Assembly (NCBI GenBank): GCA_031418035.1
Contig: JANOWU010000051.1
Location: forward strand, 20,803 to 84,802
Reading direction: 5' to 3'
Length of the DNA: 64,000 nt
DNA from: Acidimicrobiia bacterium
GTDB lineage: Bacteria > Actinomycetota > Acidimicrobiia > Acidimicrobiales > JANYDT01
The notes below the pieces were generated by a model. That model ran no database searches. It worked only from the letters and a program-made list of their open reading frames with translations, and had not been told where the DNA came from. Each line of letters starts with the position of its first letter. Within the stretch, counting starts at the first letter, position 1. Positions 1-64,000 of this stretch are shown piece by piece. A program made the position numbers and the translations under genes.

Positions 1-735
1 GACGTATGGGTTGCGAACTACAACGCACCCGGTCAAATCGTGATCGCCGGAGATCCCGCCGCCCTCGAGCGAGCAAGCGTCGCGGCGAAGGAATTGGGTG
101 CCAAGCGGGTGATGCCCCTCCCCGTAGGCGGCGCATTCCACACGCCATTCATGGCCCCTGCGCGCGATCGGCTTCGGGAAGCGATTTCGACGGCATCGAT
201 TCACGAACTCGAGATCCCGGTGTTCGCGAACATCGATGCTCGCTCGCATCAAGCAGCAGCGGATTGGCCACCGTTGCTGAGCGCACAGCTCGTGTCACCG
301 GTTCGCTGGCGTCAGACCGTGCAGAACATGGCCGACGCTGGCGTGAACACGCTGATCGAACTCGGACCGGGCAACGTGCTCACCGGACTGGCCAAGCGAA
401 TCGTTCCTGACGTACGCGCACTTAGTATTTCCACTCCCGACGACGTCGACCGACTCGTCGAGGTTCTCAATGGAGGGGCGGCGCGCCCACTGGCCCGGGC
501 CCACGAGGGCGAACATCTCTCGATGACGGTTCGAATGGTGGTCAGTCCCGCAGCTGGCATTTTCTCGCCCCTTGCCGACGTTGTTGCCGGATCCACCGTC
601 AAAGTTGCAGGTCTTCTCGGACACATCGGGGAAACCGAAGTTCGTAGCGGCTTCGCTGGTACCGTCAACGGAATGCTTGCAGTCAGCGGTGAACGGGTGA
701 GCGTCGGCCAACCGATTGCGTGGCTCGATGTCTGA
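1..735 (+). CDS. fabD: Malonyl-CoA:ACP transacylase (FabD), 5' end cut by window edge, with an extra C-terminal biotinyl/lipoyl-like domain
   Basis: Frame 1 is open from nt 1 (DVWVANYNAPGQIVIAGD...) to TGA 733-735. FabD C-terminal-half motifs VGGAFHTPFM, VSPVRWRQTV, IELGPGNVLTGL. First gene of a fabD-fabH-fabG-acpP-fabF array. Confidence 0.9.
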   Translation, partial: DVWVANYNAPGQIVIAGDPAALERASVAAKELGAKRVMPLPVGGAFHTPFMAPARDRLREAISTASIHELEIPVFANIDARSHQAAADWPPLLSAQLVSPVRWRQTVQNMADAGVNTLIELGPGNVLTGLAKRIVPDVRALSISTPDDVDRLVEVLNGGAARPLARAHEGEHLSMTVRMVVSPAAGIFSPLADVVAGSTVKVAGLLGHIGETEVRSGFAGTVNGMLAVSGERVSVGQPIAWLDV

Positions 736-838
736 GCATGCAGAAAACCCCGTGAAATGACGCCATGAACTACGCGAGCCTCGAATTCCGATTCGTTTCC
801 CGTACGGAACTCCCCATCCCCTACCTCGGAGCACTCTC

Positions 839-1873
839 ATGAACACGCATTACAGCCCGTCTCGTGGAGGAATAATCACCGGCTGGGGCACGGCATTGCC
901 GGCAACCAAGGTCACGAACGACGATCTTGCGTCGTACCTGGATACCAACGACGAGTGGATCACCGAACGGACCGGGATCAAGACTCGCTACTGGGGCGAC
1001 GAAGGACCGGCCGCTCTTGGCACCCGCGCGGCTCGCGAGGCATTGAAGATGGCGAACTGCGGCCCTGAGGACATCGACCTGTTGATTCTCGCAACGTGCT
1101 CGCCGGAATACATACTCCCCGGCAGTTCCGCGATGGTGCAACACGATCTCGGACTCAAGTGCGGCGCGTTCGACCTCGGCACGGCGTGTTCTGGGTTCAC
1201 CTACAGCGTCGTCACGGCACACGGCTTCTTGAACCTCGGCATGAACCGAATCTTGGTGATCGGCGCCGAACAATTGAGTCGGATCATCGACAAGAACGAT
1301 CGCAACACGGCGATCTTGTTCGGCGACGGGGCGGCTGCCGTAGTGATCGAGGCCTGTGAAGGCGAAGGGCAGCTTCTCGGCTTCGACCTTGGCGTCGACG
1401 GGTCAGCAGTCGAGTTCCTCTACGGCTTCCACGATCAGCCCGTGACCATGGACGGAAAGGAAGTCTTTCGACGCGCGGTTCATGCGATGGTCGACTCATC
1501 GCTCGTCGCGCTGGAAAAGGCGAAGATGACGATGGACGATATCGACTGGGTCATCCCCCACCAGGCCAATCGTCGCATCATCGAAGCAGCGGTCAAGCGC
1601 CTGAAGTGGCCGATGGAACGGACGTCGACGAACGTTGAATTCGTCGGGAACACGAGCGCGGCGTCTATACCGCTCGCCCTCGATGCCGAGCTCACGAAAG
1701 GCAACATCAAGCCCGGTGACAACGTGTTGATGTGTGGTTTCGGTGCCGGCATGACGTGGGCAAGTGCGGTCGTTCGATGGGGAGGTGTCTACCGGGAGGG
1801 CGGACACGGCGCCGCGTTCCACGGGGCGACGACCGACGGGGCGACGGCCGACGAGGCGGGTGCTGCGGGGTGA
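839..1873 (+). CDS. fabH: 3-oxoacyl-ACP synthase III (KAS III)
   Basis: ATG 839 preceded by GGAG. 344 aa with DEWITERTGI, active-site Cys context GTACSGF, HQANRRI, GNTSAASIPLAL, GFGAGMTW. Has a Gly/Ala-rich ~25 aa C-terminal tail. Confidence 0.93.
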   Translation: MNTHYSPSRGGIITGWGTALPATKVTNDDLASYLDTNDEWITERTGIKTRYWGDEGPAALGTRAAREALKMANCGPEDIDLLILATCSPEYILPGSSAMVQHDLGLKCGAFDLGTACSGFTYSVVTAHGFLNLGMNRILVIGAEQLSRIIDKNDRNTAILFGDGAAAVVIEACEGEGQLLGFDLGVDGSAVEFLYGFHDQPVTMDGKEVFRRAVHAMVDSSLVALEKAKMTMDDIDWVIPHQANRRIIEAAVKRLKWPMERTSTNVEFVGNTSAASIPLALDAELTKGNIKPGDNVLMCGFGAGMTWASAVVRWGGVYREGGHGAAFHGATTDGATADEAGAAG

Positions 1874-2574
1874 GCCGCGTAGTTCTGATAACGGGCGGTA
1901 ATCGAGGTATCGGTCTCGCGACGGCACGTTGGTTTGCTGCCCGCGGTGACACGGTCGTCGTGACGTCACGGTCCGGCGAACCCATCGAGGGACTGCACGT
2001 GGTGACGTGCGACGTCACTGACCCGGCCGCGGTCGATGCGGCCTTTCGCGACGTCGAGGCAGCCCACGGACCCGTTGAAGTGGTCGTGGCCAATGCCGGA
2101 ATCACGAAAGACGGCTTGCTCGTCCGGATGAGCGAGGACGCGTTTACGTCCGTCATCGATGCGAACCTCACCGGAGCGTGGCGTGTGGCCAAGCGCGCTG
2201 CGATTTCGATGTTGCGTCAACGCAAGGGTCGGATCATCTTCGTCTCCTCGGTCGTCGCCTACTTCGGGGTCCCGGGACAGGCGAACTATGCGGCCTCCAA
2301 AGCCGGACTCATCGGCATGGCGCGCTCGATGGCCAAGGAGTTGGCGAGCCGATCAATCACGGTCAACGTCGTGGCTCCCGGTGGTGTCGACACCGACATG
2401 GTGGCGTCCCTCCCGGAAGCGCAACAGGCTGGACTTGCGTCGGCGACTCCACTCGGTCGCCTCGCTACGCCCGACGAGGTGGCAGCGGCGATCCATTTCC
2501 TTGCGTCCCCGGACGCGAGCTTCATCACGGGCGTTGTATTGCCCGTCGACGGCGGACTGGCAATGGGTCACTAG
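1870..2574 (+). CDS. fabG: 3-oxoacyl-ACP reductase (SDR family)
   Basis: GTG 1870 overlaps the fabH stop (GTGA at 1870-1873). The longer 1732 start in the ORF track would overlap fabH by 140 nt. Motifs: ITGGNRGIG cofactor motif, NAGI, Y-x3-K in NYAASKAG. Confidence 0.9.
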   Translation: MSRVVLITGGNRGIGLATARWFAARGDTVVVTSRSGEPIEGLHVVTCDVTDPAAVDAAFRDVEAAHGPVEVVVANAGITKDGLLVRMSEDAFTSVIDANLTGAWRVAKRAAISMLRQRKGRIIFVSSVVAYFGVPGQANYAASKAGLIGMARSMAKELASRSITVNVVAPGGVDTDMVASLPEAQQAGLASATPLGRLATPDEVAAAIHFLASPDASFITGVVLPVDGGLAMGH

Positions 2575-2639
2575 GCTTGTGACGCATTCGACGACCATCG
2601 CCGAACATCTGACGTACTCTCATCGCGTTCGAACCGCAT

Positions 2640-2714
2640 CACCTCGAACCGCAGCACCTCGCACCACCTCACCTCGAACCTCAACACCTCGCACCACATC
2701 ACCTCGCACCACAC
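2640..2714 (+). repeat. Five head-to-tail 15-nt repeats, core CACCTCG(A/C)ACC, in the acpP 5' leader
   Basis: Read directly: cacctcgaaccgcag / cacctcgcaccacct / cacctcgaacctcaa / cacctcgcaccacat / cacctcgcaccacac at 2640, 2655, 2670, 2685, 2700. A partial degenerate unit lies upstream (about 2625). The array ends 16 nt before the acpP ATG. Confidence 0.9.
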
Positions 2715-2730
2715 AACAAAGGAACCAGCC

Positions 2731-2976
2731 ATGACCAACGACGAAGCTTTCGCCACTTTCAAAGACGCCGCTGTGGAGGTGCTGTCCGTCGATCCGTCGG
2801 CCGTCGTGCCCGAGGCATCGTTTGCTGACGACCTCGACGCCGACTCACTCGACCTCGTCGAGTTCGTGATGGCCCTCGAAGACAAGTTCGGCGTGGAGAT
2901 TCCCGAGTCTGATCTGGAAGGCGTCAAGACGGTCGGTCAGGCCTTCGATATCGTCCTCGCCAAGCTCGGCAACTAG
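2731..2976 (+). CDS. acpP: Acyl carrier protein
   Basis: 81 aa with phosphopantetheine attachment context [23 protein letters not shown] Shine-Dalgarno-like sequence a few nt upstream of the ATG. Sits between fabG and fabF. Confidence 0.95.
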
Positions 2977-3031
2977 CCGAACCCGACGTTCCACACATCC
3001 CCAGCCTGCCGCTGCCACGAACGAGGTCACG

Positions 3032-4228
3032 ATGACAAACCGCCGATATCCACGTCGAGTCGCGGTCACCGGATTGGGCGTTGTTGCCTATTGCGGAATG
3101 AATGTTGACTCCTTTTGGAACGGACTTCTCGAGTCCGAGCCGGGTGACGTGTCGCGCCGCATCGTTGACTTCGATCCGGCACCCTATTTCGCCGGGCCGA
3201 AAGAAGCGCGTCGCGCCGACCGATTCACGCAGTTAGCACTGGCGGCTGCGCATCAAGCGATCACGGGGGCGGGGGATCTCGGTGGGTATGACCCCGCCCG
3301 AATCGGAACGTTGATCGGCACGGGCGTCGGCGGCTTGGAAACCTTGGAAGAACAGATCGTTCTCCGTCACGAAAAAGGCGAACGTCGGGTATCGCCGTTT
3401 CTGGTCCCGATGATGATGTCGAATGCGGCCGCCGCGTCGGTCTCTATGAAATACGGATACCAAGGGCCGTGCGAGGCCGTCGTCACCGCCTGTGCCGCGG
3501 GGACGCACTCCATCGGGAATGCGGGTCGTTTGATCGCCACCGGTCAATGCGACGTCGTCATCACCGGCGGGTCGGAGTCAGCAATGACCCCGACGGCTAT
3601 GGCCGGCTTCGGCAACATGACCGCATTGTCGACGTCGGGCTGGTCGCGCCCCTTCGACATCGGTCGAGACGGGTTTGTCATGGCGGAGGCGGCGGGTGTT
3701 CTCGTGCTCGAAGAGTGGGACAGGGCCGTCGAACGCGGCGCCTTCATTTGGGCGGAGTTTCTCGGATCGGCATCAACCGCCGACGCCCATCACATCACGG
3801 CGCCCTCCCCCGGCGGAGCAGGCGCAGTGCGCTGCATGGAACTGGCCATTGCCGACGCAGGGCTCTCCGCGAGCGACATCAGGCATGTGAACGCCCACGG
3901 CACATCGACACCGCTGAACGATGCGGCAGAAGCAGAAGCGATCGCGAAGGTCTTTGGTTCGCCGGGACCAATCGTGACTTCCACGAAGGGCGTGACCGGT
4001 CACGCGCTCGGCGCCGCAGGCGCAATCGAAGGCGTTGCGCTGGCACTTGCCATCACCAAAGGAATTGTTCCGCCGACGCGGGGAACATCACGAGACTCCC
4101 TCGACGCCAGCGTCGGATTCGACATCGCGCTCGAGGCTCGGCCTTGGACACCCGGGCCCGCAATCTCGAACAGTTTCGGTTTCGGTGGTCACAACGGCAC
4201 GATCGTCATGGGACCCGCCGACCGCTAG
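3032..4228 (+). CDS. fabF: 3-oxoacyl-ACP synthase II (KAS II)
   Basis: 398 aa. GAGG 5 nt upstream of the ATG. Active-site Cys in VVTACAAGTHS, plus HGTSTPLND, GHALGAAG, NSFGFGGHNG. Confidence 0.93.
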   Translation: MTNRRYPRRVAVTGLGVVAYCGMNVDSFWNGLLESEPGDVSRRIVDFDPAPYFAGPKEARRADRFTQLALAAAHQAITGAGDLGGYDPARIGTLIGTGVGGLETLEEQIVLRHEKGERRVSPFLVPMMMSNAAAASVSMKYGYQGPCEAVVTACAAGTHSIGNAGRLIATGQCDVVITGGSESAMTPTAMAGFGNMTALSTSGWSRPFDIGRDGFVMAEAAGVLVLEEWDRAVERGAFIWAEFLGSASTADAHHITAPSPGGAGAVRCMELAIADAGLSASDIRHVNAHGTSTPLNDAAEAEAIAKVFGSPGPIVTSTKGVTGHALGAAGAIEGVALALAITKGIVPPTRGTSRDSLDASVGFDIALEARPWTPGPAISNSFGFGGHNGTIVMGPADR

Positions 4229-4229
4229 C

Positions 4230-4248
4230 GAGGTTCACGCGGAACCTC
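4230..4248. terminator. Short hairpin between convergent fabF and fabZ (possible bidirectional terminator)
   Basis: GAGGTTC-acgcg-GAACCTC, a 7-bp perfect stem with 5-nt loop, starting 2 nt after the fabF TAG. No clear U-tract, so this is weak. Confidence 0.3.
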
Positions 4249-4260
4249 CGACCGATGAAC

Positions 4261-4689
4261 CTAGAGGTCGGCAAGCACGAAGAGCAGATCGGCTTCGCAG
4301 GCGAGCTGTCCGCCGACCAGTACACGTCCCGAACCCTTCCCGGCGCGGCCGGAGAGCCGACCCAATTCCACCGACAGCTCCAACGTATCGCCGGGCACAG
4401 CCTGTCGCCGGAATCGCGCGCTGTCGACGCCAGCCAGCATCGGGAGTTTTCCGGCAAATCGTTCATCGGTAAGTACACCTATGGCACCGACTTGCGCCAG
4501 AGATTCGATCATCAACACGCCGGGGAGCGTCGGACGTCCGGGAAAGTGTCCCGCCCAGAACCATTCGTCGCCGGTGAGCTTCCACGTTGCCGAGACCCTC
4601 ACCCCCGGTTCGAGTGCAGTGACCTCGGTGACAAACAGAAAAGGCTCACGATGGGCGAGAACGTCGATGGGTCGGGGCAGCGTGCTCAT
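4261..4689 (-). CDS. fabZ: 3-hydroxyacyl-ACP dehydratase (FabZ/FabA hotdog family)
   Basis: Motifs HREPFLFV, FWAGHFPGRPTLPGVLMIESLAQ. Start chosen at ATG 4689 (MSTLPRPID...), which overlaps the bcp stop as ATGA. The ORF-track start 4755 would overlap bcp by 70 nt. Confidence 0.85.
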   Translation of the reverse strand: MSTLPRPIDVLAHREPFLFVTEVTALEPGVRVSATWKLTGDEWFWAGHFPGRPTLPGVLMIESLAQVGAIGVLTDERFAGKLPMLAGVDSARFRRQAVPGDTLELSVELGRLSGRAGKGSGRVLVGGQLACEADLLFVLADL

Positions 4690-5153
4690 TTCGATCCGCC
4701 CTCGAGTGCTTCGAGCAGGACCTGTGGCGTGTCTTTCGGGCTTACCTTGTACCACGCCCGTTCGATCTTTCCCTTTCCGTCGATCAAGAACGCAGAGCGT
4801 TCAACACCCATGTACTTCTTGCCGTACAGAGACTTCTCCTTCCACACGAAAAATGCCTCAGCCACAACATGGTCGGCATCCGAAAGAAGAGGGAAGCCCA
4901 ACTCATACTTGACGTCGAACTTCTTTTGCTTCGCCGGTAGATCCGGGCTGATTCCGATGATTGCGACATCGTCGACTCGGCCTTCGGCAACGAGATCTCG
5001 GAGCAGACACGACTGCTGCGTACAGCCGGGAGTATCGGCCTTCGGATAGAAATAGACACAGACTCGGCGTCCTCGGAGGGACTTCAGAGTTACCGTGTTT
5101 CCGTCCTGGTCGAGAAGGTTCAGTTCAGGTGCTTTGTCACCGGGTGCCAACAT
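4686..5153 (-). CDS. bcp: Thioredoxin-dependent peroxiredoxin (Bcp type)
   Basis: Start chosen at internal ATG 5153 (MLAPGDKAPELNLLDQDG...). Peroxidatic Cys context FYPKADTPGCTQQSC. Length then about 155 aa, typical for Bcp. Confidence 0.88.
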   Translation of the reverse strand: MLAPGDKAPELNLLDQDGNTVTLKSLRGRRVCVYFYPKADTPGCTQQSCLLRDLVAEGRVDDVAIIGISPDLPAKQKKFDVKYELGFPLLSDADHVVAEAFFVWKEKSLYGKKYMGVERSAFLIDGKGKIERAWYKVSPKDTPQVLLEALEGGSK

Positions 5154-5205
5154 GGTCCCAGGGTATCGCGGGCGTGCCGGGCCGGGCTTCGGCTCAGAGG
5201 GAGGC

Positions 5206-6327
5206 TCATAGGGAGTTGGTGTCGATCGCCAGTCCGACGAGATGTCGTCCGACCGTTTCGAAAGTCCGTGCACTTACCATTATGTGAGCGGCCGCCGTGT
5301 GAACGTCGCGAAAGCACCGTGCCAAAGCGGTGTCGGTATGGATGGAGGATCCACCGCCGAGCCCATAGCACCGGTCGACGGCATCGATACACTGCTCGCT
5401 TACGAACGCCGCAGCCTGGCGCACGTTGAGGCGGTTCTCAACTGGAACGCGCTCACCGCGTGCCACGAGTTCGCACACCGCCTCCACTTCACCAAAGAGA
5501 TACGCCGTCGCCGAACGGACCAGCGAGTCGGCCCGGGCCAGCTCGACTTGAGAGATTGGCGATTCGCTGAGGAAGCGCTTGGCCTGGGCCGGACGCTTCG
5601 TCTGCGAGAGTTCAGTTGCCTCCGCAACGGCGCGTCGGGCGATCCCGATCATCACTCCTGCGATGCCGGCGCCGAAAAGTACGAACCCGGGCGTGCGGGC
5701 GATTGCCGCGTCGACCGTTGGGCGCGCTCGGCCGAACGCGACGTAGCGTCCGTCGGGAACGAACACGTCGGTGATCGAAAAGTCGTGCGAACCGGTTCCG
5801 CCCAGTCCGACGGGATTCCAGTTCTCGTGGATCTCGATGTCCGACGCTTGCACCAGGAGTTGCAGGAAGCTGTTGTCGTCGCTCATCGCCCCCGCCGACA
5901 CCCAGTGGGCCAGGGCACAACCGCTCCCCCATGCCCAACGTCCGCTGAGGCGATAGCCGCCCTCGACCTTGACGGCCCTGCCTGACGGGGCGAACGCTCC
6001 GTTGGCGATACTTGCGGCATTGCCGAATATCTCCCGGGCCCACACCGGGTCGAGGTTGCCTGCCATGTGGGAGGTCTGCGACGCGACCGTTGCACACCAG
6101 CCGGCCGCAGCGTCGGCCTCGGACAGCGAGATAAGTGTGCGTAGGGAGTCAGCTACCGAGACCTTCGGCCCTCCATAGGCTTCGGGCACGAACAGGCGGA
6201 AGGCATCGACCAGTTGGAGCGCACGCACGGTTTCTTCGCCGAGTCGCCGTCGTTGCTCGTTGGCCGAGGCATGTTCGCGCAACGTACTCGTCACGTCTTC
6301 GAGAATGGAAGCAGGTGAGCTTGACAC
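5206..6327 (-). CDS. Acyl-CoA dehydrogenase-family flavoprotein (substrate unknown)
   Basis: 373 aa with ACAD-fold signatures: EADAAAGWC, GYRLSGRWAWGSG, WNPVGLGGTGSHDFSITDVFVP. The antisense ORF 5242..5985 has no recognisable motifs. Confidence 0.8.
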   Translation of the reverse strand: MSSSPASILEDVTSTLREHASANEQRRRLGEETVRALQLVDAFRLFVPEAYGGPKVSVADSLRTLISLSEADAAAGWCATVASQTSHMAGNLDPVWAREIFGNAASIANGAFAPSGRAVKVEGGYRLSGRWAWGSGCALAHWVSAGAMSDDNSFLQLLVQASDIEIHENWNPVGLGGTGSHDFSITDVFVPDGRYVAFGRARPTVDAAIARTPGFVLFGAGIAGVMIGIARRAVAEATELSQTKRPAQAKRFLSESPISQVELARADSLVRSATAYLFGEVEAVCELVARGERVPVENRLNVRQAAAFVSEQCIDAVDRCYGLGGGSSIHTDTALARCFRDVHTAAAHIMVSARTFETVGRHLVGLAIDTNSL

Positions 6328-6337
6328 AGAGACGACC

Positions 6338-7168
6338 TTAGCGATCGTGGGAGTCCGCTTTCGAACGCTCGCGTTTTCGCGCCAGCCCCATCAACGACTG
6401 AAAGTGGGCGTCGAACACTGTTGCGACCGCCTCCCCCTTTCGGCCCATTGCGTGCACCGGCAGGCGAGACCCCAGCGCCTCTGCCAATACCGTCCGCTGA
6501 GGAATCTCCGGAGTCCACACGGTCGTTCGCCCGAGCATCTTGTAGAGAACGTCGCGTTGGCGCTCGACCTCGTTCGATTGTCCCGGGACGCGGTTCACGA
6601 TCACACCGGCGATATCAAGTTCGGCGTTGTGTTGTTCCCACACGCCGTCGATCAAATCGCTGACGGCGGCCACACCTCGCGCCGACAACGCCGCGGGCTC
6701 GACGACGATCAGAGCGAAATCGGCGGCGGCCAACGCGTTCGTCGTCATCTGGCCGAGCGCGGGCGAGCAGTCGATGAGAATGAGGTCGTAGCTCGCTTCG
6801 AGCCCTTCCAGAGCCTTCCGCAGACGGCGGGCCAAACGCTTCTTTCCGACCTCGACTTCGCGCTCGATGAGGTCGCCGCTGCCCGGGAGAAGGTCCACCC
6901 GTCCCTCTCCCTCCGGCCAGATCGACGTGACGATACCCGCCCGTGCACACCCGGACCGATTCGCGAGGACAGCCCGAGAAACCCCGTAGACGACTCCTTC
7001 GGGCTCGAAACCCAAAGCCCATGTCGCGTTGGCCTGCGGATCAGCATCGACGACCAGAATTCGCTTTCCGGCCGCCCATCCGGCCGAGGCCAGACCCAAC
7101 GTGACCGTGGTCTTGCCCACGCCACCCTTCTGATTCACGACAGCAACAATCGCGCCCATAGTGAACAT
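6338..7168 (-). CDS. ParA/Soj/MinD-family P-loop ATPase (orphan)
   Basis: Deviant Walker A VVNQKGGVGKTT, Walker B-like ILVVDADPQ, LILIDCSP. 276 aa. No ParB-like gene adjacent. Confidence 0.88.
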   Translation of the reverse strand: MFTMGAIVAVVNQKGGVGKTTVTLGLASAGWAAGKRILVVDADPQANATWALGFEPEGVVYGVSRAVLANRSGCARAGIVTSIWPEGEGRVDLLPGSGDLIEREVEVGKKRLARRLRKALEGLEASYDLILIDCSPALGQMTTNALAAADFALIVVEPAALSARGVAAVSDLIDGVWEQHNAELDIAGVIVNRVPGQSNEVERQRDVLYKMLGRTTVWTPEIPQRTVLAEALGSRLPVHAMGRKGEAVATVFDAHFQSLMGLARKRERSKADSHDR

Positions 7169-7288
7169 CTAACCATGTTCACCGAGCTGTGCTTCCGACC
7201 GTCGTTCTTGGGAAGTTCCCCCGACAACCACCGAGCGAAGCGACCGCCCACGCGACCAGGAGTGGACACTCTCCGATACGTTGGTTCC

Positions 7289-12733
<5,445 letters not shown>

Positions 12734-12982
12734 AGGGAGTTGAGGTTACCGGGCGGACGAAGAGCGATCTGCTTTCGTCAGAACGACCCAGTGAAAGTCC
12801 GCAACATTTTCTCAGCGAGGCCTTCAGTCGGTGGGATGTGACGCCGAAGAACCAACAGTCGCCTCCGTAAGCCGGTCCCCTCCCCTCGACAAATGGCTTA
12901 CGGAGGCGCTTTTCGCGCTCGGCAAAGCCCCGGGACGGCCGGGCACGTTCCCGGTCCGGTGTCGTCGCCTACGATCCTCGCC

Positions 12983-13894
12983 ATGGAAGAACGCATTCTT
13001 GGACCCAGTGGTCTCACGGTCGGGGCGATTGCTTATGGATGCTGGCGTTTTGCCGGTGTCGATGTCGATATCGCCACCGAACGGATCACCACGGCGCTCG
13101 ACGCCGGTATGACCCTGATCGACACGGCCGACGTCTATGGCCTGGACAATGATTGCCCGTGGGGTGCCGCCGAAGTTCTCCTTGGGCGGGTTCTCGACAA
13201 CGATCGTTCGCTCCGCGACCGCATGGTTCTGGCGACGAAGGGCGGCATCCAGCTCGAGAGCGGGATCGACCTCGGCGTTCCCTACGACACTTCCGCCGAC
13301 TACCTAATCCATGCCTGCGACCAGTCCCTCCTGCGTCTCGGCGTGGAGCGAATAGACCTCTACCAAATCCACCGACCTGACCTTCTCGCACACCCGGGCG
13401 AAACGGCCAACGCATTGGCGACGCTGGTCGACTCAGGGAAGGTCCGCTTCATCGGCGTTTCCAACCACACACCAAATCAGGTCAGGGCACTGCGTGCCTA
13501 TCTCCCTGATGATTTGGATCTTGTCTCGGTGCAGCCGGAGTTCTCGGCCGCCCAACTCAGTGCACTCGACGACGGTGTTCTCGATCAGGCAATGGAACTC
13601 GGATATGCCGCATTGGCGTGGAGTCCTCTCGCCGGCGGCGCTCTCGTACGCGAACCTACGGATGAGCGAATCGCCGCCATCCAGGTGGTTCTCGACGAAC
13701 TTGGCGAAACCCATGACGCAACGCGAACCCAGGTCGCGCTTGCCTTCGTTCTTGCCCACCCGGCGGGCATCATTCCGATCATTGGTTCCGGTCAGCCGGA
13801 CCGGATCCGGGAATCGGCTGAGGCAACCGAGATCGTCCTTGCGAAAGACGAGTGTTACCGAATCATTGCCGCAGCGGGAAGGGACCTTCCCTAG
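12983..13894 (+). CDS. Aldo/keto reductase
   Basis: Start chosen at ATG 12983 (MEERILGPSGLTV...). AKR motifs: DTADVYG, LATKGG, IDLYQIHRPD, IGVSNH. Confidence 0.88.
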   Translation: MEERILGPSGLTVGAIAYGCWRFAGVDVDIATERITTALDAGMTLIDTADVYGLDNDCPWGAAEVLLGRVLDNDRSLRDRMVLATKGGIQLESGIDLGVPYDTSADYLIHACDQSLLRLGVERIDLYQIHRPDLLAHPGETANALATLVDSGKVRFIGVSNHTPNQVRALRAYLPDDLDLVSVQPEFSAAQLSALDDGVLDQAMELGYAALAWSPLAGGALVREPTDERIAAIQVVLDELGETHDATRTQVALAFVLAHPAGIIPIIGSGQPDRIRESAEATEIVLAKDECYRIIAAAGRDLP

Positions 13895-13896
13895 CC

Positions 13897-14991
13897 ATGA
13901 ACGAAACGGCTGACTTGCGGGGCCCTGCAGAGATCTCCTGGTTCTCCGCGTTGTGCGACGACGACTACGAGTTTCTAGGGGTTCCCGATCCCACATTGCG
14001 CAGCTCGTTCGAGCATTGCGGCGACATCGTCCGCCGGGCCAGCGAGCGCGGATTCGACAACATCTTGCTGCCGTCGGGCTACGAACTCGGCATCGATGCG
14101 ACGGCCTTTGCCGCCTCGATGGCGACGTCGCTCCAGGCGTCGACCATGCGCATGCTCCTCGCAGTCCGATGCGGGGAGCTTTGGCCCCCTCAGCTCGCCC
14201 GACAAATCGCCACACTCGATCGAATGCTCAACGGTCGACTCACCGTCAACATCATCTCCTCTGATCTTCCCGGTTCACCCATGGCGAGCGGGCCGCGTTA
14301 CCGACGCACCACCGAGATCATAAAGATCCTTAAGGTCTTGCTCGCGGGCCAACCTCTGCGCTTCGAGGGCGAGTTCTACGAGTTCGACGTGAAGGCACCA
14401 GGAGCTCAAACGCTGAGCGGCTCCTGCCCACCGTTGTATTTCGGCGGTCTTTCCCCTGATGCCCGCGATTGCTGTGCAGAAGGCGCCGACGTGTACCTCA
14501 TGTGGCCCGACACCATGGAAAACGTGCGAGACATCATCGACGACATGACGCTGCGCGCTTCGAGGTTTGGCCGGACGCTGCGATTCGGGTATCGGGTTCA
14601 CGTGGTGGTTCGCGAAACCGAAGAAGAGGCGCGCGCCAGCGCGCACCGATTGCTATCCCAGCTCGATCCCGACGTCGGTGAGGCCATTCGCAACAAGAGC
14701 CTCGACACCGTGTCGGCCGGAGCTCGACGGCAGGCCGAAATGCGAGATAGCGCCGCAAGTTCCGATGGCTACATCGAAGAGAACTTGTGGACCGGCATTG
14801 CTCGGGCCCGCTCAGGATGCGGGGCGGCCATCGTTGGCGACCCGGACCAGGTGGTGCGCAAGCTCCTGGCGTACCGCGAGCTCGGGATCGACGCGTTCAT
14901 CCTCTCGGGCTACCCCCATCTCGACGAATGCGACCTGTTCGCTCGCTACGTGCTGCCGCGCCTCGACCACGGACAGCTGCAGTTTCACTAG
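13897..14991 (+). CDS. LLM-class flavin-dependent monooxygenase (alkanesulfonate-monooxygenase-like)
   Basis: ATG 13897 lies 2 nt after the AKR stop. 364 aa. Luciferase-like TIM-barrel pattern (FDNILLPSGYE..., YFGGLSP, ...DAFILSGYPHLDE). Confidence 0.8.
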   Translation: MNETADLRGPAEISWFSALCDDDYEFLGVPDPTLRSSFEHCGDIVRRASERGFDNILLPSGYELGIDATAFAASMATSLQASTMRMLLAVRCGELWPPQLARQIATLDRMLNGRLTVNIISSDLPGSPMASGPRYRRTTEIIKILKVLLAGQPLRFEGEFYEFDVKAPGAQTLSGSCPPLYFGGLSPDARDCCAEGADVYLMWPDTMENVRDIIDDMTLRASRFGRTLRFGYRVHVVVRETEEEARASAHRLLSQLDPDVGEAIRNKSLDTVSAGARRQAEMRDSAASSDGYIEENLWTGIARARSGCGAAIVGDPDQVVRKLLAYRELGIDAFILSGYPHLDECDLFARYVLPRLDHGQLQFH

Positions 14992-15659
14992 TTCTTACGG
15001 GCAACTACGAAGAACTGTTTACCGACAAACCTCCATGCCGGGCGAAGCTTGAGGTACCACGACAACGCGGCAACGGGCGGCTGTCGACCTTCCGACATGC
15101 TGTAGGGCAAGAATCGATCGATTGCCTCTTCGACCACGAATCCGGCTTGCTCCAGAACCTCGCTCATTGAACGCTCGGTGAGCGCGACATGATGATCGAA
15201 ATAGTCCCAATAGGCACCGCCCACAAAACGCACGTTGGGTCCGAGGCACAACATCCGACCACCCGGCTTCAGCGCCCGGAAGGCCTGTTTCGTCGTTTGC
15301 ACCACCGTTGCCTTGTCGAAGAGGTGCTCCAGGAAGTTCGAAGTGAACACGACATCGATCGAGCCGTCGGGGACCGGCCACGGCGTCGAACAATCGTGAA
15401 GGATCAATTCCACGTCATTGTTGGCCTGTTCCTTTGCGTCCGGATTCAGGTCCAAGGCAAGCTTCTTCTGTGCGCTTACGTTGTTGATGAACTCGCAGTA
15501 CCCAGCCCCGAGATCGAGCACGGTCGCGGTCGGCGGAATCCACTTCGAGAAGAACTCGGACGTCAGAATCTTCCAGACCTCGTTGCGATACTCGGTTCGG
15601 CCGGAGAAGCGCTCTTCGTAAAGGCGCTTCAGCTCTTCGGCGTTGGCTTGCTCACTCAC
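14988..15659 (-). CDS. Class I SAM-dependent methyltransferase
   Basis: 223 aa. Motif I VLDLGAGYCEF, post-I LDLNPD, PGGRMLCLGPN. 4-nt convergent overlap with the upstream LLM gene. Confidence 0.85.
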   Translation of the reverse strand: MSEQANAEELKRLYEERFSGRTEYRNEVWKILTSEFFSKWIPPTATVLDLGAGYCEFINNVSAQKKLALDLNPDAKEQANNDVELILHDCSTPWPVPDGSIDVVFTSNFLEHLFDKATVVQTTKQAFRALKPGGRMLCLGPNVRFVGGAYWDYFDHHVALTERSMSEVLEQAGFVVEEAIDRFLPYSMSEGRQPPVAALSWYLKLRPAWRFVGKQFFVVARKN

Positions 15660-15779
15660 TCGGAATCTTCCAACCCGGACTCGAAATCACCCCACAAGCC
15701 TAGAGGGCGCTCCCGAACCGGATGCGGACCGTCTCGGGCGCGAAATCGAAAACTCGACGCCAGCGCCTATCGTGTCGAC

Positions 15780-16823
15780 ATGGACATCAAACTTGGACTG
15801 CAGACTGGCTACTGGAGCGCAGGGATCCCCGCCGGGATCAACGAACAGATAGCGACTGCCGAAGAACTCGGCTTCGAGTCGATGTGGACGGCGGAAGCTT
15901 ACGGTTCCGACGCCTTGACCCCGCTCGCGTGGTGGGGAGCGTCGACCAAGAACATCAAGCTCGGAACCGCCGTCATCCAGATGTCGGCCCGCACACCAAC
16001 CGCCGTGGCCATGGCTGCCCTCACGCTCGACCACTTGAGCGGCGGCCGCGTCATCGTGGGCATCGGTGCCTCGGGCCCCCAGGTGGTTGAAGGTTGGTAC
16101 GGCCAGCCGTATCCTCGCCCGCTCGAGCGAACGCGTGAGTACGTCGAGATCATGCGAAGTGTGTGGCGGCGAGACAAGCCGGTCGAGTTTTCCGGCAAGC
16201 AGTACAACTTGCCCTATCCCGGAGGGACCGGCCTCGGGAAGGCGCTCAAGTCGACAGTCCATCCCCTCCGATCAGATATCCCCATCTATCTGGGCGCAGA
16301 AGGTCCGAAGAACGTTTCCCTCGCCGCCGAGATCTGCGACGGTTGGCTCCCGTTGTTCTTTGCGCCGAGCCAGGACGACTTCTACCGCAAACGCCTCGCC
16401 GAGGGCTTTGCCGCCCGCAAGGCGAGCGGCGACACGCGACCCGTCGAGAACTTCGAGGTTGCAGCCGGACTCATCATCGTGCCGAACCCCGACGTCGAAG
16501 CTGCGGCAAACATGGTGCGACCGAACCTCGCGCTGTATATGGGCGGCATGGGCGCCCGCGAACAGAACTTCCACTTCGACGTCTTTGCCCGGATGGGCTA
16601 CGAGGATGTCGCCGTGAAGGTGCAAGACCTCTACCTTCAGGGAAAGAAGGCCGAGGCGATCGCATCGATCCCCACAGCCCTTTGCGAGGAGGTTGCGTTG
16701 ATCGGCCCTCCCGAAAAGATCAAAGAAGAGTTAGCACTCTGGGCCGATACCTGCATCACGACGTTCCTGCTCTCGGGCCCACCGCACGTATTGCGTACGG
16801 TTGCCGAGATGGTCCGCGACTAG
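15780..16823 (+). CDS. LLM-class F420-dependent oxidoreductase (actinobacterial family)
   Basis: ATG 15780 (MDIKLGLQTGYW...). The upstream part of the 544-aa ORF is antisense to the methyltransferase. Motifs: ESMWTAEAYGSDALTPLAW, GGRVIVGIGASGPQVVEGWYG. Confidence 0.82.
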   Translation: MDIKLGLQTGYWSAGIPAGINEQIATAEELGFESMWTAEAYGSDALTPLAWWGASTKNIKLGTAVIQMSARTPTAVAMAALTLDHLSGGRVIVGIGASGPQVVEGWYGQPYPRPLERTREYVEIMRSVWRRDKPVEFSGKQYNLPYPGGTGLGKALKSTVHPLRSDIPIYLGAEGPKNVSLAAEICDGWLPLFFAPSQDDFYRKRLAEGFAARKASGDTRPVENFEVAAGLIIVPNPDVEAAANMVRPNLALYMGGMGAREQNFHFDVFARMGYEDVAVKVQDLYLQGKKAEAIASIPTALCEEVALIGPPEKIKEELALWADTCITTFLLSGPPHVLRTVAEMVRD

Positions 16824-16839
16824 CCGGACCCGATCGGTA

Positions 16840-18051
16840 TCAGCGGGTAAGGACGAACTTCGGCGAGAGCGGATGGGCACCCGATGCCCCGAAGAAGATT
16901 TCGTTGGTCGGAATCGCCGAACCGTTCAAGAAGAACGAGAACGTCATCGTCCGCGAGCACGGTGACGCAATCCGAAGCGCATCGATGTCACTCGTCGTGG
17001 ACATCGAGAACGACGACGATTTACTCCCCGCCTTGACCAGATCGACATTCGACTCGGTATAGGTGGGATACACCTTGTGCGACGAGCTCGACGAGATCGT
17101 TCCGGTGAAGAGCACCGGTGAGTTCGACGGGTTGTAGGCGTGAACGTTCCAGACGCCACTCTCGAACCAGATGTAGACGCCGCGCTTGGCGCCGGCCCCG
17201 AAGGATTGCGGGCGACCCATCGCCGAGGACGGCCACACCTGACTGATGCACTTCGACACCGAGATCCGGGCCAGCGCAGGCACGGCCGGGAGCGGCTGCA
17301 AGGTGGTTGTGGTCGTCGTGGTGGTCGGCGGCAATGTCGTAGTTGTCGTCGTGGTCGTCGGAGCGGCCGTCGTGGTGGTCGGCCCCACGACGATCGGCGC
17401 CGAGTTGATCACCGACGAACGACGACCGTCGCTGAACACCGACTGCACCGTAAAGGTGTACGCAACGCCGGGGGTGAGGTCAGCGAATCCGGCCGAGAGC
17501 GATGAGCTCGACACCGTCAGAACAATCGGGCCCGGGATCGCCGACACGATGTAGCTCGAAACTTTCTGACCAGAACCCAGCACCGGTGGGGTCCAGCTGA
17601 GCGACACCGATCGATCAACCAGCGTCGCCGACAGTGAAGCAGGCGCGCTCAGTTGTTTCGGCGTGGTGACTGGCGGTGCGGTCTCCCCGGCCTTCAGGAT
17701 GTAGATGGGGTTGGTCGTCGCGGAGTACGGCCCCTTCTTTCCACCGATAATGGCGCGAACTCGGAACGAGTAGAACCGGCCAGGAGCCAGTCCTCCGAAC
17801 GGGAACGAGTTCGACGCCGAACTCATCACGGCGACCTTGTTCCCTCCGTCGACCATTTCGACTTCGTACCCCGAAGTCACCGCTCCCGGAGGCTGGGCCC
17901 AACGCACGGTGATCTCGTTCGGAGCCGTGAGGGTCGCCGCCACCGACGCCGGCTGGGCACCCTTGTTGGATGCCGACGCTGTCTGCGCGACGAGGGAAAC
18001 GAAAAGCGAAGTGACTGCAACAAATGCGGCAACGGCACGTGAGTTTCTCAT
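16840..18051 (-). CDS. Secreted protein with two fibronectin type III-like domains, poly-Thr linker and unknown C-terminal domain
   Basis: Start at ATG 18051 (MRNSRAVAAFVAVTSLFVSLVAQTASA signal peptide). FN3-like blocks ITVRWAQPPG...GYEVEM...PGRFYSFRVRA and VSLSWTPP...YIVSA...PGVAYTFTVQS. Linker TTTTAAPTTTTTTTTLPPTTTTTTTT. Confidence 0.8.
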   Translation of the reverse strand: MRNSRAVAAFVAVTSLFVSLVAQTASASNKGAQPASVAATLTAPNEITVRWAQPPGAVTSGYEVEMVDGGNKVAVMSSASNSFPFGGLAPGRFYSFRVRAIIGGKKGPYSATTNPIYILKAGETAPPVTTPKQLSAPASLSATLVDRSVSLSWTPPVLGSGQKVSSYIVSAIPGPIVLTVSSSSLSAGFADLTPGVAYTFTVQSVFSDGRRSSVINSAPIVVGPTTTTAAPTTTTTTTTLPPTTTTTTTTLQPLPAVPALARISVSKCISQVWPSSAMGRPQSFGAGAKRGVYIWFESGVWNVHAYNPSNSPVLFTGTISSSSSHKVYPTYTESNVDLVKAGSKSSSFSMSTTSDIDALRIASPCSRTMTFSFFLNGSAIPTNEIFFGASGAHPLSPKFVLTR

Positions 18052-18212
18052 GAACCTATTTTCAGATCGAGGTGTGACTGAACGATGCTGAGCGAATTCG
18101 GAGTTTGGGGTCATCGTGTGGGCAACGCGTGAGGTCTAGGTCGATCTCACTAGGTACGGCGAACCTCGGTGATCCTTGAGACCCATGCTCCCGCTCGTGG
18201 CATTGTTGGGAA

Positions 18213-18959
18213 ATGGAACTCACCCGCTACATCGACAGTCTCGAACAGGATCTGAATCGAATTCGGTCGATTCACCATGACCTTTCACCAACGGTGCCCT
18301 CGTGTCCCGGATGGGATATCGGCCGTCTCATAGGTCACCTCGGGCGAGTCCATCGCATGGCCCTCGCCGTGCTGACCACCGGCGCAATGCAGCCTGCTGC
18401 GCCCGATCAACTCGAGTCGCCACCGAGTGATCCCAGTGATCTGCGCGCATACTTCGACACGAGCGCGGAATCGATCGTGAAAACCTTACGTGAAATCGAT
18501 CCGGAGTCGCCCTGTTGGACGTTCCTCGGTGGACCCAATCAGGCATCGTTCTGGTTTCGACGCTCGGCACATGAACACTCGGTGCATCGAGTCGACGCCG
18601 AAATGGCGATCGGAGACGTGCATCCCATCCCTGCCGACATCGCCGTCGACGGCATCAGTGAGTACTTCGTGATTCAGAACGTGCGGGCGCTTCCCAACAA
18701 ACCGGACTTCGTGCTCCCGGGGTCACTCCATCTGCACGCCACCGACGAGGGAGTACACGGCGAATGGATGATCAATCACGCCGATGGCCGCCTCGTTGTC
18801 ACCGAGGAGCACGGAAAGGGCGACGCGGCGATACGCGGAACGGCCTCGGACCTACTCCTCGGACTGTGGCGACGCGTTGATATGCGCGCCGGTCAACAGT
18901 TCGAACGGTTCGGTTCAGAGGCAGTCATCAACGCCATCACATCGCTCGGCGGAACGTGA
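18213..18959 (+). CDS. Maleylpyruvate isomerase-family / DinB-like mycothiol-dependent enzyme
   Basis: 248 aa. The N-terminal pattern (...CPGWDIGRLIGHLGRVHRMA...) is typical of the actinobacterial mycothiol-dependent DinB-like family. Family-level call only. Confidence 0.7.
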   Translation: MELTRYIDSLEQDLNRIRSIHHDLSPTVPSCPGWDIGRLIGHLGRVHRMALAVLTTGAMQPAAPDQLESPPSDPSDLRAYFDTSAESIVKTLREIDPESPCWTFLGGPNQASFWFRRSAHEHSVHRVDAEMAIGDVHPIPADIAVDGISEYFVIQNVRALPNKPDFVLPGSLHLHATDEGVHGEWMINHADGRLVVTEEHGKGDAAIRGTASDLLLGLWRRVDMRAGQQFERFGSEAVINAITSLGGT

Positions 18960-18965
18960 TCAGAC

Positions 18966-19184
18966 CTACGAGTCGTCCCCGCTGTCAACCCCATCAAGCA
19001 ACGAGATGGCTTTCTCCACGGAGCGTCGAGCGCGCGTAAGGCGCTTCTCGACCTTCCGCAGTTCCGCCTGGTCCTCCTCGGAATCGGCGCGCATCGCGTT
19101 TCTCAAGGTGGCTATCGCCTCGTCTGCGATTCGCTCTGCGACAGACCGGAGGTCGGCGGCGATCTGGGTGGATTCACTGGACAT
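18966..19184 (-). CDS. Small helical hypothetical protein
   Basis: ATG 19184 (MSSESTQIAADLRSVAERIADEAIATLRN...). 72 aa, charged and helical-looking. 11-nt overlap with the glcF stop suggests co-translation with the glc operon. No recognisable family. Confidence 0.45.
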   Translation of the reverse strand: MSSESTQIAADLRSVAERIADEAIATLRNAMRADSEEDQAELRKVEKRLTRARRSVEKAISLLDGVDSGDDS

Positions 19185-20436
19185 GCGTTGACCCCTCGAT
19201 AGCCTCAAGAACGATCTTCATCGGATGGACAAAACGAAGTTGCGGCTGTCCGTCAACTCGAGGTGCGTTCGTGAGCCACATCGAACACCCCGGATTGGCG
19301 CTGGCGATAGTAACTGCGCCGGTCGATCGCACGGCCGCAACCTTCTGTGTACGTATCGATTCGGCCAGCTCGGGTTGCAGCAGGGAATAGCTGCCACCCG
19401 CCCCGCAGCAACGGCCGTCATCGGCAATCTCTCGAACGTCGACAAAGCGTTCCAACACCCTCCTCGTCGCAAGGTGAGCCTTTTGGACGTGACGAAGGTG
19501 GCAGGGGTCCTGCACCGCAACGACGCGACGATCGCCCGCCACCATCGTCGGCAGCGCGTCGATGCGTTGCGCCACCCACTCCTGTGAATCGAAGACCCGT
19601 TCGGAAAACTTCCGAGCCTCGTCCGTACCGAGCAAGTGGCCGTAATCCTTGAGGGCCGCACCGCACCCGGCCGAATTCACCACGATCGGTGCATCCCCGG
19701 GCATAGAGGCCATCACCTTCGCCGCAAGTCGAACCCCGTCGGCCTTTTGCCCGACATGGAGATGGAGCGCGCCACAACAGTCACCTCCGCGCAGGGGAAC
19801 GGCGACACGTTTTGCTCCCGCAAGCTCGAGGACGCGCTTGGTGGCCACGTGGACATCGCGCTGCCACACATCCATAACGCAGCCCGTAAAGAGCCACACA
19901 TCGGGAGTATCCGTCGACGTGGTCGAGATCGGTGTGTTTCGCGTCGGGATTCGTTCGGGAAGCCCACCTCGTCGCCGCAGGCGATCCGGGATGAGCCCAA
20001 AGCGTTGTGCTCGGCCGAGCATCGAGGACCCAAAGGCCAACAATCGGTGATGTTCGAGCACCTTGAGCCCGATCCTCACGAACAGCAGCACCTTTATGAG
20101 CCCCTTGTCCGCCAAGGTCACTCGGGTCTGCTCCATGAGTGCGCCGAACTGAACACCGGAGGGACACGCCGTCTCGCATCCACGACACATCACGCAGCGT
20201 TCCATGAAGGTGACGAAGTCTTCGTCGATCGTCAACTCGCCTGACTCGACCGCTCGCATCATGGTGATACGACCACGCGGCGACGCCGACTCCTCCTCCG
20301 TGGAACGATACGTAGGACAGTGGGGCAGGCACAGCCCACATGACACGCATGCGTTCAGCAAGTCTGGGTCGAGACCCAAAACGCCAGCAACGGTCTTCGA
20401 TGACGGCCCAGTGTGGGATTGATCGAGGCTCACCAC
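19174..20436 (-). CDS. glcF: Glycolate oxidase iron-sulfur subunit-like (Fe-S) oxidoreductase
   Basis: Two 4Fe-4S motifs, CVSCGLCLPHCP and CVMCRGCETACP, followed by Cys-rich CCG-type repeats (TGCVMD..., DPCHL..., CCGAGG). Confidence 0.85.
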   Translation of the reverse strand: MVSLDQSHTGPSSKTVAGVLGLDPDLLNACVSCGLCLPHCPTYRSTEEESASPRGRITMMRAVESGELTIDEDFVTFMERCVMCRGCETACPSGVQFGALMEQTRVTLADKGLIKVLLFVRIGLKVLEHHRLLAFGSSMLGRAQRFGLIPDRLRRRGGLPERIPTRNTPISTTSTDTPDVWLFTGCVMDVWQRDVHVATKRVLELAGAKRVAVPLRGGDCCGALHLHVGQKADGVRLAAKVMASMPGDAPIVVNSAGCGAALKDYGHLLGTDEARKFSERVFDSQEWVAQRIDALPTMVAGDRRVVAVQDPCHLRHVQKAHLATRRVLERFVDVREIADDGRCCGAGGSYSLLQPELAESIRTQKVAAVRSTGAVTIASANPGCSMWLTNAPRVDGQPQLRFVHPMKIVLEAIEGSTHVQ

Positions 20437-21395
20437 GGGAGAACTCCTGGGTTACAACGCCCATCGGGGTCGAAGACGTCTTTGACTTTTCGATTCATTT
20501 CGATGACCTCGGGGGCGAGCACGTGGTGGGCGACATATCCGTGGACGGTTCCGGTACCGAGTTCGGCCATCCAGCCAGTCTCGCCGCTGGCTGGCAGGGA
20601 ACGAATCGTTGCGGGCTCGACCGAGCCTCGTCCTTGAGGCAACGCGGGCGCTGCGCATTCCTCCCACCCCGAACCGGGCAAGGCAGCGACCTCGACGGTG
20701 ACCTCCGCCGACGTCCCCTCGATCTGCACCCAGGTCTGTCGACCGTCCCACAGAATCGTCGATGGTCGAAACAGCGTTCGGCGTACGGCCCACGGATCCA
20801 CCTCAGCAGTCAGCCACCGACGCTCCTCGGGTGCCGGCTGACAACGAAGGACAACCTCGCCGATCATCGCCAACGTGCCCAGCGACCCCACCAACATGCG
20901 ACACACATCGAACCCCGAAACGTTTTTCACCACCGGCGCGCCGGCGCGCCGCAAGAGGCCATCGGCCGACACGTACTGCGCCTCCAACAGAAGGTCACGA
21001 ATGTGGCCGTGGCGCAAACGGCGAACTCCGGAATGGCCGACGCTGAGCACCCCACCGACGGTAGCTCGATCGGGATCCGCCGGATCGAGCGGACACTGCA
21101 ATCCGTGCTCGGCCAACGCAACATCAAGGGCGGCGACCGGCGTGCCCGCTCCACACCTTACGATCAGCTCCGATGCCTGAACCTCCACGACACCATCGGG
21201 GGCATCGATATCGCGCACCGACTCACTCGGTTGCGTCGACGTTGCCGGGCGGCGTCCGATGTTCCACTGGGTGCGCCCGCCGACGACGCGCACGGGACCC
21301 GTCGTGCCAACCTCGTCGACGAACCTACGCAAACGCGGGGAGGCCTCGGGACGCGTGTAGGGCGTGGACGCGCGGACACTGACCATCAGATCCAT
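20430..21395 (-). CDS. glcE: FAD-binding oxidase subunit (GlcE-like)
   Basis: 321 aa. Overlaps glcD (10 nt) and glcF (7 nt). PCMH-type FAD-binding pattern (VRVVGGRTQW..., GGVLSVGHSG). Its position between glcD and glcF supports the call. Confidence 0.72.
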   Translation of the reverse strand: MDLMVSVRASTPYTRPEASPRLRRFVDEVGTTGPVRVVGGRTQWNIGRRPATSTQPSESVRDIDAPDGVVEVQASELIVRCGAGTPVAALDVALAEHGLQCPLDPADPDRATVGGVLSVGHSGVRRLRHGHIRDLLLEAQYVSADGLLRRAGAPVVKNVSGFDVCRMLVGSLGTLAMIGEVVLRCQPAPEERRWLTAEVDPWAVRRTLFRPSTILWDGRQTWVQIEGTSAEVTVEVAALPGSGWEECAAPALPQGRGSVEPATIRSLPASGETGWMAELGTGTVHGYVAHHVLAPEVIEMNRKVKDVFDPDGRCNPGVLPW

Positions 21396-22834
21396 GCTCC
21401 TTCGGGTACCCGACGAAGCTCACCGCACGTTGCGCTCGACGGGAGCACCTTCAGGGGATTGAAGCGGTTCTCTGGATCGAACATCGAACGTATGCGCGCT
21501 TGATGGTTCATCTCGGCGTCGTTGAACACGAGCGGAAGATAGTCCTTCTTCTCGAGACCGATGCCGTGTTCCCCGCTCAGCATCCCGCCGGCGTTGATGC
21601 ACAGTTCGACGATCTCGCGGCCGGCCTCGTGGACCCGATCCATGATGCCCGGCTCGCGGCCGTCGAAAACGAGAAGCGGATGGAGGTTGCCGTCACCGGC
21701 ATGAAAGACGTTGAGCACGATGAGCTCATGACGATCGGCGATCTCAACAACGCCCTCCATCACCTCGGTCAGCTTCGTACGCGGAACCACGGCGTCGTGC
21801 AGGTAGTAGTCCGGCTTGATGTTTGCGATCGCACCGAACGCGGACTTTCGTGCCTTCCAGAGAAGGGCCCGCTCTTCGACGGTCGACGCAACGCGAACGG
21901 TCCGTGCCCCACTTTCCAGACATCGACGTCGGACCTCGGCGACAGTGGGTTCAATCCCCTCGGGCACGCCTTCGATCTCGATGAGCAGAACCGCACCGGC
22001 GTCGAGCGGCAAGCCTGCCTTCGCCCAGTTCTCGACCGCCCGAATGCAGTTCGCGTCCATCATTTCCAGTGCTGCGGGGAGACTGCCGCTCGCGATGACC
22101 GACGACACGGCGTCACTCGCTTCACGGATCGTGCCAAAGTCCGCGAGCATCGTACGAATGGCCGGAGGATTCGGCATCAACCGTACACATACCTTTGTGA
22201 CAATGCCCATCGTTCCCTCGCTGCCAACCATCAGCCCGCGTAGGTCGTATCCCGAAACGTCACCGACGGTTCCACCGAGCACGACGAGTTCGCCGGAAGG
22301 CATGACCACCTCTAGAGCGTAGATATGCGCGCTTGTTACTCCATGAGCAAGGCAGTGTGGTCCACCGGCGTTCGTGCCGACGTTGCCTCCGATGGAGCAC
22401 GTTTGTTGGCTCGACGGGTCGGGGGCGTAATGCAGTCCGTGCTGCGCAACAGCCTTCGAGAGATCGAGGTTCAATACGCCAGGCTCGACCCACGCAAGAC
22501 GCTCTTCGACATCGACCGACAAGACCCGGTTCATCTTGCTCGTGACAATCACGACCGGGTCGTTCAGCGGCACCGCTCCCCCGGCCAAACCGGTCCCTGA
22601 GCCGCGCGGCGTGACCGCTCGGTCGTGGGCGATGGCCGCACGCACGCACGCCTGCACTTGGGCCGACGTCTCGGGCAACACGATGACCCCGGGCGCGGCT
22701 GGATCGATCGCGGAGGCGTCCTTCGCATAGAGCGCCTTCTCGAAGGGTTTCGACAGGACCCGCTTCGCACCGACAATGGCCGCAAGTTCTGCCACGAGTT
22801 GCGCAGTCGACGACGATACGGGTGCAGGCACCAC
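21386..22834 (-). CDS. glcD: FAD-linked oxidase (glycolate oxidase subunit GlcD-like)
   Basis: 482 aa. Motifs: VTPRGSGTGLAGGAVP, CSIGGNVGTNAGG, NVFHAGDGNLHP, GEHGIGLEK. Confidence 0.88.
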   Translation of the reverse strand: MVPAPVSSSTAQLVAELAAIVGAKRVLSKPFEKALYAKDASAIDPAAPGVIVLPETSAQVQACVRAAIAHDRAVTPRGSGTGLAGGAVPLNDPVVIVTSKMNRVLSVDVEERLAWVEPGVLNLDLSKAVAQHGLHYAPDPSSQQTCSIGGNVGTNAGGPHCLAHGVTSAHIYALEVVMPSGELVVLGGTVGDVSGYDLRGLMVGSEGTMGIVTKVCVRLMPNPPAIRTMLADFGTIREASDAVSSVIASGSLPAALEMMDANCIRAVENWAKAGLPLDAGAVLLIEIEGVPEGIEPTVAEVRRRCLESGARTVRVASTVEERALLWKARKSAFGAIANIKPDYYLHDAVVPRTKLTEVMEGVVEIADRHELIVLNVFHAGDGNLHPLLVFDGREPGIMDRVHEAGREIVELCINAGGMLSGEHGIGLEKKDYLPLVFNDAEMNHQARIRSMFDPENRFNPLKVLPSSATCGELRRVPEGAWI

Positions 22835-22869
22835 TCCAAGCTACCCGGACTCGGCGAACCCGTTGATGG

Positions 22870-24408
22870 TTAGGCGACCGAAACGGGCACCACGGCCGTC
22901 ACGGGAACCGTCGTCGAAGTGGCCGGTGGAGGCGGAGCCACCGGGACCACGCTCACGGTCGGAGGCTGGGTCGCCACGACGATCGGCGGTTGCACCGTAG
23001 GAACGTATGGCGGTGGTTCCACAGGTATAAATCGAGGATCGGTGATGCCCTCGCGAAACTGCTTACGCAATCCCCACGAATAACTCCACCACGCCCGGGG
23101 CCAAACGACCCAGTCGTAGAAGCTGATTCCTACGACGTTGAGCTCTCGTGCCGCCTGCTGAAACCCGCTCAGATCGTTCAGGATCTTGACCCTGTCGCCT
23201 ACACCGCCGGTCACATGGATAGGAACGTCATCTCGTCCCAAATTGGCCCGAAGACGTTTCACGTTCTCGGTCACATAGCGATAGCCGTCACGCCACCCCG
23301 AGTCGGCCGTGCGGTTCGTCCAATAGGTTTGTATCGTCCACAGGTCGTAGTACGGCGCAAGGTCTTTGTAAGGGAACGGACCCCGCCAGAACGTATTGAT
23401 GGTCTTGGGTGGTGCCCCGTTGGGCTGCGTCCAGAGATTCGCGACACCATCGACCGATGTCGGTTCGACGACGTTGATCGTGACAAACCGACCCGGAAGA
23501 AGTTGTCGCAGTCCAGCGCTGTAGACGATATGACGCCGGTTTCGCTCGTTGATCTCGGGAACGGTGGTGTAGTTCTCGACGTCGATCGCGATGCCGTCGA
23601 CCTCGAGGTTTGCGATGGCAACCGTCTTGCGCAGATCGGTGTTCACGTCTTGCACAGCCGGGACGTACCATACGACCACATACATTCCGAGTTCGTGAGC
23701 TCGGTTGATCATCGGGATCAGCTTCTCCGGTTCCAGCACATCTACCTGCCCGGCCCAGTGCGCCGCTTGGATGTAGACGGTCTCGACCCCGGCGGCGGCC
23801 ATCTGGTCCATGGTCGCCCACGTCACCGGCGGTGTCGCCTTGCCCGACCACTGTGTGGTCCAGTCAAAACGATCAACCCAGGCCCCGAGCCCTTTGTACG
23901 GATCGATGCTGGCAGCGGTCGCGCGAATGGGCGGGTTGGCCGCCGCAGGGAACGGTGCCGGAGGAAGTGTTGTGGTCGTCGTCGCCGCAGCCTTGGTCGT
24001 GGGCTTGGCCGGCGTCGTTGCCGCCCCGGGCAGGGCGGTGGAGACTGGCACCGTCGATGCCACGACAATATCTCCGCCCGCAGTCTCAACAGGAAGCACG
24101 CTCGCAGTAGGGGCTACCACAGTCGTCGGCGACGCCGACGTGGTCGCAGGGAGCGTCGCCGGTACCGTCGTGGCCGGTTTCGACGCCGCCTTTGTCGTCT
24201 TCACGACCACAGGAATTCGCCGAGTTTTCCTAGTCGTCTTTTTCGCACTTCTTTTCGTGGTTTTCGTTGCCGCTGGCTTCGGTGACGCTGCCGCCGCCTG
24301 GGTCCGAAACTTGGGCAAACGGTGCGCATCGGCCGTGGAGCCCGGAACGGCCAGGGCTCCAACGGCCAAGGCCAGCGCACCGAAGAGGGGGAAGACTCTT
24401 CGATTCAT
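22870..24408 (-). CDS. Secreted protein with putative glycoside-hydrolase-like TIM-barrel core, basic Lys/Thr-rich N-region and Pro-rich C-tail
   Basis: Start at ATG 24408 (MNRRVFPLFGALALAVGALAVPGSTADA signal). KPAATKTTKRSAKKTTRKTRR low-complexity region. Core WVDRFDW...ETVYIQAAHW...MYVVVWYVP...GIAIDVENY. C-tail VEPPPYVPTVQPPIVVATQPP. The function call is tentative. Confidence 0.6.
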   Translation of the reverse strand: MNRRVFPLFGALALAVGALAVPGSTADAHRLPKFRTQAAAASPKPAATKTTKRSAKKTTRKTRRIPVVVKTTKAASKPATTVPATLPATTSASPTTVVAPTASVLPVETAGGDIVVASTVPVSTALPGAATTPAKPTTKAAATTTTTLPPAPFPAAANPPIRATAASIDPYKGLGAWVDRFDWTTQWSGKATPPVTWATMDQMAAAGVETVYIQAAHWAGQVDVLEPEKLIPMINRAHELGMYVVVWYVPAVQDVNTDLRKTVAIANLEVDGIAIDVENYTTVPEINERNRRHIVYSAGLRQLLPGRFVTINVVEPTSVDGVANLWTQPNGAPPKTINTFWRGPFPYKDLAPYYDLWTIQTYWTNRTADSGWRDGYRYVTENVKRLRANLGRDDVPIHVTGGVGDRVKILNDLSGFQQAARELNVVGISFYDWVVWPRAWWSYSWGLRKQFREGITDPRFIPVEPPPYVPTVQPPIVVATQPPTVSVVPVAPPPPATSTTVPVTAVVPVSVA

Positions 24409-25294
24409 AGGTCCCAGGCTACGCCCTTGCCTCACGCACGCAGCCACGGACCTATGAGGATCCTGTAAACGATTCCCCACCCAGCGTAGCGATCATGTCG
24501 TCTGCGCGGTGAGAGGGTGTTGACCTCCGACCGACCCAAACCGGGTCCACGCGGGGGACCGAGTCGGCGAAAAAATCATTTGCCGCGTCAACCGCGTAGA
24601 CCCCCCAGACCCAGGTGCCTTCAGCGAGTAAAGCCGATGCGACGCACAAGAGTTTGTTTGGCTGAAGGTACTGCGAAGACGAGGCCATGACCCCTGAGCG
24701 AAGCAGCGCTTCAAGCGGAGTCCGGGAACCTGTTCGCACCGGGTGACTGAGGCTCACTCACCGTGAGCCTCACTCAGCCGGTGGAGAAGATCACACGATG
24801 GGGCATAGTTGCGCCTGGCCGGCCCGAAACTGTCGTCAACGAGTTGTCCGATTCGGCTCTCACGCACGCCTCGCCCGCCGCAAATAGATTCAAAGTTCCA
24901 CCCTCAAGCCGGGCCTAGGTCCAATTGGAGGTCGTCACCGGGCCCGAGACCTGGCTGACCCCGGCAACGCCCGTATCGCAGCGACGAGTCGACCGCACGG
25001 CCACGGCCAATGCACAGGAGATTGAATGCAATGAACGTTCCGTCGGCGGTCCGCGAACGATCGTTGAGGAGGTACCGGGCGCTGCGTCAAGATCTGGATC
25101 GTCGGATCCGGCGATCCCATCAACGTCGACCCGTATCCATTCGGTCAGATCGTGAATCAGGCGGCATGGGACGCTCTGCCACCGGGTACGTACACGTTCG
25201 CCGCCATCTGTGACAGTGCCACGTCATCCGGCGAGACGGCCACCGTCACGGTCGCAAGTAACTCCTCGGCCGCGAGTCGACCAACACAAACGCA

Positions 25295-25325
25295 AGAAGC
25301 GCGTGCCACGGGGGCACGCGCTTCT
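25295..25325 (-). terminator. Strong hairpin downstream of typA (probable intrinsic terminator, possibly bidirectional)
   Basis: AGAAGCGCGTGCC-acggg-GGCACGCGCTTCT, a perfect 13-bp GC-rich stem with 5-nt loop, 59 nt after the typA TAG. On the minus strand it is followed by TGCGTTTGTGTTGG. Confidence 0.55.
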
Positions 25326-25383
25326 GTTCGTTGCAGTGTTTGGTACGTGAACGTACGAAGTGCTACGTAAACGTACGAAATAC

Positions 25384-27237
25384 CTACTGCGGTCGCTTGG
25401 TGCGACGTCGATCCTCTTCCTTCAACAGACGCTTACGTACACGTACGTTCTTCGGCGTGACCTCGACAAGTTCGTCGGCCTCGATGAACTCGATCGCTGC
25501 TTCGAGGGTCATTTCGCGCTTCGGCGGCAGCTTTACGGCATCGTCGTGGGAGTGCGTACGAATGTTGTTCTTCGCCTTTTCCTTCGTGACGTTGAGCAGC
25601 ATCTCGTCGTTTCGAGCGTTCTCCCCAATCACCATGCCCTCGTAGACCTCTTCGGAAGGATCGATGAAGAACTGGCCACGTGACTGCAAACCATCAAGCG
25701 CGTAGCCCGTAGCAACACCGGCGCGGTCGCTGATCATCGCCCCACCGAGTCGCTTCGGCAGATCGCCGACCCACGGGACAAACCCGGCGTGACGCTGATG
25801 CATGAGGGCCGTGCCCCGCGTTTGGGTGAGGAGCTCGCCGCGCAAACCCAACAGGCCGCGAGACGGGCAGTCGAAGCGGAGAATGGTGCGGTTCGTGTCG
25901 CCGGGACGCATATCGGTCATCGATCCCTTACGCGGCGCGACTGCCTGGGTGACGACACCCACGTATTCGTCGGGAACGTCGACGGTCAATTCCTCATACG
26001 GCTCATGACGGTGACCATCAACCATTTTCGTGATGACCTCGGGCTGTGAAACTTGAAGTTCGTAACCCTCACGACGCATAGCTTCGATCAACACCGCAAG
26101 CTGAAGTTCGCCGCGTCCTGCGACCTCGATGATGTCGGGCGAGTCGGTGTCACGAAGACGAATCGAAACGTTGCCGAGGATCTCCTTTTCGAGACGCTCG
26201 CGAAGGTGGCGCGATGTGAGGTACTTGCCATCCTTGCCGGCAGTAGGTGCAGTGTTGACCCCAAAGGTCATCGCCAGAACAGGCTCGTCGACCAACAATC
26301 GCTCGAGCGCAACGGGGTTGATCGCATCGGCGATCGTGTCACCGATTTCGATCTCGGGGAAACCCGCAATCACGAACAGCTCGCCGGCCACCAACTCGTC
26401 GACATCGACTCGCTTGAGGCCGTCGAAGTTCAGAAGCGTACCGAGCTTGCGCTTCAGGATCCCTCCGGGCACGCCGGCGGCCGGCTCAGCTCCCAGCAGT
26501 GCAACGATCTCGTTCTTGCGCATCGTTCCCTGCTGGACACGGCCGACGGCCAAGCGACCCAGGTACTCCGAGGCGTCGAGGTTGTTCACGAGCGCCTGCA
26601 GCGGAGCCGCGTCGTCGCCCGACGGTGCGGGAATCGTCTTGACGATGGCCTCGAAGAGCGCAGTCAAGTCATCGCCTTCGCCGGGCATACCTATGCCACT
26701 GACCGACTTGCCGTCACGGGCGATACACGACACGACCGGGAAATCGAGGTGGTCGAGATCGCCGTGGTCGCCGAGCAGGTCCATGAACAGATGCTCGATC
26801 TCAACGAGGACCTCCTCAGGACGCGAATCGCTGCGGTCGACCTTGTTGATCACGACCACGACCGGTAGGCGCTTGGCGAGGGCCTTCGAGAGCACATAGC
26901 GCGTCTGGGGCAGCGGGCCTTCGGCCGCGTCGACCAACAGCAACACGCCGTCGACGATGTGGAGCCCGCGCTCGACCTCTCCGCCGAAGTCGGCGTGGCC
27001 GGGGGTGTCGACGATGTTGATCTTGTAGTGCTGCCAGCGAACCGACGCCTGTTTCGCAAAGATCGTGATGCCACGCTCGCGTTCTTGGTCGTTGGAGTCC
27101 ATGACGCGCTCTTGCTGCGTCTCACGGGTTCCGAAGACCCCGGCGAAACGGAGCATCGAGTCCACCAGCGTCGTCTTTCCATGATCGACGTGGGCCACAA
27201 TGGCCAAGTTTCGGAGTTCGGGGGCAGATGACATCAC
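25384..27237 (-). CDS. typA: Translational GTPase TypA/BipA
   Basis: 617 aa. G-motifs [37 protein letters not shown]-like domain order. GTG 27237 or ATG 27234 start. Confidence 0.95.
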
Positions 27238-27312
27238 ACGGTCCTTGCGTAGGAAGGGAAAAAACAGGCGGGTAGCCGCCTGGATCTTCGGTACGAACCG
27301 TGCGGCAAAAAA

Positions 27313-27528
27313 CTAGTAGTTGGCGGCCTCGTCGGGCGCATCGTCGAACTCGTCGAATTCGGCATCGTCGGGTTCGAAATCGTCTTCAGGCACTCGAGCA
27401 AGACACCAAGACGCACAAGGTGCTTCGGCACTTGCTCCGCATTCGTCGCAGGGTGTTGCCGTAGGCTCCAGGGTGATGCGCTTGAGGGCTCGGGCCTCTT
27501 CAAACCGCCGGTGGCGTCCCTTTTTCAC
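27313..27528 (-). CDS. Small Cys-containing protein with acidic tail (hypothetical)
   Basis: 71 aa. Basic N-terminus MKKGRHRRFEEARALKR, a C-x2-C-x8-C-x3-C cluster (CDECGASAEAPCASWC), then an Asp/Glu/Phe-rich tail. Same strand as typA, 75 nt upstream of it. Confidence 0.5.
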   Translation of the reverse strand: MKKGRHRRFEEARALKRITLEPTATPCDECGASAEAPCASWCLARVPEDDFEPDDAEFDEFDDAPDEAANY

Positions 27529-27688
27529 TTCTCGGCTCCTGCGTCAGAATCGTTTTTGGTCGTATCAGCATCCGAGTGTAGCCCGAGATCCGCATACACA
27601 CTGCGGATAGGACCCTACTTGCGACAAACGACACACCATGAATCGGCATTCAGCGTCGGAATGACCGCGGGACGGCTCGAACTAACGT

Positions 27689-27919
27689 GTGGCTGTGGCC
27701 GACCAACTGGATCTCGATGCTCTCATACTCCGCTTTCGCGAACGCGCAAAAGCGGTGAAGAATCGCCCACTACCGCCGGTCGAGGGCGCCGAACGTGTTC
27801 GTTTCAAAGAGCGCGCCCAGCAGGATTTCCTCGACTTCGCCCTCATCGGCGACGCAGAAGCGTCGTTTGAGGACGGTGTCGTCACCCTCCGAATCGACCT
27901 TCGCCCGCCAGCTTCGTGA
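27689..27919 (+). CDS. Small hypothetical protein, translationally coupled to the downstream serine hydrolase
   Basis: 76 aa from GTG 27689. Its TGA overlaps the GTG of the next gene (GTGA at 27916-27919). No recognisable family. Confidence 0.5.
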   Translation: MAVADQLDLDALILRFRERAKAVKNRPLPPVEGAERVRFKERAQQDFLDFALIGDAEASFEDGVVTLRIDLRPPAS

Positions 27920-28770
27920 CCGATTCAGAGCACTCCCGGCTGGGTGCGCTGAGCGAAACCCTGCACGCAATCAACGACTGGCCGGTGCCCCACGCCGGTG
28001 CCGCTGTGGTCCTCGGCGACGGCTCGAACGTTTCGCATGGCGACTGCGTGAGCATCAGCCGCATTGCGTCGGTCTCGAAGCCGCTGTTTGGCTATGCCGT
28101 TCTGATCGCCGTCGAAGAAGGCACGATCTCCCTCGACGAACCGGCTGGGCCCCCCGGCGCAACCGTTCGCCACCTCCTCGCCCATACCAGCGGACTCCCG
28201 TTCCTTGCCTACGACGCAACCGCATCAGCGCCGGGAACTCGTCGGGTGTACTCCAACGTCGGATTCGACGTCCTCGCTGACCTCCTCGAGTCGCGAGCCG
28301 ACATGCCGGTCGCCGAATATCTCCGAAGCGCAGTGTTTACGCCGCTGCACATGGACGACACCGAGCTTCGTGGCTCCGTCGCCAAAGACGTGTGGTCAAC
28401 CATCCCCGACCTCAGCAAGTTTGCGGCCGAATTGCTTCGACCGCGACTCATCGCCACCGAGACGTTCCAGAACTTCACCACCGTCCAGTTCCCCGACCTG
28501 GCAGGAGTGCTTCCGGGATTTGGCAGTCAGCGTCCATGTCCGTGGGGCCTTGGCGTAGAGATTCGAGGACACAAAACTCCTCATTGGACCGGCCGACGCA
28601 ACTCAGCTGCCACCTTCGGCCACTTCGGAGGGTCCGGGTCGTTCCTGTGGGTCGACCCAGAAATCGACGCGGCCGCGCTTTGTCTGACGGGCCGTGAGTT
28701 CGGCCCGTGGGCCGCACCGCTATGGGAGGCTCTCTCCGATTCGGTAGTTGCTGCACTTCAGAGCCCATGA
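27916..28770 (+). CDS. Serine hydrolase, beta-lactamase/transpeptidase-like family
   Basis: 284 aa. S-x-x-K motif in IASVSKPLFGYAV, with YSNVGFDVL downstream. Confidence 0.8.
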   Translation: MTDSEHSRLGALSETLHAINDWPVPHAGAAVVLGDGSNVSHGDCVSISRIASVSKPLFGYAVLIAVEEGTISLDEPAGPPGATVRHLLAHTSGLPFLAYDATASAPGTRRVYSNVGFDVLADLLESRADMPVAEYLRSAVFTPLHMDDTELRGSVAKDVWSTIPDLSKFAAELLRPRLIATETFQNFTTVQFPDLAGVLPGFGSQRPCPWGLGVEIRGHKTPHWTGRRNSAATFGHFGGSGSFLWVDPEIDAAALCLTGREFGPWAAPLWEALSDSVVAALQSP

Positions 28771-28852
28771 GTCCCCACGTCGAAGAGTTGGGACTCGAAC
28801 CAACAACGCCGTAGTCTTACCGAACCCCGCTTTCCGAACCTAGGAGTTCACC

Positions 28853-29656
28853 ATGGACCAGCGCTCAGCCGAAGAGGAAGTCGACAAACTGGCGGGAGGA
28901 GACGCTCAGACACTCATGGGCACCACCGTCCGGACCACCGAACAAGAGCGCCTGCACCGCAAGCAAATGCTGGCCGCGTCGTTTCGACTGTTCTCGCGTT
29001 TCGGGTTCGACGAAGGCGTTGCCGGTCACATCACCGCCCGCGACCCGGAATTGACCGACCACTTCTGGGTCAATCCGTTCGGCATGCATTTCGGCCACAT
29101 CCGAGTCAGTGACCTGTTGCTCGTGCGACACGACGGAAAAATCGTGCACGGTTCGCGACCGGTGAACACCGCCGCCTTCGCAATTCACTCCGAAATCCAC
29201 GCCGCCCGTCCCGACGTCATCGGTGCCGCGCATTCCCATTCCGTCTATGGCAAGGCGTGGTCCAGCCTCGGACGCCTCCTCGACCCGATCACCCAGGATG
29301 TGTGCGCGTTTTACGACGACCATGTCGTGTTCGACGACTACACCGGGGTCGTTCTCGATACCGAGGAGGGTAAGCGGATCGCCTACGCGCTCGGCGAGAA
29401 GAAGGCGGCCATCCTTCGCAACCACGGGCTTCTCACCGTCGGCCACTCCGTGGAGGAAGCCACCTGGTGGTTCATCACCATGGAACGCTCCTGCCAAGCG
29501 CAACTCCTCGCCGAGGCAGCTGGCACGCCGATCATCATTTCGCACGACACGGCCAAGTTGACCGCCGGTCAGGTGGGCTCGCATATCGCCGGATGGTTCA
29601 GCTTCCAACCGCTCTTCGACCGGATCAGCCGCGAACAACCCGACCTGTTCGAATAG
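28853..29656 (+). CDS. Class II aldolase/adducin-domain protein
   Basis: 267 aa. GHITARDP, AAHSHSVYG (metal-binding His cluster), ILRNHGLLTVG. Confidence 0.82.
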   Translation: MDQRSAEEEVDKLAGGDAQTLMGTTVRTTEQERLHRKQMLAASFRLFSRFGFDEGVAGHITARDPELTDHFWVNPFGMHFGHIRVSDLLLVRHDGKIVHGSRPVNTAAFAIHSEIHAARPDVIGAAHSHSVYGKAWSSLGRLLDPITQDVCAFYDDHVVFDDYTGVVLDTEEGKRIAYALGEKKAAILRNHGLLTVGHSVEEATWWFITMERSCQAQLLAEAAGTPIIISHDTAKLTAGQVGSHIAGWFSFQPLFDRISREQPDLFE

Positions 29657-29708
29657 TCCGCCGCCGTTCTTTGTCGATTGGTCGCTCCCCGCGCTACAAA
29701 TCGACCGA

Positions 29709-30140
29709 CTATGAGCGCTGGCGTAGACGGTGCGCGAACAAGCACATGGCGCCGCCCAAGGCGCACACCCCGGCCAGCAACGTCACCCGCGGGCCCGAAA
29801 GCGACGTGTCATTCACGGCAACGCCCGCCGCACCGGCGACCACGCCGATCAGGCCCGAGAGGACCGAAAAAATGGCCACCACGTTGCGCTTCCCGAAGGC
29901 CAACAGCAACACGATGACCCCGGCCAACATCGGTGAAGAAAACAGCGTCCACAGCAGGACCCGAACGACCGTCTCGTTGGCGATTCCCAGGTCGTCGGCT
30001 GCGCTGGCCAAGCCCAGCTCACGAGCCGACTTCGCCAGGGAAAAAGCCGATTTCTTCGCGGAGCCGGAAAGGATCCACGGCAACGCTGCTCCGACGGGGA
30101 TCCCTACCGCTCCGACTACGGCACCTGCAGCGCCGAACAT
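29709..30140 (-). CDS. Small integral membrane protein (hypothetical)
   Basis: Start at ATG 30140 (MFGAAGAVVGAVGIPVGAAL...), 17 nt after the gcvT stop. About four hydrophobic segments. Longer ORF-track starts would overlap gcvT. Confidence 0.55.
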   Translation of the reverse strand: MFGAAGAVVGAVGIPVGAALPWILSGSAKKSAFSLAKSARELGLASAADDLGIANETVVRVLLWTLFSSPMLAGVIVLLLAFGKRNVVAIFSVLSGLIGVVAGAAGVAVNDTSLSGPRVTLLAGVCALGGAMCLFAHRLRQRS

Positions 30141-30157
30141 CGAGAGCGTCGGTCGTG

Positions 30158-31240
30158 TCACTTCGGTGGACGATAGAACGCAAGCGCGCATACCTGCGCT
30201 TCGATGATCCGCCCGCGGACGTCGACCGACACGGAATCGCCGACGTTGACCGACGACGCAAGAAAAGCCATCGCGATCCCGCATTCCAGCATTGGCGAGA
30301 AGTTTCCGCTCGTAACGACGCCGATCTGGACGCCGTCACCGTTGAACACCGCCGCTCCCTCTCGTCCTGGCTGGCGACCGGCGAAGCGCAGCCCCCGCAG
30401 CATTCGACCCGGACCATGTTCCTTTTCGACGACCAGCGCTTCTCGGCCCGGGAAGCTGGGCTTGCCCAGGCTCACCACCCATCCCAGTCCGGCCTGCCAG
30501 GGGGTGATCCCCTCGCCCAACTCGTGGCCGTGCAACGGAAGCCCCGCCTCGAGTCGAAGCGTGTCGCGAGCGCCGAGCCCCGCCGGAAGCACTCCTGCGT
30601 CGAGGACGGCGTCCCACACGAGGGCGGCCTGCTCGGTCGGCACGGCGATCTCGACACCATCCTCACCGGTGTAGCCCGTTCCGGCCACAACGCAGTCGAC
30701 GCCCGCCACCGTCAACGAGGAGACCCGAAACCGCCCCACCGTGTCGAAGTCACCGAGGGCCGAAACGCGCTCACGCGCACGCGGTCCCTGGACCGCAAGG
30801 ATTGCGCGCTCCCCCGTGACATCGGCAATGAACAAATCGTCGCGAGCTTCCCCCTGACGCTCACCCTGCAACGCCGCAACCACACGATCGGTGTTCGACG
30901 CGTTCGGCATGACGTCGAACAGCGTCTCGCTGCGCCACCACACGATGATGTCGTCGAGGACAAACCCGTGCTCATCGAGCAGATGGGTGTACTGGGCCCG
31001 ACCGGGTCCGATCTTGGCCAGGTCATTGGTAAAAGCACCCTGGAGCGCGGCAAGCGCTCCGGACCCCTCCACTCGCACCGTACCGAGATGGCTGACGTCG
31101 AAAACGACGGCATCGAGCCGACAACTGCGGTGCTCGGCCAACGTGCCCGCCGGGTATGCCACCGGCATCTCCCAACCCCCGAAGGGAACCATCTTGGCGC
31201 CGAGCGAGCGATGCTTGGCATCGAGTGGCGAGTGCTTCAT
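30158..31240 (-). CDS. gcvT: Glycine cleavage system aminomethyltransferase (T protein)
   Basis: 360 aa. HRSLGAKMVPFGGWEMPVAY, VFDVSHLG, YTGEDGVEI, ARDTLRLEAG. Confidence 0.93.
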   Translation of the reverse strand: MKHSPLDAKHRSLGAKMVPFGGWEMPVAYPAGTLAEHRSCRLDAVVFDVSHLGTVRVEGSGALAALQGAFTNDLAKIGPGRAQYTHLLDEHGFVLDDIIVWWRSETLFDVMPNASNTDRVVAALQGERQGEARDDLFIADVTGERAILAVQGPRARERVSALGDFDTVGRFRVSSLTVAGVDCVVAGTGYTGEDGVEIAVPTEQAALVWDAVLDAGVLPAGLGARDTLRLEAGLPLHGHELGEGITPWQAGLGWVVSLGKPSFPGREALVVEKEHGPGRMLRGLRFAGRQPGREGAAVFNGDGVQIGVVTSGNFSPMLECGIAMAFLASSVNVGDSVSVDVRGRIIEAQVCALAFYRPPK

Positions 31241-31249
31241 GCGCCGCGC

Positions 31250-31822
31250 TTAGAGATTCGCTGCAGGCAAAAGTGTCTTTGCGGAACCCGGGGTTCCGGA
31301 CAGCGGACGCATCTCCAGGATCGCAACCCGCAATTGCTCCACCACGGGCGACAGGGGAACGATGTTCAGCACGCCCTGTCCCTTACGCACGAGATCGATG
31401 ATCTCGCCATCATCTCGGACCAGCAGGGGCGTGTCGCCACAGAGCACCAAATTCGCGGACGCAATCTCTTCGCCGAGGTTGTCACGGAGGTATTCGACGG
31501 CGGTCCGTGCAGACTGCAGTGACACATTGGCGTCGAGCAGGCTCTTGATGACCTTCAACTCGAGAAGATCACCGTAGGAGTACACCCGCTGCGTACCGCT
31601 CCCCTTGGCGTCGGCCAACGACGGGCGCAACAGATTGGTTCGTGCCCAATAGTCGAGTTGCCGGTACGTGATTCCCACCAACTTGCAGACCTGTGGTCCT
31701 CGAAATCCGTCTGCCACCGCCGCGTTCGCCGTGCGGGTACGAGAAACTGCAGTACGTGCTGTTACGGAAGGCGTCACTCGACATGTCCTTTGGGAGACCG
31801 GATTCGGGTACCGAAACTCCAA
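31250..31822 (-). CDS. MerR-family transcriptional regulator
   Basis: HTH block VCKLVGITYRQLDYWARTNLL...RVYSYGDLLELKVIKSLL. The stop lies 9 nt upstream of the gcvT ATG. The exact start is uncertain. Confidence 0.8.
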   Translation of the reverse strand: MEFRYPNPVSQRTCRVTPSVTARTAVSRTRTANAAVADGFRGPQVCKLVGITYRQLDYWARTNLLRPSLADAKGSGTQRVYSYGDLLELKVIKSLLDANVSLQSARTAVEYLRDNLGEEIASANLVLCGDTPLLVRDDGEIIDLVRKGQGVLNIVPLSPVVEQLRVAILEMRPLSGTPGSAKTLLPAANL

Positions 31823-31940
31823 GCAAGTCTTTTGAACAACAGACCCGACATAGACGTAGTTCCAGCGATGGAACTACAGGCTAGAGAACTCGCCGCGCGG
31901 CGTCAACGGTCTCGGCCCTACTTCTCTTAGAAAAGCCTGA

Positions 31941-32459
31941 TTACTTGAAGTCTTCTGGAGAAATATCGTCAATGAACTTACGAAATTCATCGACGATCGC
32001 CGTGTCATCCGCGGGCGCCGATTCCACCTTCTGCACGGCAAGGTCCGGCACGGCACATTCGTCGAGCACCCGATCGTTCACGAGAATGCGAGCATTGGCC
32101 CGAACAGCCAGGGCAATCGCGTCGCTCGGCCTGCTGGAAACCACCTCGCGACGTCCGACCGCCGTGTCGGGTCGGGCAACGCTCAGATGCAACTCGGCAT
32201 AGAACACCCGTTGTCGGTACTCGGTGATCACGATTTGATCGAGCGCAACGCCCGTCGCGTCCATCGTGGCCAGGAACAGGTCATGGGTCATGGGCCGGTG
32301 GGGACGCTTTTCCTCGAGCGCCGACTTGATGGCGGCCGCTTCCGCCATGCCGATGAAGATCGGCAGGATTCGATTCGAACCATCGCTGGGACGCAGTTCC
32401 AAAAAGGGCTGCTTCGTGGTTTCTTCGATTCGCACATCTACGAGTTCCAGTTCAACCAC
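31941..32459 (-). CDS. Bifunctional nuclease-family protein (DUF151)
   Basis: 172 aa. LPIFIGMAEAAAI, HRPMTHDL, ITEYRQRVFYAELHL are typical of the DUF151 family that pairs with a MerR gene in actinobacteria. Confidence 0.8.
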   Translation of the reverse strand: MVELELVDVRIEETTKQPFLELRPSDGSNRILPIFIGMAEAAAIKSALEEKRPHRPMTHDLFLATMDATGVALDQIVITEYRQRVFYAELHLSVARPDTAVGRREVVSSRPSDAIALAVRANARILVNDRVLDECAVPDLAVQKVESAPADDTAIVDEFRKFIDDISPEDFK

Positions 32460-32486
32460 GATTGCTCTACGCCTCCCTCCACGACC

Positions 32487-33146
32487 CTACAAGCTCCGCG
32501 AACCCTTCGCGATCGCGCGGCTGCGAAGTTCGCTGAGGACCGCCTCGCCGCGCGGACTGAGCCGATAGCCGACGGTCAGGCTCTCGGTGAGGCCCATCTC
32601 CTTCAATCGTCGGACCGACGCTTTGAAGACCACCGTTTCGAGGCCCTCCGACTCCGCAAGTTCGGGCGCTCGCCGCCCCGGCCACGTGGCGATCAACTCC
32701 AACGTCGCCATGGTCCAATTCACCCGACCGGCGCCGGTGCGCGGGGCGTCCATGCGCTCCAGCCGAGCGATGATCTCCTGAAAGTCCGCGGGCGACAGAT
32801 CGGTGGAAGTTCGAAGGGCAACTCGGGCGTCGACGCCGCCCGGCGTCAACTCGATGCGATAGATCAAGCTGTCCTGCGTCGGACTGGCGGTACGCCCTCG
32901 CACGGATCCCGTCCGCTCCCGGAACAACTCATGGCGTACCTCGTCGGCCGACGCGTGACCTGCCCGGCGGGCGTCGGCATCGGAGATCGTTTCCGGATCG
33001 ATCACGACGACGTCGACAATGTCGACCTCCCCTCGCGCCGTGCGCAGACGACTACCTGCTTTCACCGTTGGTTTGCGCCAACGTCGAAACGCAAGGTCAA
33101 CCTCGCCAGCGAATATGGCGTCACGGATCCGATTCGTGAGCAACAC
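32487..33146 (-). CDS. Hypothetical protein, ASCH/PUA-like N-terminal region plus winged-helix-like C-terminal region
   Basis: 219 aa. The N-terminal IRDAIFAGEVDLAFRRWRKPTVKAG pattern is ASCH-like. The C-terminus (LKEMGLTESLTVGYRLSPRGEAVL) looks like a wHTH. Family-level guess only. Confidence 0.55.
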   Translation of the reverse strand: MLLTNRIRDAIFAGEVDLAFRRWRKPTVKAGSRLRTARGEVDIVDVVVIDPETISDADARRAGHASADEVRHELFRERTGSVRGRTASPTQDSLIYRIELTPGGVDARVALRTSTDLSPADFQEIIARLERMDAPRTGAGRVNWTMATLELIATWPGRRAPELAESEGLETVVFKASVRRLKEMGLTESLTVGYRLSPRGEAVLSELRSRAIAKGSRSL

Positions 33147-33165
33147 GGGTACGCGCTCCCCGAAC

Positions 33166-34392
33166 CTAGAACTGATACCCCTTGGGGATCACCACGACGC
33201 CACCATCGGAAATCGTGAAACCCCGAGCCCGATCAACTTCCAGGTCGACCCCGACCTGCGTCAATTCGGGGATATGCACCCCTTTGTCGACAATGGCGCG
33301 TCGGACTATCGCGCTGGCTCCCACTCGTACCTCGGGCATCAAGATCGAGTCGGTCACCACCGAATGATCATCGACGTAGACACCGGGCGAGATGATGGAT
33401 CGTTCGACGTGCCCACCGGACACAATCGTGCCCTGGCACAACAGCGACGCGACAGCCGAACCCGGCGACCACGATGGTCCCTGGACGAGTTTCGCCGGAG
33501 GCAAAGGTGACGTCCCGGCAAAAACCGGCCACTTCATGTTGTAAAGGTCGAAGGCCGGTGCGGGAGCGATGAGATCCATGTTCGCTGCGTAGTACGCATC
33601 GAGTGTGCCGACATCGCGCCAGTATCCGCGGCCTTGGGGATGCTGACCCGGAATCTCGTTCAGGTCGAAGTCGTACCAGGCCGCACAGCCTTCTGCGGTC
33701 AGATTCGGAATGATGTTGCCACCAAGGTCGTGCTTACTGGATTCATCGGCGGCGTCTTTGGTAACGGCCTCGACGAGCACCTCGGTGTCGAAGACATAGT
33801 TCCCCATACTGGCCAGGCACATGTCCGGACGATTCGGCATCGTCGGTGGGTTCGCCGCCTTCTCATGAAACGCCTTGATTCGGTCACCCTCGACCTCCAT
33901 GACGCCGAAGTCACGGGCCTCTTCAATCGTCGTCGGAATACCGGCCACCGTGACGCCTGCTCCCACGGACTGATGATGCTCGATCATCTGGCGAGGATCC
34001 ATGCGGTAGATGTGGTCGGCACCGAACACGCACACGATGTCGGGACGTTCGTCGCTGATCAGGTTCAGGTTCTGGAAGATTGCATCGGCACTACCGACGA
34101 ACCATCGCGGTCCCTGGCGCATCTGCGCGGGAACGGGTGTTACATAGTTGCCGAGCAGTGTGGAAAAGCGCCACGTCGCCGAAATGTGGCGATCGAGGCT
34201 GTGGCTCTTGTATTGCGTGAGCACCACGATCTGGAGATATCGGGCGTTCGCGAAGTTCGACAGAACGAAATCGACCAGCCGGTAGTTCCCGCCAAACGGG
34301 ACAGCGGGTTTCGCCCGGTCGGCGGTGAGTGGGTACAGCCGCTTGCCCTCCCCGCCTGCGAGGACCATCACAAGGACTTTTGGCTCAGCCAT
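33166..34392 (-). CDS. glgC: Glucose-1-phosphate adenylyltransferase
   Basis: Start at ATG 34392 (MAEPKVLVMVLAGGEGKRLYPLTADRAKPAVPFGG). The 527-aa ORF-track version runs into glgA. 408 aa is typical. Confidence 0.93.
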   Translation of the reverse strand: MAEPKVLVMVLAGGEGKRLYPLTADRAKPAVPFGGNYRLVDFVLSNFANARYLQIVVLTQYKSHSLDRHISATWRFSTLLGNYVTPVPAQMRQGPRWFVGSADAIFQNLNLISDERPDIVCVFGADHIYRMDPRQMIEHHQSVGAGVTVAGIPTTIEEARDFGVMEVEGDRIKAFHEKAANPPTMPNRPDMCLASMGNYVFDTEVLVEAVTKDAADESSKHDLGGNIIPNLTAEGCAAWYDFDLNEIPGQHPQGRGYWRDVGTLDAYYAANMDLIAPAPAFDLYNMKWPVFAGTSPLPPAKLVQGPSWSPGSAVASLLCQGTIVSGGHVERSIISPGVYVDDHSVVTDSILMPEVRVGASAIVRRAIVDKGVHIPELTQVGVDLEVDRARGFTISDGGVVVIPKGYQF

Positions 34393-34436
34393 GAATTGAT
34401 CGTAGGCCGGAACGTCGCGTCGAAGCGACCGAGACG

Positions 34437-35867
34437 TCACACCGTCGGATGGACCTCGCTCAAGACGTCTCGATAGACGGCAACGTATTGCGCAGCAGGG
34501 CCCGTCCACGACCAATCGTGATTCATGCCGTTGGCCACGATTTTCGAACGTCGGGTGCGTGAGCGCCACGCGTTTGTGGCGCGATGCAACGCATCGACCA
34601 AACCGGCACCGCTGTTGTGGGGCGAACGAAAACCGTTGCCTTGATCGGGATTGGTATCGGCGTCGATGACGGTGTCGACGAGGCCGCCCACACTCGAGGT
34701 TACGGGGATCGACCCGTACGCCATGGCCTGCATCTGTGCAAGTCCGCACGGTTCGAAGCGGCTCGGCATCGCGAACAGGTCCGACCCCGCAAACATGCGA
34801 TGCGCCAACCCGAGGTCGTAGCCTTCTCGGAACCCGACCAACGAATCATCGCCTGACGCAAGTTGGTGAAGCGCAGCTGACAACGCAGGGTCGCCGGCGC
34901 CGAGGACCACGAGCGACGCTCCCCACGAACTCAGATACTGCGCGGCGTCGAGCAGCAGATCAACGCCCTTTTGGTCGACCAAGCGACTCACCATCGCTAT
35001 CACCGGCCCGGACGCATTCGCAGCAAGGCCGAATTCGTCCAGCAAGGCGGCCCGACATGCCTTTCGACCAACGAGCCGTTTCGCGCTGTAACGAGCCGGA
35101 AGAAATTCGTCGAATTCAGGATTCCACTCGCCAGCGTCGATGCCGTTGAGAATCCCAAGGACGGCCGGGCCACGCGAAATCAGAACGTCTTCGAGACCGC
35201 AACCAAACTCCGGCAGCAATATCTCTTTCGCATAGTTCGGACTCACGGCGATCACTCGATCCGCAAGTTCCACCGCGCCACCCAACGGATTCGTGGCCCC
35301 GAAACATTCATATGCGCGCAGTACAACATCGTGACGTAGTGATCCCGGCTTCGAGCCCACCATCCGATCGAGCCACATGCCACTCGTGATTCCCTGGTGG
35401 GCCAGGTTGTGAACGCTGAACACCGATGGTATGTGTACTGATAAAAATCCGAGCGTCGCCCCCGTATGCCAATCGTTGAGATGAAGCACATCGATGCCTC
35501 GGATCTCCGCAAGCAGCGCAACCGCCGCCGAGAACCCAAGGAATCGATGATCGTTATCCGCCCAACCCTGACCTGTCGTTGTCTCGACGTACGGATGAGG
35601 ACGCGCGATCCCCACGAAACTCACCAGCGTCACGTCGCCAAATCCGACGAGTTCCCCCCGACGTGCGGAGACGGGACCCAACCAATCAGGTCCCTCGAGC
35701 TTCGTGACGACCTCGCGCTCAAGTGGCGTGTCGAAGTAGTCGGGCACGACCGCCTCGACGTCGGTGCCGGCTTCACGAAGCGCACGAATGAGTCCGCTCG
35801 CCGCCTCAGCAAGCCCGCCAACACGGACAAGTGGCGCGAGCTCGGCCGTCGCAAAGAGAACCTTCAT
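34437..35867 (-). CDS. glgA: Glycogen synthase (ADP-glucose type, GT5)
   Basis: 476 aa. N-terminal MKVLFATAELAPLVRVGGLAEA (K/R-x-GGL motif); C-terminal PSRFEPCGLAQMQAMAYGSIPV. Confidence 0.9.
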   Translation of the reverse strand: MKVLFATAELAPLVRVGGLAEAASGLIRALREAGTDVEAVVPDYFDTPLEREVVTKLEGPDWLGPVSARRGELVGFGDVTLVSFVGIARPHPYVETTTGQGWADNDHRFLGFSAAVALLAEIRGIDVLHLNDWHTGATLGFLSVHIPSVFSVHNLAHQGITSGMWLDRMVGSKPGSLRHDVVLRAYECFGATNPLGGAVELADRVIAVSPNYAKEILLPEFGCGLEDVLISRGPAVLGILNGIDAGEWNPEFDEFLPARYSAKRLVGRKACRAALLDEFGLAANASGPVIAMVSRLVDQKGVDLLLDAAQYLSSWGASLVVLGAGDPALSAALHQLASGDDSLVGFREGYDLGLAHRMFAGSDLFAMPSRFEPCGLAQMQAMAYGSIPVTSSVGGLVDTVIDADTNPDQGNGFRSPHNSGAGLVDALHRATNAWRSRTRRSKIVANGMNHDWSWTGPAAQYVAVYRDVLSEVHPTV

Positions 35868-35891
35868 GAGAACTAGACCCTATGCGAGCGA

Positions 35892-36860
35892 GTGTGGGCC
35901 ATGTTGCTTCGACTCGCGGACACCTGGCACGCTAGGACCATGACACGTCGCTCGCTCTTGGACACCGACCTGCAACTCGGGGAAGCAACCGGGCGGGTCG
36001 TGGCCCTCATCGGCGAGATGAGCGGAAAGTATCCGTCGGGAAACAGCGTTCTTGTTTCCGGGACGGAGGAGTCGATACTCATCGACCCCTCGTTGACGGT
36101 CCACGACCGCGGTGGGGCGCCGGGTCGAGTAGACCGCATGCTGGTCAGCCACGCCCACGAGGACCACCTCGCCGGATGTTCGATGTTTCCCGACGCGAAA
36201 CTCCATGCCCATCACGAAGACCTTCTCGGCCTCCACTCGATCGAGGGCGTCCTCACGCTGTACGGATTCGCCGAGCCTCTTCGTTCGGAATGGCCGAAAA
36301 CGCTGATCGAAGAGTTTCACTACGTTCCACGGGAGGACGCCACCGGATTCTCTGATGGACACCGCTTCGATCTCGGTGGTATCGCCGTCGAGGTTGTCCA
36401 TCTTCCGGGCCACACCCGAGGGCACAGTGGCTTTCTCATCGAACCCGACGGCGTGTTGTTCGTCGCCGACATCGACCTGACCGGTTTCGGGCCCTATTAC
36501 GGCGACCACTGGTCCGATCTCGAAGATTTCGAACGCTCGATCGAGCGCGTCGCCGCTATCGACGCAAAGCACTACGTGACGTTCCACCACAAGGGTGTGG
36601 TGAGCAACCGGGGCGAGTTCCTCGAGCAGCTCCGAGCGTTCCAAGACGTCATCACCAAGCGTGACGTACGTCTACTCCATTTCCTGGGCGAACCCAAGAC
36701 TATGGACGACATCGTCGGCGACCATTTCATCTATCGGCCCGGTTCGGCGCCCGTCTTCGCCGAACACGTCGAACGACGCTCGATGACGATGCACCTCGCT
36801 CGCCAACTCCGCCTCGGAACAGTTACCGAGATCGAGCCTGGCCTGTATCGGGCTGCGTAA
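35892..36860 (+). CDS. MBL-fold metallo-hydrolase
   Basis: H-x-H-x-D-H motif in MLVSHAHEDHLAG, plus VVHLPGHTRGH. GTG 35892 or ATG 35901 start. The 3' end overlaps the convergent glycosyltransferase gene by 38 nt. Confidence 0.8.
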   Translation: MWAMLLRLADTWHARTMTRRSLLDTDLQLGEATGRVVALIGEMSGKYPSGNSVLVSGTEESILIDPSLTVHDRGGAPGRVDRMLVSHAHEDHLAGCSMFPDAKLHAHHEDLLGLHSIEGVLTLYGFAEPLRSEWPKTLIEEFHYVPREDATGFSDGHRFDLGGIAVEVVHLPGHTRGHSGFLIEPDGVLFVADIDLTGFGPYYGDHWSDLEDFERSIERVAAIDAKHYVTFHHKGVVSNRGEFLEQLRAFQDVITKRDVRLLHFLGEPKTMDDIVGDHFIYRPGSAPVFAEHVERRSMTMHLARQLRLGTVTEIEPGLYRAA

Positions 36861-38292
36861 GGTCCTGATTCGTTGCGTGCCCGTTCAACGGGACGCGACG
36901 AAGGCTACCGGTTCGGCCCGTTCGTACGTCTTCGGCCAAAGCAAGCATCTCCTCGACATATCGGTCCCAGTCCAAGCGCTCGGCCAATGTCGCACGGACT
37001 TCGCGAACACGTCGCTCGTGCGACTCGAGGACACCTCGGTCGTCGAGAAGTTGCGTGATCGTGGTGAACCACTTCAACTGGTCGAACGGGTCGATGTGGA
37101 TGGCAGCACCCAGCCCTGCCTCGACAACAGCGGGAGTGTCCGAGGCAACGCACACCTTCCCGTGAGCCGTGCTCTCGACAACCGGAAGGCCCCATCCCTC
37201 ATAGAACGACGTCAGCATCGTGAAAAGGCAATTGTTGTAAAGCCAGGCGAGCTCTGCATCACTCACGTCGTGGCGGACATCGACAACGCCGTCGAGCAAC
37301 GGGTTGAGTTCCAAACCGAGCATCAAGTCATCGACCCGCCAGCCCCGTCGACCGACAACGACCAGTTTTGGCGCTGCTTCGCCGCGTTGTTCGACCAACC
37401 GCTCCCAAATGGCGAAGGCGAGGCGATGGTTCTTCCGCGGCTCGATCGTGCCAACCAGCAATACAAACGGCCCGTCGACGAACGGTTCTGTGTCCTTGGA
37501 ACTGTCGGATATGGACTCTTCTCCATCCAACGCAACGAAATCGGCTCCGAGCATGATGACGGCCGTTGTCGGAAGTGGCAGGTCCTCATGCTCGGCGAAC
37601 ATCTCCAGGTCACGTTCTGAGGTCCTCGATATGCAACTGATCGCGTCGGCGGTATGCAAGAGATCGACAAAATGACGGCCATAGAACGCGGAAGACGAAC
37701 CAATGAATTGCGGGAACAGGACCGGAATTAGGTCGTAACACGTAAGGATCACGTGGAACCCAACTTGGCGCTTCAACGCGTAGAGGTGCGCATAACTATT
37801 GGAATCCCAGTCCAAGCCAACCGAAACGTATACATCGCCGGCCCGAAGCACAGCCGTGGTGGTAGCTAAAGGTCGGGTGTTTGTGGACCGTTTGATCGCC
37901 TCCGGACGGGCCAGTGACCGGGAAAGGGCGAGCCGCGTATGACGAACCGCCGCCCAATAATCGGCGCGAGCCGGAGCCGGCACCCATTGCTCGGCGTATC
38001 TGACCGCCCGTTTCGCGGCGACGATCAGCTGCCGCTTCCTCGTGAGCGCCGACACCGGTTCCGGAAGCGAATCGTCCGACGCCGACTCTTCCTCGGCGCC
38101 CGCCACTATACTTCGAACTTCTGCCAGTGGAACTTCCGCGTAGGCCCTCGACTCGGCGTCGTAGCGTACGAACATCGCGTGCTCCCGAACAAGGAGTCGG
38201 CGGGCAAGCATCCGTTCCGTACGCGTGATTCCAACGTCGCGTGTCGTCCAACGATAGAGAGTCGAAATGTCGAGAACGATTCGACCGGTCAT
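36823..38292 (-). CDS. Glycosyltransferase family 4 (GT-B fold)
   Basis: 489 aa. ATGA overlap with the upstream gene. LLVGTIEPRKNHRL, KLVVVGRRGW, SFYEGWGLPVVESTAHGKVCVASD. Confidence 0.85.
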   Translation of the reverse strand: MTGRIVLDISTLYRWTTRDVGITRTERMLARRLLVREHAMFVRYDAESRAYAEVPLAEVRSIVAGAEEESASDDSLPEPVSALTRKRQLIVAAKRAVRYAEQWVPAPARADYWAAVRHTRLALSRSLARPEAIKRSTNTRPLATTTAVLRAGDVYVSVGLDWDSNSYAHLYALKRQVGFHVILTCYDLIPVLFPQFIGSSSAFYGRHFVDLLHTADAISCISRTSERDLEMFAEHEDLPLPTTAVIMLGADFVALDGEESISDSSKDTEPFVDGPFVLLVGTIEPRKNHRLAFAIWERLVEQRGEAAPKLVVVGRRGWRVDDLMLGLELNPLLDGVVDVRHDVSDAELAWLYNNCLFTMLTSFYEGWGLPVVESTAHGKVCVASDTPAVVEAGLGAAIHIDPFDQLKWFTTITQLLDDRGVLESHERRVREVRATLAERLDWDRYVEEMLALAEDVRTGRTGSLRRVPLNGHATNQDLTQPDTGQARSR

Positions 38293-39479
38293 CGGGCAGA
38301 CCCGACAGACGCAAGGAGGGACTCGACCGAGCGCACCAATGGAGTCAACGACTGCTCCCAGAGCAACGAATCGGTTCCCGACCGTTGAAAGCGTCGAATG
38401 CTCGTCGTTGTCAGCGTTTCGAGCAATGCCCGACGAAACGTGTTCGGCTCATCTGCGATAACAACACCCGGAGAATCGGCGAACTGCTCAAAGCCTCGGA
38501 AGGCATGGCTGGTGGCCACGATGGGCTTGTCGGTCACGAGGGCCTCCGCAGTCTTCAAATTGGTTCCACCGCCGACAAGAATCGGCAACACGATGCAGTC
38601 GGACGCCTCCAATAGCGCACCGAGGGACTTCTCGTCGAGCACACCGACAAGTCCCACCCGGGCCGGGTTTGATGCTGGCGCCGCCTTCGCTTTCTTGTGG
38701 TTGAACAATGATCCCGATACGCCTCCGGCAACGACGACAACGGCGGTCGGGGGCAGGAAACCGAGCGACGGACCGAGCATCGACCAGAAGCCCTCAACGT
38801 TGGGCGGATGACCACTGGCCACGAACAGCGCCGTGCGTCGTGGCGCGTAGGAGTTACGCCACATTGCGACGGCCGAAGGGTCAGCCCGCCGAAGACGGGT
38901 TCCGTTCTTCGCGACGATCGCCGAGGTCCCCATGGAAGCGAACCACGTAGCATCGTGATCGCTGACGGCGACCACGAGATCTGCCCGGCCAGCGGCATCA
39001 AGTTCCAAGGCCAGGATTTCGTCGACGACGCTCTGGTAGCGCAGCGCCTCGCCTCCGAGTATCCCTCGCTTGAGTTCATGCTCCACATTCTGAGATGAGT
39101 ACACGAGCGGACCACGATCCTTCAACATGTCCACGGCGGGAAGAAGCCACGGTTGCTCGAGGACCACGGCATCGGGCCGGAAATTATTGGCCGCTTCGAT
39201 CACCTGACCTCGAACGGTCGCATCGCTTCGAAGCAACTGCGAAATTCCAAGGTCATAGCACTCCATCGGAAGCCCCGTTTCGGCCAAGAGTCGGCGGGGA
39301 ATCACAACGGTGTGTTGATCGTGTTCTGGTCCCGGGTAGAAGCCCTCGACAACAACACTCACGGTTCGAACCTTGTGCCCGGCGGCCCGAAGACGTTCTT
39401 GGATAGCTAGAACACGGTGCTGCCCGCCGTGAAGCGGACGTTTCACCGGGTAAGGAGACAGCTGAAGAATGGAGGCCAT
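38289..39479 (-). CDS. Glycosyltransferase (GT-B fold, GT1/GT4-like)
   Basis: 396 aa. The N-terminal PYPVKRPLHGGQHR and C-terminal VVVAGG...LPILVGGGTNLKTAEALVTDKPIVAT patterns fit a GT-B sugar-nucleotide enzyme. Weaker match than the neighbours. Confidence 0.7.
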   Translation of the reverse strand: MASILQLSPYPVKRPLHGGQHRVLAIQERLRAAGHKVRTVSVVVEGFYPGPEHDQHTVVIPRRLLAETGLPMECYDLGISQLLRSDATVRGQVIEAANNFRPDAVVLEQPWLLPAVDMLKDRGPLVYSSQNVEHELKRGILGGEALRYQSVVDEILALELDAAGRADLVVAVSDHDATWFASMGTSAIVAKNGTRLRRADPSAVAMWRNSYAPRRTALFVASGHPPNVEGFWSMLGPSLGFLPPTAVVVVAGGVSGSLFNHKKAKAAPASNPARVGLVGVLDEKSLGALLEASDCIVLPILVGGGTNLKTAEALVTDKPIVATSHAFRGFEQFADSPGVVIADEPNTFRRALLETLTTTSIRRFQRSGTDSLLWEQSLTPLVRSVESLLASVGSAR

Positions 39480-39494
39480 TTCAGAGGATCAGTG

Positions 39495-40298
39495 TCAAGG
39501 TTTCTTGCGGAAGAACATGCTGAACGACGTCCAAATCATGCCCTCCTCGATAAGCACGATGTGGGGGCTCGTGGCCAGTCGGCCCGAGCTCGGAATATCG
39601 ACCGGGTAACGGATAAGTGATTCCGAAATCGACAGATCCGGAGTCCCACCGACCAGTTCCACGGCCGAGTTCGTCAGAAACATATCTTCGAGTTCGCTCC
39701 ACTGGAAATAGTCAGTGTGCGTATGATCCGTGACGATCAGCTCCGTGATGATGCAGACGACCCCACCTGGCCGCACGACTCTGATCATCTCTTCGAAGCT
39801 TTTGCGCTGAATCTCGCGTGAACCAAAATGCTCGATCGAGGACAACGAGAAGGAAAAGTCGAACGAGTCGTTTTCGAACCGTAAGTCGTCTCCTGCCATC
39901 CGCAGGACTTCCAGATGGCTGTGACGATACGGGAAGGGCGCGAAGAGCTGCGGGTCTTCGAGCATCAACGGCGTTCCCTCATGCTGTGGGTTGTCGTAAA
40001 GGTCCGTCGCAACCATCTTCGCAATGTGATTGGCAAACCAGTACAGAGGACGCTCGGATCCAGCCCCGACGGCAAGGGCCGTTGCTGACTCATTGATGAC
40101 ACCTAGGTCGCGTAGGCCCTGCACACAAATCGCGTACTCCCAAGACTTGCGATGGATGCCAACGGGGTCAGCCATTTCCCGCATCAGGTCGGTCAGTGGT
40201 GTTCCCGGCTCCCAGTCATGGATGTCTGGCACACGGTTCAAGGAAGCTCGCGTTCGCTCCCGCATCTCGTGGTCAGGGAGGATCAGAAATTTAGGCAC
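39495..40298 (-). CDS. Class I SAM-dependent methyltransferase
   Basis: GTG 40298 preceded by GAAAGGAACC. 267 aa. ALAVGAGSERP (motif I-like), FDFSFSLSSIEHF, VVRPGGVVCIITE. Confidence 0.78.
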   Translation of the reverse strand: MPKFLILPDHEMRERTRASLNRVPDIHDWEPGTPLTDLMREMADPVGIHRKSWEYAICVQGLRDLGVINESATALAVGAGSERPLYWFANHIAKMVATDLYDNPQHEGTPLMLEDPQLFAPFPYRHSHLEVLRMAGDDLRFENDSFDFSFSLSSIEHFGSREIQRKSFEEMIRVVRPGGVVCIITELIVTDHTHTDYFQWSELEDMFLTNSAVELVGGTPDLSISESLIRYPVDIPSSGRLATSPHIVLIEEGMIWTSFSMFFRKKP

Positions 40299-40347
40299 CG
40301 CTGGTTCCTTTCTGGACCGGCAAAGTGAAGAGTCCGGTGTTCCGGAC

Positions 40348-42648
40348 TCACCTTTGGACCGCGCTGAGTTCGTGAGACTGGAGTTGCGGAGGTCGAGAGA
40401 CGCCGCGCCGCGCCGATGCCACAAGCAAATCGTGGACCCCAGCGGCCATCCGGTCGGGCGTAAAGGCTGCCTCGTATCGGTGCCGAGCGGCGATACCCAT
40501 CTCGACGCGTCGCACGGAGTCGTTCAGCAATGTATCGAGAGCACGGAGGAGCGAGGAGCCGTCTCCCGGTTCGGCGAGAAGCCCCGTCGTCTCGTCGTCC
40601 ACCACCTCCGGAACACCGCCGGTTCGACAGGCGACAACGGGTTTCGAGTACATCATCGCTTCGACGGCGACGAGGCCGAAAGACTCGAAACGCGACGGCG
40701 CAACGACAATGTCGGCCGATTGGTAGAAGCCACGTAGCCGCATTTCGTCGACCTCGCCATGGAACGCGAAACGCATCGGAAGGTTCGTGGCCGCAGGCGA
40801 TTTGAGAAACTCCTCTCGAAACGACATCCCCGTTGGCGACAAGATGGTGTCGTCGCCTACGAAATCGATCCACACGTTTTGGTGTCGACGAAGCAGCTCC
40901 GGGGTGATGTCGAGCATCACATCGATTCCCTTGCGCAACTCAAGACGACCGATGAAGCAAATTCTTACGTGGCCAGCCGGGAGCTCGGCGGGAAGCGTAC
41001 CCCCGGAACCGGTCCAATCATGGAGACCGAGCGGGACGACGTCCGTCGTAGACCGCGAAAATTGCAGGCCGTAATCTGCTTCGATGTCTGACACGATCGC
41101 ATTGCTGATGGCATGGACACCCGTGCTCGCTGTCAACATGAGTCGTTCGACGCGAAGCATGGGGTCGACAAAGTCCCGCTTGAAGGCGAGATCCTCGCGC
41201 AAGTTCGGGTTGGACCGCAGGAAGCCCGAAAGGCTCGTCTGCAAGCTCGTCACTACGGCGAACTTGTTCTCCAAGACAAACGCAACACCTTCCGCGTCCC
41301 ACAGCGGGGCATATACCGCATCAATCTGGCGTTTGGCCGCTATCTCGCACGCTTCATCGAACATCGTTCGCGAGTAGTTCCAAATGTGGGCCGGGACACG
41401 GTGGCCGTCGGTTCGGGTGAGAGGCGTCGGGTGATCTCGAATCAGTATCCGATGAACCCATACACCGTCTTCGAAGTCGACCCGATCATGACCCTGTCCC
41501 GCCGTCAGGACGTGCACCTGGTGCCCCGCTGCTGCCAGCGACCGAGCCAACGCCGCGATGTAGCGCCCCACGCCTCCGGTGCTTCTCGGCGGGAAGGCGT
41601 GCGTGAGCAGCACCCAGCAGTACGAATCCGAACTCGCGGTATGGGTCGAAAATCGCCGGAATTCCATGGTTGGGACCGGACAGAATTCTGGGCCTGCGAG
41701 TCGTCTCGTCCCTTCGGTCCCGCGCCTCAAACCCACACGGAGCGCGGCCTCAATTTCGGCCTCGAATCTGTCGGCTGCGGCAGCGTCGAGCATGTCTTCA
41801 TCGATCGCCCAGTGAACGTGGGCGCGGTACTCCGCGATCAAGCGCTGGACGACCGTGAGCACTTCGTTTATGGATGCATGACCATGGTTGTTCAGCATGG
41901 AGAAGTAGAGCTTGTTCTTTACCACCGAGTACCAGCTGGTAAGCACCCGCGAACTATTTCGGATGTTGCTCGGCATGTACTTGTGATGCACGAACCCGAC
42001 GTCGAGTTGAGCAACCTTCCATCCGGCATCGACCAGTCGACAGATCAGGTCACTTTCGTCGAGAAAGTATTCGTACTCTTCATCGAAGCCACGCATTTCG
42101 ACCAGTGCCGAGCGACGGAACGCGCTATTCGCCATAACGTGTGGAAACCGTGCGGAGTACGGGAAGTTGAGTTCAGGGCAGGCACGCTCCCAGGACGTGT
42201 CGGCGTCGCCGAATCGGTCAACAGTGCCGAAGCGCCACTGGAAGTCCTTTCCCGTGTGGTCGTACAGGAAACCCCCTGCGACGGCCACCGTCGGGTCATC
42301 AAACTGGGGCGCCAGGTCTCGGAGAAGTTCGGGCTCCGGTACGGAGTCGTCGTCGAGGAACACGACGATTTCGCCGGCGGCCATGGTGAGAGCGATGTTG
42401 CGCGACCGCGACAAGTTTCGTTCTGGGCACGTGCCGATCTTCAGTTCTTCGCCGTAGGTGCGACAGAGTTCGAGCGAGCCATCGGGCGTCGGCCCCACGA
42501 CAACGACCACTTCGAAGTCGCGATACTCAAGGAAGCGGAGACTCTGCAGGCAGATGCGAAGCATGTCGCGGCGATTGTCGGTGTTGATGATCACCGAAAC
42601 GGTCGGCTGGGCGCTCTCGGACCGCGCCGAATCGAAGCGCTTCCTCAC
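40348..42648 (-). CDS. Dual-domain glycosyltransferase: N-terminal GT2 (GT-A) plus C-terminal GT4 (GT-B)
   Basis: 766 aa. GT2 part: VSVIINTDNRRDML...FEVVVVVGP...VVFLDDDSVPEP. GT4 part: PRSTGGVGRYIAALA...FIGRLELRKGID...VAPSRFESFGLVAVEAMMYSKPVVACRTGGVPEVV. The GTG start overlaps the upstream stop (GTGA). Confidence 0.88.
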   Translation of the reverse strand: MRKRFDSARSESAQPTVSVIINTDNRRDMLRICLQSLRFLEYRDFEVVVVVGPTPDGSLELCRTYGEELKIGTCPERNLSRSRNIALTMAAGEIVVFLDDDSVPEPELLRDLAPQFDDPTVAVAGGFLYDHTGKDFQWRFGTVDRFGDADTSWERACPELNFPYSARFPHVMANSAFRRSALVEMRGFDEEYEYFLDESDLICRLVDAGWKVAQLDVGFVHHKYMPSNIRNSSRVLTSWYSVVKNKLYFSMLNNHGHASINEVLTVVQRLIAEYRAHVHWAIDEDMLDAAAADRFEAEIEAALRVGLRRGTEGTRRLAGPEFCPVPTMEFRRFSTHTASSDSYCWVLLTHAFPPRSTGGVGRYIAALARSLAAAGHQVHVLTAGQGHDRVDFEDGVWVHRILIRDHPTPLTRTDGHRVPAHIWNYSRTMFDEACEIAAKRQIDAVYAPLWDAEGVAFVLENKFAVVTSLQTSLSGFLRSNPNLREDLAFKRDFVDPMLRVERLMLTASTGVHAISNAIVSDIEADYGLQFSRSTTDVVPLGLHDWTGSGGTLPAELPAGHVRICFIGRLELRKGIDVMLDITPELLRRHQNVWIDFVGDDTILSPTGMSFREEFLKSPAATNLPMRFAFHGEVDEMRLRGFYQSADIVVAPSRFESFGLVAVEAMMYSKPVVACRTGGVPEVVDDETTGLLAEPGDGSSLLRALDTLLNDSVRRVEMGIAARHRYEAAFTPDRMAAGVHDLLVASARRGVSRPPQLQSHELSAVQR

Positions 42649-43883
42649 GTCAGTACGACCTGCGGGTGTACGTCAATCTCCCCGGTCGCGGTGCCGAAAC
42701 GGTGTAGCTCGTGGACTTGCAGTAAGAGTTTTCGAAAACGCGCTCGTACGACCGCCGGTGCGTAGTCCTGAACGTATTGTCCACACGTTCGAGCGTACGC
42801 TCGATAACTCCCCGAACCGGTGCCGCGCCATTCATCGCTTCGGATCTGCTCCGTCGCTTGTTGAATTGCGACGCCAAGCGCACCGAGATCACCGGTGGGA
42901 ACGAGTGTGGACAGCGCGCCTCCGACACTGCCGGCGTTGGAATTGTCGTAGGTAATGACCCGACATCCGGCGGCGATTGCCTCGAGGATGGGTACGCAAA
43001 AACCTTCATGGTACGTAGGGAGGACGAACAGGTCGGCACTTTGCAGCACCTCGCCTTTCGCAGCTTCAGATGCATCGCCGACGAGCTCGACCGAAACTTT
43101 GCGCCCGATGTCGGTGCGCAGCGCATCAATGTGGCTCTGGACGCGGGCAAGTATTGACGGATTCGAGAACTCGGTGTTGCCAATCAGGTCGAGTCGAATA
43201 CTTCCGACCGCGTCGTTTCCAAGCAATTCTCCGATCGCTCGTAGGAGGTCCAAGACTCCTTTCGACTTCACAAATCGGCCTATGAACACGATTCTGACCA
43301 CCCCGTCACGGTGGCTGGGCTTAGTTGGGGGCGCGATTGCCGATGTGTGTACGGCCAGCGGCACGACGCTGGCCGGTGTGCTCACGCCGGATCCTCGAAG
43401 CATTTCGAGGTTTGTCATGCTGTCGCAGAAGACGTGGTCCGCCCACTGTGCATTGCTGATCTGGCGCAGGGAGACTTCAACTTCGTGGTGGCTTGATCGA
43501 GGCGAATGATCCTTCGGCGTGACATTGTGGAAGACGACGATGCGAGTCGCCCGTCGGGGAGCCAGGGGCAAAACATCGAAGAGCGGGTAACGCACCCCAA
43601 AGTGGGCGATCACAATGTCACTCGTTTGGAAATGTCGATGGAACAGGACATCCGCAACTGATTGGACAGCCACGAAGGGAAGGTCCGAATACTCGCAACG
43701 ATAGGCAAACAACTTCGAGTCGAATGGTTGCTCGGTCTGGAGCGCTGCTATTTCGTCGCGGACCGCCATCGATATCGCGTCTCTCTCGACGCACAGGCTA
43801 TTGATGAACGAGACCCTCGTCGGCGGAGAAGCATCAGTATTTCCCGTGTTCATGCCTTTGTCTGTGCTGTGAAGGCGCTCCAC
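42645..43883 (-). CDS. Glycosyltransferase family 4
   Basis: 412 aa. VFIGRFVKSKGVLDLL, LPTYHEGFCVPILEAIAAGCRVITYD. Starts 3 nt after the upstream methyltransferase stop. Confidence 0.85.
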   Translation of the reverse strand: MERLHSTDKGMNTGNTDASPPTRVSFINSLCVERDAISMAVRDEIAALQTEQPFDSKLFAYRCEYSDLPFVAVQSVADVLFHRHFQTSDIVIAHFGVRYPLFDVLPLAPRRATRIVVFHNVTPKDHSPRSSHHEVEVSLRQISNAQWADHVFCDSMTNLEMLRGSGVSTPASVVPLAVHTSAIAPPTKPSHRDGVVRIVFIGRFVKSKGVLDLLRAIGELLGNDAVGSIRLDLIGNTEFSNPSILARVQSHIDALRTDIGRKVSVELVGDASEAAKGEVLQSADLFVLPTYHEGFCVPILEAIAAGCRVITYDNSNAGSVGGALSTLVPTGDLGALGVAIQQATEQIRSDEWRGTGSGSYRAYARTCGQYVQDYAPAVVRARFRKLLLQVHELHRFGTATGEIDVHPQVVLT

Positions 43884-43886
43884 GAT

Positions 43887-44981
43887 TCAGCTGTCGACAG
43901 GTCGGGTCGCTGTGATTTCAAACTCGTAACAGATTCCATTCCTTCGGGCAGCCTCGACGACCTCCACATTGATAAAACCCGCATCCGTCAACTCTCGTTC
44001 GAGTGAGGCCGGGGTGAACATGTTGTAATGAAAGTCACCGTCGTAGTCTTGCCCACCAAACCAGACTTCGCGGAAGTCTTGATAGACCACGGTTCCGTCC
44101 GCTGCGCCAGAGATCATCGCCGCACCGTCAGGAACGACGGCCGTGAATCGACCACCTGGTTTGAGGAGCGAATGCCACGTTGGAAGGAGCACACGGCGTA
44201 GCTCCTCTTGGGGGAAGTGTTCGAGAACGTGAGCGGAATAGATCTCGGTCACGGATCCCAGTTCGAAGGGCAAATCGTCGACTTCGGCCACAACATCAAT
44301 GCCCGGCAATTCCCGCCGATCGATGTTTATGTAGGAATCCATCGGCACATGGCCAGCACCGAGGTTGACGCGCAATCCCTCCTTGATCGCTTCTCGGACC
44401 TTTTCATCATCGACAATTCTCGCTTCGGCACGAAGATCTTCGCCGGGTGAGGACCTTTTCGCACCGTATCGAAGTTCGAACATGAGCTCGCGTCGGACGA
44501 ATTCAACACGGCCTAGGAGGAATTGGATCGAGTCCGCGTGGGATTGGACCTGAGCGTGGAGCTCTACTAGCCCGGTGTGGTCGGCATCGATGCGCAGGGC
44601 GGAGTCGACAGCTGAGGCCCCAAGGCTCTGCATGCGCTCCACCTGCTCCTGCTGGACCCGAGCCAGGTTCCGAAGAGCGATCGGGGTCGACGTGACGAGA
44701 TTCTCGACTCGGCCGTCGAGAGCCAACTGACGATGATTCATCACCGAGACCGCTTCGAGCAACGACGGGAGTTGGTCGTCTTGAAACGTTCTGGCGACTG
44801 CAAGCTGCGCATCGGCCAATTGCTGCGAGGCAGCCACGGCGTCGACAGACCGGTGTGAGGTTGTCACGAGTGTTTCCCGGTACTCCGGGAGTCTGTAGAG
44901 CCCAGCCAGGATCGCAATCGGTCGGCCAACTACCGGAATACCGGCCGCCCGTCGAACAATCTGCCTCAACTTCGCGTACAT
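43887..44981 (-). CDS. SAM-dependent methyltransferase with about 200-aa helical (coiled-coil-like) N-terminal region; candidate glycan chain terminator
   Basis: ATG 44981 preceded by GAGGA. N-terminal two thirds are Leu/Gln/Ala/Arg-rich with few Pro/Gly. C-terminal MTase core: VNLGAGHVPMDSYINID, IYSAHVLEHF, LKPGGRFTAVVPD. Directly downstream of wzm-wzt. Confidence 0.8.
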   Translation of the reverse strand: MYAKLRQIVRRAAGIPVVGRPIAILAGLYRLPEYRETLVTTSHRSVDAVAASQQLADAQLAVARTFQDDQLPSLLEAVSVMNHRQLALDGRVENLVTSTPIALRNLARVQQEQVERMQSLGASAVDSALRIDADHTGLVELHAQVQSHADSIQFLLGRVEFVRRELMFELRYGAKRSSPGEDLRAEARIVDDEKVREAIKEGLRVNLGAGHVPMDSYINIDRRELPGIDVVAEVDDLPFELGSVTEIYSAHVLEHFPQEELRRVLLPTWHSLLKPGGRFTAVVPDGAAMISGAADGTVVYQDFREVWFGGQDYDGDFHYNMFTPASLERELTDAGFINVEVVEAARRNGICYEFEITATRPVDS

Positions 44982-45167
44982 GATGTGGATCCTCGGTGTC
45001 CTAGATGTTGATGCCGGTGATACTCGGGGACGATTCGCGCCACCATATCCAAACGCCTCGCCTCGCCATTCCCTGCAATACGGGCAGCGTACTATTTCGT
45101 CGAACAAAAGACGCGACCATCTGACAGGGTGACTCGAATCGAGAAACCAACAAGATGTCTCGCAGGC

Positions 45168-46091
45168 TTAAAGATCCTCGACGAACCAGGGGGAACGTCG
45201 AATGAAAAACCGATACCCCAAGAAGAACACGAGAACCGAGACGACCGTAAGCCCGGCTACTGTCGCGAGCCCTGGCAAACGTACGTCGAAAAAGATATTC
45301 CGGAACACCTGCGCGAACCGCGCAACCGGGTTCAGTTGAAGGATTGTCCGAACGGGAAGCGCCTTGCCAAACACCGCGTAGTTCTTCGGTATGAGACTTA
45401 CCGGGTACACGATCGGCGTCAGGTAAAGCCACACGAGAAAGAGCACACCTGTGATGTGTTGGATATCTCGGAAGCGGATGTTTAAAGCGGCAAAAACCAG
45501 AGCGATCCCAGACGTAAACAACGTCAGGAGAACGACCAGATAAAGGACAATCGGGAGAAAGTGAAATACGAAATGTCCGGTAAACAGGACCAATAGTCCA
45601 AGCACGCCGAGTTCGATCAGAAACGACACGACCAGTGCACACACCGCACCGAACACCAGGTGCTCACGTGCGAAATACACCTTCTGCATCATTGCGCTGC
45701 CACCCATGAGCGCGCCGATGCCGGCGTTCACTCCGCCTTGAAACATGTTCCAAGGGAGGAGAGCAGCCAGCAGATTGACAACGTAAAGTCGCTGCCCACT
45801 CGGATCGCCCGCCGGGGCAGTGACCCGAAAGACAACCACAAACACAAAGGTGTAGACGAGGGCCGTGGCGGCCGGACTGATCATTGACCAGGCCCATCCG
45901 AGTATCGATCGACGGTACCGCGAACGAAGGTCTCGTTGAATGAAGCTAACCAATAGCTCACGGTCGATCCAGGCTCGACGAAGTGACTTTCGGACGGTCG
46001 GTCGAACGTTGAGAATTCGTTCTTTCTGAGACTGTGCGGCAGTCGCAACCGAGGTGTCTGGACTACTTCCGACAACGTGGTTCACGGTCAT
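45168..46091 (-). CDS. wzm: ABC-2 type polysaccharide export permease
   Basis: ATG 46091 overlaps the wzt stop (ATGA). LRSRYRRSILGWAWSMISP signature region. Six hydrophobic segments visible. Confidence 0.88.
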   Translation of the reverse strand: MTVNHVVGSSPDTSVATAAQSQKERILNVRPTVRKSLRRAWIDRELLVSFIQRDLRSRYRRSILGWAWSMISPAATALVYTFVFVVVFRVTAPAGDPSGQRLYVVNLLAALLPWNMFQGGVNAGIGALMGGSAMMQKVYFAREHLVFGAVCALVVSFLIELGVLGLLVLFTGHFVFHFLPIVLYLVVLLTLFTSGIALVFAALNIRFRDIQHITGVLFLVWLYLTPIVYPVSLIPKNYAVFGKALPVRTILQLNPVARFAQVFRNIFFDVRLPGLATVAGLTVVSVLVFFLGYRFFIRRSPWFVEDL

Positions 46092-47269
46092 GTAATGGTC
46101 CAATCGCCAGCAAGTTCAATCAGCCCGAGTCGTTCGACATGTTCGGAGCCGGGGGCGACTTCAAACCGACAGTTGCGCTCTGAAGCATCGATGACAACCT
46201 GAGAAGCCTGGTCCACGAGCGCAACAGATACTTCATAGTCTGCGGGGAGCAGTTGGCAGTGAGGAACGGCGAGGCGTAGCGAGGTACGGCCAACCGGAAT
46301 CTGCAGTCGTGGGGCCATCGCTCGCGTGTTTGCGCCTGCGACGAGCACTCCATCCGTGCGATACAGGGAGTAGCTCAACACGGGGTTGTCAATCGGAGAA
46401 ACCGCATCAATAGCGAAATCGAGGAAGAAGGGCGTCCCCGTGCGAGGCGAGGGCGATTCGCTGCCGGTTGTAACGGTGACATTCACCCGAGCGGCTCCAG
46501 TCCCGTTTCGAAAGCGACCCGATTCGTCGATCAGACCAGTTGGGTGCACCGACGTGATGTACTGATCGACGACGTCAGCCGTTTTGCCGATCGCACGAAG
46601 CTGACCGTGATCGATCCACGCAGCCGTATCGCACAGTTGTTGCACGGACCCTAGGGAGTGACTTACCAACACGACTGTTCTGCCTCCGGCCCGAAGTTGC
46701 GCAATCTTCTCGGCAGACTTTCGTTGAAAACCTTCGTCGCCCACCGAAAGCACTTCATCGAGCAACAAGACATCAGGATCCACGTTGACTGCCACCGCGA
46801 AAGCAAGGCGCGCATACATTCCCGACGAGTACGTCTTCACAGGTGAGTCGATAAACGACTCGATTCCAGCGAATTCAACAATTTCTGACAGCCGCTCCCG
46901 AAGGACCTTTCGCGAAAGACCGAGGATGGCGCCATTCACAAACACGTTCTCGCGACCCGTGAGCTCGGGGTGAAACCCCGCGCCCAATTCCAGCAGCGCG
47001 CTTACCCGTCCGTGCACTTCGATTCTCCCTCGATCTGGAACGAGAATTTGCGACAGCAACTTGAGGGTCGTCGATTTCCCAGCCCCGTTCCCACCAATGA
47101 TCCCGAAGGTCGAGCCTTCCGGTACGGAAAACGAAATGTCACGCAGGGCCCAGAACTCCTCGAAACGCAGTCGACGCCTCCGAAGTAGCGTCTGCTTGAG
47201 GGCTTGATTTCTCTCCGAGTAGATTCGAAACGCCTTCGAAACGTTGTCGACGACAATGGAATCGCTCAT
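46088..47269 (-). CDS. wzt: Polysaccharide export ABC ATPase with C-terminal Wzt_C-like glycan-binding domain
   Basis: Start at ATG 47269 (MSDSIVVDNVSKAF...). Walker A GGNGAGKST, signature YSSGMYARL, Walker B LLLDEVLSVGD. About 145 extra C-terminal residues (RFRNGTGAARVNVTV...LLPADYEVSVALVD...FEV) have the beta-rich pattern of Wzt C-terminal domains. Confidence 0.88.
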   Translation of the reverse strand: MSDSIVVDNVSKAFRIYSERNQALKQTLLRRRRLRFEEFWALRDISFSVPEGSTFGIIGGNGAGKSTTLKLLSQILVPDRGRIEVHGRVSALLELGAGFHPELTGRENVFVNGAILGLSRKVLRERLSEIVEFAGIESFIDSPVKTYSSGMYARLAFAVAVNVDPDVLLLDEVLSVGDEGFQRKSAEKIAQLRAGGRTVVLVSHSLGSVQQLCDTAAWIDHGQLRAIGKTADVVDQYITSVHPTGLIDESGRFRNGTGAARVNVTVTTGSESPSPRTGTPFFLDFAIDAVSPIDNPVLSYSLYRTDGVLVAGANTRAMAPRLQIPVGRTSLRLAVPHCQLLPADYEVSVALVDQASQVVIDASERNCRFEVAPGSEHVERLGLIELAGDWTIT

Positions 47270-47470
47270 TCGCCCGCACCGCGCAGACCACTTCGAAACG
47301 ATCCGCGGCTGATTGCGCTCCTCCATCGTCGAGGGATGGACACGGTTCGAATGACAGAGCGGGACGGGTTCATGGTGATTACTCCGCGACGGAGATGAAA
47401 TGCTACCGGCCTTCGCTCCCTTGAACGCGCATCCCACTGGCCGCCGAAGCCTCGCGGCAGAATCGATCTC

Positions 47471-50156
<2,686 letters not shown>

Positions 50157-50221
50157 TCACCCAGTCTTATCGATTGCGACCCCCGTCTTGAGCATTTCCC
50201 GAGAAACGAGCTCCAAGTTGA

Positions 50222-51397
50222 CTATCTCGTATAGCCGAGAAGGTCGATCACGCCGTTGCTCGAACCGGTGGTGAACGCAGCGCGAACCCGGTACCTGAGA
50301 GCGGAGCTCAACGGCACGAAGGTTGTGCTGGCGATCTGCATACCGGCAGACCAGTAACAGTTGATCGTCCCCGGGTTGGCTGTCCCGTCCTTGAACGCGG
50401 TGAGATATCCGTCCGATGTCGTTTCGAAAGCCTGCATCGAGATGATGGCGGCCGTAGCGCCAGCAGGCAGAACGCCGGTCATGTCAAACACCGCTTCCCA
50501 TCCGCTGGCCAGACGACCCTTTGGACCGGCAGCGGACTGAGATGGTCGACTGTCGAACGTGCGCACCGGAGTCGAGAGGAAGTGGATAGTGCCCGCAGCT
50601 CCAGGTCCGGCAATCTTTTGGAACCGCCCAGGATAATCGGGCGCGCCCAGCGTTCCCTTCACACCGGCCACGACGCACACGTAGGTGTCACCGGAGGCTG
50701 TCGTGAACAAATCGCCGATTGCGTAAACACCAGACGTCGGCACGCCAGTTGACCCAACGGTGTGCGGAGTCATACCAATGCGTCCAACGCCGCCGGCGTA
50801 CACGTCGTAGCCCGAATTCGACACACCGTACACGCCATACCCTGCGTCGGATCGACCAAGGACACCTGCACCGCCAGGCCCATCGGATTGACCGGAAACG
50901 CCAGCTGCATTTCGACCGCCAACGCCGCGAAGTCCTGCATCGTCGATCGGCAACGAGGTATCGGGCACACCTGTGGTGTTCGTAACCTGCGTGGTGGCGG
51001 TTCCCGTCGTGGAAGTTCCTTGCCGTACATCGTCGCCGTTTGCTGCAGCGGCGGGCGATGCTGCTGCGATTGTCGCTACCGCGGCACCGATCGAAGCTTT
51101 TCCGGCGAGCCGAAGAAAGGAACGTCGATTCGTGCTTGCGACTTCCGTGGAGCTGTCCGCCGATTGGGGGGCCGACGCCGAGGTCATCGATGGTGAAGCG
51201 ACAGTTTGTGCACCAATCGTTGAGGATTGATTGTTCGTGCCCTCACCACCCTCAAAGGAGGCAAGGCGCTGCTCAAGCCGCGCTACCCGCTCCAAGAGCG
51301 CAGAAAGTTGCGCTACGTCGGATTGCGATTCGAAGGAGCGATCTGGATCGTTTACACCCGTATTCGCCGTCGACAGAGATTCAAATTCAGCCATCAC
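50222..51397 (-). CDS. Secreted (twin-arginine motif) protein of unknown function with Gly-rich repeats
   Basis: 391 aa from GTG 51397. Alternative ATG 51187 would put NRRSFLRLAGKASIGAAVATIAAASPAAA at a normal signal-peptide position. Repeats of the type GV-x-G-x-S/N (GVGGRNAAGVSGQSDG..GVLGRSDAGYGVYGVSNSGYDVYAGGVG). Confidence 0.65.
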   Translation of the reverse strand: MMAEFESLSTANTGVNDPDRSFESQSDVAQLSALLERVARLEQRLASFEGGEGTNNQSSTIGAQTVASPSMTSASAPQSADSSTEVASTNRRSFLRLAGKASIGAAVATIAAASPAAAANGDDVRQGTSTTGTATTQVTNTTGVPDTSLPIDDAGLRGVGGRNAAGVSGQSDGPGGAGVLGRSDAGYGVYGVSNSGYDVYAGGVGRIGMTPHTVGSTGVPTSGVYAIGDLFTTASGDTYVCVVAGVKGTLGAPDYPGRFQKIAGPGAAGTIHFLSTPVRTFDSRPSQSAAGPKGRLASGWEAVFDMTGVLPAGATAAIISMQAFETTSDGYLTAFKDGTANPGTINCYWSAGMQIASTTFVPLSSALRYRVRAAFTTGSSNGVIDLLGYTR

Positions 51398-51542
51398 AAA
51401 TGCTTAATTCACGGAAGCCCCGAAAGCAATAGCGATATACGACGCTTCGTCGACGCGGAGCCGACATCTACGTTGGCCCTGCGTGCCTACGGACGTCCAC
51501 CAACGCGGCCTAGCCTGGGTTTCAATGATCCCCGAGAGGCAA

Positions 51543-52409
51543 ATGACCATCGAGATTTGCATCGTCGGTTACGAGAGCGGCCACTACGCGCCGTTCTGGG
51601 TCGACGCCGCACAGCGAACTGGCGCGTCGCTGGCTCTTGCCGACAACGCTCCAGGCTCCTCGTCCGTCTCGGCGCTCGAGTCACTCCCCGAACATTCGAT
51701 TCCAACCCGAACGCTTCGTCTGCCCCACAATCCCGGGTTCGGCGCCGCCTGCAACCGACTGGCCGAGACTTCGAACGCTGAGTGGCTCATGTTCCTCAAC
51801 CCCGACGCGAACATCGTCTCGTTCGATCGCACATCATTGCAGCGTCGCACGATTCTCGGCGCCCGTCAGCGAAACCTGGAGGGCCGACCGATCCACTGCG
51901 CAGGGCGTCGTTACGGAATCGCTGAGGAAATTGCGCATTCGTGGCTTCGATACAAGCCCCGAGACCCGGTCGGTTCGGGGTACGTGAGCGGCGGGGCGAT
52001 GATTGTAGAGCGGACCGTCTTCAGCGAGATCGGAGGTTTCGACGAGAAATTCTTCCTCTTTTACGAAGACATCGACTTTTGTCTTCGTGCGTCGAAGTTG
52101 GGTATTGCTGTGCGGGTGGAACCCTCTTGGGACGTCGTCCACGAATTAGGACATGCAACGCGACGCAATTGGGATTTTGCACTGACGCAAAGTTATCTCT
52201 CGGGCCGGTATTTTCACCAAAAACATGGTCACCTCATTCCCTGCTACGACGCGTACGTTTCTCTGGATTCGATTGCCCGCTGGGGACTTTCGTCCGTGCG
52301 CGGTAATCGCACGAAGGCGAGTGCCTACAAACGGCTCGCCGGGCTCGCGGGTCGATCGCTCAGGGGTCGTAGCCCGGTCGCGATTGAGCGAACAACGTTG
52401 GACGGGTGA
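51543..52409 (+). CDS. Glycosyltransferase family 2 (rhamnosyltransferase-like)
   Basis: ATG 51543 preceded by GAGAGG. HNPGFGAACN, WLMFLNPDANI (D-x-D region), GGAMIVERTVF, FFLFYEDIDFCLR. Confidence 0.85.
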   Translation: MTIEICIVGYESGHYAPFWVDAAQRTGASLALADNAPGSSSVSALESLPEHSIPTRTLRLPHNPGFGAACNRLAETSNAEWLMFLNPDANIVSFDRTSLQRRTILGARQRNLEGRPIHCAGRRYGIAEEIAHSWLRYKPRDPVGSGYVSGGAMIVERTVFSEIGGFDEKFFLFYEDIDFCLRASKLGIAVRVEPSWDVVHELGHATRRNWDFALTQSYLSGRYFHQKHGHLIPCYDAYVSLDSIARWGLSSVRGNRTKASAYKRLAGLAGRSLRGRSPVAIERTTLDG

Positions 52410-53443
52410 AGATGCGCACCCACTCGCTTGTCACCGTCACCCCGTACACGCGCCGCGACGCCAGCAGCCGCGCGCGCGTCTTTCAATGGCTCGAGCACAC
52501 GGGGATCACTGCGTTGTCGTTCGTCACCGGCGAAATCTCACACCCCGAGCGACTGTATGAGGCATGGTCGGCAGTGCGGCACTCCACCGCCCCCCTGCTC
52601 CTCGCTCGGCATGCCCATCCGCTCGGGCAGGGGTTTCCGGAGCGACACCTGCTACAACGCTCTGGACTCGGCGTGTACGACCTCGACGACGGCCTGCCAT
52701 TCGACGACGGCCGCCTCCCGTTGCATGGGAAGTGGTGGAAGCCGCTCTTTGCAAAGTCACGGATCGCTCATCGGGCCGCACTCGGTGCTCATCGAGTCAT
52801 CGCTGGAAACGAACGCCTCGCCGAGTGGGCGAGTCGGCACTGCAGAGACGTGGTGCAGATCCCTACGTGCGTCGAGCCGGATGACTACGTCGCCAAACAG
52901 GTTTACGGGATCGCCGAGGAGCCTGTCGTCGGCTGGATTGGTTCACCAGCAACGGAACCGCACCTCTTCGGTGTCGCCAGCGCCTTGAGGCAAGCCCAGG
53001 CGGAGTTTCCTTTTCGACTCGAAATCGTTTCGGCTGGCGACGCAACGCTACCTGCCGAAATCGCCCCTTTTACTGTCCGACGGCAGTGGACCCCTGAATT
53101 GGAACGCACCGTCTTGCGTGAGTGGGACCTTGGCATCATGCCGCTTCCAAACCTGCCCTACGAGGCTTCTAAGTGCGCATACAAGTTGCTCCAGTATGGC
53201 GCGAGCGGACTCCCGATGGTCGGCTCCCCCGTCGGGGCAAGCCAACTTTTCCTGACGCAGGTCAATGCGCAGATGCCGCAGACCGAAAACGAATGGGTTG
53301 GCTCGATCCTCGACGTGCTTCGCGCTGACGCCACCGAACGCGAGTCGGTTGGTCTGCGAGGCAAACGCGTTGTCAGCGAGAGTTACTCGTACAAAGCGTG
53401 GGAGTCGTCGTGGCGACGCGCGGTTGGTTTCGATTTGTCGTAA
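52406..53443 (+). CDS. Glycosyltransferase (GT-B, GT1/GT4-like)
   Basis: GTG 52406 overlaps the upstream stop (GTGA). 345 aa. C-terminal KCAYKLLQYGASGLPMVGSPVGA resembles the GT-B acceptor/donor loop. Family-level call only. Confidence 0.68.
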   Translation: MKMRTHSLVTVTPYTRRDASSRARVFQWLEHTGITALSFVTGEISHPERLYEAWSAVRHSTAPLLLARHAHPLGQGFPERHLLQRSGLGVYDLDDGLPFDDGRLPLHGKWWKPLFAKSRIAHRAALGAHRVIAGNERLAEWASRHCRDVVQIPTCVEPDDYVAKQVYGIAEEPVVGWIGSPATEPHLFGVASALRQAQAEFPFRLEIVSAGDATLPAEIAPFTVRRQWTPELERTVLREWDLGIMPLPNLPYEASKCAYKLLQYGASGLPMVGSPVGASQLFLTQVNAQMPQTENEWVGSILDVLRADATERESVGLRGKRVVSESYSYKAWESSWRRAVGFDLS

Positions 53444-53455
53444 AAGTGCGCGTCG

Positions 53456-54841
53456 GTGGCGCTGTTCGCCAAGCCGACCTTTCGACGACCGGTCTGCAAG
53501 ACTGCGAGCATGCGCCACACGAGAACCTACATATTCGGTTTGGGGATGATGGCGCTGCCGTTTCTTGTCGGAATGGCCCACGCTCGCTACACAACCCCGC
53601 GCTATGAATTTGGGAGTCAGAACAGCCTTTGGGCTTACGCCGTGCTTGCTGCGATCCATCTTCTGGCCGCACACATTGTGGGCATCCCCGACGAAGTAGA
53701 GGACGTACAACCCGCGCTGGGTTTGGCGATCATCACGGCCGCGTCGAGCACGGGCATTTGGACCGCCCTGCAACTCGCCCGCCCTGGCACGTTGCCGCGG
53801 CGTGTCGTTTTCGCGACCGGCGCGTTCGCTGCCGTGTGGTCATTCGTCTCGGCTTTGGTGAATGTTCGAAGCCGCAGACGTGAGGGTCAACGCGAGCGGA
53901 TAGCGGCCGTGCTGACCGATGCCGAGGCGCTGAGCTTCTCGGCCGATGCCAGCAGAACCTTCCCGCCCCCCGAGATTGCATTTACGGTCACGAGCATCTT
54001 GGATCCCGACGATCTTGCGTCGTTCCAGAACAGAGCGGCAATACAGGAACTGCTCGCAGCCGACGACCCGACCACCATTGTCCTTTCTGACCGAGCCAGC
54101 ACGAATCAACTTCTCGTCGATGTGGCGACCGAGATGCACCGACGTGGAACCAGGGTCCGTACGCTCAGCGATTTCTATCCGGAGTACCTGGGAAAAGTTT
54201 CGCTGCACGATCTGACGGAGATGGCGATGCTGTTCGACGTTCGAGCGATGTTGCACGCACCGTATCGGCGAACCAAACGAGCACTCGACGTCGCCGGGGC
54301 CATCGGTGCAGGGATCTTGTGTTGTGCCCTGGTCCCGTTCGTGTTCCTTGGAAACCTCGTCGCAAACCGGGGCAGTCTCTTGTTTCGCCAGCGTCGCGTC
54401 GGACGAAACGGGAAGACGTTCGTCCTTCTGAAGTTCCGCACGATGATCAACGCTGATCCCGAGGCCTTGCCGTCATGGACGGCCGCCGACGATCCTCGCG
54501 TCACGCGCTTCGGACGGGTTCTGCGCAAGTCGCACCTCGATGAGCTTCCGCAGTTCTGGAATGTCCTTCGTGGCGATCTTTCCCTGGTCGGCCCTCGACC
54601 CGAGCAGCCGCACTACGTGGACGAGCTTCGTGCGAAGGAGGTTGCCTACGATCTCCGGCATCTCGTGCTCCCCGGCCTCACCGGTTGGGCACAGATCAAA
54701 CTCCGTTACGCGTCGACAGAGTCTGCTGCCATCGAGAAGCTGCAGTATGACCTCTACTATCTCCAGAATCAGTCACTCGCTCTCGATCTTCGAATCCTTA
54801 GTCGCACCCTTCGTTCGGTGTTGCGTCGCCAGGGCCACTGA
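53456..54841 (+). CDS. Polyprenyl-phosphate glycosyl-1-phosphate transferase (bacterial sugar transferase, WbaP-like large PGT)
   Basis: 461 aa (GTG 53456; ATG 53510 also possible). N-terminal TM segments. Catalytic C-terminal domain: KRALDVAGA...LLFRQRRVGRNGKTFVLLKFRTM, DPRVTRFGRVLRKSHLDELPQFWNVLRGDLSLVGPRP. Confidence 0.9.
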   Translation: MALFAKPTFRRPVCKTASMRHTRTYIFGLGMMALPFLVGMAHARYTTPRYEFGSQNSLWAYAVLAAIHLLAAHIVGIPDEVEDVQPALGLAIITAASSTGIWTALQLARPGTLPRRVVFATGAFAAVWSFVSALVNVRSRRREGQRERIAAVLTDAEALSFSADASRTFPPPEIAFTVTSILDPDDLASFQNRAAIQELLAADDPTTIVLSDRASTNQLLVDVATEMHRRGTRVRTLSDFYPEYLGKVSLHDLTEMAMLFDVRAMLHAPYRRTKRALDVAGAIGAGILCCALVPFVFLGNLVANRGSLLFRQRRVGRNGKTFVLLKFRTMINADPEALPSWTAADDPRVTRFGRVLRKSHLDELPQFWNVLRGDLSLVGPRPEQPHYVDELRAKEVAYDLRHLVLPGLTGWAQIKLRYASTESAAIEKLQYDLYYLQNQSLALDLRILSRTLRSVLRRQGH

Positions 54842-54874
54842 GCGTATTGGCGTAATTGGCCGGGGACGGACTCC

Positions 54875-55951
54875 GTGAAGATCGTTCACGTCATTACCAA
54901 ACTTGACGTGGGCGGGGCACAGAGCGTCGTCCGAGAATTGGCGTTGAATCAGCGGGCCGGCGAACACGATGTCCAGGTCATTACGGGCACGCTCGGCCCA
55001 GTCGCCGAACAACTGCAAGACCAAGGCATCGACGTGTTCCACCACGCGGGCCTTACACACGCGATAGATCCAGTTCAGGATCGCCGGGCCGGCCGACGAC
55101 TGCAATCGATGCTGCGCGATATCGGGCCCGACCTCGTCCATTCCCACTCCTCGAAAACCGGTCTTCTCGGGCGACAGGCTGCGAAACAACTTGATCTCCC
55201 GTCGGTGTACACCGCCCACGGTTGGCCCTTTCAAAAGGGCGCACCGCTCAAACAGCGGATTCTGTCGTGGGCGGGTGAAACCAGTGCCGGAAGAAGTGGG
55301 GGCCACATCGTTTGCGTGACCTCATCAGACTTTGCCCTTGCCGGCAGACTCCGGCTAGCCCCACCGTCGAGAGTTCATCTTGTGCCGAACGGAACCGGCA
55401 CCGTGCCCATCGCCCATATTGGCGACGCCGGGGACGTTTTCACCGTCGTCATGGTTGCCCGATTCGCATCGCCGAAACGTCATGATCTGGTCGTGCAGGC
55501 AATGCGCCTACTGCCACGACGCATCCGAGTTGTTTTCATCGGTGACGGTCCACGGATGGCGTCGGCAAAGAAGCGGGCAGGTGCTGCTGGCGAACGCGTC
55601 CTGTTCGAGGGAGCGAAGGACCCTGCTGGCTGGTTGGCCCGGAGCAGCGCTTTCGTTCTGATGTCCGATTACGAAGGCCTTCCGATGTCGATTCTCGAAG
55701 GTATGCGCGCTGGCCTTCCCGTCGTGGCGAATGACCTTCCTGGAGTTCGCGACGCGATCACCGACGGCTCCGAAGGTCTACTAGTCCAAAAGACTTCCCT
55801 CGGATTGGCGACGGCGCTTCGCTCTCTCACGGCAGATCCAGTCGCGGCAGCGGATTTCGGGCGGGCAGCCCAACGACGGTGGGCGAAAGATTTTCGTTCA
55901 GACACCATGGCCGAGCGGTACTTCGAGATCTACCGACGGGCTCTGCGATAA
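54875..55951 (+). CDS. Glycosyltransferase family 4
   Basis: GTG 54875. MKIVHVITKLDVGGAQ, VHSHSSKTG, LMSDYEGLPMSILEGMRAGLPVVANDLPGVRD. Confidence 0.87.
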   Translation: MKIVHVITKLDVGGAQSVVRELALNQRAGEHDVQVITGTLGPVAEQLQDQGIDVFHHAGLTHAIDPVQDRRAGRRLQSMLRDIGPDLVHSHSSKTGLLGRQAAKQLDLPSVYTAHGWPFQKGAPLKQRILSWAGETSAGRSGGHIVCVTSSDFALAGRLRLAPPSRVHLVPNGTGTVPIAHIGDAGDVFTVVMVARFASPKRHDLVVQAMRLLPRRIRVVFIGDGPRMASAKKRAGAAGERVLFEGAKDPAGWLARSSAFVLMSDYEGLPMSILEGMRAGLPVVANDLPGVRDAITDGSEGLLVQKTSLGLATALRSLTADPVAAADFGRAAQRRWAKDFRSDTMAERYFEIYRRALR

Positions 55952-55957
55952 CAGGGG

Positions 55958-56974
55958 TCAGGAGGGGACGGTCGCCCGTCCTTGCGCGATCGTGCTCGAA
56001 CTTTGCGAGTTCGACGCCCCGCTGCGAGCGATCGTTGTCGGGGGTCCACTGGCCGGTGGAAGTGGCACCGCGGTTCGAGGTGGGGCCGGGTCAATGGTCG
56101 TCGTCGTTGTTGTCGTCGTGGTCGTGGCCGAAGGCGTCGTCGTTGTCGTTGCCGAAGGCGTCGTCGTGGACGATGTCGAAGGTGTCGTGGTCGTCGTCAC
56201 GTCGAACGGGACGACCGTCGGCGCAGTGATCGGCAGGGCTGGGAAGGTCTCGATGCCATCCCACGGGTTCGGAAGATCGTCGGAGGTTACGTAGATGAAT
56301 CCTGCGCCACGTTGTCGAGCCAGTTCCTCTATTTCACGATGTCGACCGACGGGCGCACCGTAGATGAGATGCCAGAACTTGCGTGGTTGGTAACCCGTTG
56401 GGTTCGACGCAGTCGACGAAAGATATGCCTGCATATTGTTTTCGAAGGAGACAACAATGTCAGGAATATCGACCATGCAGTTTAAGGGAAGACCGCCCGG
56501 ATTCATGACGAGAATTCCACCGTTGGCATGAACGGTGGTCGCGAGCGACTGGTAGTACTCGACCTGCGAACAGCCCCATGGCGTTTCATCGAGGAAGATC
56601 GACGTCACGCCGTACCACTGTCGGTACTTCTCGATGTCGGCGATGACCTCGACCAGCGGACGCGCCGCATAGGTGGTCGGGACGTAGCCGAGTACCTTCG
56701 GGTCGCTGGCGAGGTCGACAAGACGCGTCACCCAACCGGGGTCTACCGCCGCTCCCGGGCCGCTGTCGGGATTCATGACCACATACCGCAAGCCGCCTGC
56801 TTGGGCTTTGACCTTCGCCCAGTTCTCGCTGTCGGAGAAGTACGTCGGTACCGCTCGAGTCGACACGAGTTCGGTCGACTGGGCCAATGCGCTGAGGGTG
56901 ATCCCGCATATGGACAGTGCGAGGCTCGCCGATCCCAGAAGTTGAAGTCGTCGACGCAGTGCGTGCGGGCCCAT
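55958..56974 (-). CDS. Secreted spherulation-specific family 4 (spherulin-4 / GH135-like) protein with C-terminal poly-Thr tail
   Basis: Start at ATG 56974 (MGPHALRRRLQLLGSASLALSICGITLSALA signal). Core: YVVMNPDSGPG, GYVPTTYA, IFLDETPWG, ILVMNPGG, VVSFEN, GFIYVTSDDLPNPWD. Tail: TTTTPSTSSTTTPSATTTTTPSATTTTTTTTTT. Confidence 0.7.
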   Translation of the reverse strand: MGPHALRRRLQLLGSASLALSICGITLSALAQSTELVSTRAVPTYFSDSENWAKVKAQAGGLRYVVMNPDSGPGAAVDPGWVTRLVDLASDPKVLGYVPTTYAARPLVEVIADIEKYRQWYGVTSIFLDETPWGCSQVEYYQSLATTVHANGGILVMNPGGLPLNCMVDIPDIVVSFENNMQAYLSSTASNPTGYQPRKFWHLIYGAPVGRHREIEELARQRGAGFIYVTSDDLPNPWDGIETFPALPITAPTVVPFDVTTTTTPSTSSTTTPSATTTTTPSATTTTTTTTTTIDPAPPRTAVPLPPASGPPTTIARSGASNSQSSSTIAQGRATVPS

Positions 56975-57243
56975 CCGGCGGCCCACCGTTCGTGAGTCCT
57001 TGCTGTGTCTGCCGAAAGTCACAATTGTGCATCGGCGCGGAATGCTCACTGGTTGAGCGATATGCGCCAAAAGAACCACCGTGAGTGTTTCTTCCGACGG
57101 GGATGACCGGTCCACTCGGGGACAGGGGCTACTTTGGATCCCGTTGCTCGATAGCTTTTCCCGAAATTCACGGGTATCACGTCGGCATACCTCGGTATCC
57201 CTGGGCAATACGGACCGCTCAAGACCCCGCTGAAAGGCCCTTC

Positions 57244-58761
57244 ATGACTCGCAAACTCCCGATCACCGTTCTCGCCCTTGCCATATCGGCGAGTGCACTC
57301 GCGGGGCTGGCCGCTGCCCTTCCAGCGAGCGGCGTTGCGAAGCCGAAATCGGGCGATCTGTGCACCAAGAGTCAACTCGGAAAGACCTCATCGAATCTGG
57401 TCTGTTCGCGCTCAGGCACGCGCTACCGCTGGTTCGTACGTCAGACCTCCAAGGTCACCACGACGACTACTCCCTCGGTGACTCCCCCGTCGGGGCCGTC
57501 AACGATCGAGATCGTGTCGATCGTGTTCGGCACGCTTGGGTCCACGAACTCACTTTCTCTTGCGTTGACATGCACCGGACTCGGATCGGACCCGACGACA
57601 CAACGCAAGGAGTTCAAGTTCGGCGCGGCGAACGCCACCGATTCGGCGCAATTCGCCTTGCAGGCACCTTCGACGTCCAACCCGACGGGATCTGGATGTT
57701 CAGCGGCCCTATCGGTTCAGGGCACGCCACCGTCGGCACTTCAGGTACTTCTGAATGGCCGCTCGATTGCGGGTCCAACTGCTGCCGGTACGCTCGCTGT
57801 CCCGAGCTTTACGGCCGACGGTCCGCTCGTACTCACGGTCCTGCAGAGTGCCGGCGGAATTTCGCCAACGACTCCTGGTGCCTCCACGACCGTCCCGGGT
57901 GGGACGACGCCCGTCACGACGGTGCCGCCTACCGGACCTCCGCCGTCGGGAAAGCCTGAAATCCGTGCGAAGTTCACCGGGCCTATCCCTCCAGGTGTAC
58001 TTGGTATCGACATAAAGGTCACCTGCACGCCCGCAGTTGGCACCCCCGCATTCCAGGTGTACTCCGCTCGGATCGCTCGCGACGGCCTGTTCATCGTTCC
58101 TGCGATCTTGGCACCCGCGAGTGCAACAAACTCCGTGAGCTCGTGCCAGATCGAGGGACTGCTCGCCGCCACGCCAACGCCACCACAACTAAGCGCGCAG
58201 GTGTTTGTGAACGCTGCTCGAATCTCCGGTCCGAGCATTGGATCGTCGATCAACTCCCCCGCGTTCGAGGCTGGCCAGCCGTTCACGTCGACGATTGAAT
58301 TCATCTTCCCGGGCGACCCTGCCGCGCCAACGACCGTCACGACGACGCCCACGGCAACCACCACACCCGCGACGTCCACGACCACCACAAAGGTGGCGAC
58401 TCCGTCGGGCAATTCCTTGACCCTTGACGCCGCCACCGGAACGGTGCCGCCGAACGTTCTGGGCTACTTGGCCCAAATAGCGTGCACCAATGTGCTCGTC
58501 GGCGGCGTCAATCAACCCACGTTCTCCTTCTCGTCGAACTTCAGTACGAAGGGCGGCGTGACCACGTACCCGTTCACGGGCCAGGGTTCATCGCAATGCC
58601 AGCTCGCGGTGTCGACCCTTGTTACAGGAACGACGGCCACGACAGGGTCGATCCAGATTCAGAACAACGGCGCCCCCGTCGGGGCCGGGACGGCCTCGGC
58701 GAACTCCTCGCAGTTCGGTGCATCGGGAACCGTTCAACTTCGGGTCCTCGTCGGCTACTGA
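57244..58761 (+). CDS. Secreted protein of unknown function built from three paralogous Cys-pair modules separated by Thr/Pro linkers
   Basis: ATG 57244 (MTRKLPITVLALAISASALAGLAAALPASG signal). Three modules each have x-C-T...(39-43 aa)...S-x-C (LTCTG...GSGCSA; VTCTP...VSSCQI; IACTN...SSQCQL). Linkers: TTTTTPSVTPP, TTPGASTTVPGGTTPVTTVPPTGPPP, TTVTTTPTATTTPATSTTTT. Confidence 0.75.
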   Translation: MTRKLPITVLALAISASALAGLAAALPASGVAKPKSGDLCTKSQLGKTSSNLVCSRSGTRYRWFVRQTSKVTTTTTPSVTPPSGPSTIEIVSIVFGTLGSTNSLSLALTCTGLGSDPTTQRKEFKFGAANATDSAQFALQAPSTSNPTGSGCSAALSVQGTPPSALQVLLNGRSIAGPTAAGTLAVPSFTADGPLVLTVLQSAGGISPTTPGASTTVPGGTTPVTTVPPTGPPPSGKPEIRAKFTGPIPPGVLGIDIKVTCTPAVGTPAFQVYSARIARDGLFIVPAILAPASATNSVSSCQIEGLLAATPTPPQLSAQVFVNAARISGPSIGSSINSPAFEAGQPFTSTIEFIFPGDPAAPTTVTTTPTATTTPATSTTTTKVATPSGNSLTLDAATGTVPPNVLGYLAQIACTNVLVGGVNQPTFSFSSNFSTKGGVTTYPFTGQGSSQCQLAVSTLVTGTTATTGSIQIQNNGAPVGAGTASANSSQFGASGTVQLRVLVGY

Positions 58762-58818
58762 ACAACGTCGTCACGATCCTGACCACCACGTGCGGGCCCA
58801 AACGCGCGGTGGGGGCGA

Positions 58819-59244
58819 CTATGGGCCGACGATGCTTTCGAGTTGGGCTCGGATCTCCGGTGGAATGCGCGTCGGGCGCCCGTGTGTAGTGCAAAATGCC
58901 GCACGGATCTCCGCCGTGCACAACACTTCGCCCGTCATCGCCATATCTCCGTTGCCTTCGCGCACGAGACGCTGACGCCAGATCGAGGTTGCTCCTCCGA
59001 GCTCGGCGATGAAGGTTTCCACGACGAGGGGATCCGCCGCCCGAGCAGAGATTTTGTACGCGACCTGAAGTGTACTTACGACAAACTGATAGCCGGTTTC
59101 GGCAAGGTCGGCCAACGCGAGACCACACGATTCCAGGGCTTCGCATCGGCCCGCTTCGAACCAGGAGACGTAGGCACTGTGGTTGACGTGGTTGTACGGA
59201 TCGAGTTCCGTGAATCGAGCCTTGATTGGCAAGCGATGGATCAT
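58819..59244 (-). CDS. Acyl-CoA thioesterase (4HBT/YbgC hotdog family)
   Basis: Start at ATG 59244 (MIHRLPIKARFTELDPYNHVNHSAYVSWFE...). 141 aa. The remaining upstream part of the 338-aa ORF overlaps the divergent aminotransferase gene. Confidence 0.75.
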   Translation of the reverse strand: MIHRLPIKARFTELDPYNHVNHSAYVSWFEAGRCEALESCGLALADLAETGYQFVVSTLQVAYKISARAADPLVVETFIAELGGATSIWRQRLVREGNGDMAMTGEVLCTAEIRAAFCTTHGRPTRIPPEIRAQLESIVGP

Positions 59245-59394
59245 CTCCCCATTCTCCACCGCAGCGACGCTCGCCGAAAAAGCCGCCCCATCGGGTCTAT
59301 TGTTCCTGCACAAACAGTGTCGTGGCACGTCGGTTGTCGGATACAACAGAAGTACTCGCGCCAGCCATGGCCGGGCTGAAGGGAAGGAACTGCG

Positions 59395-60753
59395 ATGAAC
59401 GCACCCCAAGTTGGTTCTGTTGATGGCGCAAAGGTGAAGGTCGACGACCGAGCGCACGTTTTTCATTCCTGGTCCGCGCAGGCGATGATCGACCCGTTGC
59501 CGGTGGCAGGGGCTCTGGGCAGCGAGTTTTGGGACTATGAGGGAAATCGTTACCTCGACTTCAGCTCGCAACTCGTCAACATGAACATCGGGCATCAGCA
59601 TACCAAGCTCGTGGCGGCGATCCAGGAATACGCGGGAAAGCTGTGCTCCATCGCTCCGTTTCACGCCAACGACGCGCGGGGCGAAGCCGCCCGCCTGATC
59701 GCCGAGCGGGCCCCGGGTGATCTGAACATGGTGTTCTTCACCAACGGCGGCGCAGAGGCGACCGAGAACGCAACACGTATGGCTCGCTTGCATACCGGTC
59801 GCCACAAGGTGATGAGTCATTACCGGAGCTACCACGGGGCAACGTCAGGCGCTATTGCTCTGACCGGCGATCCGCGCCGTTGGCCGAACGAGACCGGTAC
59901 CGCTGGCAACGTCCATTTCTGGGGACCGTATGCGTACCGATCGGCGTTCCACGCCACCAGCGAAGCGCAGGAATGTGAACGAGCGCTCCAACATCTGCGC
60001 GACACATTGATGGTGGAGGGTCCTCAGACGGTCGCCGCAATCATGCTCGAGAGCGTGATCGGAACCAACGGCATTCTCGTTCCGCCGCCCGGGTACCTCG
60101 CCGGAGTACGAGCGATTTGTGACGAGCACGGCATCGTCATGATCTGCGACGAAGTGATGTCGGGGTTCGGACGGTGCGGCGAATGGTTTGCGGTGAACCA
60201 CTGGAACGTGACGCCAGATTTGATCTGCTTTGCCAAAGGTGTGAACTCGGGGTATCTGCCCATCGGTGGCGTGGTCATCTCGGATCAGATTTCGGCAACC
60301 TTTCGAGAGCGCGCCTACCCCGGCGGACTGACCTACTCAGGGCACCCGCTGGCATGTGCCTCGGCGGCAGCGAGCATCAAGATCTTCGAAGAAGAGGGCG
60401 TGATCGATCATGCCCGCATGCTCGGTACCGACATCATTGGACCGGGGCTCGAAAAGATCATGGCCAACCATGCTTGCGTGGGCGAGGTCCGTGGTCTCGG
60501 CGTCTTCTGGGCGATCGAGTTGGTCAAGAGCCGCGAAACCCGTGAGCCACTGGTCCCGTTCAATGCTGCCGGTCCGGCGGCTGCGCCGATGGGTGAGCTC
60601 GTTGCGGCATGCAAGGCCCGGGGCCTTTGGCCGTTCAGCCATTTCAATCGCATTCATGTCGTGCCGCCGTGCAACACCAAAGTCGACGACGTCGAACGCG
60701 GGCTCGCCATCCTCGACGAGGTGTTGACCCTCGCCGACAAGCACACGATCTGA
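59395..60753 (+). CDS. Class III (omega) aminotransferase, PLP-dependent
   Basis: 452 aa. DFSSQLVNMNIGH, FFTNGGAEATENA, ICDEVMSGFGRCG, FAKGVNSGYLPIGG (PLP Lys context). Confidence 0.88.
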   Translation: MNAPQVGSVDGAKVKVDDRAHVFHSWSAQAMIDPLPVAGALGSEFWDYEGNRYLDFSSQLVNMNIGHQHTKLVAAIQEYAGKLCSIAPFHANDARGEAARLIAERAPGDLNMVFFTNGGAEATENATRMARLHTGRHKVMSHYRSYHGATSGAIALTGDPRRWPNETGTAGNVHFWGPYAYRSAFHATSEAQECERALQHLRDTLMVEGPQTVAAIMLESVIGTNGILVPPPGYLAGVRAICDEHGIVMICDEVMSGFGRCGEWFAVNHWNVTPDLICFAKGVNSGYLPIGGVVISDQISATFRERAYPGGLTYSGHPLACASAAASIKIFEEEGVIDHARMLGTDIIGPGLEKIMANHACVGEVRGLGVFWAIELVKSRETREPLVPFNAAGPAAAPMGELVAACKARGLWPFSHFNRIHVVPPCNTKVDDVERGLAILDEVLTLADKHTI

Positions 60754-60757
60754 CCGA

Positions 60758-61192
60758 GTGACCGAGCAAACACCGCCTGATGACCCGTCGGGTTCCTCCG
60801 TTCGGGGCACGATCGAGCCAAAAGCGGTCGCCGGCGGCTTCGTCACGGCCGTTATCTGTGTCGGCGCCGGTCTCGCCGTGGCACTCCTCATCCGAGCGGT
60901 CTTCGATTGGACGAACGGTGGCACCTCGACGCTGTTGTTCGTGTTTGCTGCGTCGGGGTTCTTGTTGGGAGGATTTCGGGCAGGGTTGTTGTGTCCGCCC
61001 GCTCCCCTCTCGAATGGCGCGGTCGCGTCGATGCTGGCCTTCGTGCCGCTCGGCGTCGGCCAACGCATCATTGCCGGCAAGGACCTGCGTCCCCTGTCGC
61101 TCGTCTTCGGGGCCTTTTTCGCTGCGTCGCTCGGTGTGTTCGGCGGGTTGGTAGCCAACAATGCGAATCGCATGCGACGAAACGCGAAGTAG
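60758..61192 (+). CDS. Small integral membrane protein (hypothetical)
   Basis: 144 aa from GTG 60758, 4 nt after the aminotransferase stop. Four hydrophobic segments (GGFVTAVICVGAGLAVALLI, LLFVFAASGFLLGGF, AVASMLAFVPLGV, LVFGAFFAASLGVFGGLV). Confidence 0.55.
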   Translation: MTEQTPPDDPSGSSVRGTIEPKAVAGGFVTAVICVGAGLAVALLIRAVFDWTNGGTSTLLFVFAASGFLLGGFRAGLLCPPAPLSNGAVASMLAFVPLGVGQRIIAGKDLRPLSLVFGAFFAASLGVFGGLVANNANRMRRNAK

Positions 61193-61224
61193 CGCAAACC
61201 CTTGCGCCGCTAAGGTTCACGTCC

Positions 61225-62682
61225 ATGTCGTATCTCGTTGTTGACGTCGGGACGTCAAGTATCCGGACCTGCATCGTTCGTCACGACGGCCGCGTCGATC
61301 ACGAGTCTCGGGTGGAGGCACTGCCTTCGACTCCTTTTGCCGGCCTGGTGGAGTTCGACCCGGTGGCCCTGCTCAAGTCGGTGGTCGAATCCGCAACGCA
61401 AACACTGAAGGTCGGCGGACCCGTCGAAGGCGTCGGTATTGCCAACCAACGCGGATCGACAGTTGTTTGGGATGCATCGACCGGTCTCCCGGTCGGACCA
61501 GGTTTGGGGTGGCAGGACCTGCGGACCATCGGAACCTGCATGGAGATGAAGGAAAAGGGATTCGCCATTCCCCCGAACGCGTCAGCCACGAAAGTGTCGC
61601 ATCTCCTCGACCTTTTCGACGTCGATCGAAAGAATGTGCACTTACGTTTTGGCACCATTGACAGCTGGCTCGTTTGGAACCTGACTCGGGGTGCGGTTCA
61701 CGTGGTCGATGCGACAAACGCCGGGGCGACTGCGCTGGTCACTCCTTCGGCGGGAGGGTTGGCGTGGCGCGCTGATGTGCTCGACGCCCTGAAGATCCCT
61801 GCCCACATGCTTCCGACGATCGTCGACTCCTTCGGGGTGGTGGGCGAAGCCTCAGCGCTCCCCGGCTCTCCACCCGTTGCCGCGATTCTCGGGGATCAGC
61901 AGGCGTCGATGTTCGCGCAGGGCTGCGTCTTGCCGGGTGACACGAAGGCAACATTCGGCACGGGAGCCATGATCGACGTGGTCGTCGGCCCGAACCCGCC
62001 AACCATTCTCTCCCGACTGCCGGGTGGCACCATTCCCATCGCGGCATCACAGCGGTCAGGCACGATCACGTGGGGCGTCGAGGCCGTCATGTTGTCGGCG
62101 GGATCTTCGGTGGAGTGGCTTCGTGACGACCTGCAGATCATCGCCTCGACACCCGAGTCCGAGATCATCGCGAGTCAGTGTGCGGACACCGAAGGCGTCA
62201 TGTTTGTCCCTGCGCTGCTCGGAATCGCCACGCCGCATTGGGACTACGGCGCGCGTGGAACCCTTGTCGGGATGACCCGGGGTACTGGACGCGCGCATAT
62301 TGTTCGGGCCGTCCTGGAGGGCGTTGCCCTGCATGGCGCAGACTTGGTCGACGCTGCAGCCGCCGACTCGGGAACTGAGATCGTACGTATACGTATCGAT
62401 GGTGGAATGAGCGAGAACCCTGTCTTCGTGCAGGCGTTCGCCGACGCATGCAACCGCCCGGTTCTTGTCTCGTCCGTCACCGAAGCGACGGCGCTGGGCG
62501 CTGGCCTTGCAGTTTCGTTGGCGCTGGGCACCCTCCCGACGCCCGAGGCGATTGCCGAGCTCGCCCACCCTTCCCATGTTGTCGAGCCCTCGTCGCGGGC
62601 GACGAGTTTTCGCGAGCGGTGGGAAGACGCGGTTGGGCGATCGCGCGAATGGTTCCCGGCGCTCAGCGCGCTCGATTTCTGA
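61225..62682 (+). CDS. glpK: FGGY-family carbohydrate kinase, glycerol-kinase-like
   Basis: ATG 61225 (MSYLVVDVGTSSIR...). NQRGSTVVWD, GDQQASMFAQGC, TFGTGAMI, IRIDGGMSENPVFVQ. The upstream part of the 591-aa ORF overlaps the membrane protein gene. Confidence 0.75.
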   Translation: MSYLVVDVGTSSIRTCIVRHDGRVDHESRVEALPSTPFAGLVEFDPVALLKSVVESATQTLKVGGPVEGVGIANQRGSTVVWDASTGLPVGPGLGWQDLRTIGTCMEMKEKGFAIPPNASATKVSHLLDLFDVDRKNVHLRFGTIDSWLVWNLTRGAVHVVDATNAGATALVTPSAGGLAWRADVLDALKIPAHMLPTIVDSFGVVGEASALPGSPPVAAILGDQQASMFAQGCVLPGDTKATFGTGAMIDVVVGPNPPTILSRLPGGTIPIAASQRSGTITWGVEAVMLSAGSSVEWLRDDLQIIASTPESEIIASQCADTEGVMFVPALLGIATPHWDYGARGTLVGMTRGTGRAHIVRAVLEGVALHGADLVDAAAADSGTEIVRIRIDGGMSENPVFVQAFADACNRPVLVSSVTEATALGAGLAVSLALGTLPTPEAIAELAHPSHVVEPSSRATSFRERWEDAVGRSREWFPALSALDF

Positions 62683-62689
62683 GCGCGAT

Positions 62690-64000
62690 CTACGCGTCGG
62701 CCACCCGTACCCGGACAGTATGCCAACCCTCGGCCCCGTCGGGGGCGACAGCAACACGCTCCTCGCGCTGGGTGAACCCGGTGGCATCGGTCGCACGAAC
62801 GCGCACCTGGTGCGGCCCGGGCGTCGCATCCCACATCAGCGTCCACTGCCGCCAGGTGTCGATGCCGCCGTCGTCACCGAGGATGGCGACGCGCCACGGT
62901 TGGTCATCGATCTGAACTTCCACCTTTGCGATGCCGACGTGCTGGGCCCAGGCGACCCCGGCTATCGGAACGCGCCCCTGAACGAGATTGCCGCCGATGC
63001 GCCCGCCCGATCCGACGACATCGATTCGAGATGCCGTCTTGATTGGAGCGATAGCCGCCCAACCCCGAGGAATCCAGTATCCGGCGTCGTCTTCGAACGT
63101 GGTGAGCTTGATCTCCGAGATCCACTTCACCGCCGAGACATAACCGTATATTCCGGGCACGACTAGGCGTGCGGGAAAGCCGTGACGGGCCGGGAGAGGT
63201 TGGCCGTTCATACCAATCGCCAGCAACGCTTCGCGACCGTCGAGAGCTACCTCAGTGGGAAAACCTGCGGTGAAGCCGTCGACCGACGTCACGAAGACCT
63301 GCGTAGCCCCGTCACGGACGCCGGCTTTGTTAAGGATGTCGCGCAGCCGCACTCCCGTCCATCGGGCATTGCCCACGAGGTCACCGCCAACCTCATTCGA
63401 CACGCACATCAGGGTGCAGTCATGTTCGATAAGTGGACCGAACTTCCCGGAACGGATGTCCTCATAGGAAATCGTAAGTTCACGTTCCACACGGCCGACG
63501 ATCTTCAACGACCAGGTGGACGCATCGACACGCGGCACGACAAGGGCGGTGTCGATTCGGTAGAAGTCGTCATTGGGCGAAAAGAACGGCGGCCTCTTCA
63601 AAGCAGAATCTGCTGCGGCGACATTCGTCACCGGCAGTCGGCGCACGGACTCCGGAATTGGTTTCGCCGTTGCTGCGACGACGTCGTCTTGGAGTACCCG
63701 GGATAAACCAAATGATGTTGCCGCAGCGGCTGTCGCTCCACCACCCATCGCCAGAAACTGGCGTCGACCGACGACGGTCGACGCCTTCGTTGTCGTCGCA
63801 TCATCGGATTCCGACAGCTCTCGGTCAGGATCGAGTCGACCGATGAGGATCCACAGTGCCCCAATCGTTGCAGCGAAGGCGGACACAATTCCCAGAGTGT
63901 CCTTGGCCGAAGGCGACCGTCCAGAGAGCGCCGCCGCCACTCCAACCCCGGCGAACATGACGACGCCAAACACGCCGTTCAGGAATCGCCGCGCCGCTGC
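62690..64000 (-). CDS. Molybdopterin-dependent oxidoreductase (sulfite-oxidase fold) with N-terminal membrane/Tat region; 5' end probably outside the window
   Basis: RRQFLAMGGGATAAAA twin-arginine motif. Mo-Cys context HDCTLMCVSNEVGG. FPARLVVPGIYGYVSAVKW. The reading frame stays open from GTG 63973 to nt 64000 (…AAARRFLNGV), so the start may lie beyond the edge. Confidence 0.8.
   Translation of the reverse strand, partial: AAARRFLNGVFGVVMFAGVGVAAALSGRSPSAKDTLGIVSAFAATIGALWILIGRLDPDRELSESDDATTTKASTVVGRRQFLAMGGGATAAAATSFGLSRVLQDDVVAATAKPIPESVRRLPVTNVAAADSALKRPPFFSPNDDFYRIDTALVVPRVDASTWSLKIVGRVERELTISYEDIRSGKFGPLIEHDCTLMCVSNEVGGDLVGNARWTGVRLRDILNKAGVRDGATQVFVTSVDGFTAGFPTEVALDGREALLAIGMNGQPLPARHGFPARLVVPGIYGYVSAVKWISEIKLTTFEDDAGYWIPRGWAAIAPIKTASRIDVVGSGGRIGGNLVQGRVPIAGVAWAQHVGIAKVEVQIDDQPWRVAILGDDGGIDTWRQWTLMWDATPGPHQVRVRATDATGFTQREERVAVAPDGAEGWHTVRVRVADA

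What the first reader, a model, noticed from the sequence alone, without database searches (positions are those of the whole stretch)
478..735. FabD carries a C-terminal biotinyl/lipoyl-like domain that lacks the modifiable lysine
The FabD reading frame does not stop after the canonical C-terminus (about ...DDVDRLVEVLNGG). It continues through a short linker into about 70 residues: MVVSPAAGIFSPLADVVAGSTVKVAGLLGHIGETEVRSGFAGTVNGMLAVSGERVSVGQPIAWLDV. The spacing here (SP-x-x-G-x-F, G-x-x-V-K-x-G, G-x-V-x-x-h-x-V-x-x-G-x-x-V-x-x-GQP-h) mirrors the hammerhead fold of BCCP/lipoyl domains. Where BCCP has (E/A)-M-K-M, this sequence has H-I-G-E-T-E, so there is no lysine to biotinylate. A non-modifiable carrier-like domain fused to the enzyme that consumes malonyl-CoA, the product of the biotin-dependent carboxylase, suggests docking to or regulation by the acyl-CoA carboxylase. 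I do not know this as a standard FabD architecture.
Basis: partly seen in the sequence, partly recalled or inferred. Interest (0 to 1): 0.55.

Follow-up and report, generated by a model that had tools for sequence, protein, structure and literature searches.

The report
Lysine-less BCCP-like domain on FabD
In this bacterial group (Acidimicrobiia), the enzyme that loads malonyl units for fatty-acid synthesis carries a conserved extra domain shaped like a biotin carrier; it cannot hold biotin, so it probably works as a docking or regulatory handle.

Summary
The FabD frame (it runs off the window's 5' end; stop at 733-735) continues past the canonical C-terminus, through a variable, low-confidence linker (472-504), into a 76-residue all-beta domain (505-732).

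- **Fold:** AlphaFold2 models the domain with confidence (pLDDT 94). Its 11 best PDB matches are all biotin carboxyl carrier (BCCP) biotinyl domains (TM 0.80-0.85).
- **No lysine:** the hairpin that carries the biotinyl-lysine in BCCP reads H-I-G-E here. Lysine is absent from hairpin positions 40-44 in all 116 diverse family members, and no column exceeds 3% Lys.
- **Not an artefact:** 80 of 80 species-representative Acidimicrobiia genomes examined have it in frame with FabD. It is almost as conserved as the catalytic core (64% against 71% pairwise identity; linker 32%).
- **Split form:** other Acidimicrobiia encode the same domain as a separate 84-89-residue gene wedged between fabD and fabH.

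No Pfam or NCBIfam model describes this family and I found no paper on it. Function is inferred only. The likeliest role is a non-carrier BCCP mimic that docks FabD to, or regulates, the acyl-CoA carboxylase, much like plant BADC proteins. Docking within the fatty-acid synthase is almost as likely. I rate it a new variant of a known kind, of moderate interest.

The parts
1..471 (+). C-terminal part of the FabD (malonyl-CoA:ACP transacylase) catalytic core. It corresponds to residues 148-304 of the 391-aa protein P0006; the gene runs off the window's 5' end.
   Evidence: Pfam Acyl_transf_1 matches. For the full-length protein, TIGR00128 fabD scores 289 bits against a cut-off of 260.9. The AF2 model superposes on E. 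coli FabD 1mla with TMt 0.92.
472..504 (+). Variable inter-domain linker (P0006 residues 305-315).
   Evidence: Mean pairwise identity is 32%, against 71% for the core and 64% for the domain. AF2 pLDDT is below 50 for residues 307-320.
505..732 (+). 76-residue BCCP-like barrel-sandwich-hybrid domain without a modifiable lysine (P0006 residues 316-391). Its signature is GE-x-L-x3-(E)R-h-V-V-S-P-x-x-G-x-F ... V-R-S-x-F-x-G ... G-E-R-V ... Q-P-I-A-W-L.
   Evidence: The domain-only AF2 model has pLDDT 94.1 and six beta strands. The top Foldseek hits are BCCP domains 5gua, 2d5d and 1bdo with TM 0.75-0.85. A profile search of PDB sequences has P. horikoshii BCCP as best hit, E=0.003. R10, R64 and W73 are invariant in 116 sequences.
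622..633 (+). Beta-hairpin tip H-I-G-E, at the place of the A/E-M-K-M biotinylation motif of BCCP.
   Evidence: HMMER and MAFFT alignments to P. horikoshii BCCP place it there. In DSSP the strands are 37-41 and 44-47, with the turn at 42-43. Lys frequency is 0 at columns 40-44 in 116 sequences.
733..735 (+). Stop codon (TGA) of the fused gene.
839..1873 (+). fabH (KAS III), the next gene in the operon.
   Evidence: Pfam ACP_syn_III and ACP_syn_III_C match.
1870..2574 (+). fabG (3-oxoacyl-ACP reductase). The start is inferred at GTG 1870, overlapping the fabH stop.
   Evidence: Pfam adh_short, adh_short_C2 and KR match. The start codon is an inference from the ORF translation.
2731..2976 (+). 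acpP (acyl carrier protein).
   Evidence: Pfam PP-binding matches.
3032..4228 (+). fabF (KAS II).
   Evidence: Pfam ketoacyl-synt and Ketoacyl-synt_C match.
4261..4755 (-). FabZ/FabA-like dehydratase, convergent with the operon.
   Evidence: Pfam FabA matches.

Best explanation
**Shown.** The FabD of this organism, and of Acidimicrobiia generally, is a two-module protein. A canonical malonyl-CoA:ACP transacylase core is joined by a flexible linker to a 76-residue domain with the fold of a biotin carboxyl carrier (BCCP) biotinyl domain. That domain has no lysine at the hairpin tip, or at any conserved position, so it cannot carry biotin or lipoate. The module is under strong purifying constraint. 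[quoted passage not shown]

**Inferred mechanism.** The domain acts purely by protein-protein contact, as a BCCP mimic. It would occupy a site that normally receives the biotinyl domain on the acyl-CoA carboxylase (the biotin carboxylase or the carboxyltransferase). This would either hold FabD next to the source of malonyl-CoA or throttle the carboxylase according to FabD occupancy. That is the same logic as the lysine-less BADC proteins of plant plastids.
For: **Reading frame and conservation**
- The frame is uninterrupted.
- More than 117 full-length homologues of 371-419 aa exist.
- The domain is in frame with FabD in 80 of 80 loci, including complete chromosomes OZ239146, OZ257157 and OZ242341.
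- 499 stretches in the one-genome-per-species collection encode a relative of the domain.
- An exhaustive profile search finds 632 clusters at 50% identity.
- Domain identity is 64%, against 71% for the core and 32% for the linker.

**Fold**
- pLDDT is 94.1 for the domain alone and 91-96 within the full-length model.
- The top 11 PDB fold matches are all BCCP biotinyl domains, from P. horikoshii, E. coli, Arabidopsis and M. smegmatis MCC.
- The first membrane-fusion-protein match is rank 12, and no lipoyl domain appears in the top 50.
- PF00364 is passed above threshold by family member P0183 and is precomputed for many standalone members.

**No lysine**
-.

**Split form**
- A standalone gene lies between fabD and fabH in L085, L086-88 and L089-91. 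The junction is TGA-GA-ATG.
- Fused and standalone families are homologous: hhalign probability 100%, E=1.5e-39.

**Link to the carboxylase (weak)**
- FabD consumes the carboxylase product (established biochemistry).
- In L089-91 a 466-aa carboxyltransferase gene directly follows fabF in the same operon.
- As a precedent, BADC proteins are BCCP homologues that lack the biotinylation site and inhibit ACCase (bioRxiv 10.1101/634550; PMC12706156).
Against: - No experiment or complex prediction ties the domain to any carboxylase subunit.
- The 64-kb window has no carboxyltransferase gene and no biotinylation motif.
- Of the 91 loci held, only L089-91 have a carboxyltransferase in the fab cluster.
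- The family's invariant residues (GE-x-L, E9-R10, R47, E63-R64, Q-P-x-A-W) are not BCCP hallmarks. The interaction surface may therefore have been repurposed.
- The fusion/fission pattern points first to a partnership with FabD or FabH themselves.
- The same domain also occurs fused to cyclic-nucleotide-binding domains, away from fab genes. It is therefore a portable module and not tied to FabD.
- The relative placement of the domain on the FabD core could not be read: no PAE or coordinates were available, and the linker is disordered.
Confidence: 0.4

Rival explanations
1. FAS-internal adaptor. The domain binds FabD's own core, FabH or ACP, and has nothing to do with the carboxylase. It would act as a small subunit that stabilises or oligomerises FabD, shapes the ACP docking site, or hands malonyl-ACP to FabH. 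Its BCCP-like fold would reflect ancestry only.
For: - In both the fused and the split forms the domain sits strictly next to fabD and before fabH. By Rosetta-stone logic, the fusion partner is the likeliest interactor.
- The conserved N-terminal GE-x-L-x3-ER segment and the invariant R10, R64 and W73 are family-specific, not BCCP-like.
- The window has no carboxylase genes.
Against: - The AF2 full-length model gives a disordered linker and no evidence of a fixed docking.
- The domain also occurs with cNMP-binding domains, far from fab genes.
- FabDs of all other bacteria work without such a module.
- The domain's net charge is negative (read from the sequence), which argues against simple electrostatic recruitment of acidic ACP.
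Confidence: 0.3
2. Regulatory handle. The domain is the receiver for a signalling protein that normally recognises BCCP-type domains, for example a PII protein. FabD would thereby come under nitrogen, energy or second-messenger control.
For: - PII proteins are reported to bind BCCP and the lysine-less BADC proteins (PMC12706156).
- Paralogous proteins fuse this domain to cyclic-nucleotide-binding domains, which suggests it can serve as an output or effector module in signalling.
Against: There is no PII or other regulator gene in the conserved neighbourhood. The idea rests purely on analogy.
Confidence: 0.12
3. Cryptic carrier. The domain is still post-translationally modified, at a residue other than the canonical lysine, and carries a cofactor or acyl group.
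For: The carrier-domain fold is well preserved, including the hairpin.
Against: No column has more than 3% Lys, and the hairpin tip is H/T-V/I-G-D/E. Biotin and lipoate ligases require lysine (established enzymology). No ligase gene lies nearby.
Confidence: 0.03
4. Artefact. A lost stop codon or frameshift in this assembly joins two genes, or the extension is non-coding read-through.
For: A split-gene form does exist in other lineages. One long-read metagenome contig (L001) shows a frameshifted fabD.
Against: 80 of 80 independent genomes, including closed chromosomes, have the same in-frame fusion. There are hundreds of independent protein clusters, and the domain is strongly conserved at the amino-acid level.
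Confidence: 0.01

Closest known systems
[quoted passage not shown]
   Same: Same fold and size (TM 0.75-0.85, rmsd 1.3-2.1 A over 68-75 residues). The strand motifs are recognisably similar: V-S-P-x-x-G-x-F and G-x-V-x-x-h-x-V-x-x-G-E-x-V-x-x-G-Q-P. There is no E. coli-type 'thumb' insertion, as in the archaeal BCCP.
   Different: There is no lysine at the hairpin (H-I-G-E in place of A-M-K-M), so it cannot be a carboxyl carrier. It is attached to FabD rather than to a BC or AccB N-terminal region. It has family-specific invariant residues. The window's own sequence scores below the PF00364 threshold.
Plant BADC proteins (biotin attachment domain-containing; lysine-less BCCP homologues that inhibit heteromeric ACCase)
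   Same: A BCCP-type domain that has lost the biotinylation site and sits in the fatty-acid synthesis entry step, so it can act only through protein contacts (10.1101/634550; PMC12706156).
   Different: BADCs are standalone plastid proteins that join the BC-BCCP subcomplex. Here the domain is bacterial and is fused to, or encoded next to, FabD, the consumer of malonyl-CoA. Homology closer than the shared fold was not tested, and binding to the carboxylase has not been shown.
Canonical bacterial FabD (TIGR00128; E. coli 1mla, M. tuberculosis 2qc3, S. coelicolor 1nm2)
   Same: The core is a normal FabD: it scores above the equivalog cut-off, has TM 0.92 to E. coli FabD, has the GHSLGE and GAFH catalytic motifs invariant, and sits in a fabD-fabH-fabG-acpP-fabF operon.
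   Different: All solved FabDs end at about 280-320 residues. This one has an extra linker and a 76-residue domain.
Barrel-sandwich-hybrid domains of membrane-fusion proteins (HlyD/BesA), and the C-terminal domains of succinylglutamate desuccinylase/aspartoacylase and YqeB
   Same: These are also lysine-less 'single hybrid motif' domains. They give weak HMM hits (HlyD_3 in 5 of 25 members; TIGR03309) and Foldseek hits (BesA at rank 12, 3fmc at rank 30).
   Different: They rank below the BCCP matches. There is no alpha-hairpin insertion, and no membrane or periplasmic context.

Membership tests
Biotinyl/lipoyl 'single hybrid motif' domain (Pfam PF00364 and its structural superfamily) | Flattened beta-barrel (barrel-sandwich hybrid) of about 70-80 residues. 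| tested here: met
   The AF2 domain model has pLDDT 94.1 and six strands. Foldseek gives TM 0.75-0.85 to BCCP biotinyl domains, probability 1.00.
Biotinyl/lipoyl 'single hybrid motif' domain (Pfam PF00364 and its structural superfamily) | Sequence match to PF00364 at or above the gathering score (22.1 bits). | tested here: inconclusive
   The window domain scores 18.2-18.6 bits, and only profile positions 42-71 align. 13 of 25 fused relatives hit at E<0.01. Family member P0183 scores 24.8 bits over positions 4-71 of 73. Many standalone members have precomputed PF00364 hits.
Biotinyl/lipoyl 'single hybrid motif' domain (Pfam PF00364 and its structural superfamily) | Modifiable lysine at the tip of the beta-hairpin (A/E-M-K-M or D-K-A). 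| tested here: not met
   The tip is H-I-G-E. Lys frequency is 0 at columns 40-44 and at most 3% in any column of 116 sequences.
Functional BCCP (carboxyl carrier of biotin-dependent carboxylases) | Covalent biotin on the hairpin lysine. | tested here: not met
   There is no lysine to modify. Biotinylation itself cannot be tested here (a streptavidin blot is needed).
Functional BCCP (carboxyl carrier of biotin-dependent carboxylases) | Fused to, or encoded with, biotin carboxylase or carboxyltransferase components. | tested here: not met
   It is fused to FabD. The window holds no carboxyltransferase gene and no biotinylation motif. Only L089-91 carry a carboxyltransferase gene after fabF.
BADC-type lysine-less BCCP homologues that regulate ACCase | BCCP-type domain lacking the biotinyl lysine. 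| tested here: met
BADC-type lysine-less BCCP homologues that regulate ACCase | Binds the biotin carboxylase/BCCP subcomplex and modulates ACCase activity. | not testable with these tools
   This needs pull-down or activity assays, or multimer structure prediction.
BADC-type lysine-less BCCP homologues that regulate ACCase | Sequence orthology to plant BADC. | not tested
   Only the fold-level match to Arabidopsis BCCP1 (9a87, 28% identity, TM 0.75) was seen.
FabD, ACP S-malonyltransferase (TIGR00128) | Equivalog HMM score above cut-off. | tested here: met
   P0006 scores 289.4 bits against a cut-off of 260.9, covering residues 1-284.
FabD, ACP S-malonyltransferase (TIGR00128) | Catalytic GHSLGE serine and GAFH histidine motifs, and the alpha/beta-hydrolase plus ferredoxin-like subdomain fold. 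| tested here: met
   G85-H86-S87-L88-G89-E90 and G191-A192-F193-H194 are invariant in 117 sequences. TMt is 0.92 to 1mla.
FabD, ACP S-malonyltransferase (TIGR00128) | Single-module architecture of about 300 aa. | tested here: not met
   The protein is 391 aa with an added linker and a 76-residue domain. Solved FabDs are 281-320 aa.

The most novel reading that the evidence does not exclude
The lysine-less BCCP-like module is a bacterial counterpart of plant BADC. It physically links FabD to the acyl-CoA carboxylase, giving a malonyl-CoA-channelling or feedback-sensing complex at the entry to fatty-acid synthesis. It can also be redeployed, through cNMP-binding fusions, to put that step under second-messenger control.
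Probability: 0.3. Interest if true: 0.75.

Novelty: new variant of a known kind. Interest (0 to 1): 0.55.

Why it matters
[quoted passage not shown] A widespread, strongly conserved, catalytically inert carrier-like module tied to it, by fusion or by adjacency, suggests an extra layer of organisation or control at the carboxylase-to-FabD hand-over. That layer is not known in model bacteria.

If the module binds the carboxylase, it would be the first bacterial analogue of the plant BADC regulators. It would also be a natural example of physical coupling between malonyl-CoA production and its use, which is relevant to lipid and polyketide engineering.

Acidimicrobiia include abundant marine, freshwater and wastewater bacteria (Ilumatobacter, Microthrix). 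Microthrix is noted for its lipid metabolism (my own knowledge, not checked here).

The practical gain is in annotation. The family currently has no dedicated Pfam or NCBIfam model. It is labelled either plain 'ACP S-malonyltransferase' or, misleadingly, 'biotin carboxyl carrier protein'.

Tried and rejected
1. **Short-query homologue search.** It gave only five fragments. One of them (P0004/L001) looked like a standalone gene, but the fabD upstream is riddled with frameshifts in that long-read contig, so it is not evidence for a split gene. Genuine split genes were found later.
2. **Foldseek with the full-length model.** It returned only FabD cores, so a domain-only model was needed.
3. **Exact look-up of P0006.** Nothing was on record, so the gene's own upstream context was read from the close relative L002. 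That context is unrelated (MalQ and a DnaJ-domain protein).
4. **Search for carboxylase genes near the finding.** A tblastn with the L089 carboxyltransferase and a six-frame scan for the biotinylation motif found nothing in the window. Only L089-91 among the held loci gave hits, so synteny gives little support for the carboxylase hypothesis.
5. **Literature searches.** I searched for FabD with biotinyl/lipoyl domains and for Acidimicrobiia fatty-acid synthesis. No description of this architecture turned up.
6. **NCBIfam hits.** NF005457 (PRK07051, 'acetyl-CoA carboxylase', 80 aa) and TIGR03309 (YqeB) gave only far sub-threshold hits. I rejected both as memberships.
7. **Apparent fusion to an AMP-binding ligase (P0248).** It lies in the same error-prone long-read sample (ERZ25039504) as L001, so I do not count it as a real architecture.
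8. **Docking of the domain on the FabD core.** The tools return neither PAE nor coordinates, so this could not be assessed.

Full report
**1. What is in the sequence**

Frame 1 of window 1-735 is a single open frame that enters from the 5' edge and stops at TGA 733-735. Its first 157 codons are the C-terminal part of a FabD core (Pfam Acyl_transf_1). The full protein was recovered as P0006: 391 aa and 100% identical over the window part. P0006 passes the FabD equivalog model TIGR00128 (289 bits, cut-off 260.9), but that model ends at residue 284.

There is a short stretch (AARPLARAH), then EGEHLSMTVRMVVSPAAGIFSPLADVVAGSTVKVAGLLGHIGETEVRSGFAGTVNGMLAVSGERVSVGQPIAWLDV.

Downstream lie fabH (839-1873), fabG (about 1870-2574), acpP (2731-2976), fabF (3032-4228) and a convergent FabZ-like gene. 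In the close relative L002, the genes upstream of fabD are unrelated (MalQ and a DnaJ-domain protein). fabD is therefore probably the first gene of the operon.

**2. Is the extension real?**

It is real, on four lines of evidence.
- A database search with the 244 window residues returned more than 117 proteins of 371-419 aa at 59-100% identity. All cover 99-100% of the query, extension included.
The best 80 are all Acidimicrobiia: Ilumatobacteraceae, Microthrix, Iamiaceae, Ferrithrix, Poriferisocius, three closed chromosomes, and a few MAGs carrying other labels.
- In 80 of 80 of those loci the domain lies in the same stop-to-stop frame as the FabD core, 5-13 residues after the end of the core profile.
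- Across 117 full-length sequences, mean pairwise identity is 71% in the core, 32% in the linker and 64% in the extension. The extension is thus constrained almost as tightly as the enzyme.

**3. What the extension is**

- *Full-length model.* AlphaFold2 on the 117-sequence alignment gives pLDDT 91.9. The model has a canonical FabD core (TM 0.92 to E. coli FabD 1mla), a disordered linker (residues 307-320, pLDDT below 50) and a confident all-beta C-terminal domain.
- *Domain-only model.* Modelled alone with 25 sequences, the domain has pLDDT 94.1 and six strands.
- *Fold search.* The 11 best PDB matches by Foldseek are all BCCP biotinyl domains. They include P. horikoshii (TMq 0.80, TMt 0.85, rmsd 1.4 A), E. 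coli 1bdo, Arabidopsis BCCP1, and the M. smegmatis MCC alpha chain (9yx0_A). A membrane-fusion protein appears only at rank 12, and no lipoyl domain is in the top 50.
- *Sequence evidence.* This is weaker but points the same way. A profile of the domain has P. horikoshii BCCP as its best PDB sequence hit (E=0.003). Pfam PF00364 scores 18 bits on the window sequence, below the 22.1-bit gathering score. It hits 13 of 25 fused relatives at E<0.01 and passes threshold over its full length in family member P0183.

**4. The lysine**

Alignment to P. horikoshii BCCP puts H-I-G-E (window 622-633) where BCCP has A-M-K-M. The model places the hairpin turn at G42-E43 of the domain.

In 116 diverse family members the columns around the tip are T/H/R, V/I, G/A/S, D/E/G and T/V/A. 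Lysine frequency there is 0, and no column anywhere exceeds 3% lysine. The domain therefore cannot be biotinylated or lipoylated by the known lysine-specific ligases.

The family has its own strict signature instead. R10, R64 and W73 are invariant. G2, E3, G18, F20, G35, G52, E63 and Q69 are nearly so: GE-x-L-x3-ER ... VRSPF-x-G ... GERV ... QP-x-AWL.

**5. The wider family**

An exhaustive profile search of 1.84 billion representatives found 632 clusters at E<=1e-3, of which 305 are at E<=1e-10. Besides FabD fusions and fragments, two other forms stand out.

*Standalone proteins of 81-108 aa.* They are abundant in Acidimicrobiia. NCBI names them 'biotin/lipoyl-containing protein' or 'hypothetical protein', and JGI names them 'biotin carboxyl carrier protein'.
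- On every contig long enough to judge, the small gene sits between a 304-307-aa fabD and fabH (L085; L086-88; L089-91).
- It is separated from fabD by TGA-GA-ATG, or overlaps it by 4 nt (coordinates 2-925 and 922-1191).
- Fused and standalone families are clearly homologous: hhalign probability 100%, E=1.5e-39.
- The standalone form has a hairpin four residues longer, still without lysine.

*Proteins with an N-terminal cyclic-nucleotide-binding domain followed by this domain.* P0183 and P0199 have this architecture. They lie on short contigs next to further cNMP-binding genes.

The module is thus portable, but its main home is the fabD/fabH junction.

**6. How it probably works**

The following is shown: a non-modifiable BCCP-fold domain is a conserved accessory of FabD, either fused to it or encoded beside it. 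The rest is inference.
- Without a prosthetic group, the domain can act only through contacts.
- Its closest structural relatives are specifically BCCP domains. Their natural docking partners are the biotin carboxylase and carboxyltransferase of acyl-CoA carboxylases.
- FabD uses the product of that enzyme.
- Plants have lysine-less BCCP homologues (BADC) that act on ACCase by taking BCCP's place (bioRxiv 10.1101/634550; PMC12706156).

My preferred model is therefore a BCCP mimic that docks FabD to the carboxylase or modulates it.

Support from gene neighbourhood is thin. A 466-aa carboxyltransferase gene follows fabF in one lineage (L089-91). Nothing comparable occurs in the window or in the other held loci.

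The main rival is that the module works inside the fatty-acid synthase, binding FabD core, FabH or ACP. The fusion/fission pattern by itself would suggest this, and I rate it only slightly lower. A role as a receiver for a regulator such as PII is possible. A cryptic modification or an assembly artefact is very unlikely.

**7. Comparison with what is known, and novelty**

The core is an ordinary FabD. The appended domain belongs structurally to the biotinyl/lipoyl 'single hybrid motif' class but fails that class's defining functional feature, the lysine. It is therefore not a BCCP.

In concept it resembles BADC, but in a different architecture and kingdom, and no binding has been tested. No Pfam-A or NCBIfam model is specific for it. 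Three full-text searches found no description of it.

I classify it as a new variant of a known kind. The fold and the loss of lysine have precedents. The dedicated association with FabD across many Acidimicrobiia genomes appears undescribed.

**8. Limits**

- No PAE or coordinates were available, so intramolecular docking is unknown.
- No multimer prediction was possible.
- The taxonomic range beyond the best 80 genomes was not inspected.
- Function is entirely inferential.

Noticed in passing
window 2629-2713: A 15-nt tandem repeat (consensus TCGAACCACATCACC, 5.7 copies, 82% matches; it also reads as a 30-nt unit in 2.7 copies, 2629-2710). It lies in the fabG-acpP intergenic region and ends 18 nt before the acpP start. 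It could be a regulatory or 5'-UTR element.
   Followed up: no
L082 866-1612 (P0183); L083 906-1634 (P0199): Proteins that fuse an N-terminal cyclic-nucleotide-binding domain to the same lysine-less BCCP-like domain. Each is followed by another cNMP-binding gene. This suggests the domain can act as an output module in signalling.
   Followed up: partly
L089 9604-11004; L090 6796-8196; L091 5428-6828: In one Acidimicrobiia lineage with the split-gene form, a 466-aa carboxyltransferase (Pfam Carboxyl_trans + ACCA) directly follows fabF in the fab operon. Another short-chain dehydrogenase follows it. The window and the other held loci lack this gene.
   Followed up: partly
L001 5046-6240; L092 6001-7044 (both from ENA sample ERZ25039504): These long contigs (345-495 kb) carry obvious frameshifts in fabD and in an AMP-binding ligase gene. 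In L092 a copy of the domain lies just upstream of, and is called as fused to, the ligase. The neighbourhood there is lipid metabolism: acyl-CoA dehydrogenase, thiolase, SDR, FabA-like and ACPS genes. The fusion call is unreliable.
   Followed up: partly
window 1784-1873: FabH carries a Gly/Ala-rich tail of about 30 residues (GGVYREGGHGAAFHGATTDGATADEAGAAG) beyond the end of the ACP_syn_III_C match (residue 314 of 344). Its last codons overlap the probable fabG start.
   Followed up: no
L085 922-1191; L086 6001-6261; L089 6001-6255: Standalone versions of the domain have a beta-hairpin four residues longer than the FabD-fused versions (for example VEGPGTATPVRSP against GHIGETEVRS). That matches the hairpin length of true BCCP, but with Gly where the lysine would be.
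   Followed up: partly
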